Shown piece by piece: positions 1-64,000 of a DNA stretch of 64,000 nucleotides (position 1 is the first letter of the stretch; each line of letters starts with the position of its first letter). This stretch comes from Prorocentrum cordatum (Eukaryota). Both the position numbers and the translations under genes were made by a program. Location of the stretch: contig CAUYUJ010000002.1 of NCBI GenBank assembly GCA_963575745.1, positions 496,001 through 560,000 of the forward strand, written 5' to 3'. The notes beneath the pieces were generated by a model. The model was not told the origin of the DNA. It made no database searches and was given only the letters and a program-made list of their open reading frames with translations.

Positions 1-659
1 GCCCTGCCTTCAGTAGTGCGGTCAAGTTTTCGAAACCCACGGAGCCCCCCTCCCCGAGGATTTTCAGCCAGCCCGGTTCGATATTCATACGGATGGTTCT
101 GGAGGTTCCCGCTCCAAGGACGCAGGTGGACCACCGTCTGGGGCATGGGTTTTATTTTCAGTTACACGTAACGAATACCATGCAATCCATGGGTACATAT
201 GCGAACTAGATCCTACTCGTTCCGGCGCAGTTGCCAGTATACATGGTAGTCGCGTCATCAGCAGATGCACGTGGCATGGGTTGCGTGGCTCTGCGGGTGC
301 ATGGTCGGCATGAGCACGCGCGTGGGCACGTACTTGCACGACAGCATATACGTGTTATCAACTATTCGGCACGACACCTACTGGTGGCGATCTGCGCGCC
401 GCACCTGTGCGTTGATGTGCTTGATGCAGCGCGCTCACGACGAACACTAGACGAGATCCACTCATGGCGGGGTGAAATCGAGAGGGGCGTCCGTCAGCGA
501 GCCCAGCCAGCCCCCCGATGCTGTCTCTTGGATGCAACCGCGTCAGTGGGCTCACCAGTTTCAGAGCACGTTGGCGATGTTGCTGCCGAGCCCGAGACCC
601 CAGCAGGTCAGAGATTGCACGGCTTCTTCCGGAGCACCGAACAGTGCGCGCAAACGACG

Positions 660-860
660 TTCTTGCCGTCCACTGCTGGGGTCCACGGTACATGGCTGGC
701 TCCAAATCAACAAGGACTTGATCCTCATCACCGCATAGACTACACCTCGATGCCAGCAGGGCAGCTCGATGCCGTTGCGCAGCAGAGCGCTGCGGTAGAC
801 ATGGATTTGTCTTTACGCTCAGACGACCACTTCGTGGTCACGGCGCATGCAATCATCCCT
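660..860 (+). pseudogene. APE-type endonuclease C-terminal fragment
   Basis: ORF 231..1244 contains HGTWLAP...HRIDY...LRSDDHFVV, matching the TW / RIDY / SDH motifs of LINE APE domains. Confidence 0.7.
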
Positions 861-1939
861 GGGATGGCGCGCAGTACGAACGTGCACACACATTCGACAA
901 AGCTTAAGCTCGATGAGGCCAAGCTCGTCGACCCCACCCGCCAGGGGGGCTTCTGTGGATGCCCTACGGGTGGTGCCCCAACCCCATTTCACCACCCATC
1001 CCGACGAACGCGCAGAGCATCTCAATGCTCATCTCCTGCAGGCGGCCAAGTGCGCCCTCCCGCCGGCCGAGTCTGCCAGCGGTCGCACGTCGCGAAACAC
1101 TTGGATTGCCCGGGGATCCCTGGACCTCATGGACGACGGCGCCACGGGACGCTGGGCCCTACGGGTTCTCCGATCGCTGGCACTACGGTTGCTATTGGTA
1201 TGCGTCTTCGCGGCTTGGGCCTCGGATGGGGACTTGGAAGGTGAATCCTATTATTATCGTACATGGCGTTGACGACGCGCGTGCCGCAACGGTCCTATAC
1301 ATTTCCCCATCCAACAGGCATGTCGACAGAAGATAGCAACAGTGGCTGGTTAACTAATGGGCTCCGCACTACCGTTCGCGCGTCCGCTACAGACCCCCAT
1401 CTAATAGGACTACGTTTCCTAAGCCGACCTCCGACTGCCTGGGAGCTGGGGATGGCACCATTCGGTTACCTTTTTTGTTTGCCTACGATTCTGGAGCACT
1501 ACCATGCGTGGAGGGTTGTTTCTCTGGGCATGGCGTTTTCCCGAGAGCCGCGACCTATGTTGCGCAGCAATCCATGGGGCAAGATTCGGCGTGGCACTGT
1601 GCCAGCGTTTCCAAGGGAGTTAACTCAGCCTGGGACCGACGACATTTTGCAGAAGCCCACGCCACTTTGCGCCGGATCGGTGCAGGATTTACACGACGCA
1701 TGACGCGCGCTCTCCCTGCCCTGCGAGATGTCAGCGGCCAGGCCTTGGTCTCTGAACAGGCTGTGGCACAGCGGTGGCGACGCCATTCTGCCGACCTGGA
1801 GCTCGCCGCTACAATGCCCATGGACGATATTCCACACGTTGCTGCGTACTTCGGCCGACAGCCCTGCCAGGGCATGCACAGCCAGCCAGTGCAGTTGTCC
1901 TCTGCGCCCTCTCTTGCTGACTTTCAGTGGTCCTGCCGA

Positions 1940-3100
1940 CAGGCCCGACGGTCCGCTCCTGGGTGCGATGGGATCCCTGGCCGCCTCCTAAAAACACGTC
2001 CAGCAGCGATTGCCGACTTGCGCTACCCACTACACTTGAAGTTCGTATTTACACTTATGGAACCAATTCAATGGAAAGGCGGATTCTATCGGGACCCAAT
2101 CAAGTCTAGTCTTGCCCACCCTACCCAGTGCACCAGCTCTCGCTCGTTTCTGGCATCGTCTCAGTTAGGCGAAGCGCCCCGACGTTGTATACGCGAACGG
2201 TTGATACCCTTCCTGCCAGACGAAGCAGGCGAAACTCAGTTTAGAGGACTCCCTGGACGAGGTACAGCACATGCCTCCATCCTCCTGCGCACGGCCCAGT
2301 CCCTGGCCAAGAAGCGCAACGTGTCTTTCAAGGTACTTTTTCCTGGACGTCGTACAGGCCTTTTACAGGGCCATACGGGAACTAGTGGTCAAGGCACATC
2401 GGGAGTCGGAGATGGGCGATGCTACTATAGCCACAATAGTACGGGCTGCAGGGCTCCCGCCCGACGCCATGCACCGACATGCCGGCCGACTCCGCTCCCG
2501 GACCCCGTCTCTCACCCGCTCCGACCTCGACCCGCGCGTCGTCGCCCAGGTCGAGCAGTGCTACTTAGCACCATGGTTCGTATATGAGGTTTCTGGCCAG
2601 GTGTCGATGCCCCAACGTTCGTTTCCCCCAGGCCAACCTCGCGGACGTTCTCTTCGAGCTACAGATGGCGGATTGCATGAGCGAAGTCCGGCGACAATTC
2701 TGCGACGACGGCCGCCGCGCACCCTTGTCCTGCCCTGCGGGGCGCAGTCTTGCAGCGCGCCTGTCAGACGAAGGAGGGGCAGAGGTATCACTTGCAGATA
2801 TTTCGCACGCAGACGATGGCACAGTCATCCTGCTCATGCCCGCGCCTTTTTTTGCGCGAACGGCTCAGCAGAGCCCTGGTTTTAGTATCCGAAGCTTTCG
2901 CCACCAGGGGACATCTACTTAACCTTGGGCTTGCCAAACCAGCGGCGCTCATCGCGCGGCGTGGTCCAGGGGCCAATGCAGCGCGTCACTCGGCGCGGCT
3001 CGAACAGGGAGGCAACACCGTGGGCGAGTCAGCTATCGTTGGGGCGATCGAGGCACCCATCGTGCACAACTACATTCATGTGGGTTCAGTTTTCGACGCA
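1940..3100 (+). pseudogene. Reverse transcriptase domain (frameshifted)
   Basis: Motifs are spread over ORFs 1475, 2271, 2584 and 2750: APGCDG, QF.G..GRG, LD...AF, ISHADD and YIHVGS. Confidence 0.88.
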
Positions 3101-4449
3101 GGTGCGGCGATGACGCCAGAGATTCGATATTGGGTCGCCTCCTCTGCTGTCTCCCTCCAAGTGCTACGACGACGAGTTTTTGCGACCGGCGACGTCGGTC
3201 TCTCATGCCGTCTTATTATTGCAAACAGCTTTGTGATGTCCAGCCGACTGTGCAATGGTGGTGCATGGCCCGCCTTTGCAGTGTCAGACGAGCGTCTTGC
3301 GCGCGTGGAGGTCATGAAAGTTCATCGTGCAGCTGCGCGCGCCAGTTACCGTGAGGACACATCCCAGGTCTCCGACGCATTGGTTCTTGTTAGACTCCGA
3401 CGGCCCGACCCAGCTACACGGATTCGAGCGGCCCACTTAAGGTTCCTGGGGTCCCTGGTCCACACAGGCCCTCGGCTGGCCCTCGCAGTGATTGCAGCAG
3501 GATGGAAAACCCTCGAACACGACGCGGTACGCCAACAGCGAGCCGTCATGGGAGTCTGGACTACGGACCTACAGTGGCTGCAGGAATCTGCGCGACGTTG
3601 TGCAGACCTCCCCGACCTTGCCGCCAATTTCGGTGCATGGGAGACGTTCATACAACGCAGCGAACCAGCTTGGAAACGGGCTTTTCAGATAGGAGTCTAC
3701 GCACATACACAGCATGCGGCACGACTCACAGTTGCCCAGCGCGTGGAGCGACAGTTCTTTGCTGACGCGACCGCTGCGGGTGCACCGGCCGGGGTCTACA
3801 CCGACGCGCAGGGCATGGTCGTCCCGCCACCGCCAGCGCCCGTGCCCGCCACGCGCGCCTGCCCCTGGTGCGAGCTACAGTGCCAGCGCCACCGCGCACT
3901 ACGCGTTCACATCGCACACAACCACCGCCAACTTACTACACTGGCGCGAGGATGCGCATCACTGACAGGCACCTGCACGGCATGCCTGCATACCTACTAC
4001 GCCCGACCCCACCTCATCGATCACCTATCGATCGATTCACCACGATGCTTGCTCGTAGGCATACTAGCAAACGATAACCCAGCCTACCACATCAAGCGGC
4101 CCATCGACCCCACTCCACGACCACCTGGCACCTGGCCGCAGGTCCACATTCCTCGACGTCATGTTGTTGTGCCCACACTACGTGCCCAAGGCCCCCGCCC
4201 CGAAGTAGCCAGCACGATAGCCGACACCGTCACGCAAGCAGCAGCCCGACTAGCCCTCCTCGAATGCGCTCCGTATCTCGCCGAAGCCGCCAAGGACGCC
4301 CAACGGCCGCTGCTTCGCCTAGATGCTCCACCACAGCTCCCAGACATCGCATGCCCACCACCACATATCGAGCGCTACCCCACCCGCATGTTCCTGACAA
4401 GTCAGCACGCAGGCACGGCCGCGCAGATGCTTCCGATCGCCATCAAGCG

Positions 4450-5220
4450 GGCTGAGTACTTCGCACTCAACCTCCACTGCGGACGCCGACGGGCAGGCGA
4501 CATTCAAGCATGCCTCGAACGGACGCACTACGATGTTAATTTCACCCTGGTTGTACTATCGATCGACATCGCCATTGATCCCGCGATGGGCAACATGATG
4601 CGACGACAGACGCTGGAGACGTGGAAGGAGCACAGACGCGCTATGCGAGTTGTCCTGTCGGGGGGGGGGGGCGCCCTGCGAAACCTGGAGTGCCATTCGT
4701 TGGGCCGACGATGCCGGCGCCCTCTACGTTCGCGCGACCGCGTCTGGGGGCCCAAGGCAGTTGCGCCGCGCCAAATGGAACAACTACGCGTTGGAAACGA
4801 GCTCTTGGGGGCAAAGACCGAACTGTTTGGGGTCCACCTTGTCGTTGGGGCGGCCTGCTGGATGGAGCATCCCACGCCGGCTTATTGGAGAAGCCGCGGT
4901 GAGTTTTTTCTTTGCCCCATCCCCGCGAGCCGCGATGGCAGCACCAGCGGCCGCGGTTGCAGATTTTGATCAGTGCGAGCACGAACAGAGCGCGCGCGCC
5001 CACCCGTATGCTCGCGTTGCGTGCGCGCGCATTACACGAGCGCCTACTCGAGACACCTCGGAGAGGACGCTGCTCGCACGGGCGTTGATCGCACGAGGTC
5101 TTGATGGGCTACGATCGCAGTCGCGACGACTTGCGTGCCGCCAGAAAGAAGACGTACCCACCAGCTCTCTGTCAGGTACTAGCGGATGGCATCATGGACT
5201 CTGTAAACCACATGCGTGAG
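4450..5220 (+). pseudogene. C5 cytosine DNA methyltransferase-like domain fused to LINE ORF2 (frameshifted)
   Basis: Motif I-like LNLHCGRRRAGD (about 4463-4501), motif II-like LSIDI, catalytic motif IV GAPCETWS (after the poly-G slip at about 4660-4671), motif VI-like MEHP (about 4862-4873), FDQC and a terminal KTYPPALCQVLA. Confidence 0.75.
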
Positions 5221-5904
5221 ACCAGCGACCCAGACGCATTACCAGGCGACATGCGGGAAACAAAAAATCGAGCTTCCTGGGTCCTTGTCCGATTTTTTTC
5301 ATGACATGGGACCCCTATCAGGGCGCGGGCGAAAGTTGGGCCCCTGATTTCGCCTCGCAGGCCCCTCGGCGGGCCCGTGCAGACCACAGGAGGCATAGGT
5401 TTCAGCCGCCGTCCCCCCCCCCCCCTCCTGCGCCAGGTGTCGCTGTGATCCGGGGCGGGGCCCAGGGACCCAAGCCCTATGAGGCCACAGACGAGCAGGA
5501 GCACGCAGAAGCGTTGGCGTTTATCGAAGGCACCCCGATCCATGGGCGCGACGCCGGTTGCCCTTTTCAAGTCAGCGCAGCCCTTGCCCACGCCCCGCCT
5601 CTACCACCCTGCCCAATTCCCTTCGCAGATGCAGTTTTAGCCGCGATTGCCCGCGAGCGCTCTGAAGCCCGCGCGCGGCGAAAGCAGAGACTTGCCGCCC
5701 GTGTCGCCCCTTGGGCCATGCACTCGGGATTCGGTGCCAACCTTTCCGATTCCCACCGCGAGTAAACCGCTTTCTGTCTATCGTGGTTTGTATGGGGGGG
5801 GGTCGGGGGGCAGGCAGGTTGGTAAGACTGCGACAGTGACACAGGCGATTTGTGGTTTCGCGCGACAGCGGTCTCGTCCTGCGCAGCTGAAGCATGCTCA
5901 GCCG

Positions 5905-6555
5905 TCGTCGGCCGAGCCGAGGGTCGATCCGCGAGGGGGGGGCGCAGTGGGCGCTCCGAGAGGAACTCGCGAAGCCCCACCGAAGCGAGGTCGCCGTTTT
6001 GCACCTGCGCTCTCTCGAGCACGCCGCAGGCGTCGATTGGCGACGTTGGACGGGCGGCGGATGCGTTAGTTTTCAGTTCGGGCGGGGGGGCAGCCAGTCA
6101 CGATTGTTCGAGCTGTGGCTCGCGTGCACGCGCAGCGCGCTACCTTCGCGCCGTCAGTTACTTGATGAAGCCTTTCCCTTGGATTGGGCGGGGAGGATGG
6201 GTGGGGTCTGTAGTCTGTGAGAGTAGCTGCCTGACTTCCACGGTCTCTCGTGCCCGCAGCCTGCCTGCATGCGCCGCCATCCCTGTCTCTCAGCACATTA
6301 CATTATCTTCGTTGTCTTTTGAATGTTGGCAAGGGGTATCGGATATCAGGATGCCGCGAGGGACAGGCCCGGCATGTTTGTGCAGTGGACTTCTCTTGCG
6401 CAGCTGACGGCCGCTTTGGCGTCGGCGGCCGAGCCGAGGGCCGATCCGCGAGGGGAGGGGGCTATAGTGGGCGCTCCGAAAGGAACTCGCGAAGCCCCCT
6501 CCCCAAAGCGGCTCTCGCCGAGGGAAGGCCGCCATTTCTACGCCTGCGCTTTTCG
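5905..6555. repeat. Two diverged direct copies of a ~120-bp unit (about 5905-6020 and 6421-6555)
   Basis: Both copies read cggccgagccgaggg(t/c)cgatccgcgagggg...agtgggcgctccga.aggaactcgcgaagcccc. Confidence 0.8.
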
Positions 6556-7925
6556 TGAGCTCGCGGTCGTCTTGGAAGGGGGTGGAGGCGGGGTAGTCAG
6601 TTACTGTCTGTCAAGCTGAGGCCCGCGTGCAGCGGTGCGCGCGTCATTTTTGCATTGTCAGCTCGCGAGGCACTCAAGTCTTTGAGACGCAATGCCGGCC
6701 TGCCGCGTGAGTTCGCAGATGCTTTTGCACGACTGGCTTCCTTTGGACAAGCACCCGCCGTGGATGACGAAGGGCGCCCGTTTTCACACTTACAGCTTAG
6801 ACACGTGGACCCCGTTCTCGCGGCGATGGCCACGCGCCAGCGCCGAAGTATCAGTGACGTTCGGGCAGAGGGGAGTGCTTCAGAGAGAGTTGCCGCCTGC
6901 CTCTGTTGCTTTCTCCCGCCCGCGGCCTGCCTGCACCGCCGCGCGCTTTCCTTTTCTTGCTGTCAACGCCCCCAGAGGCGCCTCCCCCCCGCTTCGAAGC
7001 TGCGGACATAGTTTCACACCTTGGCCCGAGGGGGGCAGCGGTCAGGGGGCCCCGTGAGCGTAGTCCGTCGCTAACCACACACTCGTTGCGCGTGGCGCCG
7101 GACCCCCGAGAGCTCGCCTGCGCTGCGCAGCGGCTCACCAGGAGCTCACGCACTGCTCGCTGCGGCGCTAGCCAGGCTGCATTGCATTTTGCATATGCAG
7201 TTATGGGGTAGCAGGGCAAGGATCGAGGTTGGAAGAAGGTTGAATTGTCATGAAATATTTTCCCACCTTTTGTCCCTCTCTGCGCGACGAGGCGCATTGC
7301 TTTGGCGCAGACAGGACCGCCTGCCTGCCTGTCGTGCCTGTCTGCTACCGCCTGAAGTGCCAGTAGCGCTGACCACGGCTCTAGTGCCTCTGAGCTTGTG
7401 TAGTGTCACTTCGAGCGCCGTGCAGGGTGCCTGACACTATATATGTGGAGGGGTGGGTGGGCATACTTTGGGTGGTGGGGAGGAGCTACTGCGCTGTACT
7501 TGCTTAGTTGGTGCCCGCGCAGCTCTTTTAAGTTCAGTTGTACGTCTCTTAGTTGCAGCGCCGCCTGCCTCTGACCGTCGCCAGGCGAATCAGATGCGCA
7601 ATCCAAAGAATCTCCTCCGTCTTCCCCCTGCTCCCCCTCCCTCCCCCTCCCGCCTCCTCCTCCCTTCCCCCCCCCGTCCGCCGATGCGCCGAGCCCCGCG
7701 CGCCCGCGCCCTCGGCGCCCTTGGCGCCCTCGGCGCGCTGGCGGGCCCGCTGGCCGCCCGCCGCCCCGCGGCCCTCGCCGCGGCGCCCCGCGGCCGCCGA
7801 CCGCCGACTGCTGCCGCCAACCGACGAGGTCGATGACGACGACCGAATATGGCGACGACGAGGACGGCGACGACGACGAGGTCGACGACGACGGATGACC
7901 GACGACGACGACGCCGACGACGATA

Positions 7926-7963
<38 letters not shown>

Positions 7964-8607
7964 GACCGTGGCCGTGGTCGTGGTCGTTGCCTTGGTGTTG
8001 GTCGTCGTCGTCGTCGTTGTGGCCGTCGTCGTCGTGGTGGCCGTCGTGGTAGGCTCCGTTGCGCCCGCCGCCGCCGGCCGCCGACGACGACGGCGGCTTC
8101 CGTTTCGCAGCCTCGTGGGCGGCCCCGGGAGCCCGCTCGCCGCGCCACTGCCAGACGCCACCCGGCAAAATGTGCCTGCTGCGGCGGACCTCGAGAGGGG
8201 TCGGGGGGCAAAGTTTGAGCGGGCCGTGGGACCCGCCGCCGCTGGCGCTGTTGTCGTGCTCGTCGTCGTGGTCGTCTGGGTGGTCGTCGCGGTCGTCGCT
8301 GGTGGAGGGAGAGGGGGGAGGAGGAACGAGAGAGGGAAGAGGGCAGAAGGGACAGGCAGAGAGGGGAAAAGGCAGATGGGGAGAGGGAGTGAGGGGTGCG
8401 GGGGGCGGGGAGAGGGAGGATCTGGGAGAGGGACAAGCTAGGTGCCCCCGCGCCTCATCTGACATCCGACCCCTCCCTCCCATCCGACACCTGCGACCCC
8501 CGTGCCTTCGTCCGAGCACGCACGGCCTCGTGCTTCTTGCGCCCGCCCGCCCGCGGAGCCGGGAGCGGAGACGACGTCCCAGCATCGAGCCCAGCACAAG
8601 GCAACAG

Positions 8608-9128
<521 letters not shown>

Positions 9129-9449
9129 CCTGCGCGAGCCACAGAGCAAGGCCACAGGGCCCCGGGGCCACAGGGCCAGCATCGAGCCCAGCACAAGGCC
9201 ACAGGGCCACAGGGCCAGCACAAGCCCACAGGCCCCGACCTCTTGCCGCGGCCGTCGGCCCGCCCGCCCGCCCCACTGCGAGGCGCCCGCGGCCCTCGCC
9301 GCGGCGCCCGCGGCCCGCGGCCTTCGCCGTGGCGCTGGCCGCGGACGACCGCCCCCCGCGCGGCCTCCGCGGCGGACGGCGGCTCGCGCGGCATCCGGCG
9401 GTCGCGGCGGCGGGCGAGAGGAAGGCGCCCCGCCGCCGCGAGCGGTAAG

Positions 9450-9482
<33 letters not shown>

Positions 9483-10717
9483 TACGGTGACGACGACGAC
9501 GACGACCACGTCGACGACGACTACGACGACGACGACTACGACTACGATGACGACGACAGCGACCACGACCACGACGACGACCACGACGACGGTGACGACG
9601 ACAAACTCGACGACCGTGACAAAGACGACGACGACGACGATCACGATGACGACGATGACGACGAAGACAACGACCACGTCGACGACGACGTTGATGACGA
9701 CCTCGTCCGCGCGGTTGACGACGACGGCAACTTCGATTTCGACTTCGACGACGGCGACGACGACCGCGACACGACGACGACAACGACAACGTCGAGGAAG
9801 GCGGCCCGCCGCCCCTGCCGCTGCGGCCCGAACAGGGGCGTCGATGTTGACGACGGCAACGACGACGGCGCCGTCGCCGGCGGTGGCGGTGACGGCGGTG
9901 ACGACGCGGGTGACGTCCGACGACGACCGTGACAAAGACGACGACGACGTGCACGACGACGACGATGACATTGACGACGACAACGACAACGAGTACGACG
10001 ACGACGGCATTCAGGGAAGCGTCGTTGTGCAGGACGCCGGCGGCGAGGGTGACGACGGTGACGACGACGACGACGGCGTCGACGGCGGCGGCGGCGGTGT
10101 CGACGTGGGCGACGTGGGTGACGTACGACGACGACGTGGGCGACGACGACGACATTGACGACATAAACTACGTACGACGAAGACGTGGGCGGCGGCGACG
10201 TACGACGCTGACGACATTGACGACGCGGGCGACGACGACGACAACGACAAAGACAAAGACAACAACAACGGCAAAGAAAACGACTACGACGACAATTTCG
10301 ACGAAAACGACGACACGACTGCGACGACGAAGACGTTAAGGAAGACGCTCAGCGGCCGCCTCCGCTGCGGCTCGGACAGGGGCGTGGATGCTGACAACGA
10401 CGACGGCGACGGCGGCGACAGTGACGGCGGTGATGACGTTGACGACGTTGATGATGCACGGCGGCGGCGACGACGGCGACGACGACGGCGACAACGTTGG
10501 CAGCGGCCTCCGTGGCTGACGGCGGTGACGGCGTGGGCGGCGTGGGCGACGACCGTGACGACGGTGACGGCGACAGCGACGACGACGTACGTTGGCGACA
10601 ACGAAGTTGATGCAGGCGCCGCCTGCCGCTGCGGCCCCGACAGGGGCGTCGACGTTGACGACGACGGCGGCGACATGGTGACCGCGGTGACGACGTGGGT
10701 GACGTACGACGACGTGC

Positions 10718-10752
<35 letters not shown>

Positions 10753-11822
10753 TACGACGACGACGACGACGGTGGCGGCCACGGTGGCGGCGGCGGCGGC
10801 GGCGGTGACGGCGTCGACGACGTGGGCGACGTGGGCGACGTGGGCGACGTACGACGAAGGCGGTGACGATTTTGACGACGACGGCGACTACGAATCACGA
10901 CAACGATGACGACGACGACGGCGACGACGACGACGGCGAGAACGACGACGACGACGACGACAACAACGTTTATGAAGGCTCCCCGCTGCCGCCGCTGCTG
11001 CTCGGACATTGGCGTCGACGTTGACGGCGACGGCGGCGGCGACGACGTGGGTGACGTACGACAACGACGTGGGTGACGTGGGCGACGACGCCGACGCCGA
11101 AGACGGCGACAGCGACGGCGACGAGGGCGGAGGCGACGGTGGCGGTGGCGCTGTCGACGTAGGCGAAGTGGGTGGCGTCCGACGACGACGACCGTTGCGG
11201 CTTGGACGACGTGGGCAACCACGACAAAGACGACAAAGCCGACGACGACGACGACGCCGACGCTGACACGACGACGTTGAGGAAGGCGCCCCGCCGCCGC
11301 CGCCGTTGCTGCAGCTTGGGCAGGTGCGTGGGCGTTGACGACGGCGACGGCGGCGGCGACGGTGACCGCGGTGACGACGTTGACGACGTGGGTGGTGTAC
11401 GACGACGGCGACGACGACGGCGACGACGACGACGGCAGCGACGACGGCGTTGGCGGCGGCGGCGGTCGGCGCTGACGACGGCGACAGCGACGTTGAGTAA
11501 GGCGCCCCCGCCGCCGCCGTTGCTGCTCGGGCAGGGGCGTCGACGTTGACGACGACGACGACGACGGCGACGGCGACGGTGACCGCGGTGACGGCGTTGG
11601 CGACGTGGGTGACGTATGATGACGACGACGACGCCGACGACGACGACGAGCCACGCTGGCCCTTGCGGCGACGGTGACGGTGGTGACGGCGTTGGCGACG
11701 TGGGTGATGTATAACGACGACGACGACGAGCCACGCCGGTCCTGGAGGCGGCGGTGACGACGTGGGCGACGCGGGAGACGTCCGACGATGACCGTTGCGA
11801 CTTGGACGACGTGGGCGACAAA

Positions 11823-11857
<35 letters not shown>

Positions 11858-11885
11858 AAACGACCCAAACGACGCAAACGACGCC
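9450..11885. repeat. Degenerate (GAC)n-based satellite with a higher-order GC-rich cassette
   Basis: GAC/GGC triplets interrupted at least six times by aaggcgccccgccgcc...gctgc...caggggcgtcgacgttgac. Confidence 0.9.
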
Positions 11886-12428
11886 TGAGGTTTCTCGTCG
11901 TTCATGGGTTCCATGGGCCCTCCTCCAGGTCCTCGGGGAGGGCCCCCGTTCCAGGACCCGTTCACCTCAGGAACCGCCTCTTTCATGCCAACGCAGCCGC
12001 TGTGGCTCGGGCGTGCAGAAAGTCGTGACAATGGTGCGTCCCAAGGGTCCTCCAGGCCTCCCAGATCTCATGGCCCCCTCTTCCCTGGCAGCCAGCCCGC
12101 ACCCCGCCCTCAGGCGCGGCGCCCTCGCCGTCCTCGCCCGACGCCGCGGTGGCGGAGGCCAGCGACGAGGACCGCCTGGAGGGCGGGGTAGGGCAGCCGA
12201 ACAACAAACATCAAGGGCGTAAAACACGCCCGTACCCTGGTTTTCTGAGGTGCTGTGCGCTGAACCGCGCGGCGTCCTGGCGGCTCTCTGGCCTGTGGGA
12301 GCTCCCAGGAGGTTGACTGTCCATTTCTCAACAACAATAGCGTAAACATGGTTTCGGCATGAGCAGGAAGAACGGCATCAACACAGCTTCGACACTCGAA
12401 TCACAAGCAACGGCATAAACATGACTCA

Positions 12429-12563
12429 TCGGAGCCCCGCGCGGATTTTTCTTAGATCGACGCTGGACCCCCCTTGGCACGCCTCCGACGCCGCCCCTGG
12501 CCCGCTCCGCTCGTCGGGGAGGGGGGCCCAGCGCCGATCCAAGAAGTCCGCGCGGACCTCCGA
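12429..12563. mobile_element. Hairpin MITE family A (about 40-bp inverted arms); related copies at about 15375-15464, 40705-40856, 48040-48137, 49891-50008 and 52918-53022
   Basis: tcggagccccgcgcggatttttcttagatcgacgctggacccccc pairs with gggggcccagcgccgatccaagaagtccgcgcggacctccga. The same core recurs at five other loci. Confidence 0.8.
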
Positions 12564-13984
12564 GAAGTCATGTTTACGGCGGTGTTTTGTTTCTCGAGGG
12601 GGACGAAGAATGACATAAACGTAAAAACTCTGAGGCCCGCGCGGAACTCCGAGTTTTATGTTTATATGTCAATATTCGGCCCCCTATTCTCGAGGCGCGG
12701 GAGGCAGTGCTCGGGGGCGCTCAAGAGGGGGACTTCGGGGGGACATTCCAGGGGTGGCCTCGGGTTCGAGGTGTTCGTCGCTCTCGTTGGTTCTCGGCGT
12801 TTCCCAGCCTCGGGATGCTCTCGAGCGGCTGCGCCTCGCTGACAGCGTCGAGGGGGTTCTCGGACCGCCCCGAGCGGCCGCCAGAGGCTCGATTCATGAC
12901 CCGGAAGCTACCGGGCCTCGAGAGGGGCAAAGATTAGAGGGAGCGGGGCGGGGGGCCGGTAGTGTCACGTTCCGGGCAGGCGCCGTCCGGAAACGTTTCG
13001 GACGAACCAACGCCAGCTCGGAGGTCGGCACGAATCGTGGTGTTGCCCTGTTTGGGGGGAGGGGGGACGGCTGGGGCCGGTGACGGCCGCTACCGCAAGA
13101 AGAAGTGCAAAATGCCCGCAGCGCAGATTGGTCCTTCTCTACAAGAGGAGCCGAGTCAGAGGAGGAGGAGGAGTCAGATGAGGAGGAGGAGGAGGAGGAG
13201 GAGGAGGAGGAGGAGGAGGGGAAGGAGGCGGTAGAGCTGCCTCGCCAGCGCGCCCCCTGCCTGTTGGGCTTCTCGGCCCCCCCATCTCTCTAGGCCTCTT
13301 GCTCCTGTGCAGTTGGCTGAGCCCCGTCCTCCCGTGTCGGCTACTGTGAGGGCTGGCCTGAGAAGGCTCAGCAAGGGGCGTCCTCCGAAATGTGGCACTT
13401 GTTGGATGGACCTCTCCAGCTCTCCGCCGCCTCGAGCGACGTGCGCTCAAGGAGCGCAGCAAAGCCACAGGGAACGCGTGGTACTGACAGTGCAGCCCCC
13501 GCACATGTATGCGTGCGGCACCGTTGCAGCGCACGGCCACCACGGGCACGAGGCAGCCATCCAACACGGAGGCGCTGCAGCGACGAGCTCAGACTGTATA
13601 ATCTCGTGGGAGTTCGACGGTGACGCCCGACGCCCTCGGAGGTTCGGGCGGCATGGCTGTCTCCCTTCACTCGAGGTCACGTCCACCAGTGCCTTCACAC
13701 ACCGTGAAACTCATCTGCTCCCACGTCGCCGTAAGAACACACGGCAGAGCCCCCAGACGGACACCGACAGTGCAGCGGAGCACCCGCACCAATGGCCGGG
13801 GGAGCCCCCGCGAGCGGGCACCCAGGGGAGAGCACGTCTGCGGAGGGGTTCTCTAAAGCGTGTCCTTCTCGGGGCCTCCGGGGCTCCTCCGCGCGGTGGC
13901 CCCCGGAGGCCCGGCGGCCGCGGTTCGCTCTGCATGCGCGGCTCGGCTCTCGGGCGGCTGTTGCGCCGCTGCGGCCCTCCAGAT

Positions 13985-14134
13985 TCGGGCCGGGCGAAAG
14001 GGGGGGATTGGGAAAGGGGGGGTTGCGAAATTTGCTGCATGCAGCTGGTTTCGGCCTCACCGAGCGAAAAAAATCAGCTACGTGAGCTGATTCTCAAACC
14101 CCCCCTTTGCTATCCCCCCTTTCGCCCGACCCGA
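13985..14134. mobile_element. MITE with long TIRs and a 5-bp target-site duplication (CAGAT)
   Basis: tcgggccgggcgaaagggggg / cccccctttcgcccgacccga, with CAGAT at 13980-13984 and 14135-14139. Confidence 0.75.
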
Positions 14135-14500
14135 CAGATCTCCGACGGCACCGTGGGAGACGGTTTCCGTTGGGGGAGAGCATGCTGCTTCGCATGAGTC
14201 TGATGCCAACGAATGGGGGATGAATTGGATCCGCCAGTGGACCAGTTCTGTGTACTGACGCAGAAGCTGTGCTGTTTTTTTTGGGTCGTGGGCCAGCTCA
14301 TGACCTAGACGGCGATGCCCCCGGTTCTCGGGCCCGCCCGCCCTTCCCTTGTGTTCGGGGCGCGAGTCAAAGGGTGGACACGGGGAGGCGGCGAGGGCTG
14401 CAGAAAAGGGGCCCTTCAGGGCCCCTAAAGGAGCCCTTCAGGGCCCAGAAGGGGGCCGTTATGGCCCGAAAAGGGCACCTGTCTTCCCCCCCCCTCCATT

Positions 14501-14649
14501 TACGTCGGGCATGTCCCTCTACGGGGGCTACTCAAAAATAGTCAATAAATAGTCTGGGAACGATTGTTTGATTTGCTTTGCTATTTTGGAATATTGTCGC
14601 CTATGAATTTTCGCTCAAAATCCGCCTGTAGGGGGACATGCCCGACCTA
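14501..14649. mobile_element. MITE family B (TIR about GGTCGGGCATGTCCCCCTAC, TA-flanked, AT-rich interior); other copies at about 48154-48319, 53226-53381 and a split copy at 53571-54584
   Basis: ta-cgtcgggcatgtccctctac ... gtagggggacatgcccgacc-ta. The internal caaaatccgcctgtag and aaatagtctggg motifs are shared between copies. Confidence 0.8.
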
Positions 14650-17157
14650 ATCCTCCCTTCCTCGCCCCCCATCAGTTCGTGCCCAACCCTGGATAACATG
14701 ACCATGTCGGCTGCGCAGGTCGGAAGGGGGTACGCAGTGCTGGTGCGGGTGGGCAGACGTGGAGCTGCCCGAAGCGAAAAGGTTGGGTCATCGGCAGCCC
14801 CCCCCCCAACACACACTGGGTGAACCGGGCCAACCAACGCCGAAGAATAACAGACTATATCGTGCGACCCGTCCACTAGCGGCGTCTTCCTTCGATTCCA
14901 GCTTTTGGGGCCCTCCTCCCCCTCCTCCCCTTTCTCCTCCTCCCCCTCCTCCTCCTCCTCCTCCTCCTCCTCCTCAGTCTGCTCCTCTCCTCAGTCTCCT
15001 CCTCAGTCCTCCTCCTCCTCCTCCTCCTCCTCCTCCTCCTCTCCTCCTCCTCCTCCTCCTCCTCCTCCTCCTCCTCCTCCTCCTCCTCCTCCTCCTCCTC
15101 CTCCTCCTCCCCCTCCCCCCCCTTCTCCTTCTCCTCCTGCTCCTCCTCCTCCTTCCCGGGCCTTGGGGGCATCAAGAGCGGATGTCGTACGAGAGGGGCT
15201 CCTTGGGGAGGTTGGCGGGGGCTGGGGGGGGGCAGCGCCTCGAGCAGGCGCACAGCGCCGGACGTCTGACGACGTCTGCCTGGTCCTCTTTGGTCTGGTT
15301 CACCTTAAATCTGCCCAGGGCGTTTTTTTCCCAACCATCCTGTGGTGTTGGGTCCTCGTTTTGAAGAGACAGCGCCCCGCGTTCCCTTGCGCGCCAGGGG
15401 CAGCGCCAGAGGCGCCGCCAGGCGGGGGTCCAGCGCGAATCCGAGAAATCCGCGCGGACCTCCGAGTTTTTATGTCTATGTCACTCCTCGTTCCCCTGTC
15501 TGAGCAGGCGGCACGAGGGTCAGGCGCGACCCTAGCTTTGGAGGGGCATCCTGAGGTTCCCTGCATTGGTCTTCCCACCTTGGAGTGTTTTTGTTAATGT
15601 ATCTCTGCAGTGGAGGCCCGTGCCAAGAAGCACCCTGCTTGCCTCCAGGGTGCCCTGGGTTTCTTGGGTTTCTATGGTTTTGCTGTGCGACGTTCCACAC
15701 CAAAATCAATGGACGTCCGGGGGTCTCAGGGTTGGGTTTCTTGTGGAAGGTTTTTTGTGGACTGGCCTCTACTGTATATCAGGGCGCAAGCTAAGCAATG
15801 GTCTGGCGAGGTCCTGGAAGGTTGTCCTCGTGATTCCGTTTTCCAGCAAAGGCGTAACGAAGACATAATGGGGGAAAGCCTTAGAACAAGGAGAACGGAA
15901 CTCTCTATTTTGCTCGAGCCTTGATCTCTACGGGGCATCGTTTCTTCCTCGGAGGGTTTCTTGACCCACCTTCTTTGTGTGGCCATGTGCCGACCGTGTC
16001 TCCTTTGCGTCCCGTTCTAACGTGGCTGCGTTCGGTCTGTCGGTGCCGGCCGGGTGCGGTCTCGCTGTCGCTTCCTCGGCTAGCTTCTGGCTCCGCTGCC
16101 GCCGCGGGCGGCTTGCGGGCCCCCCGAGGGTCTTGCGCCGCCCTTGGCCTTCAGGCTCTCGGGGCCCATCCGGAGGGGACGGGAGTGCGGCTGGCACTGG
16201 GCAGATGGCGTGCGATGTGGCGCCGCAGGGCCGCGGCTGCGGCCTGCCTTCCCTGTGAGCGCCTGCTGGGAGGCTTTTTAGTCGAATGTGGGTGCGGCTC
16301 ATCATCGGCGGCGCGCCCAGGGAGAAGGCAGGGGGGCCGTTCCTTCTCGGGAGGCTCAGAAGGCCTCCGGCTTTCTGAGAAGCTTCCCAGGTCCCAGGCC
16401 CTCTCCGAAGGCGTGCGGTCGGATCCAGTAAGATGGCGCGCGATGTGGCGCCACCGGTCCGCCTATGACCCGCTATCCCCCACCTTGAGGATAGCATACT
16501 CAGACAAGGCCCTGGCATGGGGATAGCGTGCACAGGAGGCGCCCTCGCGGGGGGAGTCGCCGCACAGGGTAACGTGCTTTTTGGAGATCTATGTTTCACG
16601 CTATATTTCCAACGCCAGCCGAATCAGCGACACCTTGACCCGTCAGCGTGCTGCTGGAAGGAAGGAGTGATGCGGGCAAGCGCCAAAGTAAGCAAAGATT
16701 TGAAGGGGGGGGACGTTGAGCCTCTGGTTTCCCTGGCCACGTGGACCCCGCAATCGCGAGCCAAAGAGCGCGGCCCACGGAGGGCGTGCAATGCGGCTCG
16801 GTCCCCGGGCCAACCTGGAGGCGGGGGTGGCAATTCGTTTGACAAGGCACCCCCTGGCGACCCAAGAACATCTGGCGGCGGGGTTGGGGGGAGGGTCGGG
16901 GGGGGGGCGATGTTTACAACAACGTATTCGGCCCCCAGATGTTATCCGTGTTCCCCACACAGTGCGAAGTGCCCCCACCAGGGCAGGGGGGGGTACTGTT
17001 TCAGCCTGGTGCCTCCTGAGCAGTACCTCGCCGATGGATTCCCTGCGATGGCGTGTCGTTGATCCTGTGCTTCTTCTCTTTCACCTCCCAGGCCTGGGGG
17101 GGGGCGTCGAACGACGACTCGGGATGAAAGATCGGGCCTCGGGGAAAGTCAGGCGAT

Positions 17158-17332
17158 CGCAAACATGGATGAAGGGGGCGTGGATTTGCGACGGGTCCCG
17201 TTTCCATGGGAAATCGCGGATTGCCGCCGCCGAACGAGGCGGCAGCGGCCGCATTTTGGGGAGGGCACCTCCCCCGATCCATGGATTTGACGACCGCGCG
17301 CCAAATCCATGGACCGCTAATCCATGTTTGCG
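17158..17332. mobile_element. MITE-like inverted-repeat element
   Basis: cgcaaacatggatgaagggggcgtggatttg / caaatccatggaccgctaatccatgtttgcg. Confidence 0.6.
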
Positions 17333-17726
17333 CGTCCCCAAGAAAGCCGCGGGCCAGGGGCAGGGGTCAGAGGAGGGGCATCCATTCCTGGCACCGCTGC
17401 CAGTCCTGGAGCTCCCTCTCCCCCACAACTAAATTCTCCTCGGGGTCTTGGCCAGAACGCACCCCAGGAGAGGTCCAGGCGTGGTATGGGTAGCTTTTGC
17501 CCCCCCCCCCACCCACACCCACCCCTGGGGGCTAGTTTGGGTGAGGGGACAGGGTCGAGGAAAGGCAGGGGCTTGCAGAGGTGGCTTCTCTTCCCCCGTG
17601 GCTTCCTCATCCCGTCTCTCTTTTCCTCCCCGCCACCATCCCGCTTCCTCTCGTCGTCCTCGGCGTCGTCATCGCCGTCGTCCTCCTCGTCCACCCCCCT
17701 CTTCTCTGGCAGCCAGCTGTCAGCAG

Positions 17727-17807
17727 GAGCGCAGGAAGCTCACCATTGTGGGCTGCTTCGCCGCTCTCTGGCTGTTCGTCTTCGGGAGAGAGGTCGTCAA
17801 GTTCCAG
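17727..17807 (+). CDS. Exon A of a putative multi-pass membrane protein gene (ERRKLTIVGCFAALWLFVFGREVVKFQ)
   Basis: CAG|G acceptor, CAG|GC donor, 81 nt in phase 0-0, GC3-rich codons and a hydrophobic helix. Confidence 0.6.
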
Positions 17808-18069
17808 GCCGCGCAGGAGCAGCGAGGAGAAGGACGAGGAGGAGCAGCAGGAGCAGGATCGGCAGCAGGAGACAAGGGGAGGAAGATCATGCGGGCGGGG
17901 CCGGGGGAGTGAAGAGAATGCGGGCGGGGTGGGGGGAAGGAGGGGGATGAGGAGCCTCGGGGAGGAGCACGAAGACGAGGAGGAACGGGGGAGCAGGAGG
18001 AGCAGGAGGAGGAGGAGGAAGAGGGGTAGGAGGACAAAGAGGCGGCGGAGGAGAAGGATCGAGTTCCAG

Positions 18070-18162
18070 GCTGCACTGGAGCAGGGGCCGCTGGCGACGC
18101 AGCAGTTCGTCGGCGTCTTCTCCCTGAAGTTCGCGATAGGCCTGGCGCTCACCGCCGTGCAG
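18070..18162 (+). CDS. Exon B (AALEQGPLATQQFVGVFSLKFAIGLALTAVQ)
   Basis: CAG|G acceptor, CAG|GC donor, 93 nt in phase 0-0, in frame with exon A, high GC3. Confidence 0.68.
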
Positions 18163-18914
18163 GCAGGCCCTGCGCTCCCACTGCCGCCACCGTGCGGCCT
18201 CTCCTCCTCCTCCTCCTCCTCCTCCTCCTCCTCCTCCTCCTCCTCCTCCTCTCCTGTCTCAGGCTTCCATCCCCTCCTCCCTCCGGCTTTCCTGCTCCCC
18301 TCCTTTCTCATCTCCTCCTCCCCTCCTCGCCGTCCTCTCCCTCCTCGCCTCCTCTTCCCTCCCGCTTCCTCCCTCCTTCCGTCCTCTTCCCTTCTCTTCT
18401 GTCCGCATCCCTTCTTCGCGCTTGTTCTTGGTGTGTTTCTTCTTTGCCCGTATACCCTGCGGGGGTTGTGGCGCTCGTTGTGGGGCGTTCACGGCCTCGA
18501 GGGGCCTGTGACCAAATGACTAGTCCAATGGGCAGTCCCTCCTGTTTCTTCCTCCTTCGTCTCCTCCTCCTCTCCATCCTGCTCCTGATCGTGGCGTAGA
18601 CTCAATGCAGTCATTGCCTGCACCCCCGCTTTCTGTCTGGATCCATCCGCTGGTTAGAGTGGGGGCGCGTTCCCCACCCAGGTCCCAACATACCAAACCA
18701 GATCCTTCTCGCTCCTCGTGCCCTTCCCTCCCGCCTATTCGTCCTCCTCCCTGGCCAGCCCAAGTTTTCTGAAGCAGCAGCCCTTGACAGGCAGAGTCAC
18801 CGATATACCCTTTTCACGCATGCCTGCACCTCGGTAAGAAGCCCTCCTCGTCCTCCCGCCTCCCCTCTCGCCCCGCTTCACGCCGCCGCGCTTCCTGGCA
18901 GACCTGTCCGGCAG

Positions 18915-19012
18915 GTGTATGCCATCAACGCGTTCCCTGGTCCCTCCAGGGACGGCGACGGCCCGCCCACCTGGGAGGAGCTGTGGGACTCCTCGAGCGA
19001 CTACTGGACGAG
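18915..19012 (+). CDS. Exon C (VYAINAFPGPSRDGDGPPTWEELWDSSSDYWT-R)
   Basis: CAG|G acceptor, GAG|GC donor, 98 nt in phase 0-2, high GC3. Confidence 0.68.
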
Positions 19013-19584
19013 GCTTGGGAGACCCCCTCGTCACACCAGGCAGTCCGATCCCCGCCACATCGGTCTTCCTGTCCTCCTCCCCTCGTCCCTCCCACCCTCC
19101 CCTCCCGGATCCTCCAACATCCTGCCTCGTTTCTTATCCCTCCCTGTGACTCTCGCCCTGCCCCCCCCCCCTCCTCCCTCTTGGCTCCATCCTGCGTCCT
19201 CCCTCCCTCCTCTCCCTGCATTCCCTCCTTGCTCCCTTCTCCCTTCCCCCCTTTCCTACCCCATCCGCCCCTCCCTTCCTCCGTCACTCCCTCATGAATC
19301 CTCCCCCTTGTGCAACTTGGGCACTATTCTTCCCTTTCTCACTGACTCCCCCTCTTCCCTTCTCCTCTCCCACGCCCCCACCTGGAAGATGGCCGGAAAC
19401 CAGGCGAGGATCTGACCCGTGGTCTTGACAAGGGAGTCTTGAAGGCCGGTCGCCCTTCCTCCCCAGGTGGTTCTGCTCGCAGTCGTCGGGTACCTCATGC
19501 TCCTTCCCTCATCTCTGCTTACTTTTCCGTATCCCTTCTGCGACCTCCTCTTCTTCCTCTTCCGTTGCCTTTTTGATCACTCTC

Positions 19585-19648
19585 ATCATGACCATTCACC
19601 ATCATCATCAGCATCAGCATCATCATCACCATCATCATGACCAGCACT

Positions 19649-19703
<55 letters not shown>

Positions 19704-20285
19704 GGATCATCATCGTCATAAGCAGCATAACCACCATTGTTAACATCCTCATCGTCGTCGTCACCATCTTACATCAGCAGCGTTGTCGGCATCGTCATCA
19801 TCAGCAGCATCATCACCATCGCCCTCATCATCATCAGCATCATCCTCCTCATCATCATCATCATCATCAGCATCGTCATCATCATCATCACCAAGAGCAC
19901 CATCATCATCACCATCAGTGTCATCGGCATCATCATCACGCTCGTCATCATACTCGTCATCAGCATCAGCATCATCGTCGTCACCAGCACCGTCATCATT
20001 GTCACCATCATGAGAATGAGCATCATCGTCATAATCAGCATCACCATCACCAGTATCAGCTCCACCACCATCAGCATCATTATCAACAGCATCATCATCG
20101 TTCGCAGTACCACCATAACCGTCAGCACCATCATCCGCACCATCACCATCGCCATCATAGTTAATTGCATTACCTCCATCAGTATCATCGTCAGTTATCA
20201 TCATACTCAACATCACCATATCCATCAACACCATCATCCTCGTCAGCATCAGCACCATCGTCATCGTCACCACCATCGCCATCCG

Positions 20286-20335
<50 letters not shown>

Positions 20336-20660
20336 CCCTCACCATCACCATAACGAGCGTCGTCATCACCAGCATCGTCATTCGCATCCTCATCACCATC
20401 ACCATCACCACCACCATCATCATGATGTTCGTCATCATGATTCAATCGTCACTATTCGCATCACCGTACTGAGCACCATCAGCAGCAGCAACAGCATCAT
20501 CATCACCACCATCATCATTCGCATCCTCATCATCATCATCATCAATCACAATACCACCATCATAAGCAGCATCATCATCAGCAGCATCATGATCGTCATC
20601 GGCATCATCATCATCAGCATCATCATCAGCATCAGCATCAGTATCATCATCAGTATCATC
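19585..20660. repeat. Degenerate (CAT)n array inside a putative intron
   Basis: Seen directly. Confidence 0.95.
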
Positions 20661-20880
20661 CCCCTTGCCCCTCTCATCTCCATCCCTCCTCGCTCTTCCT
20701 TCATCTTCCTGAAACATGCCTCGAAAGGCCGAGTCGTCTTGCTTGAATCCTCCTCCATACCTCCGCCACCTTCTCCTCCACCCTCCCTCCCGCCTCACCG
20801 TCCTCACTCCTCCCCCCTATGCTCCCTCCCTCCTCCTGCTGCTGCTCCTCCTCCTCTTCCTCCGCCCTCCTCTTGCGCAG

Positions 20881-20968
20881 GTACGCTGCCACGCTTTTCG
20901 CCGCATACGGCCTGCTCGACGCGGGCACGCAGGCCATCAAGGGCGCCGCGCTCGACGGCCTGCCCGAG
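20881..20968 (+). CDS. Exon D (YAATLFAAYGLLDAGTQAIKGAALDGLPE)
   Basis: Pyrimidine tract plus CAG|G acceptor and GAG|GT donor; 88 nt in phase 2-0, which exactly complements exon C. Confidence 0.68.
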
Positions 20969-21889
20969 GTACGGCGCCTGGACGCCGCCCCGTAGCGGGC
21001 GTTCGGCGGGCGGGGCGCGCTGCGGCTGCGGCCGCAGAGGGCAGTCGCAAAAGTCCGCCGAGCGCTCGGCGGGCGCCGCGCCTCCACCCACCCTCCCTCC
21101 CTCCTCCCTCCTCCATGTTCGCACCTGTCCTCCTCCCTCCTCCCTCCTCCTCCCTCCCCCTCCCCCCTCTTCCTCCCTCCTCCCGCCTCCATGTCCATTT
21201 TTTTTTGGTCGCAGCTCAGATCCAAACCGGGATGGCCGCCTGAGTGCGCATAGTGCGCCGCCAGCGCCGTCCCAGATCAGTCGGAGGGTGGGGCGCGGAG
21301 GAGGGTGGGAGGGGCGAGGAGGAGGGGGGAGGAGGGGCGAGGGGGAGGGGGGAGGAGGGGGGGAGGAGGGGCGAGGAGGAGGGGGGGAGGACGGGGGAGG
21401 ACCCGCAAGTGAAACGAAAGGGCTTCTCTCCCCGAGGTCCCCGCTCGGCGTGCGCCGCGCCCTCTCCCCCCCGGGGGGTCGGGCCTGGAGGGAGGGGCGA
21501 GGCTATCCGTTGAGCTATTCCTAAGTGCTCATAGACCTCATGGCGCCAACATCGCAGAGGGGATTTCGCTCGGAAAACACTGGGGTGGGCCCGGATTGTC
21601 CTGGTCCCGGATTTCGACGTGAATTTCGTGCTGATTTTGTTGGTCAGGGATGAAGTCTACAAAACATCCACGTGAAATTCACTTCGTTTTTTCGCTCGCC
21701 GTTTCGGGATTGCCAGAAATCCACGCAGACATCCGCTGCAGCACGTCTGCAAGGTCGGTGCAATGATAACCCGCGAGGTCGTCGCTCTCATCTTCCTCAT
21801 CTTGTCGGTGGTCATTTTGGCCTCGACCTGATCTTGCACGCTTTTCGTGCCCTCCCTGGGACCCTTTGTTCGCAAGAGATCTCTCCCAG

Positions 21890-21980
21890 GAAGCCCTCGA
21901 GAGGCCCAATGGATCGGAACTCCTAAAGCAGATCTATGATCTGTTTGTTCTCGCATCTGCGCCTTCGATGCGCTTCCGAG
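21890..21980 (+). CDS. Exon E (EALERPNGSELLKQIYDLFVLASAPSMRFR)
   Basis: CAG|G acceptor, GAG|GC donor, and a phase-0 start compatible with exon D. Confidence 0.5.
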
Positions 21981-23588
21981 GCTTGCGCACGATCCCCACG
22001 AGAGCTACAAGGTGCCTCTCAGAGACGCCCCAAGCGGCCCCCAGAGGACCCCAAGGAGGGTAACAAGGCGCTCGAGGAGGCACCCTGGAGGCGCCAGAGA
22101 GGCTCCCGGGAGGCTCTGAGAAGTCCCCAGGAGCCGCCCGAGATACCCCCACGGGCGCCCAGAACCACAGAGAGCGCCCAGAGACGCCAATGAATCCCCC
22201 AAGAGGCCCCCCAGAGGCCCTACGAGATCCCACGAGACGCCCGCAACAGGCTCCAGGAATGTTTTGAAGACACCCCACAGCCGCCTCCAGGAGACTGCCA
22301 CGAGATTTCCTCTCCTCATCGCTCCCTCCTCTCTGATCCCTCTCTCCTCCTCCTCCCTTTTCCCCGTTGTGTTCCTTTCCCTCCTCCCTCTACCTCATCT
22401 GTGTTTTACTCCATCCTACCTCTGCCTATCTCATCCAGCTTCCTGCCTCACGGAGTGATAGGAGGCCCAATTTGAAACGAATATTTGAATCACACATGTT
22501 TACGTTATCCCCCCACCCCAGGAGATCGTTTTCGCCTCTCCCATCCCTCGCTGTCCGCTCCCACTGATCTCTCGCCTGCTTCCCGTTTCACAGCATTATC
22601 CTACTTCTCCCCTTCTGGGTTTTGAAAACACCCCAGAAACGACCCTGGGAGATTGCCACGAGATCTCGTCTCTCCTCATTCCTCTCTCCTTCCTGATCTC
22701 TCTTCTGCTCCCTTTCCCTGTTTTTCTAAGTTCGTGCCTAGCGTTGGCCTAGTCGTGCCTAGCGTTGGCGTGCCAAAGACTTCGTTTCCAGCTCCACCAT
22801 CCCTCGCCCTCCAGTCTTCATTGACCTTCTCTCCATATGTCTACATATGTATATGTGTATGTAAATATCTCATCTGTGTGGTCCTCGTCCTCCTCCTCCT
22901 CCTCCCGTTCCACATCCCCCTCCCTTTTCTCCCCCTCCCCTTCTCCTCGCCCTCGACGCCGCCGCCGCCGCGGTCCCCGCAGTGTTTCTGGTACGCATAA
23001 GTGCTCTTTACCTTCCCGGATCCCAAACCGCCGAAGATTGGCCCAGATGACCCCGACCTCGCCCCACGATTCCCAAGCCATATTCCCCCGTTGGCCCGAA
23101 GACGGTTGCACAAAGTCCCAGACAGCTAACGAAGCGCCCACGGCTACCCTGGAGGCATGCAAGATCGTGCAGCCGAACGCAGGGTCCTGCCGCGGGCTCC
23201 ACCGATGCTTCATTGTTTGTGTTAATTCAAGAGGTTCCGCTGGTACTTCGTCTAGAATTCGAGCGCGCGCGAAGGGGGAGAAGGAAAGAGAGGGAGAGGG
23301 AGAGGGAGACAGAGAGAGGGAGGGAGGGAGAAATAGAGACGGGAAGACAAAGGGAGAGAGAGAGAGAGAGAAAGGGCGAGAGAGAAAGAGATAGGTGTAT
23401 ACGTATCTTGTTCGCCAGAGAGAGAGGGAGACAACGAGAGAGAGAGAGAGAGCGAGAGAGAGAAAGAGAGAGGGAGAGAGAAAGAGAGAGAGGGATTTCT
23501 ACGTATCTCGTTCGCCACATGTATCGTGATTCGCTCCAGCAGTCCTCCTGCTTGTCTTCACTTGCGTGTGCGGCCGTGGCTCCCCCAG

Positions 23589-23836
23589 GGCTTGGGCTTC
23601 CAGTGCCAGCCCGAAGACGTGGCCCTGCGGGACTTTTTCGACTTCAGGAGGGGACGCGGGGCTCACCCACTTCTTGCTGCTTCGCCACGCCCGCCTCCGT
23701 CCTCCCTTCCCCACGTTCCTTCGTCCTCCCTCTCATCTCCCAAGTCTTTTTTCTTCCTCCTCCTCCTGCTCCTCCTCCTCCTCCTCCTAGGTCTTTTGGA
23801 ACACGACTGCTCCATGGTATGTGCTCTTGCGGGAAG
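23589..23836 (+). CDS. Candidate exons F (23589-23647) and G (23791-23836); reading frame ambiguous
   Basis: Junctions are CAG|G...CAG|GA and TAG|G...AAG|GC. An open frame exists from exon E (GLGLPVPARRRGPAGLFRLQ|VFWNTTAPWYVLLRE), but codon usage favours GLGFQCQPEDVALRDFFDF for exon F. Confidence 0.35.
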
Positions 23837-23879
23837 GCGTGGGTGAAAATGTGCCCGTCGGGAAACTGCTGACACTCCT

Positions 23880-26790
23880 CATGGAGACTACGGGTACCTT
23901 CGAGGCCGCTCACGCCTTGGGGCAATCCGGACAACGGCAGCTCTTGGCTGGCGTATGCGCGAGGCCAAGGTCTCGATAGTGGACACCAAACACGATATGA
24001 CGAATGCGTTTGCGTCAGTGTTGCATTCCGAGCTCGACGGAGCAGCACAGAGGATGTATGAACCCGTGGACGTCCCCTTCATGTGCCAGCGCCACCGACA
24101 GGCGAGTGGGGAACAGGCGTGGTTCCGGAATGGGACAGGGAACTTCCAAGGGGATTCTAATTCGGCGCAGGTGTTCCGGGAGGCTTTTTTCTGAACCGAT
24201 CCAGGCTTGGACTGAGCAGTTGACCAGCCGCCACTCCCACGATCTTGTTGCTACTTGCCCCATTTCGGGAATCGTTTGCGATCTCTCTCTCCGAACGTAT
24301 GCCGACGACGTGAATAAGTCCCACCAGACTACCGACCCTGCGCATACAGGCATGGTTATCAGAACTTCTGACAGCATACTCGACCGGGAGCTTCGCAATT
24401 GTAGCTCAGAACCAGGGGAAAAAAACATTGTCGCTCATTATGCAGGTCCTGGGTCCCACAGGTTCAACAAGTACGTCCACGATCTTCGATGCGACCCACA
24501 ATTGGTGGCCTGAAGTGGAGAGCCGTTGCGATGCGATTGCGAAGGGATGGCACATGATGCGACGATTTTGGAAATCGAAGGCCACGTGGACACACAAGAA
24601 GCTTGTATTCCGCAGTAATGTTGTGGGCGCTGGTGTGTCGGGCCTACCCGCTCTTGTCCTTACCCCTGCCCAGATCGACCGAGTAGACTCGAAGTGCGTG
24701 CGGTACGGCTGGGCTCTCCTGGGAGGTGTGGCGGAGAGGCGGACAAGGATAGATGATGAGGGAAGGGAGGTGACGGTCATCCGGTCATTGTCGAATCTTC
24801 AGGTTTGGCGACGACTCGGCCTTGTCCCAAAGGTTGAAAGGCTGGCAGAAAATTGCTGCTAACCCTGCATGGCATGCCCAGGAACTTTCTGCAGTTTTCG
24901 GTACATTCAAGTTCGAGGACCCACGACCCCAGCTTTTCCCGTGGATACCGCACGATCTGGGGGCCCCAAAATCGACTGCCATGACCAACCCGTGGGCCAG
25001 GATATTCGTGCAGGACCTGCCTCCGAAGCTTGGAAGTGGGAGGGATTTGTGGGATGCTATCGGTACGGACTCCCTCAACGTGTTCCGGAATGGTGAGGCG
25101 CGGAGGATCTTCCGACTGATGGATTTCGCCATCGTGCGTTCTGAATGGCTGCTGACCCCCACCACCGCCAGCTGGCCCAGACGAGGTGGAGAGGGGTGAG
25201 ACAGCGGATGGGGATCATGAGTGCTTGCTCCTGGATGCTGACAGTTGTGCGTGCCACAGGCGGTTCAGGACTCGCAGGGCACTGTTGGTACACCAACGGC
25301 AATCTAAGGAGGGCCAACACGGAAAATGGTGGGTGAATTGCTTCCCTGACCATGACGAACCAGTGTGTCGCGTGCCGGTCTACTTTCAAAAACCGAACGA
25401 CAGCGTTTAGGCATTTGACCCACGCGTGCCAACATGGTCGATGCATCGTCGACGCATCGGCCCGCAACTGCCCTGTTGTCGACGTGGCCGACGCTACGCG
25501 CCCCGTTTGCCAGCAGCCGCTTCGGGAGTACAAGTTCCTGCAGGTCCACCTGCGCACCCACTTGCCTGAACCGTTGCCCGACATCTCCTGGCGTGTTCAG
25601 TGCGATGCCAGCGGCGGCCCCGATGGACGTCAACGAGGGCGGCCAGAGGCGGCCAAGAGGCTCCTACAACGGCAAGGGGGGCCAGGGGAGCAGGACCAAG
25701 GTGCCCAGGGTCCGGCAAGGCGCGCCCGCCAAGGGCACCGACAACAAACGCCTCGGCAACGAAGAGATGGACGCGCTGGAGACCATGGAACCCGCAGAGA
25801 TTGGCAGATTGTTCCCAGTGCTGATGAAGTGGGTCCTGAACCTGGCGCTCCGGACGCGGCAGGTGGAGGCAATCACTATCATCACCCTGCTGGCCCCGAT
25901 CGGGTTGAAGCCTGTGACCATGGCGCGGCTGCGTGTTCGAGGTTAGCTGGAGCGTGTCCAACAGGCGAGGGCCGAGAACAAGAGCGAGGGCGATCTCGCT
26001 CAGTTCGGCACGATATCGTACGCGGCAGTTGTGGGCCTGGTCGAGGGTTTCCTGGCAGAGGGGGAGGGCGTTGGGAGAGCGAACCTCAAGAACCTGCAGG
26101 AGCTCAAGGGCCACATGGACCAGATGAGCATGGACGCAGCCGGGAAAACCTTCGCCCTGGTCAAGGTGTCCAACGCGCACAAGGAGACGGATGCCAAAAT
26201 CCAAACGTGCGTGAACAAGGATACCCATATCATCAGCAGCTGCTTGGAGCAGCTCGGCTCCCAGCGGAAGGATGGAGTGGCGCCATTGCACCACTTCGAA
26301 CGGATCATCAACACAGGCCTGTGCAATTGGGAGGAGTGCTGATTCCAGAGCGTCCCAACACCCGGAACCGGAGGGCGACTCAGCGGGGCGGGTCTAGGGG
26401 CCGGCCTGCCAACATGCCTCCCCCCTCCGACGATCCTCACTCTGGTTCCCGTGATGCGGTTGCTTCAATGCGAGCCGCCAGGTGGGACAGCACCACGACC
26501 AGAAGCATGCTTGGACTGCTTCAGGGTGGGAGGTAATACCATCTCCGGGGCTTTGGGGCCACGCGCAGCGATTGCTAACTTCAGCCGACCTTCTGACTTG
26601 GAGTGCATCGTGTGAACGGACACGAAGTTCAAGCGAGCCGACAGTCTGTTAGACAATTTTGTTTGACAGCTCCGCGCCGTGTGAACGTCTGTTGCAAGCA
26701 ATTTTTTTGATTTCGGCCACTGTGAGGCCCCTCCTTCTTCTCTCCCCCTCCTACCCGTGAAGGTTCCTGGCGTATCCGTTTCAATTTCTG
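23880..26790 (+). mobile_element. 5'-truncated, frameshifted LINE: RT - C2H2 zinc fingers - extra downstream ORF
   Basis: HDMTNAF (23991-24011), GNFQGD (about 24138-24155), YADD (24298-24309), thumb region KKLVFRSNV, and fingers CHRRF...H, TNQCVAC...H and ...HLRTH. Confidence 0.85.
25605..26342 (+). pseudogene. About 245-codon ORF 3' of the RT ORF, with one in-frame TAG (25944-25946); unknown function
   Basis: ORFs 25434..25946 and 26031..26342 are in the same frame, with GC3-rich codons and a protein-like helical sequence ending GVAPLHHFERII. Confidence 0.6.
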
Positions 26791-28089
26791 TTTATGCAGA
26801 GGGGGCTACTCCACGCTTGTACCTTGACAGGTTTGCTTGAGGGCCGGATACAACTATTGACAGGTCGTGGATCCTCACAGGGCGTGCGCGTGCACGAAAT
26901 CTTCGGTTGTAAGCCGGTCCTAGAGCGTCTAGTCTGCCCAGACATCGAACTGTGCTCCAGAGGCGTGCGTCGTCGTCGTCCTCCTCCTCCTCCTCCTCCT
27001 CCTCCTCCTTCTCCTCCTCCTCCCCCCGTCATCGTCGTCGTGATCCTCCTCCTCCTCCTCCTCCCAGTTCCTTCTCCTCGTCGTTGCCCTCCTCGTCCTG
27101 CTGCTGCTGTCGGTTCTCCTCCGCCCCCTCCTTTTCCTCCTTCCCCCCTTCCTCCCTCTCCTCCTCATCCTCCTCCGCATCCTCCTTTTGTTGCTGGTCC
27201 ACATCCTGGTCATCATCCTGTGCCATCGTCATATATTGTTCGTCATGCTCCTGTTTTGTCTCGGCCTGCTGCTGGACGACTAACTCCCTGAGCGGCTTTG
27301 CATTATTCTACCTGTTTCTTTTCCTCCCCCTCCCTCCTGCTCCTTTTCCTCCTGCCCATCCTCCTGCTCTTCCTCTTACTCCTCCTCCTCCCTTTCCTCC
27401 TCCTGCTGCGGCGGGGCCCCCGGAGCCCGAAGGGGGCCCCGCCGGCGGACCGCCCGCGCCCGCGCGCGCCCAGCGCGAGCTCCCGCTACGCGCGGGCGCT
27501 GCGCGCACGCGCCGTCTACCTCCTTTGCCTCTTCCGGCTCATCCTCGCCTTCTGGCTCTGCTTCCTCTTCCTCTTCCTCTTTTTCCTACTCCCCCTCCTC
27601 CTCCTCCTCTCCTCCTCCTCCTCCTCCTCCTCCTCCTCCTCCTCCTCCTCCTCCTCCTCCTCCTCCCTCCTCCTCCCTCCTCCTCCTCCCCTTCCTCCTC
27701 CCCGTCGCCCTCTGCTGTCTCTACCTCCTCCTCCTCCTCCTCCTCCTCCTCCTCCTAACCTCTTTCTCCTCCACCTCCTCGGCGCTCCCCGGGCCTCCTC
27801 GTCCTACTCCGCCCTCTGCCTCCCCTCCTCCTTCTCCTTCTCCTCCTCCTCCTCCTCCTCCTCCTCCTCCTCCTCATCCTCATCCTCATCCTCATCCTCA
27901 TCCTCATCCTCATCCTCATCCTCCTCCTTGGCGCTCCTCTTCCGGCGGCGTTCGGTTTCAGTTCCGTCGTCACCTCCTCGTCGTTGTTCGTCTTCCCTCT
28001 GCTCCTCGGCCTCACCCGACCCCGCTGGCACCGCCGCCGCCACCGCCTCCGCCTTTTCCTCCTCCGTCGCCTCAGCGCTGGCGGGTGCC

Positions 28090-29910
28090 TGCTCCTCCGC
28101 CGCTGGGCCTCACCTGGACCTTGCCAGGAGAGCGAGCCCCGACGGACGTAGGCGCTCGCTATGCGCCATGCGACCGTGGCCTGCACGGCCATGCTGACCT
28201 GCTGCCACAGACCGGCCGCCAGCGCAGAGGCGCGCGACTCGCCTCCGGCCATGACGGCCAGCATGCGCACGGTCGCCTGCGCGCTCTCGCCTGGGCGGCC
28301 CCCCAGCTCCAGCACGCACGGGGCCATGTCGAGCCTTGCGTAGCGCCGCCGCTTGGCCCTCTCCTCCTCCGCTGCCGCGGCGCCGTCGCGGTTTGCCGCC
28401 GAGCGGATCCTGGGCGCGACGGCGCGGGCGCCTACCACGGCGACGTCAATGGCCACGCGCCTGCCATCGTAGTTGAACACGACGTCCAGCACATCACCAG
28501 CCTCGTCGGCAGCCGGTGCGTCCGCCAGAGCCGGTGCCCGCAGGCTTTCGAGCCGCTGCTCGCGTAGCGCGCGAGGGTCAATGTGACTCTTGACGAAGCG
28601 CCACAAGATGTCGCGAATCCCGTTGTGGCCCCCGACGACCTCGCCGCCAATCTTGCACCGCTCTGCGTGCACGAGACCCTCAAGGCCATCCAGCTGCGCC
28701 CCGCAAGCACCCCGTGTGCCGGAGTGGTGGCAATGCGTCTCCCCTTGCGCTGGAAAGACTATTTGGTCAACCGTACGCAGCAGGCGCCTGCGCAGCGCCA
28801 TGCGCCAGGCTCCGTCCGCGATGGCCTGGTTGCGATGGCCTGGCTGATGGTTGCCCGCTCCTGCGCCGCCTGCTTGCCGCAGCCGCGCCCAGTACGGTTC
28901 CGGGACACTGTCGAGGACATTTGCGCGCGCACGGAGGTTCACGGCGTCCATGATCATCCTTTGCTTGCGCTTGTGGGGCTCGGCGGTGAAGGCCAGTTTC
29001 ACGTCGCCAGCCAGCGCGGGCGCCCGGGCCGTCAAGTCCGCTCTCGCCTTGGCCAGCTCCGCCGCGAGCCCGGGGAAAGCTGCGCGCAGGCCCTGCTCTG
29101 TGTACAAGGGAGCCCGGCGCACTGCCGCCAGAGGTGGTGGCGCCATCCCGTGTGGAAGGCAGCAGACGCCCGCGGCGCGGCCAAGCCGAAGGCGGCGCCG
29201 CCGTCGCGAAGCGGCAGGTTGCCGATTGCGATCTGCAGGGTGGGCGCCGATCAGCTCGGCCCACGCGTCCGCAACGGCGCTGTCGTAGGCCGCGAGCGCC
29301 TAGTTGCTCCAGAGGCGCGAGCGGAGCAGGTGCTGGGGGGGCCCGACTGTGACGTACCGCAAAATGGCAGCAGAGCCCGCGCGTTCGGGCGTCCTTGAGC
29401 GTGGCCGCCGTAGCGCGCACCAGCGCCGCCGCTTTCTGCACTCCCTGCTCGGAGTTGCCGACCCTGCAGCCAAGTCGTCCTCGCGGTCGTGGTGGTAGGG
29501 AGTGCACCCTAACACGGGGAGGTCGGGCACCACAGCGTGATGCAGCGTCGCCGGGAGAGCTTGCGCTGCCAAAGGCGAAGCCAACCAGACATACGCTTTC
29601 TCCGGCGAGAACTGCAAGCCCACCCGCGCGAGTTCCGTAGCCAGCACGTCGTACGAGGCCGCGAGGTTGGCAGCCGGCCCCGCGATGTACAGGTCATCCG
29701 CGTACGCCACAAGACTCGTCCCAAGGCCTCGCCTGTGGAGCTCCTCTCTAGTGTCTTCAACACGCCAGCCAAGGTCACGCAGAAGAGGATCATGCTGAGT
29801 GGGCACCCTTGCGGCACGCCAGTGCCCTGCTCGACCCAGATCGTGTCGCCGTCGGCTGTGTCGTAGGCGTTCCTGGTGGTGGCGGTGAGCAGCCGGTCTA
29901 CCAATGGGGT
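28090..29910 (-). mobile_element. 5'-truncated CRE/R2-type non-LTR retrotransposon (RT - CCHC - restriction-like endonuclease)
   Basis: GVPQGCPLS (about 29795-29820), AYADD (29693-29704 for YADD), GLQFSPEK, ALRRRL, C...CG..LD....HAERC.......HN.IRD, LDV...IDVAV, E.AKRRRY and P.VLE.GGRPG. Confidence 0.88.
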
Positions 29911-30062
29911 TCATCCGAGGCGTGCGGGCCCGAACGGCCGCCTGAGCGGCTCTCCGGCGGACAGTGCCGTAGGCGTTCTTCCTCCTCCTCCATCCTCATC
30001 CTCCTCGACCTCCTCCTCCTCCTCCTCCTCCTCATCCTCCTCCCCCTGCTCCTCCCTCCTCC

Positions 30063-30084
30063 TCCGTAGCCATTTTGGCTCAAG
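30063..30084 (+). other. Dinoflagellate spliced-leader (DinoSL) sequence, perfect 22-mer, followed by degenerate relics (30085-30120)
   Basis: TCCGTAGCCATTTTGGCTCAAG matches DCCGTAGCCATTTTGGCTCAAG; it is followed by tccgtagcggttgtgctcag and cattttggcg. Confidence 0.95.
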
Positions 30085-30239
30085 TCCGTAGCGGTTGTGC
30101 TCAGACTTGGCATTTTGGCGTGGGGGGAGGACGGCCCCCGACTGCTCCGAGCCTCCTCCTCAGCCTGCCCAGGCTGGAGGCTCCTCGCTTTCACGTGCGC
30201 ATTCTTTCCGAGGTGTGAAGCCTCGAATGACCAAACAGC

Positions 30240-31428
30240 ATGCCCCTTGGGTTTCTTTCTCGTGCTGCTGCTGCCGACGATTGGAAGCTGGCCGCGGCAA
30301 AGCCAGAGTTCCTCAAGCGTTGGACATGCGGATGTGGTAAGAACAGGCGGACGGCAAACAACTGCTTCCAGTGCGGTGCGTCCCTTCACGCCCGAGAGCC
30401 CTGGGTCGAGCAGCCCGTGGCCCCCGCCGAGCCTCGGGCAGCTCCGAAGCCAGGGCGCTGGCGCAACGGGCGAGCGGCAGCGGATGGAAAGGCGGGGAGC
30501 AAGGGAGCTCCCAAGGGGGGCAGGGCCGAGGGAGGCAAGGGTCAGCTCGGGGAGACGCGTCAACCTTTTCGCTCTGGCCCCCAGTTTGCCAATGGCTCAG
30601 ACCCCATGGCTTTCAATGTCAAGCAGATGCAGCGGGGGGAGGTCCAGCAGCTGGCAGCCTTGGCCGAGAAGCACGGCCTCGCGATGGTCTCCAGCCAGTG
30701 CAAGCTCCGCCTCATGGAGCTGGACCTTTTGGCTGCTGCGCCTGTCGCGCCCCCGCCCGAGAAGCAATTGTATTGGTTGGTTGAAGAGAGGGACGCCCAT
30801 GTCCAGCGGATGGAGAAAGAACTCGACCTGGTCGACAAGTGGGAGAAGAGTATGGCTCGGCAGAGGCAGAAGATCCAGGACCTCAGCGACGAGCTGGACT
30901 CCTACGACGCCCAGATTGCAGGGCTCAAACTCAGGCTCTCCGAGCACTCCCAGCGGGCAGCCGACGCCGAGGCTGCCGCGTCTGTTGGTGCGCGGTTGGA
31001 CTCGCTCCTGGACGGCCCTTTCAGGATCGACTGTGGGAACCTGTTCGAGGTGGGTGACGAGGAGTACGAGCTGTCAGACAGACAAGCAGGAGCTCCAGCA
31101 GCGCAAGCAGCAGCTGGAGTCGCTCACTGCAGACAATGCAAAATCGCTCTTCGCACAGGCCAAGGAGCACTTCGAGAAACTCAAAGCCGAGCACGCCGCC
31201 TTGTGCTCCAGGCTCACGAAGAAGCGCAAGACCGAGGATGGCACCGCGAGCGGGTCGGCAGGCGAGGCAGCGGCTGCCTCTGGCCCTGGGCAGGGCGCCC
31301 AGGCGCCACGGTCGCAGGCGGACCTCTCGGCGGAGATGCCCACAGCGGTGCCTGATGTTCGGACTCGTGCTCGGGACAGCAAGGCCAAGTTGGAGCAGGC
31401 AGGGGCCCCCGCAGGCGCCGTTGCCTGA
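30240..31428 (+). pseudogene. ORF1 (gag-like) of the SL-capped LINE, with one frameshift near 31080
   Basis: N-terminal W.C.C...C..C finger, KG-rich linker and a long coiled coil that continues in the frame of ORF 30097..31428. Confidence 0.65.
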
Positions 31429-34009
31429 GAGGGCCCAGCCCTACCGTTCTGAGGGCGCTCAGCCAGTGCGGCCGAGAGGCTGCCCGCCGCTGGACGTGTT
31501 GCCAACGTCCTGGGCTTCGAATCCTGAAGGCCAAGATTGGCCAGGCCTGAAGTTCCCTGTCGCAGCTGCAGCTGGCCTAGACGAGCGGTTGCTGGCTGGC
31601 CGTCGGCACCTACAGCCAGTGCCTGCGGCCATGGAGAGGCCGCCGAAGGGCGCGGGGGCAGGGGATTCAGCCCCCGACCGTCGAGCCCCCGCGCCCGCAT
31701 GGACAACCCGTTCGGCTACCCGCTCCAAAGCCATTGGTACGAGTGGATCGTGGGCGCCTTCTGCTGCGGCTGCTGGGGCACAGGCCCCCATCGGGGCCAG
31801 CGGCGCCGCCGCCGCCGCGGAGACCCCAGCAGCCTGGGGGGCCGCCGCCGCCGCGCCTCTGGTACCTGAGGGGGCCCAGCCACATGAGCGACACGGAGGG
31901 GCAGAGGCCTCTCCCTCGGCCAGCGCGAGCGCCGCCGCCGCGGAGGCTCCAGCATCCCGTGGACCCGCCGCCGCCGCGCCGCTGGCCACTGGAGAGGCCC
32001 AGCCACGTGAGCGACATGGAGGCGCCCCAGAGGGGCTCATACGTCGTCACGCGGCCGGCCCCGATGGCACGCACTGCTCGCCTCCAGCCCCAGCGGCAAC
32101 TGAGGTTGAGGGCGCCGACCATCCGGGAGCCTCGACTGGCGAGAACGCGAGCCTGAGCACGAGAGACCCCGCAGGGGCAGGTTGTGACCCTCCCTTGCTG
32201 GGCGCCCTGTCCACGGGGAAGTCATCCGTTGCCGTGAGGAATGATGGTGGGAAGCTCTTGGCTCAGGCAGATATCGCGACTGGGGGCGCTGCTCAGCCAC
32301 CTTGCACTCAAGACAGGGAGGCCAAGGTCATGGGCACTGTCAACGACGACACGCTCACGCTGGTTAAGTACAGTGGCAACGCTTGTTCGACGGCTCAGGC
32401 GGTCATGGAGAGGATGCACCGCGAGGCGAAGCGTGATGATCACCACTTTTGCTTTCAGGAGACGCGCGTGCAGCTGGGGAGAGCGGCGCCCCCAACCTCG
32501 AGGGCAGGCAAGGCGGGCTTCACGATGCACGCTGCGGCGGCCGCGGTCACGGGTGAAGGGGCCCTGGAGCACTCAGGAGGAGCGGCCACGCGGTCGTGGG
32601 CCTCGGTCGGGGCCAGGCCCTTGGAGGACGATTTCCCCGAGAGAGTGAGGCTTCGCCTGATCGCCCAGCTGGTTTCAGTAACGGCGGACGTCCAGTTTGT
32701 GTTCGTCTCGGCCTACCTGGCGACGAACGAGGGCCTGGGCCCGACAAACCAGGACTTGCTGGCCCTCTCGGGCGAGCTCATTGATGCATTGGAGTGGCCT
32801 GCGGCGGTCGGCGGCGACTGGAACATTTCAGGGGGCGAGATTGTTGCCTCTGACTGGCCAGGCCGTCGGCACGCGCAGTCCGTTGAGCCCGAGGACGACA
32901 CTTGCAACGACAATGTCTTTGGCTTCCTTTTGAGTTGGCATTGTCTCCTCCCGCATGTTTTAAGAGTCCAGGCGCTTCTGAAATGGTCTAAAGCTGCACA
33001 AGTCTTTTTGATCAGCTCGCACCAGATCCCAGCAGGGGACGTGGCCAAGCTTTCAGGCCGTGCGCAGGGATGCCAGTTTCAACTGATGCCGCTCCGCACA
33101 GCCTGGGGTCGCGAGTTTGCGCGTCGCTCGACGGCCAGCGCGGCGAAGCGGCGCCAGCTCAGACGAGTGCTGACGCAGCTGCCAGGGCTGACCAACATAA
33201 AAGGGGGTCGGACGGGGGTGACGTGGGGGAGGCTCTGGAGGGTGCTCGATCAGGTCAGTCCCTGTTTGATGTCGGCGGAGGCCGAAGGGCTAAGCGCCAT
33301 CGCTGGTCGTGAACTGCTGGAAGGTCGGCAGGATCCCGACAGGCGCCCAGACCTCGTTGCCGCCACTGCCAAGGAAGTAGGTGCCAGGATAGCCAGTCAG
33401 GCGTCCCAGGCCAGGCAGGCCTGCCAGAATTTCGCTCAGTCTTCAGTGCTCAGGGGCGGGCGCATCGCTCACACTGGGGGCGAGGCCACGTTGTCTGGGC
33501 ATGTGGCTAGGGCCGTTAACGCTGTTGCTGCCGATGTGCAGGCACGCAAGCGGCCGATCTCGTGGGACAAGGCGGGAGCGCTGGCCAAGACCAGTGCACT
33601 TGCGTCTGCCTCGGCGGCAGAGCTGCCCCCACAGTTGGCTGCCAGCCGAGAGTCAGCTCACAGAGATTTGGGGGGGGAGGCGTCGGACCGTCGGGGGATC
33701 GACTGGGATCTACGATTCTGCTCGCCTGCCTGTACTGCAGCTCAGTTTTCGTTCGCGGCTAGGCGCGCCTCGGACGTCCGAGCGCCCGGCCTGCAGGACG
33801 ATGCATGGGTCATCGACGGGTGCTGGAGGCCCCATACTAGGTCTCCCAAAGGTGTGCAAACGATGCGAAGGAGCTCGGGGAACCATGTTTCACCGCTGCG
33901 ATGCCTGCCCCGCGCACGATGCCTTTCGATGGGGCAGCATGCCCACGGAGTTGACCAGGGCGGTCGACAGAATGAGGCAGATGCACGGCGCCCTCCAGCT
34001 GCTAGTCCT

Positions 34010-34480
34010 CCTAGAAGGAGGGTACGTCTTCACAGATGGGTCGGGGCTGGACCAGCACCACCCGCCCCGCAGAGTTGCAGGCTGGAGAGTGGCGCTACAT
34101 GACTCCGACAGGTGCTACGTTGGAGCGATTTTTAGAGCAGTGCCGCCTGACATCGGCATCTTGGGCGCGGCCAGAGTAGGCGAAGATTATTCCACGCTGA
34201 TGTGTGCCCAGAATGTTTTGGGTCGGCTCACTGGGCGAGCAGACTGCAAGAGTACACTAAGTTGCTGCCAGTCGACTAAATTAACAACTTCAGTGTACAA
34301 CCCGCGGGCCCACCTGTGGAGGCGGGGGCAGGTGCGCGAAGATATCCGTGCTCGGCCGATGGGGCACGTCAAGGCCCACACGGCGGCCGCCAGCGTAGAG
34401 AGGGGCCTGATTTCGCCTCCAGACAGAGACGGCAACAATGCTGCAGTAGGGGTCGCCATGTGTGGGGCGGCCTATGCCAG
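34010..34480 (+). pseudogene. RNase H domain
   Basis: YVFTDGSG...AGW...EDY...ADCK...HVKAH...GNNAA. The last catalytic Asp appears to be lost (GNNAAV). Confidence 0.85.
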
Positions 34481-35779
34481 TGCCGCCGTCTGTGACTTAG
34501 AGCTGGTAGAAGGGTGCCAGTCGTTTGCCAAGCTCGCGACCAAGTTTTCGGCCCAGCTTGAGGCCTCCATGGCCTCGTCTGGATTTCGGGACTTTGCCGG
34601 GGCCGCGTACCTCAGGAAAAGCGACCTGGGGCTGTGGCGCTACCGCGGTTTGTCGGCCCCTGAGGTCCTTGAGGCGGAGTCTTTCGGCGTGGTCCCCCCT
34701 CCTCCTGCGCCTCCTGCTTGTGCTGCTGCGTCCGTTCCTCCTGGGCCCGCCTCAGAAGACCCCGACTGGCATCTAGGCAAGGGTGTTCAACCCTGGAGGG
34801 TGGAGGGGCACGGCGTGGTGCGGAGCTCCGTGTCCCCGATCTTTTCTTTTTGCCCGTCGTGTTGGCTATTTGCGGCCACCCCGCTGCGGCGTGGTCTTGC
34901 AGGTGTCTGCAAGGGGCCCATGAAGCTCTCGGGTGGGTCAGCGTGCACTGTCCGTATGAGGTTGAAAGGCGGTTTTCATCCTGCGGGGCACCCTCTCGTG
35001 GCGCTCGGGCCCTCGGAGGCCCCGCTCGTGGTGACCAGGGGCCGTTGCTCCTGGCGTTTCGGGGAGGCCCCTGGAGGGGCGGCCGCGGCTCCAAGTGCGC
35101 CGAAGGTGGCCCCTTTTTCGAAGCAGGCCGGGGCCTCACGCCTCGGCTTGGATTCCGTGCTGCTCGCTTTTGGTTTCGGCTCCAGAGTGGAGAGGCATGA
35201 GCGTGGTCGGCAGAGGCTCCTCGATCGAGCCCCTGCCCACGCCAGGGCGGCGAGTGCCGCGGACCCAGAGGCTGAAGTGTAAGTTTCTGGGGGGTGGGGG
35301 GCCCTGTCGGCTGGGCCCGCCCGAGGTGGGTCACAGCCTCGGGCGGGAACAAAAAGGTCTCGTCTGAAGGGCGCCCCCACCCCAATTTTCCTCTCTTCCC
35401 CCTGACCCCCCCCCCTCTAAGGGCGGTGAACCTCCCTCCTCCTCCCTCCTCCCTTCCCCTCCTCCCCTCCTTCTCCTCCTCCTCCTCCCCCTCCTCCTTC
35501 TCCTCCTCCTCCTCATTATCCTCCCCCTCCTTCCCCTTTTCCGTCCCCTCCTCCGCATCCCCTTTTCCTCCTCCTCCCTCCTCCTCGTCCCTCCGCCTCA
35601 TCCGCCTCCTCATTAGTCTTCTCCTCATCCGCCTCCTCCTTCTCCTCCCTTTCACTTACACTATATATGTGTGAGTGTTACATTATGAATGTATACACTA
35701 CTCTCCTCTCTCCCCCGAAGACGCCAGTGAGGCGTCCTGACCTCCTCCGCGCATTGTTTTCACACGCGTGATGCCGTTG

Positions 35780-36330
35780 AGTTGAACATTAATATGTGTT
35801 TGTCCAACTCGAACATTTCCAGTCTTTTCAGAATAGCGCTCCCGCTACAGCGCTGGCTCCATGTTCTCGCTCTCAGCCCTTCAATTCACGTACCCACTGC
35901 AGCGCTGACCTCATTTCATTGTCTGTTCTTCGAACTCGTGCTCCTGCTGGCTTCGGCTCGAAGCATCCAGTCCTTCCAAATCGTGCTCCCACTGCAGCGC
36001 GCTTGCCTCATGTCCGCTGTGCCGGTCCTTCGAAATCATGCTCCCGCTGCAGCCCTGATCTCATGTTACGTTTCCCGCTTTCCAAACCGTCCATTTGTAT
36101 TTCCCGTCCTGTGTCAGTTCTGCTATCACTCTGACCTTGTTGTCGAAACGAGTCGCGTCCTCGACGCGACGACGTCGGCTGTGGCCGTGTTCTATGCCAT
36201 GCTATGCCGTGCTATACCACGCATCGCGCACTCTTTCGGGATCATTGCCCTGCTCAACATCCGGCTGTCTGCGCATACAGAGAGGAGGTCCACGCAGTGG
36301 TGAAGGATGGGAGGGAGTGGTAGCTTGCCT
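35780..36330 (-). repeat. Dispersed repeat, inverted relative to the copy at 41412-41810; 5' fragment also at about 8430-8490
   Basis: Shared tcgggatcattgccctgctc, gctcccgctgcagcgctggc subrepeats and caagctaggtgc...ctgacatcc.acccctccctcccatcc. Confidence 0.75.
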
Positions 36331-36670
36331 GGCGCCCGCCCTTTTGTCCTCCCTCCGACTCCCTCCACCACCCCCCTCCCTTTCCTTCCGCTGCTCCCGT
36401 GCCCCACGCGGCGCATGGTAGCACCAGCTCGGCTGGCTCCGCCGGGGGCACCCCTGCTCCCAGGATCGCGCGGGGGTCAGGGGGATAGGCGGACCACACC
36501 GCGTGGTGGGGCAGTGGGTATCCGGGGTCATCACGCGGTCTTGGGACCCGGGTCGTTCTCCGAGGACATCTCAGGCGATTGGGGCCTCCGAGGCCCCCAA
36601 ACCGACAACGATGGCTGATCGATGGCGATGGCGATGCTGATGATGATTCTGATGATGATGATGATGATGC

Positions 36671-36705
<35 letters not shown>

Positions 36706-37684
36706 GTGGTGATGATCTTAGTTTGTCTTGGAAGCGCCCTGGGCGTCTCTTTATAGTTTCCAGCTTTTGTATCTTGTGAGCCAAAAGTGGGCACCTGGAA
36801 ACGATTAAGAACGGACCCTGGAAACTATCAAACAACGTTTCCGCGCGATCAGATGGAAACCATTTTAAACTGAGTCGGCGCAGGCTTGAAACGGTAAGGG
36901 AACGGCCCCCTGGAAACTATAAGATAACGGGTTGGTGAACAAGCGACACAAAACGAGAGTGCCGATGATAATGAATACGGGGCGGGAGGCGCAGCGGGCA
37001 TCCGCAGCAGCGAGCAGTGGCAGCAGGCAGCAGCAACAGGCAGTAGCAGCACCAGACAGCATAGGAGGAAGGTGGCGGCTGCAAGGGGCAAGAGGTGCAA
37101 CAGAGAAGCTGTTTGAGAAGAGTGTCGAGCTCTTATCGTGCGTTACCTGTCAGTCGCTGTCCGACCCACCGGAGTGGGGGGTTGGAAACGCGTTGAGAAC
37201 GTATTGGAAACGTATTTGAAACGGTCTCAACCAGGCAATTTCGACCTTTTGGTCAGGGGAAGCGGAAACATTGAAGATGTCGCCGCCGCCGCTGTGGCCG
37301 CCGTTTCGACGCCGACGCCGCTCTCATGACACCGACGATGGCTCCGGCTCTGACGCGCACGGAATCGGACAGCGATTGACAGGCAGCGCGCGAGAAGAGC
37401 TCAGAGAAGCTTTTCGGAGAGAGCGTGTCGTGCGTTGCCTGTCGATACCGGATACAACACAGCACGTTGCGAGGCAGATGTGGAAACGATGAAAACATGG
37501 AGTTGGAGATTAAAAAACAGAAACACACATCCTTTGCATTGACGTTGGGAAAGATCAAAAAGCGCATCGCCGCGGAGACCTGGAAACGAAAAGAAAAGCA
37601 GGAGCCAGAAACTATTGAAAAACGTGCTTTTGAATGAAGGCTGGAAGCTGCAAAACAAATCCCAGGACGTTGTCAAGAAACACT

Positions 37685-38318
37685 AAGGTGATGACGATGC
37701 TGATGATGATGATAACGATGCTGATGATGGTGGTGATGCTGGTGATGGTGATGATGATGGTGATGGTGATGGTGAGTGAATAGGATGGTGGTGGTGATGA
37801 TGATGTTGATGGTGGTTGTGAGGGTGATGATGATAGTGATGATGATACTGATGCTGATGGTCAAGGTGACGTTGGTGACGACAATGTTGATGCTGATGCT
37901 GATGGTCAAGGTGATGGTGTTGTTGGTAGTGGAGATGATGGTGATGGTGATGATGATGGTGGTGATGATGATGCGGCTGCTGGCAATGAGGGTGTTCATG
38001 ATGATGCTGCTGATGATCATTACGATGATGAGGCTGATACCGATGATGAGGCTGCTGCTGACATAATGCTGACGAGTATGATGACGATGGGTTTGACGAC
38101 GATGGTGATGCGGCTGCTGATGATGATATTGATGTTGATGCTGCTGACGACGATGATGATGGTGGTGATGATGCTGTTGCTGATGATGCTGATGCTGAGG
38201 CTGTTGCTGCTGACGTGGATGATAAGTATGATGATGTCGTTGTTGATGATGACGACGGTGATGAGTATGATGTTGTTGATGAGGATGCAGAGGATAAGTC
38301 TGTTTATAATGCTGCTGT

Positions 38319-38353
<35 letters not shown>

Positions 38354-39340
38354 CGATGGTAATGATGATGCTAATGCGGATGGTAATGCTGACGACAACG
38401 ATGACGATGATTATGCTGTTGCTAGTGATGGCGTTGATATTGATGCGATTGCTTATGCTCGCAATGATGATGTTGCTGTCGACTATGATGATGATGCTGC
38501 TGATGCTGATGATGACGATGACGATGCTGATGATGATGATCATCGTCATCATCGTTACTATGCTGATGATGACGGTGAAGGTGATATTGATGTTGATGCT
38601 GATGATGCTGGTGAACATGTTGATGTGGATGCGGTTGTTGACCATGGTGACGATTCTGATGCTCCTGCCGCTGATGAGGATGACGCTGATGCTGATGCTG
38701 ATGCTGATGCTGTTGGTGTCGCTGCTGTTGACGATGATGATGGTCCTGCTGCTGATGATGACGACGATGATAATGATGATGATGCTGATGCTGATGCTGA
38801 TGCTGTTGTTGCTGCTGCTGACGATGATGATAACGATGATGGTGATGATGCTGTTGATGATGATGGAGATGCTACTAATGATGATGCCTCTGTAGTTGCT
38901 GCTGGTGGACATGATGATGATGATGGTGATGATGATGATGATGATGACGATGATCATGATGCTGCGGCTGCTGATGCTGCTGACGGTGCTGACGGTGTTG
39001 TTGCTGATGATGGTGATGATGTTGATGTTGATGTGGGTGTTGATGTTGATGATATTGCTGCTGATGATAGTACGTATGATGATCAGGGTGGTGATGCTGA
39101 TGATACTGATGGAGGTGGTGATGGTCGTGATGATAACCATAATGATGGTGACCATGATGGTGACGACGATCGTGACGGTGATGGTGATGGTGATGGTGAT
39201 GGCGATGGTGATGATGGTGATGCTGATGGTGATGATGGTAATGCTGATGCGAATGTTGATGCTGATACTGCTGATGATGATGATGATGATGATGTTGATG
39301 ATCAAGATGATGATGGTGATGATGATGATGATGCTGCTGC

Positions 39341-39377
<37 letters not shown>

Positions 39378-39378
39378 C
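37685..39378. repeat. Degenerate (GAT)n array
   Basis: Seen directly. Confidence 0.95.
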
Positions 39379-39420
39379 CGCTGCTGCCGCCTTTGTCGCT
39401 CGCCCCCCGCGGCCCCATAG

Positions 39421-42400
39421 GGTCGAGCCTGGCCGTCCGCAACGCCCACCCGCCGTGGGATCCTCGCCTCGGTCGCCGTCTTGGCCCGAGCCGCCGCCGC
39501 CGCCCGGACCGCCGGGCGCCGGCGCGCTGTGCAGGCGCCGTTCTTGCGCCGCGCTTCGGGCGCGATGTCCGGCTCAAGGCACCTCCACCTCCTCATAACG
39601 AGGGGCAGGAGGAGAAGGAGGAGGAGAAGGAGCACGGGGAGGGGGAGGAGGAGGAGGAGGAGGAGGAGGAGGAGGAGGAGGAGAAGGTGGACCAGGAGGA
39701 CGAGGAGGAGGAGGAGGAGGAGGACAAGGAGGAGATGGAGGATGAGATGGCGGGGCGTGCTCCTCGCCCTTGTCCTCGTCATCCTCCTTATCCTCCTAGT
39801 CGTCGTCCTGTGTTGTCCCCATCCTTCCCATCGTCGCCCTCGTCTTCGCCATCGCCCTCCTCGTCCTTTTTGCCATCCTCCGCATCCTCTGCGTCGTCCT
39901 CGTCGTCCTTGTCGTCCCCGTTACCCTGGTCGTCGCTCTCGCCCTCGCCCTCGTGGCCGCCCGCCCCCAAGCATTTGTCGTCGTTGTCGCCCGCGTTGTC
40001 GCCCTGTCTTCCTCGTCCCCGTCCTCCCCGATACCGACCTCGACCTCGTGCTGTTCCTCCCAGCCCCCCTCGTTCTCGTTTTCTTGTTTTACCGAAGCCT
40101 TCCTTTCAGCGCGTGACGGTCCCTCGCGTGCAGCTTGCCGCGAGAGGGACGCACCAGCAGGATAATGTTGTTGCTTCTTGAGGGGGCGATCATCTCGTCT
40201 TCATCCTTGACCTCGACGTCCTGTGCGTGCCTGATCCCAGGTCTCCTAAGATCTCGTGCCCTCCCTCCTCCGTCTCCGACCTCGTCCCCCATCGCCTCCT
40301 TCTGGCGGCCAACGTCGCTCTCCTCCTCGTGCTCGCCTCCGTCCTCCTCGCCTCCGTCCTCCGTGGCCTTCTCCTCGTGCGTTCCTCGCCCCTCGCCCGC
40401 GTCGTCCTCATCCTCCCAGGCTCGGGCAGCACAAGGTCTGGGGCGAGCCCGAGGTTCTGAGCTGCTACAGCTCCAGCGGCACTGGGACCCCCATCCCCGG
40501 CGGCCCGGGACCGCGGATCCCGGGGGAGGTGGAGGGAGGAGGAGGAGGAAGGGGGGAGGGAGGGAGGGAGGAGGAGGGAGGCGGGAGGGAGGAGGAGGAG
40601 GAGGAGGCGGAGGAGGAGGAGGAGGAGGCGGAGGAGGAGGAGGAGAAGGCATTCATCGGTTCCAGCCGAGGATCACCAACATGCAACGGCGTGATTACGA
40701 ACTGTCGGAGGCCCGCGCGGATGTTCCTCGGGTCGCTGTCTGGGCTCCCCCGTGGCCCTGGCGGCGCCTCCAGGGCCCCCCCTGGCGCCCTCTCCGCACC
40801 TCCAGGGGCGGGGGGGGGGGCCCAGGCCTGGCCCCAGAAGCCTGCACGGGCCTCGGCAGGGTTCTGTTTCCGCTGCCTGCCTTCTTCTGTCCAGGAGGGA
40901 GGGGATGGGAGGGGATCAGGAGAGTGTGATGGTCGGTATCGTTTAACCAATCCCCATCGCCATCCCCATCCCCTTCGAGACCCCCACCAAATCACCACCC
41001 CAGTTGGGGATACACCCCTCGAAACTCGAAGGGAACGGCATACGTATATCCCCATTTAGGGGGGTGAATCGGCCAGTGGGGCCCAGGCCACGCCGCCAGG
41101 GATGGGGATCGGATAAACGATGCTCAGATGGCGAGGAGGGGGTGGCGAGGCGAAGGAACGAACAGGAGGACGAGCGGGAAGGCGGGGACGAGAGGTGGGG
41201 TGCCCGAGTGGAAGGATGGAAGTACAGGTGGGGAGTGAGAGTGGTGACAACGGTCGGAATGGTAAGGAGGATGTTCATAAGGGAACGGGGAGGGGGAGGA
41301 GGAGGAGAAGGAAGAGGAGGAGGAAGGAGAAGAGGAGGAAAAGGGGAAGGAGGGGGAGAAGGGGTGAGGAAGGAGGAGGGGAGGGAGGGGGAGGAGGAGG
41401 GGGGGAGGGGGGAAGGCAAGCTAGGTGCGCTCGCGTCATATCTGACATCCTACCCCTCCCTCCCATCCCTTACCATGGCGTCGGATGTCGAGCAGGGCAA
41501 TGATCCCGAAAGGATACGCGATGCATTGTAGAGCACGGCATGGCATGGCGTAGAAGAGCACCGCAAAGCGTAGCATCAACCTGGCATTGCATTGCATGCC
41601 GTGGCATGGTACGGGAAATGACGCCAGCGCTGCAGCGGGAGCACGAGCCGGAACGAGCGGAAGCGCGGAAATGAGGCCAGCGCTGCAGCGGGAGCACGAT
41701 TCGGAACGAGCAGGGCCCGAAAATGAGGCCGGCGCCTCAGCGAGAGCAGCATTTTGGAAATATGCAGGCGAAAACCCAACTCCGGGGAATCCTGTGTGTA
41801 CAGTGTAAATAAAACAGTACGCGGGGGGGCTAACACTCTCAAGCCGTCATCAGGGGAAGAGGGAGAGTAGTATTCATATTGAGTAATTGTGGAGGCGAAG
41901 GGGGAGGGGACGGGGGGGAGGAGGGGAGGGAGGGAGGGAGGGAGGAGTAGGAGTTGGAGGAAGAGGCGGAGGAGGAGGAGGAGGAGGAGGAGGAGGTATA
42001 ATGAGGAGGAGGGCTCGAGGAGGGCGGGAGGGAGGGCGGGGTGGGGAGGGAGGGTGGGAGAGCGGGGGGAAGCACATGATGATCAGGAGGAGCAGCATGA
42101 TGAGCAGGCGTAGCTGTAAGAGCAGGCGAACCAGGGGGAGGAGGACGGTCAAGCGGAGTGGGACGAAGCACCACAACACCAGTAGGAGCGATATTGACAG
42201 CACAGGCCAACGCGTCTACAGGGGAAGGGGGAGGAAGGGGAGGAGGATGAGCAGGACGGGGAATAGGACAAGGAGGACTGAGGTAATGCAGAGGACCAGA
42301 AGCAGCAGGATCAGCAGCGGTGTAGCAGCATCAGCAGCAGCAGCAGCAGCAGCAGCCAGAGTAGTAATCTCTCCGAGTGTAATATACATGAGCACGAGAA

Positions 42401-42709
42401 GGAGGACCAGAGGAATGATACGAAGGGTGGCAATAGGCATGATGTCAGGGACGATGATCGTGATGATGGTGATCACGATGTTGCTAATGAAGGTGGTCAT
42501 GCTAATACTGAGTACGATAGAGATGATGGCGATGATGACTACGACGACTGCGACACCGCCGGCGACGAAACTGATGATGGTAATGTTGAGTCTGGCGTTG
42601 ATCAGGGGCATATGCACTGTTATGGTGGTGATGGCAAAGATGATGATGGAGATGGTGATGATGACGGTGGCTGTGATGATGATGATGATGATGATGGTGA
42701 TGATGATGT

Positions 42710-42744
<35 letters not shown>

Positions 42745-43021
42745 TTGATGATGATGATGATGATGATAGTGATGATGCTGATGATGATGATAACGATGAT
42801 GATGCTGATGATGATGATGATAATAGTGGTTATGATAACGATGGCGATGATGATGGAACGAGTGATGATGATGGTGATGATGATGATGATGCTGGTTATT
42901 GTGATGGTGATGGTGATGGTTGTGGTGATGGTGATGATGATGGTGGTAATGGTGACGGTGATGGTGATGATTGTGGTGATGGTGATGGTGATATGGATGA
43001 TGATGATGAGGATAATTAGGG

Positions 43022-43085
<64 letters not shown>

Positions 43086-46000
43086 AAGGAAGATGCTGAC
43101 GATGAGGAGGAAGATAATTGGGTGGAGGATGAGGATGGTACTGATGATGATGATGGTGAGGATACGGATGATGATGGTGATGTTGATGATGGAGATGGAG
43201 ATGTGGATGATGATGATGATGATGATGATGAGGATGATGAGGATGGGGGTGAGGATGATGATGATGATGATGACGCTGATGATGACGGTGATGATTATGG
43301 TGATGTTGATAAGGTTGCTGCTGATGCTGATGATGCTGCTGCTGATGCTGATGCTGATACTGATGATGATGTTGATGATCACGATGTTGGTGGTGATGCT
43401 GACGATGGTGATGTTGATGATGATGACGATGATGATGATGATGCTGATAATGATGCTGCTGCTGATGATTGTGGTGATGCAGAGGAGGAGGAGGAGGATC
43501 AGGATCTGGATCAGGATGATAATTCGGACCATGACATCATGACGACGACGTCGCCGACGACGATGATGATGCTGATGATGATGCTGATGATGATGATGTT
43601 GATGATGACGATTGTGCTGCTGCTGATGATGATGATGATGATGATAAACATAATGACGAGCAGGGGAGGGTGGAGTTCTTCGCCTGGGATCCGCCCTCCG
43701 GGCCGCCGGCCAGCGGCGGACAGGGCAGCAGCAAGAACGGTGGGACCAAGGATCCTTCCTCCTGGACCTCCTTGTCGTCCTCGTCCGCCTCGTCGTCCTT
43801 CTTTCTCGTCGTCCTTCTCCTCTTCCCTTCCCTCCTCCTGCCCCTCCTCCCCCATCCTCCTCCTGCCCCTCCTCCTCCTGCCCCTCTTCCTCCTCCCCCT
43901 CCTCCTCCTCCTCCTCCTCCTCCTCCTCCTCCTCCTCCTCCTCCTCCTCCTCCTCCTCTTGGCTCCCTCTCCTCCTCGTCTTCCTCCCCGCCCCTTCCCT
44001 GCCGCCCTCCACGCCTTGCCTTGCCTCCCCGCCCCCTCTCCGCGAAGGAGCGCAGGTTCCCACAAGAGCTCCAGCAGTACCTGCGGTCCAGCGTGGCCAA
44101 GGCCCGCCCCGGGGGGGAGGTCCCCCTCGCCGCCTCGGCACCGCGCGTCGCCTGGAGCGGCGCGTCTCGCGAGCGTTGCCCTCTGCACCGCCGAGCCCAG
44201 ACAGACCGGCGTCGCGAACAAATCGAGGCGGTTCTTGCTTGATCATGGTGTTCGGCCTCGCGGGGGCCCTTCCGGGCCTCGGGGCCGTGGACAAAAATGG
44301 CTCGGAGGGGAGGAGCGGAGGGGGGTTGCAGGAGGAGAGGAGCAGGAGTAGGAGCAGGAGCAGTAGCAGGAGCTTCATCATGGTGTTCGGCCTCGCGGGG
44401 GCCCTTCCCGGCCTCGGGGCCGTGAACACGAGTTTTGGAGTCCCGAAGCGGTGCGGTGACACACCGTGCGGTGACCTCGGAACCCCAAGAGACCTCACCG
44501 CACGGTCCGTCGCCGCACGGTTTTGGGACCTCGGAGGCCCCAGTCGCCCGTGATGTCCTCGGAGAACGACCCGAGTCCCAAAACCGTGCGGTGACCCCGA
44601 ATCCCCACCGACTCACCGCAGGGTGTAGTTCACCCCCCAGTTTGGGGGCCCCCGAAGAATGGCTCGGGATGAGGAACCGGTCCTGGGGGTGTGGTCGAGG
44701 GTCGACGGGTCGAGGGCCCGTGTCTCCAGGCCGCCCAGATGGGGTCGAAGGAGACGTGATGGGCCTGTTTTCCACCACCACCATAAGATGGAGGGGGAAG
44801 GAGGAGGAGGAGGAGGAGGACCCCCTCCCCCTCAAACCTATGGTGGTGGTGGAAAACAGGCTCATCAAGACGGGGTCGAAAGAACGCGCCGCATCGCCGA
44901 TGCATGGCCGATGCGGCTCGATGTGGAGCCCGATATTCTCCACGTCGACGTCGCCGATGCATTGCCGACGCATCGGCGATACATCGTCGATGTGGTGCAT
45001 TCCTCCGGCCCCAGTTGCTCGATCCCATCTAACCGCTACAGGTCCGTAGCGTTGGTCCCCCCAGAATCTATCGCCGGTGAATAGGACTGGTCCTAAAACC
45101 TCCTCTTCCTCCTTGTCTTCTTCTTTCCTCCTCCATCCTTGTTGTTGCGCGGCGGGTGCCGCGTTAAAAAACCAGAAGTTACCCCCCATTTGTGGGTCCC
45201 CAATAATTCCATAAGGCCGCCGAGAAAGTCATTCGCTACCCCCCCATAGGGGGGGTCGAAAGACCTTTCAGGGTTAGGACGCCTTTATCGATGATCCTCA
45301 GGACATGGGCTAGCCCAATGTGCGTGCGTGCGTGTGTGTGTGTGTGTGTGTTGCCCAGTTCAGCTCTCCACCGACAGCACGACGCCTGCGCAGGCCTCCA
45401 GAGCCCGTCGCGGGAGGAGTCGTTACGATCATTCCCTCCGCCTTTCTCTTGAGCATCATTTCGCGCGCCGTTGCGCACGTTTGGCTCAAGCTGTTGTGAG
45501 GATACAGTCGGGCCGCTGAAGAAGGAACCCTTTTCGTTGGGGAGGGGTTCAGTGTTCCTTAATCGTCTTCGATTTGTTCTTACGTTTCCTTGGGAAGTTC
45601 AACGTATGGGAAAAAGGTGCCTCGTTCCTTTTTTAGGGTTCCTTATGCTAGCATGTAGGCTGTAAGTTGATCGGGCGTGGCCGCGCCTGGGCAAGAAAAG
45701 ATAAGCTCGTCATCATCAGCGTGCATGCATCACATACGTTCTTACTTTGCTTACCGGACAGTCATCGCCATGTCGCAAAATATCGTCAAGGAGCCATCCA
45801 TCGACAAGATCCCCGTGAAGAGATCCCATGAGTTAGGAGAGGAGAGCAAGGATCGCGCTCGATCGTCGGATAATGCTAACTACCTGACGAAGTATTGGGA
45901 TAGAGGAGGGGGAGAGAAGGGGTGCCACAAGCTCCCCAGCCCACCGCAACTCCTCTTCCTCCACCTCCTCATGCCGGGTAGGGTCGAGTGTGTTGTGCAG

Positions 46001-47072
46001 GCTCCGTTCGGATTCGCCGTCCCCCCCTCTCTCTCTATATCCCGTTCTCTGCTTCTCCTTCCCCTGGCGTCTACGCGCATGCGTGCGCTGACAGAGCTGT
46101 CGCGTTGAGCGGATTCCGCGCTCCATCCGGCAAGCACCATCGCGAACCAAATTTGCAGTAGCCTCTGTCTCTTGCCTTGTTCTTTGTTGCGCCAGTTCGT
46201 GGACCATTTGGGTTGTGAGCCCGTTGGCCGTCCGCGGGATTTTTGCATCGCCCTCGTTCCCTCTCTCCCTGTTTCTGTCTCTCTCTCTCTATATCTGTCC
46301 CCCGCCTGTGTTCGCGAGGACCTCTGGTGCGGGCACCGTCCATATGAGCCAATCTACCCACCCGCCAGATTGCCGAGTCTGTGGTTGCCTGTTCTTCCCC
46401 CCTCCTCCCTTCCCCGCCTGTTCTTGCTCTCGCGTATCCGCCTGCATCTTGCATCACAGCCGGATGCTAACACGCTTTTTTCAGTAATGCTTCCAACACT
46501 CCGGACAGTTGTTCGGGTTTGCCATATCTGGCGGGTTGGTCGTTGCTCTTGCCTGCAGTTCCTGCATATGCAGAGGTGGCACGCGGAGCAACGGTGGCAC
46601 GAGTCTGGGTCTATTACTGGTTTTCGGAGCCACGATTTTGAACCCCGTTCGGGGTGCTTTCACTGCGTGTTTGCCCCCAGGTCTGTTCACCTATTGTTTG
46701 CCCCCACGTGTGTAACGCATGTTATTAGCGTGCGGCAGGCTGGGCCAGCTGGAAGTTTCATCATTGTGTCCGCCCCCATCCTCTCCCTCCAGCAACAATC
46801 ATGCCGCGATGCCATGCGCCATCTGCCGCGCTGGCCACGTCTGCGCTTTCACGCAGCACTCTGTTGACCGGCTTGTTGAGACTGAAGGCGTTGTGCGGGT
46901 TGATCTGTTTGTGTGCGCAAAGGTGGATATTTCGCCGTGCCAGCATCCAAGGTCTCGACACATTGAACCGGTGATTGCAAGCCATCACGGGGGAAACAGT
47001 GTGTGTGTGTGTGTTTGCAGGGTGAGTGTCACCTCCTCCTCCTCCTCGTGCCTGCTTCCTCATTATGCCTGC

Positions 47073-47108
<36 letters not shown>

Positions 47109-47649
47109 CTCCCCCAGGCCTGCTTTATCCATCCTGCTCATTCCGTCCTCCTCCCGGCCCTCCTCATTCATCCCTCCTCCTCCTCCTCTTCCTCCTCCTC
47201 CTCCTCCTTCTCCTCCTCCTCCTCCTCCCCCTCCTCGTCTTCCTCCCTCGCGGAGCACGAGGATGGGAGGAGGAGGAGGAGGAGAAGGAGGAGGAGGAGG
47301 ATGAGACGAGGAGGACGACGCCTGCATCGAGAACTACGGCGAAGACATTGACGTCAACGACGTCGACTCTTCCTCCCCCTCCTCGTCCTCCTGCTTCGAG
47401 GAGGACGGGGAGGGGGAGGAGGACGAGGAGGTCGACGGCTTCGTCGAGAACGACGGCGAAGACGTTCACGCCAACGACGACGACGGCGACGAGCCGGAGC
47501 CTCGCGAGGTGGCCGCCGACGACAATTCGGAGGAGAGCTCTGGCAAGGACAAGGGCCGCCTCCTGGTGCCCGGCAGCTCCTCGGCGGGCCCGTCGGGCCC
47601 AGGCCTTCCGAGCGAAGAAGAAAAAACGGCATGCAGTCGAGTTTGATTA
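39421..47649 (+). CDS. Scattered candidate exons of one or more unknown genes (39421-39471, 39535-39578, from about 40420, 40649-40710, about 43664-43750, 44056-44101, about 45770-45903, about 47490-47649)
   Basis: Short non-repetitive GC3-rich islands bounded by AG|G acceptors and AG|GC/GA donors, e.g. GAVLAPRFGRDVRLK, IHRFQPRITNMQRRDYELSE, GRVEFFAWDPPSG and FPQELQQYLRSSVAK. The full chain is not resolved. Confidence 0.35.
40938..41121. mobile_element. MITE family C; second (left-truncated) copy at about 53385-53548
   Basis: atcgtttaaccaatccccatc / gatggggatcggataaacgat, with a shared interior cagttggggat..cccctcgaaa. Confidence 0.75.
41412..41810 (+). repeat. Dispersed repeat (same family as 35780-36330 and 8430-8490)
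   Basis: Reverse-complement similarity to the copy at 35780-36330. Confidence 0.75.
42440..43655. repeat. Degenerate (GAT)n array
   Basis: Seen directly. Confidence 0.95.
44757..44867. mobile_element. MITE family D (TIR tgatgggcctgttttccaccaccaccataag, (GGA)n interior); second copy at 58086-58258
   Basis: Inverted arms are seen at both loci; the interior length differs by GGA expansion. Confidence 0.8.
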
Positions 47650-47650
47650 G

Positions 47651-47849
47651 TATCGGGGGCGGCCAAGAGGGGGATAATGACTAGGAGGGGGTGGATATCA
47701 TGGCGGGGGCCATGATATCTCCCCAGATTTCATGGCGCCTGTTCTTATTTCAATTTGCCCACGGCCCCCCCCCTGGGCCGCGCACATGCCGCCGGCCATG
47801 ATTTGCGCCCCCCCCCTCTTGGACGCCCCCCTCTTGGCCGCCCCCGATA
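47651..47849. mobile_element. MITE with a perfect 22-bp inverted repeat including terminal TA
   Basis: tatcgggggcggccaagagggg / cccctcttggccgcccccgata. Confidence 0.8.
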
Positions 47850-49821
47850 GTAGGTCGACCCTGCCCAAACAAGGGTATCCTTGTGTCCTGCGTTTCGCGA
47901 CCCATGCCCTCTGCGTTCCACTGGCAGTGTGGCCATCGGACGAGCCTCGTGTCCTCTCGCGTGTGCTCTCCAGTCCACCCCGACTGCACTCGACCAAATA
48001 TTTGCGACGCTCTGCGCAGTCGTCTTGGCTCTGCGACGGTCCCCCTGGCGGCGCCTCCGGCGCAGCCCCTGGCGCGCCTCGAACGCCACGGATAGGGGGG
48101 TCCAGCGCAGACCCGAGATGTTTGCGCGGATCGTCGAAAGGTTATGTTTATGCTTGAGCCAGGCTTGTCCCTCGACAGGAGGAACTCTTCCAAAATAGAC
48201 CAACAAATAGTGTTGGGACGATGTTTTTTTTTGACTATTTGGGGCTATTGTTGGAAATTGGTTGCGCATGTTTCATTTTTCGCCCAAAATCCCCCAGTAG
48301 GGGGACATGCCCGACCTAAGGCTATGTTTATGCAGTTCTTCTCCCTTTATTCAAGCGGAGCCATTGCCGCCGCCGCCGCCATCGCGGCCAGCGCTCTCGG
48401 ACCTCACTCGGCGGCGCGCTCCGGGGGGCAGGTGAGGAGGAGCAGGCCTCCTCAGAGGGCGGTGCGGCTATCCAGAAGGTCTCGGACTTTCTGAGAAGTG
48501 TTGTGCATCTCTGGGGGAGGTGTACCACATTTCTCAGAAGGCCCGAGGCCTTACGAGCCTTCTGAGAAGGCCCGCCCCCCCCTCTATTTTCCCCCTGGGC
48601 TCCCTGCTGAGTCTCCTCAGGTTTCCGAAGAACGTTCAGCCTCGGGATGCGCTCACGCATTGAAAGAATAATGGGCATATCGTTCTCTCTCTCTCTCTCT
48701 CTCTTTCTCTTTTCTCTCTATCTCTCTCTTTCTCTTTTCTCTCTATCTCTCTCTATATATGAAGATTACATATATATATATACAACTATACACATTTATA
48801 TATATATATAGTCCTCTTCCTATATGTTTACAAGCCTGGGAGGGTGTTTACAAGCCTGGGAGGGGGGAAAGAAACACCCCCCCACCAAAAAAAAAAGGAC
48901 TCCCGGGATCCGGGGTTTTGGGACCCTCCGGACGGGCCTCGAAGCGGCCCCCCGGGCCTCGCAGGGCGTTTTGTCAAGCCTGCCCAGCACACCTAGTGCG
49001 ATCAGGGGGGTCATCGGAGACGTCCCAAAGACCCCCAAGACAGCACAAGAGCGCTCCAAGAGTGACCGACGTGACCTCGAGATGGCCCAAGAGGCCTCCA
49101 GGACGGCCCCAAAGGCCTCAAAAAGCTTCCAAGAGCACTCCCCAGAAGGCCCCAAGAGGCAAACATCATTGATTTTCTGCGGGTTTTTTGGTGAATTTTG
49201 GGGTTCTCCTCTTCTCGTCTTCCCGACGCTCCAATACGGCAGTCTTCTGGGCGTCCGAAGCCGCCTGGGAGGCTCCAAAATCGCCCGACAACCATCCGAA
49301 CGGGCTTCCAGGCAGTCCAAGAGAGCCCCAAAACGGCACAACAGGGGTCAAAGATGGCCCTCAGAGAGCCCCATGGCGGCCCAAGACGGCCCCAAGAGAC
49401 CCTCCGAAGCATTCCAAATCGTGACCCGGTCGTTCAGGGCGACCGCAGTTGGAGGCAGGGTGGCCCGAGGAAGCCCCCAGAACCTCCAGAACACGTCCAG
49501 GAGGCCTCCAGAAGGCCTTAAGAGAGCCTGAAACTTTTGTGAGGCCCCCAGAGGCTCTCCGAGGAGGAGCCTCCGCAAAAAGAGCTGAGGAGGATGTGGA
49601 AAATGTGCAGGGTATGGCGAGAACGAGGAAAAGAAGCATGGAGGAAGGATAACGAATAACATCATGTTAGCGGCGATACTGGAAAAGGCAACAAGGAGTT
49701 ATCGCCAAATTGTCGGCTTGACCTTTCCTGCCATTCCGTCTGCATACCAAATTTCAAGGACCAAGGTGCATGGCGCGAAGCGCCACTGCAGTCTTGTATA
49801 TATATATATATATATATACTC

Positions 49822-49865
<44 letters not shown>

Positions 49866-50399
49866 TGTATATATATATATACATACTTATTCGAAGCTCC
49901 GCGCGGATTTCTTGGATCGGCGCTGGGCCCCCCTGGCGGCACCCCAGGCGCGCTCCGCGCGCCGGGGAGGAGGGCCAGGGCCGATGCAAGAAATGCGTGG
50001 ACCCCCGAAAGTTTATATGTTATGTTTGGTCAGCTGCTTGTTCCTCTAAGGCTCTAAGGAGCTGCGCCTCGCCGAGCGCTTGCCAGAGCTCCCACGCAAT
50101 CTCTGCCTAGTTGTGCCTCTGTCCTACCTCCGTCTCAAGGGCAACGCCAGGGCGAATAACTTGGCGCGGGCGAGACATCGAAGTTTCGAGGTTCGAGGTT
50201 TTCGGACGACCGTGTCCGGTTGTCGGCGGTTTTCCAGCCTCGGGGTATTGTCCAACAGTTGCGCCAGGCCGAGTTCGTTCCGGGGGTGCGCGGATCGTCC
50301 TGAGCGGCCTTTGATGATGGCAATGTCAATGACGGCGTCGATGTTGGCCACGCCGATGCCGATGGTGGTGCCCGCGCGTCGGTGGTCAAGGTTTTCCGC

Positions 50400-50635
50400 A
50401 GTATTTCGGCACACCCCTCACACGCTTCGTGGCACCATTAGAGAGCTCCACCGAAGGCCCCAGTGGCAAAGTTCGCATGCGGTTCCACCCCCACTTTGGC
50501 ACACCCCTCACAAGTTCCGTGGCCCCATAGGGAGCTCCACCGAAGGCCCCAGTGGCAAAGTTCGCATGCGGGTCCACCCCCATTTCGGTACACCCCTCAC
50601 ACGTTTCGTGGCCCCATGGGGAGTTCCACCGAAGA
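50400..50635. repeat. Tandem repeat, about 89-bp unit, about 2.6 copies
   Basis: gg(c/t)acacccctcaca recurs at about 50408, 50498 and 50587, together with gagctccaccgaaggccccagtggcaaagttcgcatgcgg. Confidence 0.9.
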
Positions 50636-50820
50636 CGATACTCACAATTGCGACACCCACAATTGCATACGGTTGGGTCCTTCGCCAGGCTAGTTATAAA
50701 CAAGTGCGCGCGCTGACACGCTCGCGCGCCCTGCCCGCTTGGCCGCACTTCCTGCACATGTTGAACAACAGTCAGTTTCCGGGATAATTTGCAATGGCGC
50801 GCGCGCAGATGATCTTTGTA

Positions 50821-50860
<40 letters not shown>

Positions 50861-51056
50861 ATATATATATATATATTTGTATATATATATAGATCATGTT
50901 CTTTATTTCTGTTTATGTGGCTCTTTCTTTCTCGTTTTCTGTCTGTGTTATTTGTTGTTTTCTTTCTCTATCTTTTTCTCTTATATCTATATGCATATAA
51001 GAAACCACGTCGTGAAACCATGTCTGTGTCCATACGTTTCAGAGTATCGATTGGAG

Positions 51057-51756
51057 AGGCCTGACGGCCGGTGCCGCCGACCCTGATCGAAAGGGCTAGG
51101 AGTGGGGGGAGGAAGCGGTGGATGAGGAGGAGGAGGAGGAGGAGGAGTACGAGGAGATAGAGGAGGAGCAGGAGGAGGAGGAGGAGGAGGAGGAGGAGGA
51201 GGAGGAGGAGGAGGAGGAGGAGAAGGAAGTGCATCCTTTGTGTGCCCGCTCGAAGAAAGTGCGCCCCGGGAGTGTGATATTCTGACTTGGGACGTGTTCC
51301 CGGAAGAGGAAGAAGTGCATCTCGGAAAATGCACCCGAGGGGGGTGGTATTTTGACTCGGGGCCCGCTCCCGGGACGCCTCTGCGGGAGGAGGAGGAGGA
51401 GGAGGAGGAGGAGGAGGAGGAGGAAGGAGGAGAAGGAGGAGAGGAGCAGGAGGAGGAGGAGGAGGAGGAGGAGGAGGAGGAGGACCAGGAGGAGGAGGAA
51501 GTGCATCCCGTGCGTGCCCGCTCGAGGAAAGTGCGCCCTGGCGGGCGTCGTATCTGCCCCGGCCCCCCCCCCCTCCCCCCTGCGGGGAAGGGATCAAAGG
51601 GAAGGGGCTTCCCTTCGACTCCACTACGACGTCGTTTAATTTCGCTTTGGATAGCGCGCTTGAGGAGGAGAGCCCTGGGAGGGGGAAAACGGAGACGACG
51701 GAGACGACGAGTCGAACGGAGAAGCCCCTCACACACGCCGACGGGGTCGGCGGATT
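51057..51756 (-). mobile_element. Non-autonomous Helentron/HINE-like element, copy 1
   Basis: Ends aggcctgacggccggtgccgccgaccct ... cacacgccgacggggtcggcggattt: a subterminal IR, terminal hairpins and a microsatellite interior. Confidence 0.55.
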
Positions 51757-53697
51757 TTGAAATCCGCGCGGCGCCTTACTGTTTGAACGGTTCCGGCAAA
51801 CGCGCACGACGCCGCGCGCGTGGAATTAACGCATTTGTTGCCCGTGTTTTTTGTAAACTGATTTGTTGCGATCAACGAGTGCGCGCGCAAAAGTTTCATT
51901 TGTCACGGATGAGGGTTCGATGCCGGCCTGGTTGGGATGGTATGAATGCCCCGCTTGTAGCGAGCGAGGCCAACCTAGATGCCAGCGGAAGCAAAAGTTC
52001 CAAGCAACGGCTCGGGGGTGGTTGAGAGTCGGCAGAGCCGAAGGACAACATTCGTTGGCGTTGCCCATGCTTCATCGGGTCCTTCGGGACCTTTTTCGAA
52101 GTTTTATCGGGACAGATCGCGAGCAAGACCGGCGGATAACAGGAACCATATGAACAGCAAAGGCTCTCCCACGAAGCGTTGAACCGTTGCTGCGGCTCGG
52201 AACCCTTCTGGGGGGACTCTTCGGTCCTTCCTCCTGGGCCGCCCTGAGCATCTCGGGGCCGGCTTGGCCGAGCGAAGTGAACCCCACCCTTTCCCTCAGA
52301 AATCGTGGAGGGTAGGGGTAGGGTTCACATGTAGCCCCCTACAGGAGGGTCCGACCCACCCAGGTGGTTTCCTCGGCGCCGCGGGCACCAGTGGTAAACA
52401 ACACAGAAAGACGTTCGAGGTCAAGAGACGGGCCGATGAGACGAATGACAACCGGAGGCGGCCAGCAAGGCAGCACAGTCAGCGCGTTTAGTAAGGACGC
52501 GCGCCTTCATCTAATTAGGATGCCCTTGTGGGCCAGTGCAGTCAACGGCGCTTAGTAAGGACGCGCGCCTTCATCGAAGGTACCCTTGTGTCCTTGCCTC
52601 CGCGGCCCGCCGCCCCCAAAATCCAAGCTTCGGCCTCCAAGGGTCCTGTGTCCTTACCACCCGTCCTTCATACGCGTTATGATTGTAGTCTTGCAGGGGG
52701 CATCACAGCCTAGCGCTCCTTTCGAGGGGCGGTGGGATCACTGATCGCGGTTGCGTACTCCGTTCATCGTGTTTCTGCTACCATCATGACCCAAACATCC
52801 GGCGAACTGGTTCTTTCAATGCGCCGCCCCAGGAAGCCCGACCGCTTCCCATGAGGTCAGCATTTTCGCCCTGGAACAACTTTTTGTGGCTCCAGGGCGC
52901 AAGAATGGGCCCTCGAATCGAAGGTCCGCGCGGATTTCTTGGATCTGTGCTGCGCCCCCCTACGGCGCCTCCGGAGCCGCCCCTGTCCAGCGTGGATCCA
53001 AGAGATTTGCGCTGATAGTCGAACGTGCCTTCTTATGCTGAATTTCTCTCGCTGGAGATCTTGGGCACCACCATGTTGAGCGCTTGCGAAGTGGGTTTCC
53101 CCCGCAGGTCCTGCCCCGGGGCGCTACCAGGCGGCCTCAGCAGAGAGCGAAGAGGGCGAGGAGCGCGGGCCACAACAACCGGGGCGTGCCCTCCTACTTC
53201 AGTGTCGTTTCACCGATCCATATCCTTCAGTCGGGCCTGTCGCTTTACAAGGGGAATGTTCAAAAATAACTGAAAAATAGTCTGGGGACGATGATTAGTT
53301 TGGCCATTTTGAGTATTTGAAGGGTATTATTTCAGAGTTGTCGTTCAAAATCCGCCTGTAGGGGGGACATACCCGACCTAAGTCTATCCCCATCCCCATC
53401 CACATCTCGAGCCCCACCGCCTCACCACCTCAGTTGGGGATGTGCCCCTCGAAATCGAAGAGAGCAGCATATATCCCCACCCAGGCGGGGTCAATCGGCT
53501 AGTGAGGCCCAGCCCACTCTGGTGGGCATGGGGATCGGTTAAACGATGCTCACTACTCTCCTCCCTTGCTTTAAGTCGGGCCTGTCCCTCTACAGGAGGA
53601 ATACTCAAACATGGCATGGTTAAGAAGAAAAAAACATCATCTGGGAACTATAGTTTGATTATCTTTGAGCTTCTTTAGAGATGTTTGACTACTGCTA

Positions 53698-54417
53698 AGG
53701 CCTTACGGCCAGTGCCGCCGACCCTGGATACCTCGGCCTTCGAGGGTGACGGGATGCGTGATAAGACGTCGGAAGTAAATGAAGACGTAGCGGAGGACGA
53801 GGAGGAGGAGGAGGACGAGGAGGAGAAGAGGAGGAGGAGGAGGAAGGGGAGGAGAAGGAGGAGGAGGAGGAGTAGGAGGAGATAAAGAGGAGCAGGAGGA
53901 GGAGGGGGAGGTGGCGGAGGATGAGGAGGAGGACGAGGAGAGGAGGAGAGGAGGAGGAGGAGGAGGAGAGGTGGAGGAGGAGGAGAGGAGGGAGGGGAGG
54001 AGGAGGAGGAGGGAGGAGGGAGGAGGAGGAGGAGGAGGAGGGAGGGAGGAGGAGGAGGAGGAGGCGAGGAGGAGGAGGAGGAGGAGGAGGGAGGAGGAGG
54101 GAGGAGGAGGGAGGAGGGGGAGGGGGAGGGGAAGGGGGAGGGGGAGGGGGAGGGGGAGGGGAGGGGGAGGGGGAGGGGGGGAGGGGGAGGGGGAGAGGGT
54201 CGCCCAGGGGGATGCGTATCTGCCCCCCCACCCCCTTCCCTGGTGAGGAGGGGAAGGAGCGACTACGATTTCCTTCTGTTTCGGAGGGTCGCGGGGGGGG
54301 ATGCGTATCTGCCCCCCCCCCCCACCCCCCCGGTGGGGAGGGTAGGGAGGGGCTTCGCCACGACTACGATTTCCTTCTGTTTCGTGTTCGATTTCCTTTT
54401 ATTTCGGGCGACGACGA

Positions 54418-54472
<55 letters not shown>

Positions 54473-54534
54473 GATTCACGCAAGACGACGACACCGGGAT
54501 GCGTCTTCCACACGCCGACACGGTCGGCGGATTT
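53698..54534 (-). mobile_element. Non-autonomous Helentron/HINE-like element, copy 2, nested in a family-B MITE
   Basis: Same termini as 51057-51756. It separates the left TIR (53571) and right TIR (about 54561-54582) of MITE family B. Confidence 0.55.
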
Positions 54535-55091
54535 GTTATGTTTTTTGTCCCAAATCCGCCTGTAGGAGGACATGCCCGACCTGACCCTTGGTGGCAGTCG
54601 CCACCCTCGCCCCACCCCGTCCTCCGCGGCCCTCGTGGCTCGGCCCGCCTCCCCTCCCCTGGCGATCCTCCCATTCCCAGTCCCAGTCCCAGTGCCATTC
54701 CCATCCCCACTCCCATTCCCCCCCCCATCGCCCCCTCTCGCACCCCTTTCCCTTGGCCCCCTTCGCCTTCCGCGCCTTCGATCTCCACTCTCCAGTCTCC
54801 AATCCCCCCTTGCGCCATCGCAGCCTTTCCCTTGCCCCCCGCGCCCGTCTCTCTCTCTCTCCTGCATCCTTCTGGGCTCCGCTGCCAGTCCCCTATGCTT
54901 CCCCCCCCCCAGTCGTCGCACTGCTTTCCGCTTCTTGACCCCTTTCCTCTCTACTCCGCCTTCTCATTCCTCCCTCCTCCCTCCTTCCTTTTCCGCCTCC
55001 TCATTCTCCTTCTCCTCCGCCCCATCTCTCTTCGTAATATTCTTATTCGTGTCATGATTAGTATGGTTATTCTGATTTGAAAGAGCGTGTT

Positions 55092-56411
55092 CTACCGCTG
55101 CTGGCGGAAAACCGGGCTGCCGGTTCGAACCTCCCCCCCCTCCAGAAAACCAGGGGGGGGGTCACTACCGGTTCGAACCCCCCCCGCCCCCAGTCCATCA
55201 TGAAAAGGGGGGGGTACTACCGGTTCGAACCCCCCCCCCCCTCGAAAACCGTGGGGGGTCACTACCGGCGGTTCGAACACCCCCCCCTCCTCGAAAACCG
55301 AGGAGGGGTGCGGACAGTGGTGGGGACGGTGGTGGTGGGGACAGTGGTGAGGGGACAGCGGGACAGTGGTGGGGACAGTGGGACAGTGGTGGGGGCGGTA
55401 GTGGTGGGGACTGTGGTGAAGGCGGTGGTGAGGACAGTGGTGGGGCAGTAGCACGGTGGGGAAAGTGGTGGGGACAGTGATGGGGACAGTGGGGACGCTG
55501 GGACAGCACAGTGGGACAGCGGCGGGGACAGTGGGACAGTTCTGGGTACAGTGGGGGCAGTGGGACAGTGGTGGGGACCGTGGGGAAAGTGGGGAGAGTG
55601 GGACCGTGGTGGCTCAACGGTGGGGAGAGTGGGGACATTGACACACTGGTGGGGGCACTGGTGGGGACAGCGGGACAATGGTGGGAACAGTGGGACAGTG
55701 GTGGGGCCGGTGAGGCCGTTGGGGAGAGTGGCACCGTGGTGGGAACAGTGGTGGGGACAGTTGGGGCAGTGCGACAGTGGTGGGGGCACTTGTGGGGACA
55801 GTAGGGACGGTGATGGAACCAGTGGGGACAGTGGTGGTGAGGACAGTGGTGCTGGGAACAGCAGTGGGGGATGTGGTGCGGATTGTGGCAGAGACCGGGA
55901 GTCGTTTGCTGGCGGTGAGGGAGGGGGGGGTTCGAACGGGTATTGACCCACCCTGGTTTTCGAGGAAGGGGTTCGAACCCGCAGTGACCCCCCCCGGTTT
56001 TCGAGGGGGAGGGGGGGGTCGAACTGGTAGTGACCCCCCCTGGTTTTCGATCGGTAGTGGCCCCCCTTGGTTTTCTGGAGGGGGGTGGGGGGTTCGAACC
56101 GGGAGTGACCTTTCTTTGGTTTTCTGGGGGAGGGGGTAGAACCGGTTGTGACCCCCCCCGGTTTTCGGGGGGGGGGGGTTCGAACCGGTAGTGACCCCCC
56201 CCATTTTTCTGGAGGGGAGGGGGGTGTTCGAACCGTTAGTGACCCCCCCCGGTTTTCTGGAGGGGAGGGGGGGGGGGTTCGGTGAGAGGGGGGTGCTTTG
56301 CCGGGGGAAGAGGGGGGGGGGTCCAGCAGGGAGGGGGGGGATTTTCGGGGGGGGGAACCCCGGGCTTCGGAGGAAGAGGGGGGGGAATTGTCCACAGTAA
56401 AGCGGCGGTGG
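55092..56411. mobile_element. Foldback-like element: internally repetitive inverted arms around a GGGACAGTGGT minisatellite
   Basis: Left arm units cactaccggttcgaaccccccc..gaaaaccggggggg (55105-55305); reverse-complement units at 55920-56285; central minisatellite at 55310-55875. Confidence 0.75.
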
Positions 56412-56414
56412 ATC

Positions 56415-56450
<36 letters not shown>

Positions 56451-58849
56451 CGTGATATCCCTAGTCTGCTCCTTCGTCTTATCAGTATTAATTTTCTTTT
56501 TTTTCTGAGTAAAAGAATTAACATGTGGACCATTAGTAGTATTAGTTCTAGAGTGTTTGTATTATTGTTAGTATGTTTTGTTATACCTGTATCATTAACG
56601 TCATCAGTAGTACTTATTTTGATGTTATGCTTGTCAAGGTGGTGCGCATTATCATTAAGAGTAGTCCTCTTTCATTCTGTCTAATTCCTCCCTGACTCCT
56701 GACCCTTCGCCCTCCCCCCCCGCCTTTCAAGTGGTCCTGAAAGCCAGACAGACCCCCCAGAAGTTTTCCGAGCACGACGTAAGAAAGTTGGGCGAGAGTG
56801 TTTCGTATTCGGTTCAGCCTCCCAGCTCCAAGACGTGTGACGGCGGGTCTTGGTCTGTTTCGCGAGTCAACAGTGGCTGGCCCTATTGCCTCACATGCGT
56901 TCCCATCCGGCCATCAGCGTGCCATTGCGTTGGACACATTTCTCACGATGGACGACGGCGCACTACCAAAGATGTGCAAAGCAGGCACAGGGTTCCAATC
57001 CCGCTTTTGGTGTATCGACGTCCCACACGAAGGATGGTCTGATTGCTTGGTTCGATCGTAGATCAGATGCGTTTTGGAACATATTCCCAGTGCCCGATAG
57101 TATAGCCAGCTACTTGTCCTGCACTGCGCAGTGCCTGTTCATTCGTTTGAGGCCTCCCCCTCAGCGGTCTCTTGTACGTAGATGTAGGTCTGTCCAAATT
57201 CTCTGCTTGCTGGTCGCCCCAAGTCGGCCTCCCACACTTTTGCACTTGCTCTGCGTCTCGCGTTTTCTGTGATGAGTAATTGTTCTTGGTTCTCGTGGAC
57301 AGAAGCTTGGTTCCAATCAGGCAGTGCGTGTTCGTGAGAATTCGTCAGTGCGCGTGTCTCTTGGTTGCCACATGCTTTCCTGATTCGCTTTGTCGCTGTC
57401 CCGCTCAGGTGCGTGTGCCTGCCTCGTGTGTCTTAGCGTCGAGTGTCCAGCTTTGCGCTGAAATATGGTGTGCGTAGCTGCCGCTCGTGCTGTGGTGGCA
57501 TCCGAGCTGGTCGCGTGTCACTTGTTGGTCGGTCTCAGGCCTCTAGGGCAGGTTGCAAGTGCTGTGCTTGTCTCCACCCCTTCCTGCTCCCGTCTCCTAA
57601 CAGCTAGGTTGGCGCACGCTTTCTCGGGCTTTCGAGCTTCCCATGCCTCCTCGCCCTCGCCTGCACAATGAAGCTTTCAGTGGTGGCAGTGGCCGCCATT
57701 TACCTTGGGTGTGATGTCACACCGGTTTGCTTCTCATCTGCCTGGATCAGGGGCGCTTGCCCGCAGACTAGTTGTCGCACGTGTGTTACGCCTTGTGCGT
57801 TTCAGGCGCGTGCGACTGTGTAAGCTAACGATGGGCCTCCGGTCCGATCCCATCCGATCCTCTCTTCCCGCCCGCCCGCCATCACTCCTCCCTCCCCGTC
57901 CTTCCCAACTCCCCGCCGCTGGAGGGGTACGGGGCCCACTCTCACTCTTTCCGGTTGCTCGTCCTGGCCTGGCGAACGAGGTGTCCAATCCCGAGCCCCC
58001 CGCCGGCCCTCCCCGCCGCGAGCTTCGGAGGAGCACCAGCTGCACCAACGGCGGCTCTGCCGCCCGGCCCAGATCCGCTCAAAGCTGATGGGCCTGTTTT
58101 CCACCACCACCACCACCATAAGTTGGAGGAGGAGGAGGAGGAGGAGGAGGAGGAGGAGGAGGATAAGGAGGACGAGGAAGAGGAGGAGGAGGAGGAGGAG
58201 GGGGACCCCCTCCCACTCTAACTTATGGTGGTGATGGCGGTGGAAAGCAGGCCCATCAAAAGCTGATCCCAGGACCACCCCCTGGGGGTCCATTCTAACC
58301 CGTTTCTCGAGGCGGCCCCCGTCGTGGCGACGAGACCCTCGGGGGCAACGAACGAAGGGGGGGGTATACGTAGGCTCAGGGGGGCACGCATCGCCCCCCA
58401 TTCGCCCATTGATCGCTGGGAGGGGCCCGATAGCCCCAACTTGCCCAGGGAGGTGCGGATTCACTACCAGAGGCCTACCGCCGATCAATCGGCGATGTGT
58501 CGCCGATTCCACGTCGATGCTTCCCCCCCGTGTTCCTATCCCCGACTATCGTTGCCCCTAACCCCCCCCTATTCCTATCCCCCCCCTTATTCCTATCCCC
58601 ACCCAGTCGTTGCCCCTCGGCCCCCCTGGGGGTTCCAGAAGCGAGCACAACGCCACGGAAGGCCGCCGTTGTCTCGATTGGCCCCCCGCGGCGAGCTGCC
58701 GGAGCCCGCGAAGCGCGCCTCGCGGCTGCTAGGACGTTCTAGCCAAACCATTTTTATGTTCCGTGTCATTCACGCATTATTATACATGGAATGCGCGCGA
58801 CTATACGTTTTTGCTCGAACAGGGAGGCTTAACGCACCTGGGGGAAGCA

Positions 58850-61800
58850 GTGTCAAGGGGATCTACTGCACGGGATGGTGTTGCCAGCGCCGCCGCTTCG
58901 TTTTGGGTTCCAGCCTTTGGCGGGAAAGCAGGCCAAATCTAGGCGATCTCAAGGGGGGGCGGAGAGACTAAAAGCCACGCGGGCGACGCAGAGGAATGCC
59001 AAGGCACATGGGACATCGCATTCGACCTCGTCAAGCCGCAGGGTGGTCACACTTCACACTTTCGGGCGTTCCTCGCAGCAGAATTTACATCCATCGAGCA
59101 GGCTCTCGAAGGCTCACGTGCGGAGGATGCAAGCTCAAGGCATGATCCCCCCGCCTCTGGCACACAAAGCCGCCCGAAACCGAAATTTTCCGCTGACTAT
59201 GTCGCGAAAGCGGCGCCCTCTTTCGGATGACCCGCGGTAAGTGTTACGCCATGCTTCTTGCAAAGGGTTTGCATTCGTTGCGATGTCCACAAGCGCCCTA
59301 AGGTTCACGAGGCGTGTACACTCTACGGGGGCCGGTCGTGGTTGGCACGAGGCGTCAGCCGCGGCATGTGGAGCTTCGGTTGCAGAATTCGCGTCCAGTT
59401 CGCGGATTGTGGCAATCGATGTGACGGCGCTAGGTTTGTAAAGTTTGCAGTTCCAGATTCGACCGAAGACAGGCTTTAACGCTAGGGTGCTTCTTGAGCG
59501 GCACAGCAGTTCAAATCACATCGCGTCGCTTGCGGGATAACAATGAAGGCGACAATGTGTGTTCAGCCGACTGTGCCACAGCCTCTGGCGTGCTCCTTCG
59601 TTTGACCAAATGAGAAACTATGCGAGCCTCAGCTGGCCGAGTCTGATCCTGGGTTGATTCAGGGAAACGCGCCATCGCCATCGGAGTGGCGAGATGTCTG
59701 GGCGCAGCTATCAGAAGGCGCCTCGCTCCGAAAGGCCGCTCGCATCGAAGCGAAGGCAAGCCGCGCGCCCGATCCGGCGATGCAAGTTAACCGATTTCGA
59801 AAACGCCAGCGCCAAGTGATGGTGACAGCATCGAGGAAGAACATCCGCAAGGCGCTGGCCCAGGCAACTTCCATATCTCTGGCAACACATGAGTCGAAGT
59901 ATTGGAAAATAGTTCGATTCCGTGCCGATAGCAGTGCTGCGCCAAAAAGATGCATGGTTTCCACCTGAGTAGCGTCTCTGCTTCGGGTTTCTGTGTCTCT
60001 GGCGCGTTGGGCCTCCTGGACTGTTAGAAAAAGCACGCGCGTGACTTCGAGTATGACCACGCTGTCGCTGCCGTTAAGCAACTGGGTGACTTGCCGACGA
60101 GATTATGCGCGCCGTTGGGGAAGATTGCAGGCTGCAGGGGGGCACCGCCTCTGGCGTGCGATACGGAACTGAAAGTGCACGTGCTGAAAACAGCGACTCG
60201 CTTCTCTGCTGCTGCCGCGCCCAAGGAGCGGCGCGCGGCATTCCTCGCTGCTCGCGGTCTGTTTCCAGACGCGTTAATTGTCATTCGCGACCCAGCGCGC
60301 GCCATGCGCATAGCTTGCAAAGCGATGCGCTGCGACGACGCGTTGAGGCAGGTGTGGAGCGAGCTGTTCAACGATCGGCACTCTTTGGTTCCTGATTTGA
60401 TGAACTCGAACAAGCGGCGCCATTGGTCGGTGGCCATCCAGGGGGGCAACGCGCAAGCGGCGGCGCTGCCTGGACTGCCTGGGGGCGCCCAGCCGCCGGC
60501 GGAAATCGCGTGGAACCTGGCCTTTGCCAAGCAACGTTTCGACTCTACGGCGGACCCCGTGTTGAAGATCGCCCCCGTGCTTTTGCTGGCGGCAACAATG
60601 CTTGCGCGCGTCGCGTCTGACGCCGCCGCGAGCGGGGGCGACGCGATCGGGCGAGCGCCCCGTTGCGGAAATTTGATGCCAAGTCCTGCGCGGCCGTTGG
60701 CGCGCAGGCAGATTGGGGGGTCATCTGAAATTGGCGCTTGCGGCTCCTCGGCGCGGCCAGCCACGACATTGCGAAGTCGCGTTCCGAGATCGACTGCATG
60801 ATCGAGACGCTGGGCGCGGTCTGCGTGGAAGGGCGGGTGCCCGGACGATTCTCCAGACAGCCCCCGTCGAAGCTGCGGCGCCCCGCGCGCCGGTTCCAGC
60901 CGCCGAGGGGCCGCTGCCGCGTCTCCGCGCCGAGGCCCACCACTAGGCGGGCCTCGTTGCAGAGTCGGTCTCGCGCAGTCTTCGGCGCTGGTATGTGTTC
61001 CACGCGGATGGTGACCCTGCGATGCCATGGGGGGAACCAGCAGCGGCGCATATGGAGGAGCTCCTCCATCGATTACAGAACGTGGCCATCTTGACAAAAG
61101 AACGCCTGCTAGCAGATTTCCCGAGGACTGACGCCCGCTCGGCGCTGGCGACGTTTGATCGGCGTCTCGCGCAGAAAGGTTTTGGCCCACGGCCTGACGT
61201 GGAAGTGCGGCGTCTGCTTCTGCGGGCCGCGCGCCAGCTCGCGGCCCCCCTCAGCTGCAATGAACAAACTGCGTTGTAGTATGACGACGTGCACTTCCTT
61301 ACATGATCGAACAGATGGGGCCGCCCCAGCCACAGGCGGGACTGACCAACCAGCCGGCGACGGCTCGTTTGCTTGACGATGATTTGTGGGGGGGCGGCCT
61401 GCCCGAAGCGGCTCCGCGGGGCCTTTCGCGCGCTGCGCAGTTTAATTCGGCGTTGCATTTCGATCGAAGATGGGGGGTGCACCGTCGAAAGCGACCTCGC
61501 TGCATTCCGGGGGCAACGCGTAGCTCGCCGCGCCGATGACATCGTCTTCCACGACGACGGTTTGATCGCCAAGCTTAGCGGACCGAAGACGGCGACAGAG
61601 TTCGACGCAGGCTACCTGGACAGGACTTGACGTTCTTCTCCAGGGAATGCGCCAGCCTCTGGCGGCAACTGTTCGGAAACCGTCGTGGCCTGTACAATCC
61701 TCACGCTACTGCGGCTGGGTGCGCCTGGGCTTGTTCGCGGACGTCGTCAGGCCATCTTCGGGGCTGCCCGCTCGGCCGTGATTGCGTCGCGCCTCCGACG

Positions 61801-62788
61801 GAGGGTCCCCTCCTCGACCGCAATGCATTCTGGCGTTGGATCCGAAGAGAGCGCGCTGCGGAACGAAGAAATGGGCAAGTTTCAACAGCGCAGCCGAGCC
61901 GATATACCTTGCGCCAAGAAGGCGCGGGCGCGCCCAGGGGCGCCATTCGCGGGGCCGCCCGGCGTTAACCTGGCTCCGAGACTGGGCGCGACACCGCGGC
62001 CTCTGGCGCGGCCTCCGCCGCGCGGCAAGGTATCGGGCGAAGAGAGCTACGCGCATGCACCGATCTTGACAACGTCCATCCTTGACCCATCACTGGCGCA
62101 TATATATATATACATATACATATACACACACACCTTCCTGGCAAAGGCAAGAGGGCGTATGCGCAGATCCTGGGCTCAGGATGGGCATGGCCAGAATCGG
62201 TGTAGGCGCATAGTTCTCTTTCCTTTAAAGGTAGCAATCCTCGGCGGCGCGCTTGTCGAGCGCCTTGTGAGAAGTTGCGTAATTGTCACTGGCAGACACC
62301 GTTGTGCCGAAGCAGATATCGTCGTCGTTCCAGATTTGTCGCTCATCCACGACGTGGATGCACTGGCAGCGTGCGTGGACCTAGCTTTGTTTTTCTTTTG
62401 CCTCATCTCGCTCGGCTTGGACGTCGCCACGAAAACGCGCCTGGTCGTTGCCTGCGGCCACCGCCTGGGCGCCGCCACGAAAACGCACCCGGTTGTTCCC
62501 CGCGGCCGCCCAGACAGAATTCCACTCCGTCATCGCGCGAGCCACGCTCCAGCAAACAAGCGCCAGGAGGTAATTTATCCCGGGCCAGGCTTCGTCGCGC
62601 AGCATGTGGAAGTTCGGGCGGCAGCGAGGCGCGCGGCTCGCAGAACGGGATCAAAACTCGCGGCGCCCGAAGCGCCCCTCTGGCAGCGAGCGCGGACGGG
62701 GCCCCCGTGCCCACTTGAGGAGTTTGCTCTTTCAAAATCCATGCTTCGCGGGCCCTTGAAATTCGCGAGGCCCCCTGGTCACCAGTAG
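58850..62788 (+). pseudogene. Decayed hAT-like DDE transposase
   Basis: TTF-like finger SWL....WSFGC...F.KF...LERHSSS..H (about 59335-59520); SISLATHES (the SL.LDES-type first Asp altered); IRDPARAMRI (C/DxxH position); KQRFDS (RW.S position); TVESDL (catalytic E position, about 61482-61499). Many frameshifts. Confidence 0.6.
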
Positions 62789-62869
62789 CTGCGCCGTCGC
62801 TGCGGGAAGGGCTTTCGCTCTGAGCGATTCGCGCGTTCGCTCTTGCAGACCCCCCCGCCACCAAACAAG

Positions 62870-64000
62870 TATGGCCCCTTTGCTCTCCTGGGCGGTCTGC
62901 GTTACTTTCCTTGGGCGGCTTTGCTTGTTCGGCGTGGTCTCCTTCACTTTTCTGAGTGGTATGCTTTTCTTGCCTGGGTTGTCACCTTTACTTTGTTGGG
63001 TGGTCTGCTTTTCTTGTTGGGTGCTGTCCTTGACTTTCCTGGGTGGTATGTCTTACTTTCCGTGGTCGGCTTTACTTGTTGGCGTGGTCATTCTTGCTTT
63101 CCTGAGTGGTCCGCTTCCTTTTGTTGCGGTGGCCCCCGTTTACTTTTTTGGGTGGCGCGCTTGCCGTTCGGGCGGTGTCCTTGACTTTCCTGGGCGGTCT
63201 GCGTTACTGTCGGTGGTCGGCGCGGCTTGAAGGCGCGGCCCCTTCTTCTTGCCTGAGTGGTCTGCTTCGCCTTGGGGGGTGGTCTCCTGTTCTTGTCGGG
63301 ATGGTTTGCTTTGATTTATGGGTGGCGTCCTTGATATTCCTGGGTGGCCCCCGTTACTTGCTTGGGTGGTCTGTTTAGCTGTTTGGGGTGGTCTCCTTTA
63401 CTTTGTGGGACGGTATGATTGGCTTCTTGGGTGGCGTCCTTGATTTGCCTGGGTGGTCTGCTTTCTTGTCTTTGGTCGGCTTTTCTTTTCGCCGTGGTCT
63501 GGTTTGCCTTCCTGAGTTTCCTGCTTTAGGTTTTGGCGTGGTCTCCATTACTTTCTTGGGTGGCCGGCTGTACTGCTTTGGGGTGGTCCCCTGTACCTGT
63601 TGGGATGGTCTGCTTTACTTTTTGGGTGGCGTTCTTGACTTTCCTGGGTGGTCTGCTTTGCTTTCCGTGGTCGGCTTTACTCGTTGGCTTGGTCTCTTTT
63701 GTTTTCCTGAGTGGCCTGTTTTACTTTTTGGGGTGGTCTCGTTTACTTTTTGGGATGGTCTGCTTTACGTGTTGGGTGGCGCCCTTGGCTTTCCCGGGTG
63801 GTCTGCTTTACCTTCCGTGGTCGGCGTTACTTGTTGGCGCGGTCTCATTTGCTGCTTTCCTGAGTGGTCTGCTTTAGTTGTTGGAGTGATCTCCTGCACG
63901 TTCTGGGATGGTTTGCTTGCGTTTTGCGTGGCGTCCTCGATTTTCTTGGGCGGTCTGCTAGACTTTCGGTGGGCGGCTTTACTTTTTGGCGTGGTCTCTC
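62870..64000. repeat. T/G-rich degenerate satellite (about 31-bp subunit with a longer higher-order unit), running off the window end
   Basis: Recurrent ttgactttcctgggtggtctgctttactt and ggcgtggtctc motifs. Confidence 0.85.

Follow-up and report, generated by a model that had tools for sequence, protein, structure and literature searches.

A decayed LINE copy and its terminal domain

The window, the whole 64-kb stretch of DNA that was analysed, contains at about 447-5765 on the plus strand a defunct LINE retrotransposon of the APE type. Its 5' start probably lies upstream of the window's first position. The first-pass annotation had read a LINE here, and the assignment, now to the APE type, is borne out by tblastn, Pfam and profile matches of relatives. 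The 64 kb hold one LINE copy with the C-terminal domain that is the subject of this report, called X.

The C-terminal half of an APE-type endonuclease and the linker that follows it (447..953, plus strand) are recognized by tblastn with intact relatives. Residues 2072-2231 of the L031 ORF align there (E 2.7e-4) and overlap the Exo_endo_phos match of that ORF (residues 1947-2182). Residues 274-433 of relative P0039 also align (E 1.4e-5), and Pfam finds no match in the piece 447-953 by itself. An RNase H-like motif read by eye at 17-313 is unsupported by Pfam at that place and was dropped. The remains of a reverse transcriptase (RT), located by tblastn of P0038, P0036, P0039 and P0001, occupy 1589..3253 of the plus strand, and their reading frame shifts near 2340, 2640 and 2848. 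Two C2H2-type zinc fingers, CPWC...HIAHNH and then CTAC...HLIDH, follow at 3857..4050 on the same strand; they were placed with Pfam, and the end of the second was set by eye. The first finger (nt ~3857-3931) matches Zn_SUZ12 at E 8.5e-5 in residues 393-417 of ORF 2681-4969. Pfam reports zf-C2H2 matches in relative P0001, and the finger Cys and His columns are invariant in the family profile (A3).

Domain X covers 4445..5223 of the plus strand, as delimited by the X family HMM in three frames and by P0001. It is broken by four frameshifts, at ~4660-4671, ~4720, ~4895 and ~4990, and by a TGA at 5086-5088. The element closes with a conserved C-terminal tail, WDPY...APDF... (5304..5765, plus strand), which corresponds in tblastn to P0001 residues 998-1148, lies in ORF 5220-5765 and ends in the element's stop codon at 5763-5765. 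A fifth frameshift is found at ~5290-5300, within a T run of the conserved tail. Between 4445 and 5765 the frame is disrupted by these five frameshifts and the one TGA, and the copy can no longer make its protein. The copy had been described as decayed, which the frameshifts and TGA confirm, and as one ORF2 frame with frameshifts at about 4665, 4715, 4900 and 5100. The single decayed frame and the first three positions stand; the fourth frameshift lies at ~4990 and not at 5100. Elsewhere, Rfam gives no match over the window, and Pfam returned nothing of use for 16 other long window ORFs.

All six peptides that the first-pass annotation had placed behind the RT and zinc fingers, as equivalents of C5-methyltransferase (C5-MTase) motifs, are present on the plus strand at 4466-5172, 3' of the RT and C2H2 fingers and collinear with both P0001 and the X HMM. 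The motif I equivalent LNLHCGRRRAGD (4466..4501, frame 2; family consensus LHLFSGxRRxGD) forms strand beta-1 and the loop behind it, and LSIDI follows at 4556..4570 in frame 2. GAPCETWS, the motif IV equivalent with its Pro-Cys (4668..4691, frame 3; family consensus GPPCETWS), comes directly after a run of 12 G, the site of a frame slip. MEHP (4862..4873, frame 2), the motif VI equivalent, is at the end of strand beta-5. FDQC (4965..4976, frame 3) opens the motif VIII-equivalent region FDQCxxGxxxxKPTxLL, and KTYPPALC (5149..5172, frame 1) runs into the last long helix at the position of motif X. The window pieces align collinearly with the intact 1152-residue relative P0001, to which the queried part is 59% identical (E 2.2e-57). 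The X family HMM matches, likewise in collinear order, are 120 bits at nt 4445-4897, 21.7 bits at 4659-4775, 6.6 bits at 4893-4997 and 55.7 bits at 4987-5223. Judged on these alignments, the six-motif match is well beyond chance.

Relatives of the element and selection on X

Relatives of X are numerous, with 2640 cluster representatives at E<=1e-3 and 1087 at E<=1e-10. X, ~260 residues long, lies at the C-terminus of relatives of 1000-3800 residues, in the order APE-RT-zinc finger-X. The named hosts among them are Cladocopium sp. Y103 and Fugacium kawagutii, both Symbiodiniaceae. A relative is also encoded at 459 of 601 pattern matches in metagenome contigs; of 48 loci examined among 80, the open frame through X is at least 1000 residues long in 35 and at least 3290 in 12. 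Other copies of this LINE retain the domain, both as cluster representatives and at the metagenome loci with open frames, in keeping with the earlier reading.

Of 18 long relatives, 13 have an RVT_1 match in Pfam at E<=1e-3, and RVT_1 and C2H2 are both N-terminal to X. The Exo_endo_phos match of L031 spans positions 21-214 of the 225-position profile (E 6.8e-5) and, at 23.2 bits, is below the cut-off of 24.5; that of L077 has E 3.6e-4. With the family profile A3, human LINE-1 ORF2p (8sxt) is found at E 1.5e-16, covered from residue 193, and the RTs of R2 elements at E values between 1e-10 and 1e-13. These matches characterize the X-bearing elements as APE-type (L1-like) non-LTR retrotransposons, with a LINE-type RT and an endonuclease N-terminal to it. 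X occupies the site of the R2-type restriction-like endonuclease; a role for X as the endonuclease of the element was ruled out because the APE domain was found upstream of the RT. In some relatives only, Pfam finds an RNase_H N-terminal to the APE.

Three of seven pairs of relatives have usable dS. Their dN/dS values are 0.048, 0.065 and 0.108 for X; 0.026, 0.066 and 0.044 for the RT; and 0.059, 0.087 and 0.061 for the APE. In these pairs purifying selection on X equals that on RT and APE in strength. That X seems to be kept under selection of this strength in active elements argues that the element needs X. CpG is not depleted in the window element (o/e 1.03 overall, 1.21 in the X region), and element ORFs at the metagenome loci show no extra depletion (0.61-0.72, flanks 0.56-0.81). 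Therefore neither the window element nor the metagenome ORFs bear a sign of self-inflicted CG methylation.

Fold and motifs of X

Sequence searches connect X to C5-MTases at few points. A PF00145 profile search, which the first-pass annotation had set as a check, gave no match above the gathering score for any of 42 X members; there were sub-threshold matches in 3 of the 42 (best E 0.08), and P0001 and P0002 had none at E<=10. Sequence and profile searches of X against PDB chains returned no match. Among NCBIfam profiles, TIGR00675 (dcm) aligns at E 0.34, restricted to motif IV. hhalign of X against nine true C5-MTases aligned only 21 columns, on the Pro-Cys motif, at a probability of 7-12%, and against Dcm alone only motif IV, at low probability. 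hhalign sets the GPPCE of X on the Pro-Cys of Dcm and of phage MTases, and TIGR00675 places it on the same motif. In the ESM Atlas the nearest named cluster is PF00145, with a score of 0.88 that serves as a lead only. Sequence profiles alone do not establish homology of X to C5-MTases.

The fold assignment is based on AlphaFold models of two relatives, P0002 (model 1; pLDDT 85-98 across residues 101-365) and P0007 (model 2; mean pLDDT 88.4, pTM 0.88). When these were compared with 48,161 PDB chains by VIA-align, C5 cytosine MTases filled ranks 1-16 for both models. Their Z runs from 10.4 to 8.2 with model 1 and from 10.5 to 8.5 with model 2, over 174-220 aligned residues. The catalytic domains of DNMT3A and DNMT3B and M.HhaI (4u7t, 6u8p and 10mh) are the best structural matches, at Z 9.8-10.5 and rmsd 4.1-4.6 A over ~200 residues. 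For model 1, DNMT3B 6u8p scores Z 10.4 (rmsd 4.3 A, 200 aligned) and M.HhaI 10mh Z 9.8; for model 2, the same two comparisons give 10.5 and 10.0. The first row that is not an MTase is an SDR, at Z 8.0 for model 1 and 8.5 for model 2, so that the lead over Rossmann proteins is ~2 Z. TM-scores are low (TMq 0.22-0.39). Foldseek against the PDB yields 25 and 16 matches at E<=1e-3, with best E of 3e-4 and 1.3e-4, and for both models those among the matches listed are C5-MTases only.

These comparisons make it highly probable that X is homologous in fold to C5-MTases, and to the same high degree that, within the C5 pyrimidine (cytosine) methyltransferase fold, it is a member that has diverged very far. 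As far as the models go, the relationship is visible by fold comparison only, and the PF00145 check of the first-pass annotation would have missed it. The claim of a C5-MTase-like domain with its catalytic Pro-Cys is thereby sustained, with the C5-MTase fold present in two models and the motif VI Glu kept as well.

From its N-terminal side, modeled X comprises beta-1 with the FSGxRRxGD loop, beta-2 ending in Asp, GDL, beta-4 with GPPCE, and a long helix. Its second half consists of beta-5 with EHP, FDQC..G....KPT on beta-7, a short insert containing Cys and His, and K.YP with the last helix. The family keeps E-H-P, GPPCE, R-R, the Asp that follows beta-2 and the Thr of KPT invariant or at a conservation of at least 90%. 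GPPCE, at least 75-90% conserved, follows the model strand 170-175 (beta-4); the Pro-Cys nucleophile of motif IV is therefore found in X directly after beta-4. At the site of motif VI the invariant Glu reads E-H-P as against ENV and ends the strand 239-245, an equivalence by position only.

DNMT3A/B, M.HhaI and X all have Pro-Cys behind beta-4, and X has, at the corresponding position, the Glu that the others have behind beta-5. X is only 10-16% identical to these enzymes and, in an alignment reading, lacks G-x-G in motif I, N-V in ENV, QxRxR and GN. True MTases (alignment A2) have an invariant G-x-G-G in motif I, of which X keeps the Phe before it and the first Gly: the family reads L-F-S-G-x-R-R-x-G-D, with both Arg invariant in A3, and the F-x-G-x-G pattern is absent. 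In place of the Q-x-R-x-R of motif VIII in A2, X reads G....K-P-T-x-L-L on strand beta-7, aligned by eye and by low-confidence hhalign. Likewise by alignment reading and not by superposition, the equivalent of M.HhaI Arg165 would be a Thr in X, and K-x-Y-P before the last helix replaces the GN of motif X. The target-recognition insert of X is short, as is that of DNMT3.

Possible activity of X and its known counterparts

We consider it somewhat probable that this is an APE-type LINE whose RT ORF ends in a C5-MTase-fold domain that modifies a pyrimidine in DNA. That X is an active DNA cytosine-5 methyltransferase is a more tentative proposition, falling a little short of even chances. In such an element X would most likely be tethered to the RT in the course of target-primed reverse transcription and would flip out a pyrimidine of the new cDNA or of the target DNA. 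The conserved Cys would attack C6 with the help of the conserved Glu, and a group, most simply methyl from SAM, would be transferred to C5. New insertions would thus carry a host-like mark.

The changes in the cofactor loop and the lost motifs would fit another role, in which X is a C5-MTase-fold pseudo-enzyme, a nucleic-acid-binding or base-flipping module that holds template RNA, cDNA or target DNA and takes the place that a Cys-rich C-terminal domain has in the ORF2 proteins of other LINEs. A nearly invariant Arg-Arg stands where the glycines of the SAM loop would be, QxRxR and GN are lost in a reading against A2, X leaves no CpG footprint on its own elements, and its place is the C-terminal position of ORF2, after RT and C2H2. 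In LINEs the C-terminal domain at that site is nucleic-acid-binding. This role is nevertheless unlikely, as few family residues are better conserved than the Cys of GPPCE and the Glu of EHP, which is unexpected for a mere binding module, and the dN/dS of X is as low as that of the RT. The missing CpG signal would equally suit a DNMT2-like RNA (cytosine-5) methyltransferase acting on the LINE's own RNA template or on host RNA. The top fold matches include structures of DNMT2 and EhMeth (Z 8.6-9.3), and there is precedent in the RNA methylation proposed for a LINE-borne DNMT that was inactive on DNA in yeast (de Mendoza et al. 2018, PMC5890265). DNMT3A/B and M.HhaI score equal to or above DNMT2, however, and RNA and DNA substrates are indistinguishable from the sequence of X; we rate an RNA enzyme as improbable.

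The same altered residues would fit a domain that carries out C5-MTase chemistry other than cytosine methylation, with another group from a modified cofactor or with another pyrimidine as its target, for example in 5-hydroxymethyluracil-rich dinoflagellate DNA. The C5-carboxymethyltransferase CmoX (8yf3) is among the top matches at Z 8.4-9.2. In it an Arg takes the place of M.HhaI Asn304, the motif X Asn, and this Arg contacts the additional carboxyl group; M.MpeI N374K can use carboxy-SAM (PMC12783734). An invariant Lys of X adjoins the position of this Asn (K.YP), the cofactor loop holds the invariant Arg-Arg, and dinoflagellate DNA is high in 5hmU (PMC11572971). This argument is pure inference from motif differences, with residue equivalences that do not come from superposition, and such chemistry seems very unlikely. 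Slightly less probable again is a generic Rossmann-type (e.g. nucleotide-binding) domain unrelated to C5-MTases, with PC and E motifs that arose by chance. It would account for the lack of a significant sequence-profile link, and SDR-type Rossmann proteins reach Z 7-8.5, ~2 units under the MTases. Against it, C5-MTases only occupy the VIA top 16 and the Foldseek matches listed for both models, what sequence-level alignment there is lies precisely on the PC motif, and the order and spacing of the six motifs agree with the predicted strands. Returning to an enzyme of the C5-MTase fold, a broader proposal is that X represents an unrecognized, massively expanded family of such enzymes at the C-termini of dinoflagellate LINE ORF2 proteins, missed by the PF00145 censuses that underlie the numbers given for eukaryotic and transposon-borne DNMTs, in which the Arg-Arg loop and the motif X Lys may mean another cofactor or an undescribed nucleic-acid modification in eukaryotic mobile elements that couples reverse transcription to a new mark. 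Taken as a whole this proposal is doubtful, less so than an RNA enzyme and more so than a binding module.

Retrotransposons with a DNA methyltransferase of their own represent a rare takeover of host silencing chemistry by a parasite, and the earlier known cases were all detected with the Pfam DNMT profile. The window copy in itself is only a dead relic. It points to a second type in the same algal group that the profile misses, one that is abundant, under selection of RT strength and fused behind the RT. If X is active, C5-MTase chemistry would have been captured by retrotransposons independently more often, Symbiodiniaceae would have a different number of DNMT-like genes to their credit, and the use of a methyltransferase to a LINE in target-primed reverse transcription would become open to a tractable test. 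If X is a pseudo-enzyme or uses another cofactor, it would be of interest for enzyme evolution.

The window element had been proposed to belong to, or to be related to, the DNMT-bearing LINE system published for Symbiodinium. SymbioLINE-Dnmt, like the named relatives of the window element, is described as a Symbiodiniaceae LINE with APE and RT and with a cytosine-MTase-type domain under purifying selection. In that description (de Mendoza et al. 2018, PMC5890265) PF00145 detects its DNMT, which is placed in ORF1, ahead of the RT ORF, whereas X escapes PF00145 and sits C-terminal in the RT ORF, after C2H2 fingers. PF00145 is absent (Pfam) from 7 whole ORFs and from 19 upstream ORFs of 15 loci of X-bearing elements, and a local HMM of limited sensitivity, built from 9 C5-MTases and run on 80 loci and the window, gave a best E of 1.1. 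By the published description of SymbioLINE-Dnmt, as far as it was available, the lineage and architecture of X are separate from it, and the proposed membership is not supported.

The DNMT of SymbioDIRS-Dnmt3 and KnitGypsy-Dnmt3 shares a polyprotein ORF with the RT, as X does, but these elements are described as DIRS and Gypsy, and their domain as a genuine member of the Dnmt3 clade (PMC5890265); X is LINE-borne and far more divergent. An LTR element with a DNMT, which had been assigned to Symbiodinium, comes in the same source from the charophyte Klebsormidium. CmoX resembles X in combining a C5-MTase fold with altered cofactor-contact residues; it differs in coming from a phage, in its SPPC motif and in the Arg that it has in place of the motif X Asn (8yf3; PMC12783734). 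No description of a DNMT-like domain at the C-terminus of ORF2 was found in the literature searched, most subscription journals and the Repbase reports lying outside that search.

Human LINE-1 ORF2p (8sxt) matches the family profile of the X-bearing LINEs in the C-terminal part of the APE, the linker and the RT. Relatives of the X-bearing LINE differ from it in having 1,500-1,900 extra N-terminal residues that lack any Pfam family. The two also differ at the other end: L1 ORF2p terminates in a small Cys-rich domain, and the X-bearing LINE in C2H2 fingers and a domain of predicted MTase fold.

Decay of the copy in the window

The LINE copy in the window ends in a remnant (4445..5223) of a domain of about 260 residues, here called X. 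The six peptides named as methyltransferase motifs in the first-pass annotation were all found on the + strand: LNLHCGRRRAGD at 4466-4501 (frame 2), LSIDI at 4556-4570 (frame 2), GAPCETWS at 4668-4691 (frame 3), MEHP at 4862-4873 (frame 2), FDQC at 4965-4976 (frame 3) and KTYPPALC at 5149-5172 (frame 1). Upstream of them are a decayed reverse transcriptase (RT) and then C2H2 fingers; a Pfam match to Zn_SUZ12 lies at about 3857-3931 (E 8.5e-5). An intact relative of 1152 aa, P0001, is 59% identical to the window region over the queried stretch (E 2.2e-57). Read from this alignment, the + strand path follows frame 2 as far as the 12-G tract at 4660-4671, then frame 3 until ~4720, frame 2 until ~4895, frame 3 until ~4990, frame 1 until ~5290 (interrupted by a TGA at 5086-5088), and frame 3 until the stop at 5763-5765. 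In total, X and its tail contain five frameshifts and one stop, and the RT region contains additional frameshifts. The copy is a dead relic, in agreement with its earlier description as decayed.

The element is present once within the 64-kb window. Nucleotides 447-953 match the endonuclease part of L031, a metagenome locus encoding a relative. What the window carries is therefore the 3'-terminal ~5.3 kb of a LINE of APE type (APE, the endonuclease upstream of RT), whose start probably lies before the window. An RNase H-like motif read by eye at 17-313 was rejected, as it had no Pfam support. In ORF translations, two similar stretches, ~450-480 nt apart, are seen at 5826-6558, just 3' of the element stop. 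They read ...GRAEGRSARGG.SGRSERNSRSP..., are not reported by Tandem Repeats Finder on the window, and may represent a repeat in the 3' UTR or a duplicated flank. Very long trinucleotide or low-complexity runs occupy 7590-10170, where open frames on both strands are built from runs of His, Asp, Ile, Met, Ser and Val.

Relatives of the element

The relic signposts a large, conserved, unannotated domain family, which is what makes it of interest. A phmmer search of 1.84 billion cluster representatives with the relative P0002 (453 aa) matched 2640 proteins at E<=1e-3, of which 1087 reach E<=1e-10. X is usually at the extreme C-terminus of matched proteins of 1000-3800 aa, and Pfam gives the domain order in relatives as RVT_1, C2H2 fingers, X, with no Pfam family assigned to X itself in the relatives scanned. 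When 18 long members are combined into a profile, human LINE-1 ORF2p is matched from the endonuclease end through RT (E 1.5e-16), and R2 RTs are matched as well.

A pattern scan of metagenome contigs returned 601 stretches, 459 of which encode a relative. Eighty loci were retained, and the 48 with enough upstream DNA were examined. In 35 of the 48, X is spanned by an open frame of 1000 aa or more, and in 12 there is one of 3290 aa or more; four of these 12 are bounded by a stop at either end, while eight extend past the locus start. Intact relatives are single open frames of 3,290-3,710 aa (L031:566-11173, L047:296-10858, L026:659-11029, L077:1013-10888 and eight more). The Pfam order in long metagenome ORFs is Exo_endo_phos (E 6.8e-5 in L031, 3.6e-4 in L077), RVT_1, C2H2. 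The first ~1,500-1,900 residues of the intact relatives, upstream of the endonuclease, match no Pfam family. In some copies the N-terminal part is a separate ORF overlapping or abutting the RT ORF. In some relatives Pfam places an RNase H domain ahead of the endonuclease and RT, which is unusual for a LINE (P0036, best E 1.5e-12; P0038; P0081; L068:255-7013; residues 1493-1540 of the L077 ORF).

Fold and predicted activity of X

Sequence profiles do not identify X as a C5 cytosine methyltransferase (C5-MTase). The Pfam DNA_methylase profile, PF00145, does not match P0001 or P0002 and gives sub-threshold matches in 3 of 42 X members (best E 0.08), so that the check proposed in the first-pass annotation would come out negative. 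PDB chains searched with the X sequence and profile gave no match. Against nine established C5-MTases, eight from phages plus Dcm of E. coli, hhalign aligned only 21 columns, around GGPPCETWS / GFPCQxFS, with a probability of 7-12%.

AlphaFold2 models were made of two X members that are 42% identical, P0002 (pLDDT 85-98 over residues 101-365) and P0007 (mean pLDDT 88.4, pTM 0.88). VIA-align, which is independent of Foldseek, was run against 48,161 PDB representatives, and for both models ranks 1-16 are exclusively C5-MTases, among them DNMT3B/DNMT3A (Z 10.1-10.5) and M.HhaI (Z 9.8-10.0), and also M.MpeI, DIM2, DNMT5, DNMT1, DNMT2, ZMET2, MET1 and a C5-carboxymethyltransferase. The first short-chain dehydrogenases follow at Z 8.0 or 8.5, depending on the model. 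Among the matches listed by Foldseek against the whole PDB, there are only C5-MTases for both models (25 and 16 at E<=1e-3; best E 3e-4 and 1.3e-4). Since generic Rossmann proteins score only ~2 Z lower, a modest gap, and TM-scores are low, we regard homology in fold to C5-MTases as highly probable, short of certain, on these models. The motifs are where the fold predicts them: FSGxRRxGD after strand 1, a near-invariant Asp at the end of strand 2, GPPCE after strand 4, EHP at the end of strand 5, KPTxLL forming strand 7, and K.YP leading to the last helix. A short insert between KPTxLL and K.YP (P0002 residues ~296-342; window ~5040-5150) has a conserved GRCxH....H. Judged by eye, this and the Cys of FDQC might form a small metal site in lieu of a large target-recognition domain.

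Although X members share only 25-40% identity, conservation is complete or reaches at least 90% at E-H-P, GPPCE, Arg-Arg, the Asp and the KPT Thr. Of seven metagenome copy pairs tried, three gave a usable synonymous distance; their dN/dS values are 0.048, 0.065 and 0.108 for X, 0.026, 0.066 and 0.044 for RT, and 0.059, 0.087 and 0.061 for APE, ratios that are approximate because dS is 0.9-1.6, near saturation. X is evidently required by the element.

On the favoured reading, X would be a tethered C5-pyrimidine transferase acting on cDNA or target DNA during target-primed reverse transcription, leaving a host-like mark on the new insertion. That the predicted activity is specifically DNA cytosine methylation is proposed tentatively, at somewhat less than even chances. 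The retained nucleophile Cys and Glu speak for it, and the substitutions seen by alignment reading, not superposition, speak against it (SAM-loop G-x-G to G-x-R-R, ENV to EHP, QxRxR to K-P-T, GN to K-x-Y-P). Extra CpG loss is absent from the window copy (o/e 1.03) and from intact metagenome copies (0.61-0.72, flanks 0.56-0.81). X is unlikely to be a pseudo-enzyme serving in binding or base flipping, and still less likely to be a DNMT2-like RNA m5C methyltransferase. A transferase using another cofactor or substrate, improbable as it seems, is suggested by the Arg-Arg loop and by a Lys close to where motif X has its Asn; CmoX R350 and M.MpeI N374K, in the text available from PMC12783734, offer a precedent. 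The least probable reading is that X has no true relationship to C5-MTases.

Published transposon methyltransferases and hosts

The available parts of de Mendoza et al. 2018 (PMC5890265) define transposon DNMTs by PF00145 and describe three kinds: SymbioLINE-Dnmt, whose DNMT occupies ORF1, ahead of the APE-RT ORF; SymbioDIRS-Dnmt3, with the DNMT within Pol; and Gypsy-Dnmt3, from the charophyte Klebsormidium. A 2025 MBE paper and a 2026 bioRxiv preprint, as far as their available text goes, have the same three kinds and add only new LTR elements that carry adenine as well as cytosine methyltransferases. The published description sets SymbioLINE-Dnmt apart from the elements studied here, as its DNMT is detectable by PF00145 and lies in the upstream ORF1, whereas X is not so detectable and makes up the C-terminus of the RT-bearing ORF. 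Pfam finds no PF00145 domain in 7 whole X-bearing ORFs, nor in the 19 ORFs lying upstream at 15 loci. A local C5-MTase HMM, which is less sensitive than Pfam and derives from nine sequences of prokaryotes and phages, finds none in the window or the 80 loci, its best match having E 1.1. No description of such a LINE domain was found in the literature searched, which lay mostly outside subscription journals and Repbase. The first-pass interpretation is partly supported: the fold matches bear out a real methyltransferase-fold cargo in a LINE, but PF00145 and ORF position do not support its placement within the published system.

EukProt labels two relatives as Cladocopium sp. Y103 and Fugacium kawagutii, both Symbiodiniaceae. 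GC content is ~60% in the window and ~52% in the element ORFs of metagenome loci, with flanks of ~40-45% in most and 53% in one. CpG o/e is 0.91 for the whole window, above 1 for its element, and 0.56-0.81 overall for the metagenome loci. From these contrasts, the host of the window may differ from the hosts of the metagenome contigs. One further relative of X, P0164, is labeled by EukProt as a transcriptome protein of the green alga Pyramimonas sp., which could reflect contamination or a broader host range.

Follow-up and report, generated by a model that had tools for sequence, protein, structure and literature searches.

The segment from 30063 to about 35430 on the forward strand of the 64,000-nucleotide stretch of Prorocentrum cordatum DNA that was analysed here (the window) is probably a retroposed copy of a LINE-derived (non-LTR) RNA. 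This RNA would have been freshly trans-spliced to the spliced leader DinoSL, reverse-transcribed to its 5' end and moved in trans, so that the locus is, in our judgement, a DinoSL-tagged retrocopy produced by a retroposition route that ordinary dinoflagellate genes are known to take. Retroposition in dinoflagellates is recognised by DinoSL relics, its standard marker, and LINEs are presumed to be the source of the enzyme, direct links being scarce. The locus described here would link LINE-derived RNA itself to trans-splicing and to retroposition.

The 5' edge of the unit is occupied by a perfect 22-nt DinoSL, TCCGTAGCCATTTTGGCTCAAG, located at 30063-30084 (+) and designated SL1. As reported in a preliminary description of this DNA, it lies directly behind a (TCC)n tract, called as (TCC)28 by TRF; it continues with TCCG and no GT. 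A genomic DinoSL found at the 5' edge of a unit without the SL intron is the mark of a retrocopy. On both strands of the 64-kb window, SL1 is the single site matching the 21-nt DinoSL core with at most 3 mismatches (0.01 expected), and it is also the single site in the window matching the 15-nt 3' part of the leader with at most 2 mismatches (0.14 expected). It is abutted by a degenerate full-length leader, SL2 (TCCGTAGCGGTTGTGCTCAG, 30085-30104, +), which keeps 17 of the 22 positions, has two 1-nt deletions, and lies at an edit distance of 5 from the full leader in an edit-distance scan. Four sites in the window, both strands included, are within this distance of the leader, namely SL1, SL2, 45469-45490 (+) and 44309-44288 (-), and the corresponding counts in six simulated sequences were 0, 0, 1, 0, 0 and 1; at distance 6, the 12 sites observed are at chance level (5-12 simulated). 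The rarity of such sites in the window and the exact abutment on SL1 indicate that the position of SL2 is not due to chance.

Further inward lies a third leader-like relic, SL3 (30105-30125, +), with the exact 9-mer CATTTTGGC at 30111-30119. This 9-mer occurs three times in the window, once in SL1 itself, against 0.60 expected, and as a whole leader SL3 shows a weak, chance-level likeness (about 13/21, by eye). The degenerate leader-like pieces that had been described behind SL1 are thus of two kinds: SL2 is non-random and abuts SL1, and the third piece holds as an exact 9-mer and not as a whole leader. Leader identity drops inward, from 22/22 in SL1 to 17/22 in SL2 and about 13/21 in SL3. The outermost leader is the freshest, with the older ones inside it, as predicted by the copying of a trans-spliced RNA to its 5' end, and on this point we concur with the preliminary description. 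The sequence 3' of SL1 has an edit distance of 9 to the truncated relic CCATTTTGGCTCAAG and of 5 to the full leader, and no canonical truncated relic of the former type was found directly behind SL1. Since the SL2 and SL3 relics are full-length and not truncated, the usual internal AG acceptor does not appear to have been used. The sequence CGTAGGCGTTC, present twice at about 29865 and 29940, was considered as a candidate for further relics and was rejected, its likeness to the leader being confined to CCGTAG. Rfam detected no RNA family anywhere in the window.

Genomic DinoSLs from other sources offer a point of comparison. Metagenome contigs were scanned with the 21-nt DinoSL core, which gave at least 126 loci, and at least 130 distinct sites with at least 30 nt downstream were classified. 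Among the matches listed, 35 sites are SL RNA gene-like, with the leader running into GT and an intron, 79 have no relic, and 16 bear a relic, which is of the canonical truncated type in 15 and a full-length second leader, as in the window, in one (L025). Among these matches, the full-length second leader of the window is a rare form. No endonuclease relative was found in the 126 loci listed, and no RT was detected downstream of the leader in the 43 listed non-gene sites with at least 1.2 kb downstream (0/43; 92 ORFs scanned); most metagenome contigs end before an ORF2 located 2.3 kb downstream would be reached, which makes this a weak test for a LINE behind the leader. A microsatellite lies directly 5' of the leader in 6 of the 108 listed non-gene sites, a class set by a strict rule and still containing some SL+GT sites, compared to 21 of 5000 random background 25-mers. 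One AT-rich metagenome contig was seen to carry an EEP domain 2.2 kb downstream of its leader.

The LINE nature of the unit rests on its second open reading frame, ORF2, not on ORF1. ORF2 starts at the ATG at 32330, and its first part (32330-32935, +) is a putative, divergent AP-type (EEP) endonuclease domain, identified by homology to relatives found with phmmer; the copy itself has no Pfam match at E up to 5, and Pfam returned nothing for the long ORFs of the 25-46 kb region (92 ORFs, 4 ORFs, and 15 pieces at E up to 5). With 32390-34099 as the query, phmmer identified 88 relatives at E ≤0.001, 8 of them at ≤1e-10, and tblastn mapped all 88 to one place, 32297-33694. PF03372 (Exo_endo_phos) was present at E ≤0.001 in 13 of the 23 relatives, out of 88, that were scanned, and P0023 (1555 aa) is the single scanned relative with both PF03372 and RVT_1. 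Two of the relatives are named, both of them from Prorocentrum cordatum (CAK0801439 and CAK0889243), and the closest ones are short fragments from EukProt. The domain has both the QET and the GDWN motif, and a conserved Asp is changed to Gly; compared with P0005, about 60 aa are gone, the conserved PH included. Alignment of the endonuclease against viral contigs revealed no relative.

Behind the endonuclease, a conserved linker (32936-33472, +) ends in GGRIAH, and there the alignments of the relatives break. P0005 and P0009 align to ORF2 residue 381 (GGRIAH) and then run into sequence absent here, whereas the alignments of P0008 and P0026 begin only at residue 383 (GGEAT). Mapped on P0023, residues 209-280 of P0009 align to 910-980, just before the RT of that protein, and P0026 aligns to 1135-1417, across the xVDD box. 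Taken together, these breaks and the mapping on P0023 indicate that an RT core of about 300 aa, up to the xVDD box, has been deleted at a junction located at 33470-33478 (+), and the copy is consequently LINE-derived and non-autonomous. No RVT family, and hence no RT domain, was found in the 92 + 15 ORFs. The junction is identical in P0003, a 127-aa fragment from another source with 92% identity, so the RT-deleted form exists in more than one copy.

The remainder of ORF2 comprises a C-terminal remnant of the RT (the RPISWDKAG region, 33476-33700, +), followed in another frame, after a frameshift, by a CCHC-type motif, CKRC..GT..H..C, recognized by eye at 33855-33908 (+) and also present in P0017 and P0023. 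At about 34005-34460 (+), an Atlas feature search predicts an RNase H-like domain (YVFTDGSG ... GHVKAH ... DGNNAA); its first match, at 0.95 with 192/256 features, is PF00075, which is a lead and not a proof, and this stretch has no Pfam or PDB sequence match. The C-terminal half of ORF2 (33780-35279) has no homologs in our searches, and neither half matches PDB sequences. The P. cordatum protein P0017 has an identical order of endonuclease, linker, xVDD, CCHC and DGSA.

The unit is also repeated. Contigs of four DNA runs (X1 to X4) were aligned to 30030-35430 at a likeness of at least 80%. X1 contributed 947 contigs with 80-100% identity, which cover 30/30 bins and are distributed over the identity classes 99+, 95-99, 90-95 and <90% as 146, 162, 359 and 280 contigs, respectively. 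X2, a marine metagenome, contributed 45 contigs (18/30 bins), X3 none, and X4 24, nearly all of them at the TCC/leader end. In at least one further data set, the element thus forms a multi-copy family; no second copy was detected within the window by self-comparison, microsatellites aside. The endonuclease relatives support the earlier notion of a LINE-derived unit downstream of the leader, and the 947 X1 contigs show that it is multi-copy. Among the contig differences listed, most are private to the window copy, which makes them unsuited to an analysis by codon position.

The other copies had been singled out in the preliminary description as the place to check whether their 5' ends also begin with leaders, and the outcome is mixed. 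The relic region is present in contigs of other copies, in X1 and in X2, which makes the leader stack a feature of the family and not an accident of this locus. X1 contigs have small insertions or other indels at 30103, 30105 and 30110 in the best-supported rows, and contigs that leave the alignment at 30126 go on with a near-identical variant of the 5' UTR. Those that diverge at 30092-30096 (two in X1 and two in X2) keep SL1 and TCCGTAGC and then continue with decayed SL2/SL3-like sequence (by eye); they have no match of at least 80% to the element further downstream, and may or may not be members of the same family. Because they share the stack without matching downstream, the stack could also head other sequences. 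As for the outer edge, two X2 contigs, which have (GGA)n upstream, lose their likeness exactly at 30063/30064, and 46 X1 loose ends among the rows listed are TCC contigs that diverge at 30064/30065 with no leader after. A 5' boundary at 30063 is indicated in other copies, as judged from the best-supported contig rows, beyond which lie 152 loose ends and 1002 pieces. A second complete 5' end did not emerge from the search with ORF1 in metagenome contigs or from that with the endonuclease in viral contigs.

In the part that separates ORF2 from the leader stack, the unit comprises a 5' UTR (30126-30239, +), an ORF1-like frame (30240-31425, +, with the stop at 31426) and a spacer containing a 123-bp tandem duplication (31795-32022, +). 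A 257-nt X1 contig of another copy covers 30113-30371 with 16 differences and 2 gaps, and runs uninterrupted from SL3 into ORF1. In the window copy, a 2-nt deletion near 31080 breaks ORF1, which carries on in the next frame; three X1 contigs have 2 extra bases after 31080, and with these restored the reading would pass into the other open frame and end at 31426. By eye, ORF1 shows a Cys-rich motif, CxC...CxxC, and a heptad-rich stretch. No relatives of ORF1 were found by Pfam, by protein homolog search (among proteins of similar length and shorter ones), by Atlas or among JGI metagenome contigs. The statement that the leader is followed by the ORF1 of a LINE thus needs qualification: an ORF does open at 30240 and the LINE nature rests on ORF2, but ORF1 itself matches no Pfam family and has no relative in these searches.

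Pyrimidine tracts of identical polarity bound the element at both ends. Upstream, a (TCC)n polypyrimidine microsatellite (29980-30062, +; TRF period 3, the call spanning 29980-30065) runs directly up to SL1, and the 30 nt 5' of SL1 are 93% pyrimidine; 30-nt windows with at least 90% pyrimidine represent 3.1% of the + strand and 2.4% of the - strand of the window. Downstream, a degenerate (CCT)n-rich tract (35435-35648, +; TRF period 3, 71.7 copies) directly follows the element. The (TCC)n may be a microsatellite into which the element inserted, or a microsatellite tail of the element, and may also be read as a splice-acceptor tract. Its pairing with a leader is not exclusive to this element: the decayed relic at 44309-44288 (-) likewise lies behind a tract (87% pyrimidine), and X4 contigs contain junctions between a pyrimidine tract and a leader that run on into unrelated sequence. 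The 3' UTR (35283-35430, +) has no poly(A) run, and its bin is still covered by X1 contigs; no A-run that might be a poly(A) remnant was found before 35430. No target-site duplication is recognisable at the ends of the element, as both flanks are (TCC)n and render a duplication unreadable. No recognisable genes were found upstream of the element or elsewhere in the window.

We propose the following origin for this structure. A LINE-derived RNA would receive a fresh DinoSL by trans-splicing and be reverse-transcribed to its 5' end, which would account for SL1 being perfect and marking the 5' boundary. SL2 and SL3 would be older leaders that were already part of the 5' UTR of the family, were inherited by its copies and have decayed. 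As SL1 and SL2 are not separated by a 15-nt truncated relic, the acceptor used in the last round would be an AG directly before SL2, for which the simplest candidate is the AG that ends a resident leader (30083-30084 here). Splicing at this AG would renew the first leader in each round without lengthening the stack, and such a replacement would account for a perfect SL1 beside decaying SL2 and SL3. The preliminary description had proposed the leader-terminal AG as the acceptor of the next round, which fits the AG at this position, and had taken the stacked relics as a record of successive rounds, which is not supported in this form: splicing there would replace the leader and add nothing to the stack, and full-length relics that record rounds would need a non-canonical acceptor. 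The first retention of a full-length SL2 would itself call for an acceptor immediately adjoining the older leader. In a read-through transcript, the (TCC)n and the leader AGs would form a usable 3' splice site. This copy, which lacks the RT core and a complete endonuclease, cannot copy itself and was most likely moved in trans by competent relatives, by the same route as any DinoSL-tagged retrogene.

The exact loss of likeness of two X2 contigs at 30063/30064 counts in favor of the retrocopy reading. Counting against it are the full-length relics, unusual among the metagenome sites listed, the contigs that diverge at 30092-30096 without a downstream match, and the combination of no poly(A) or target-site duplication, an orphan ORF1 and 0/43 listed sites with an RT. 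Three other explanations were considered. The most serious of them makes trans-splicing the way of life of the family: promoterless copies would be excised, at the AG of their resident leader, from transcripts reading through them, receive a new cap-bearing leader, be translated and be recopied, so that the stack and the pyrimidine tract would be functional. Such a LINE family would have no promoter of its own and a heritable full-length leader stack as its 5' UTR; copies behind polypyrimidine microsatellites would have their leader renewed at its terminal AG to give a capped, translatable and retrotransposable RNA, with members devoid of RT riding along. A promoter-independent cycle of this kind is plausible and compatible with the structure, in which the (TCC)n and the leader AGs resemble a 3' splice site. 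It would explain the renewal of SL1 while SL2 and SL3 decay, the AG at 30083-30084 being exactly the acceptor that would regenerate the structure observed, and it agrees with the 83 nt of (TCC)n in front of the leader AGs, with a stack common to several diverged variants in X1 and X2, and with the enrichment of the GO term 'RNA-dependent DNA replication' among DinoSL-tagged retrogenes in the accessible text of Song et al. 2017 (PMC5585692). However, the copy at hand is dead, with its RT core and the end of its endonuclease deleted and its frame broken; the window holds no recognisable upstream gene as a source of read-through; and where nuclear mRNAs are generally trans-spliced, no special adaptation is required for a LINE RNA to carry a leader. 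We therefore regard both the functional cycle and the promoterless family that it implies as tentative proposals, each with perhaps a minor share of the probability.

The two remaining explanations are much less probable. One would separate the stack from the LINE, the former being derived from another short retrocopy or being a module shared by many transcripts, with LINE-derived sequence merely adjacent. The k-mer depth, which is 112-149 at 30103-30110 compared to 13-15 in the first ORF1 bins, points in this direction, as do the several contigs that share SL1 and the start of SL2 and match nothing further downstream. Yet the X1 contig from another copy runs without interruption from SL3 (30113) into ORF1 (30371), contigs diverging at 30126 remain in a near-identical 5' UTR, and the diverging contigs are still SL2/SL3-like, as expected of subfamilies that fall below the 80% threshold; mere adjacency is thus quite unlikely. 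The other explanation takes the locus for an SL RNA gene, intact or as a pseudogene, or for the product of a LINE whose insertion is specific to such genes, and would account for a non-LTR element having a complete leader at its 5' junction. It is very improbable: neither a GT donor nor an intron follows SL1, whereas all 35 SL+GT sites among the metagenome matches listed run on into an intron of the GTA...GCAGGCCTTTT type; the element is not followed by an SL intron; (TCC)n is found on both flanks; the first base of the leader is T here and A in 17 of the 17 strictly defined SL RNA gene-like sites among the matches listed; and the endonuclease belongs to the AP (EEP) class. The preliminary description had likewise concluded that SL1 is not part of an SL RNA gene. 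The retrocopy reading is the one that we retain in what follows.

Genomic DinoSL relics and recycled cDNAs go back to Slamovits and Keeling 2008, as cited in PMC3229502, PMC7245778 and PMC12014239. Truncated relic leaders and the recycling of retrogenes, with LINEs as the presumed source of RT, are described in the available portions of PMC3229502, PMC12014239, PMC5585692, PMC3942190, PMC7245778, PMC10235124, PMC11453091, PMC8045281 and PMC7789003, and the GO enrichment given in the text at hand of PMC5585692 partly anticipates leader-tagged retroelement genes. Full-text searches gave no description of a LINE with a DinoSL 5' end, for which this GO enrichment comes closest, or of full-length leader stacks; the supplements of these papers may list such genes. 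The locus resembles DinoSL-tagged retrogenes in that a retroposed unit carries a leader copy at its 5' end, with older relics behind the newest one and a conservation that decays inward, but differs from them in that its cargo is LINE-derived and not a host gene, its relics are full-length and not truncated after nt 7, and no poly(A) remnant is visible. It would mean that a derivative devoid of RT and internally deleted multiplies, and that leader stacks can be full-length, with an acceptor other than the canonical internal AG being used. It also yields a testable prediction, namely where the next leader joins. If trans-splicing replaces the promoter of the LINE, this would help explain why dinoflagellate genomes carry such very high loads of retroelements and retrogenes.

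Compared with the P. cordatum non-LTR elements represented by CAK0801439 and CAK0889243, the endonuclease has 27-31% identity and the order endonuclease, linker, RT tail, CCHC and RNase H-like domain is the same; unlike them, the present copy has lost its RT core and the end of its endonuclease, has an ORF1 without relatives, and has a leader stack as its 5' end. Among other non-LTR elements, SLACS, CZAR, CRE and NeSL of trypanosomatids and nematodes insert specifically into SL RNA genes. The situation here is unlike that of SLACS, CZAR and NeSL, as SL gene sequence is not found on both sides: on the 3' side lies (CCT)n and no SL intron. Some LINEs end in, or insert into, microsatellites, and the locus is similar to these in having one microsatellite with one polarity on both sides of the element, where (TCC)n could be target, tail or coincidence. 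Finally, the L1Tc/ingi LINEs of trypanosomatids likewise reside in genomes whose mRNAs are trans-spliced to an SL, but according to the consulted portions of PMC1874656 and PMC8190864 they have an internal promoter of their own, Pr77, and unspliced transcripts, whereas the 5' end here is the host leader itself. Should trans-splicing indeed replace the promoter of the P. cordatum element, the two lineages would stand in contrast, the trypanosomatid LINEs being those that keep an internal promoter.

The window (positions 1-64000) is a gene-poor, repeat-rich stretch. Its G+C content is about 60%, pyrimidine or purine tracts of at least 30 nt number about 70, and a search of its 131 + 92 long ORFs for Pfam-recognisable genes returned none. 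Downstream of the LINE-derived element, whose 5' edge carries a perfect dinoflagellate spliced leader of 22 nt (DinoSL), the segment 35827-36263 shares short repeat matches in inverted orientation, at 73-88% identity, with 41482-41759, 5.5 kb away. The same window holds two further decayed leader relics, at 45469-45490 (+) and 44309-44288 (-). For both, the edit distance to the leader is 5, and the six simulated sequences yield 0-1 sites each within that distance. The minus-strand relic, like the perfect leader, comes after a CT/TCC-rich tract; an ATG lies some 40 nt further downstream, and neither relic leads into recognisable coding sequence.

A microsatellite directly 5' of a DinoSL is found at 6 of the 108 sites among the metagenome matches listed, versus 21 of 5000 background 25-mers. 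The sites concerned are L005, L019, L054, L059, L096 and L116 (also L066 and L070), all of them metagenome loci that match the 21-nt leader core, and the repeat units ahead of their leaders are ACACC, GGGT, ATC, GT, AT, CT and CA. This adjacency may be a general property of the integration of leader-bearing cDNA.

The nearest protein fragments to the ORF2 of the element, P0002 and P0003 (53-92% identity), are labeled in EukProt as coming from a prasinophyte green-alga culture. The locus itself carries a DinoSL and has dinoflagellate (Prorocentrum cordatum) relatives, and the prasinophyte label seems to conflict with this dinoflagellate content.

Perfect DinoSLs also occur, among the metagenome matches listed, on AT-rich contigs of 12-118 kb (L002, L017, L018, L047 and L061-L063). 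There, AT-rich sequence of the TTTTTA type lies directly 5' of the leaders and ORFs lie 3' of them; one such contig bears three leaders, spaced 687-1200 bp apart. The neighboring ORFs include a DNA polymerase beta-like protein, a RecQ helicase, an FtsJ methyltransferase and an EEP nuclease, and the contigs resemble either a large virus or a genome that is AT-rich and has genes tagged with leaders.

At the metagenome locus L025, a perfect leader is followed by a full-length decayed second one, as in the window, the sole such site among the metagenome matches listed; the 1.9 kb downstream contains long ORFs, none with a Pfam family. At L083, three complete DinoSLs recur with a 50-nt period, each followed by an identical 29-nt spacer; full leaders are thus arrayed in tandem at a locus that is not an SL RNA gene array.
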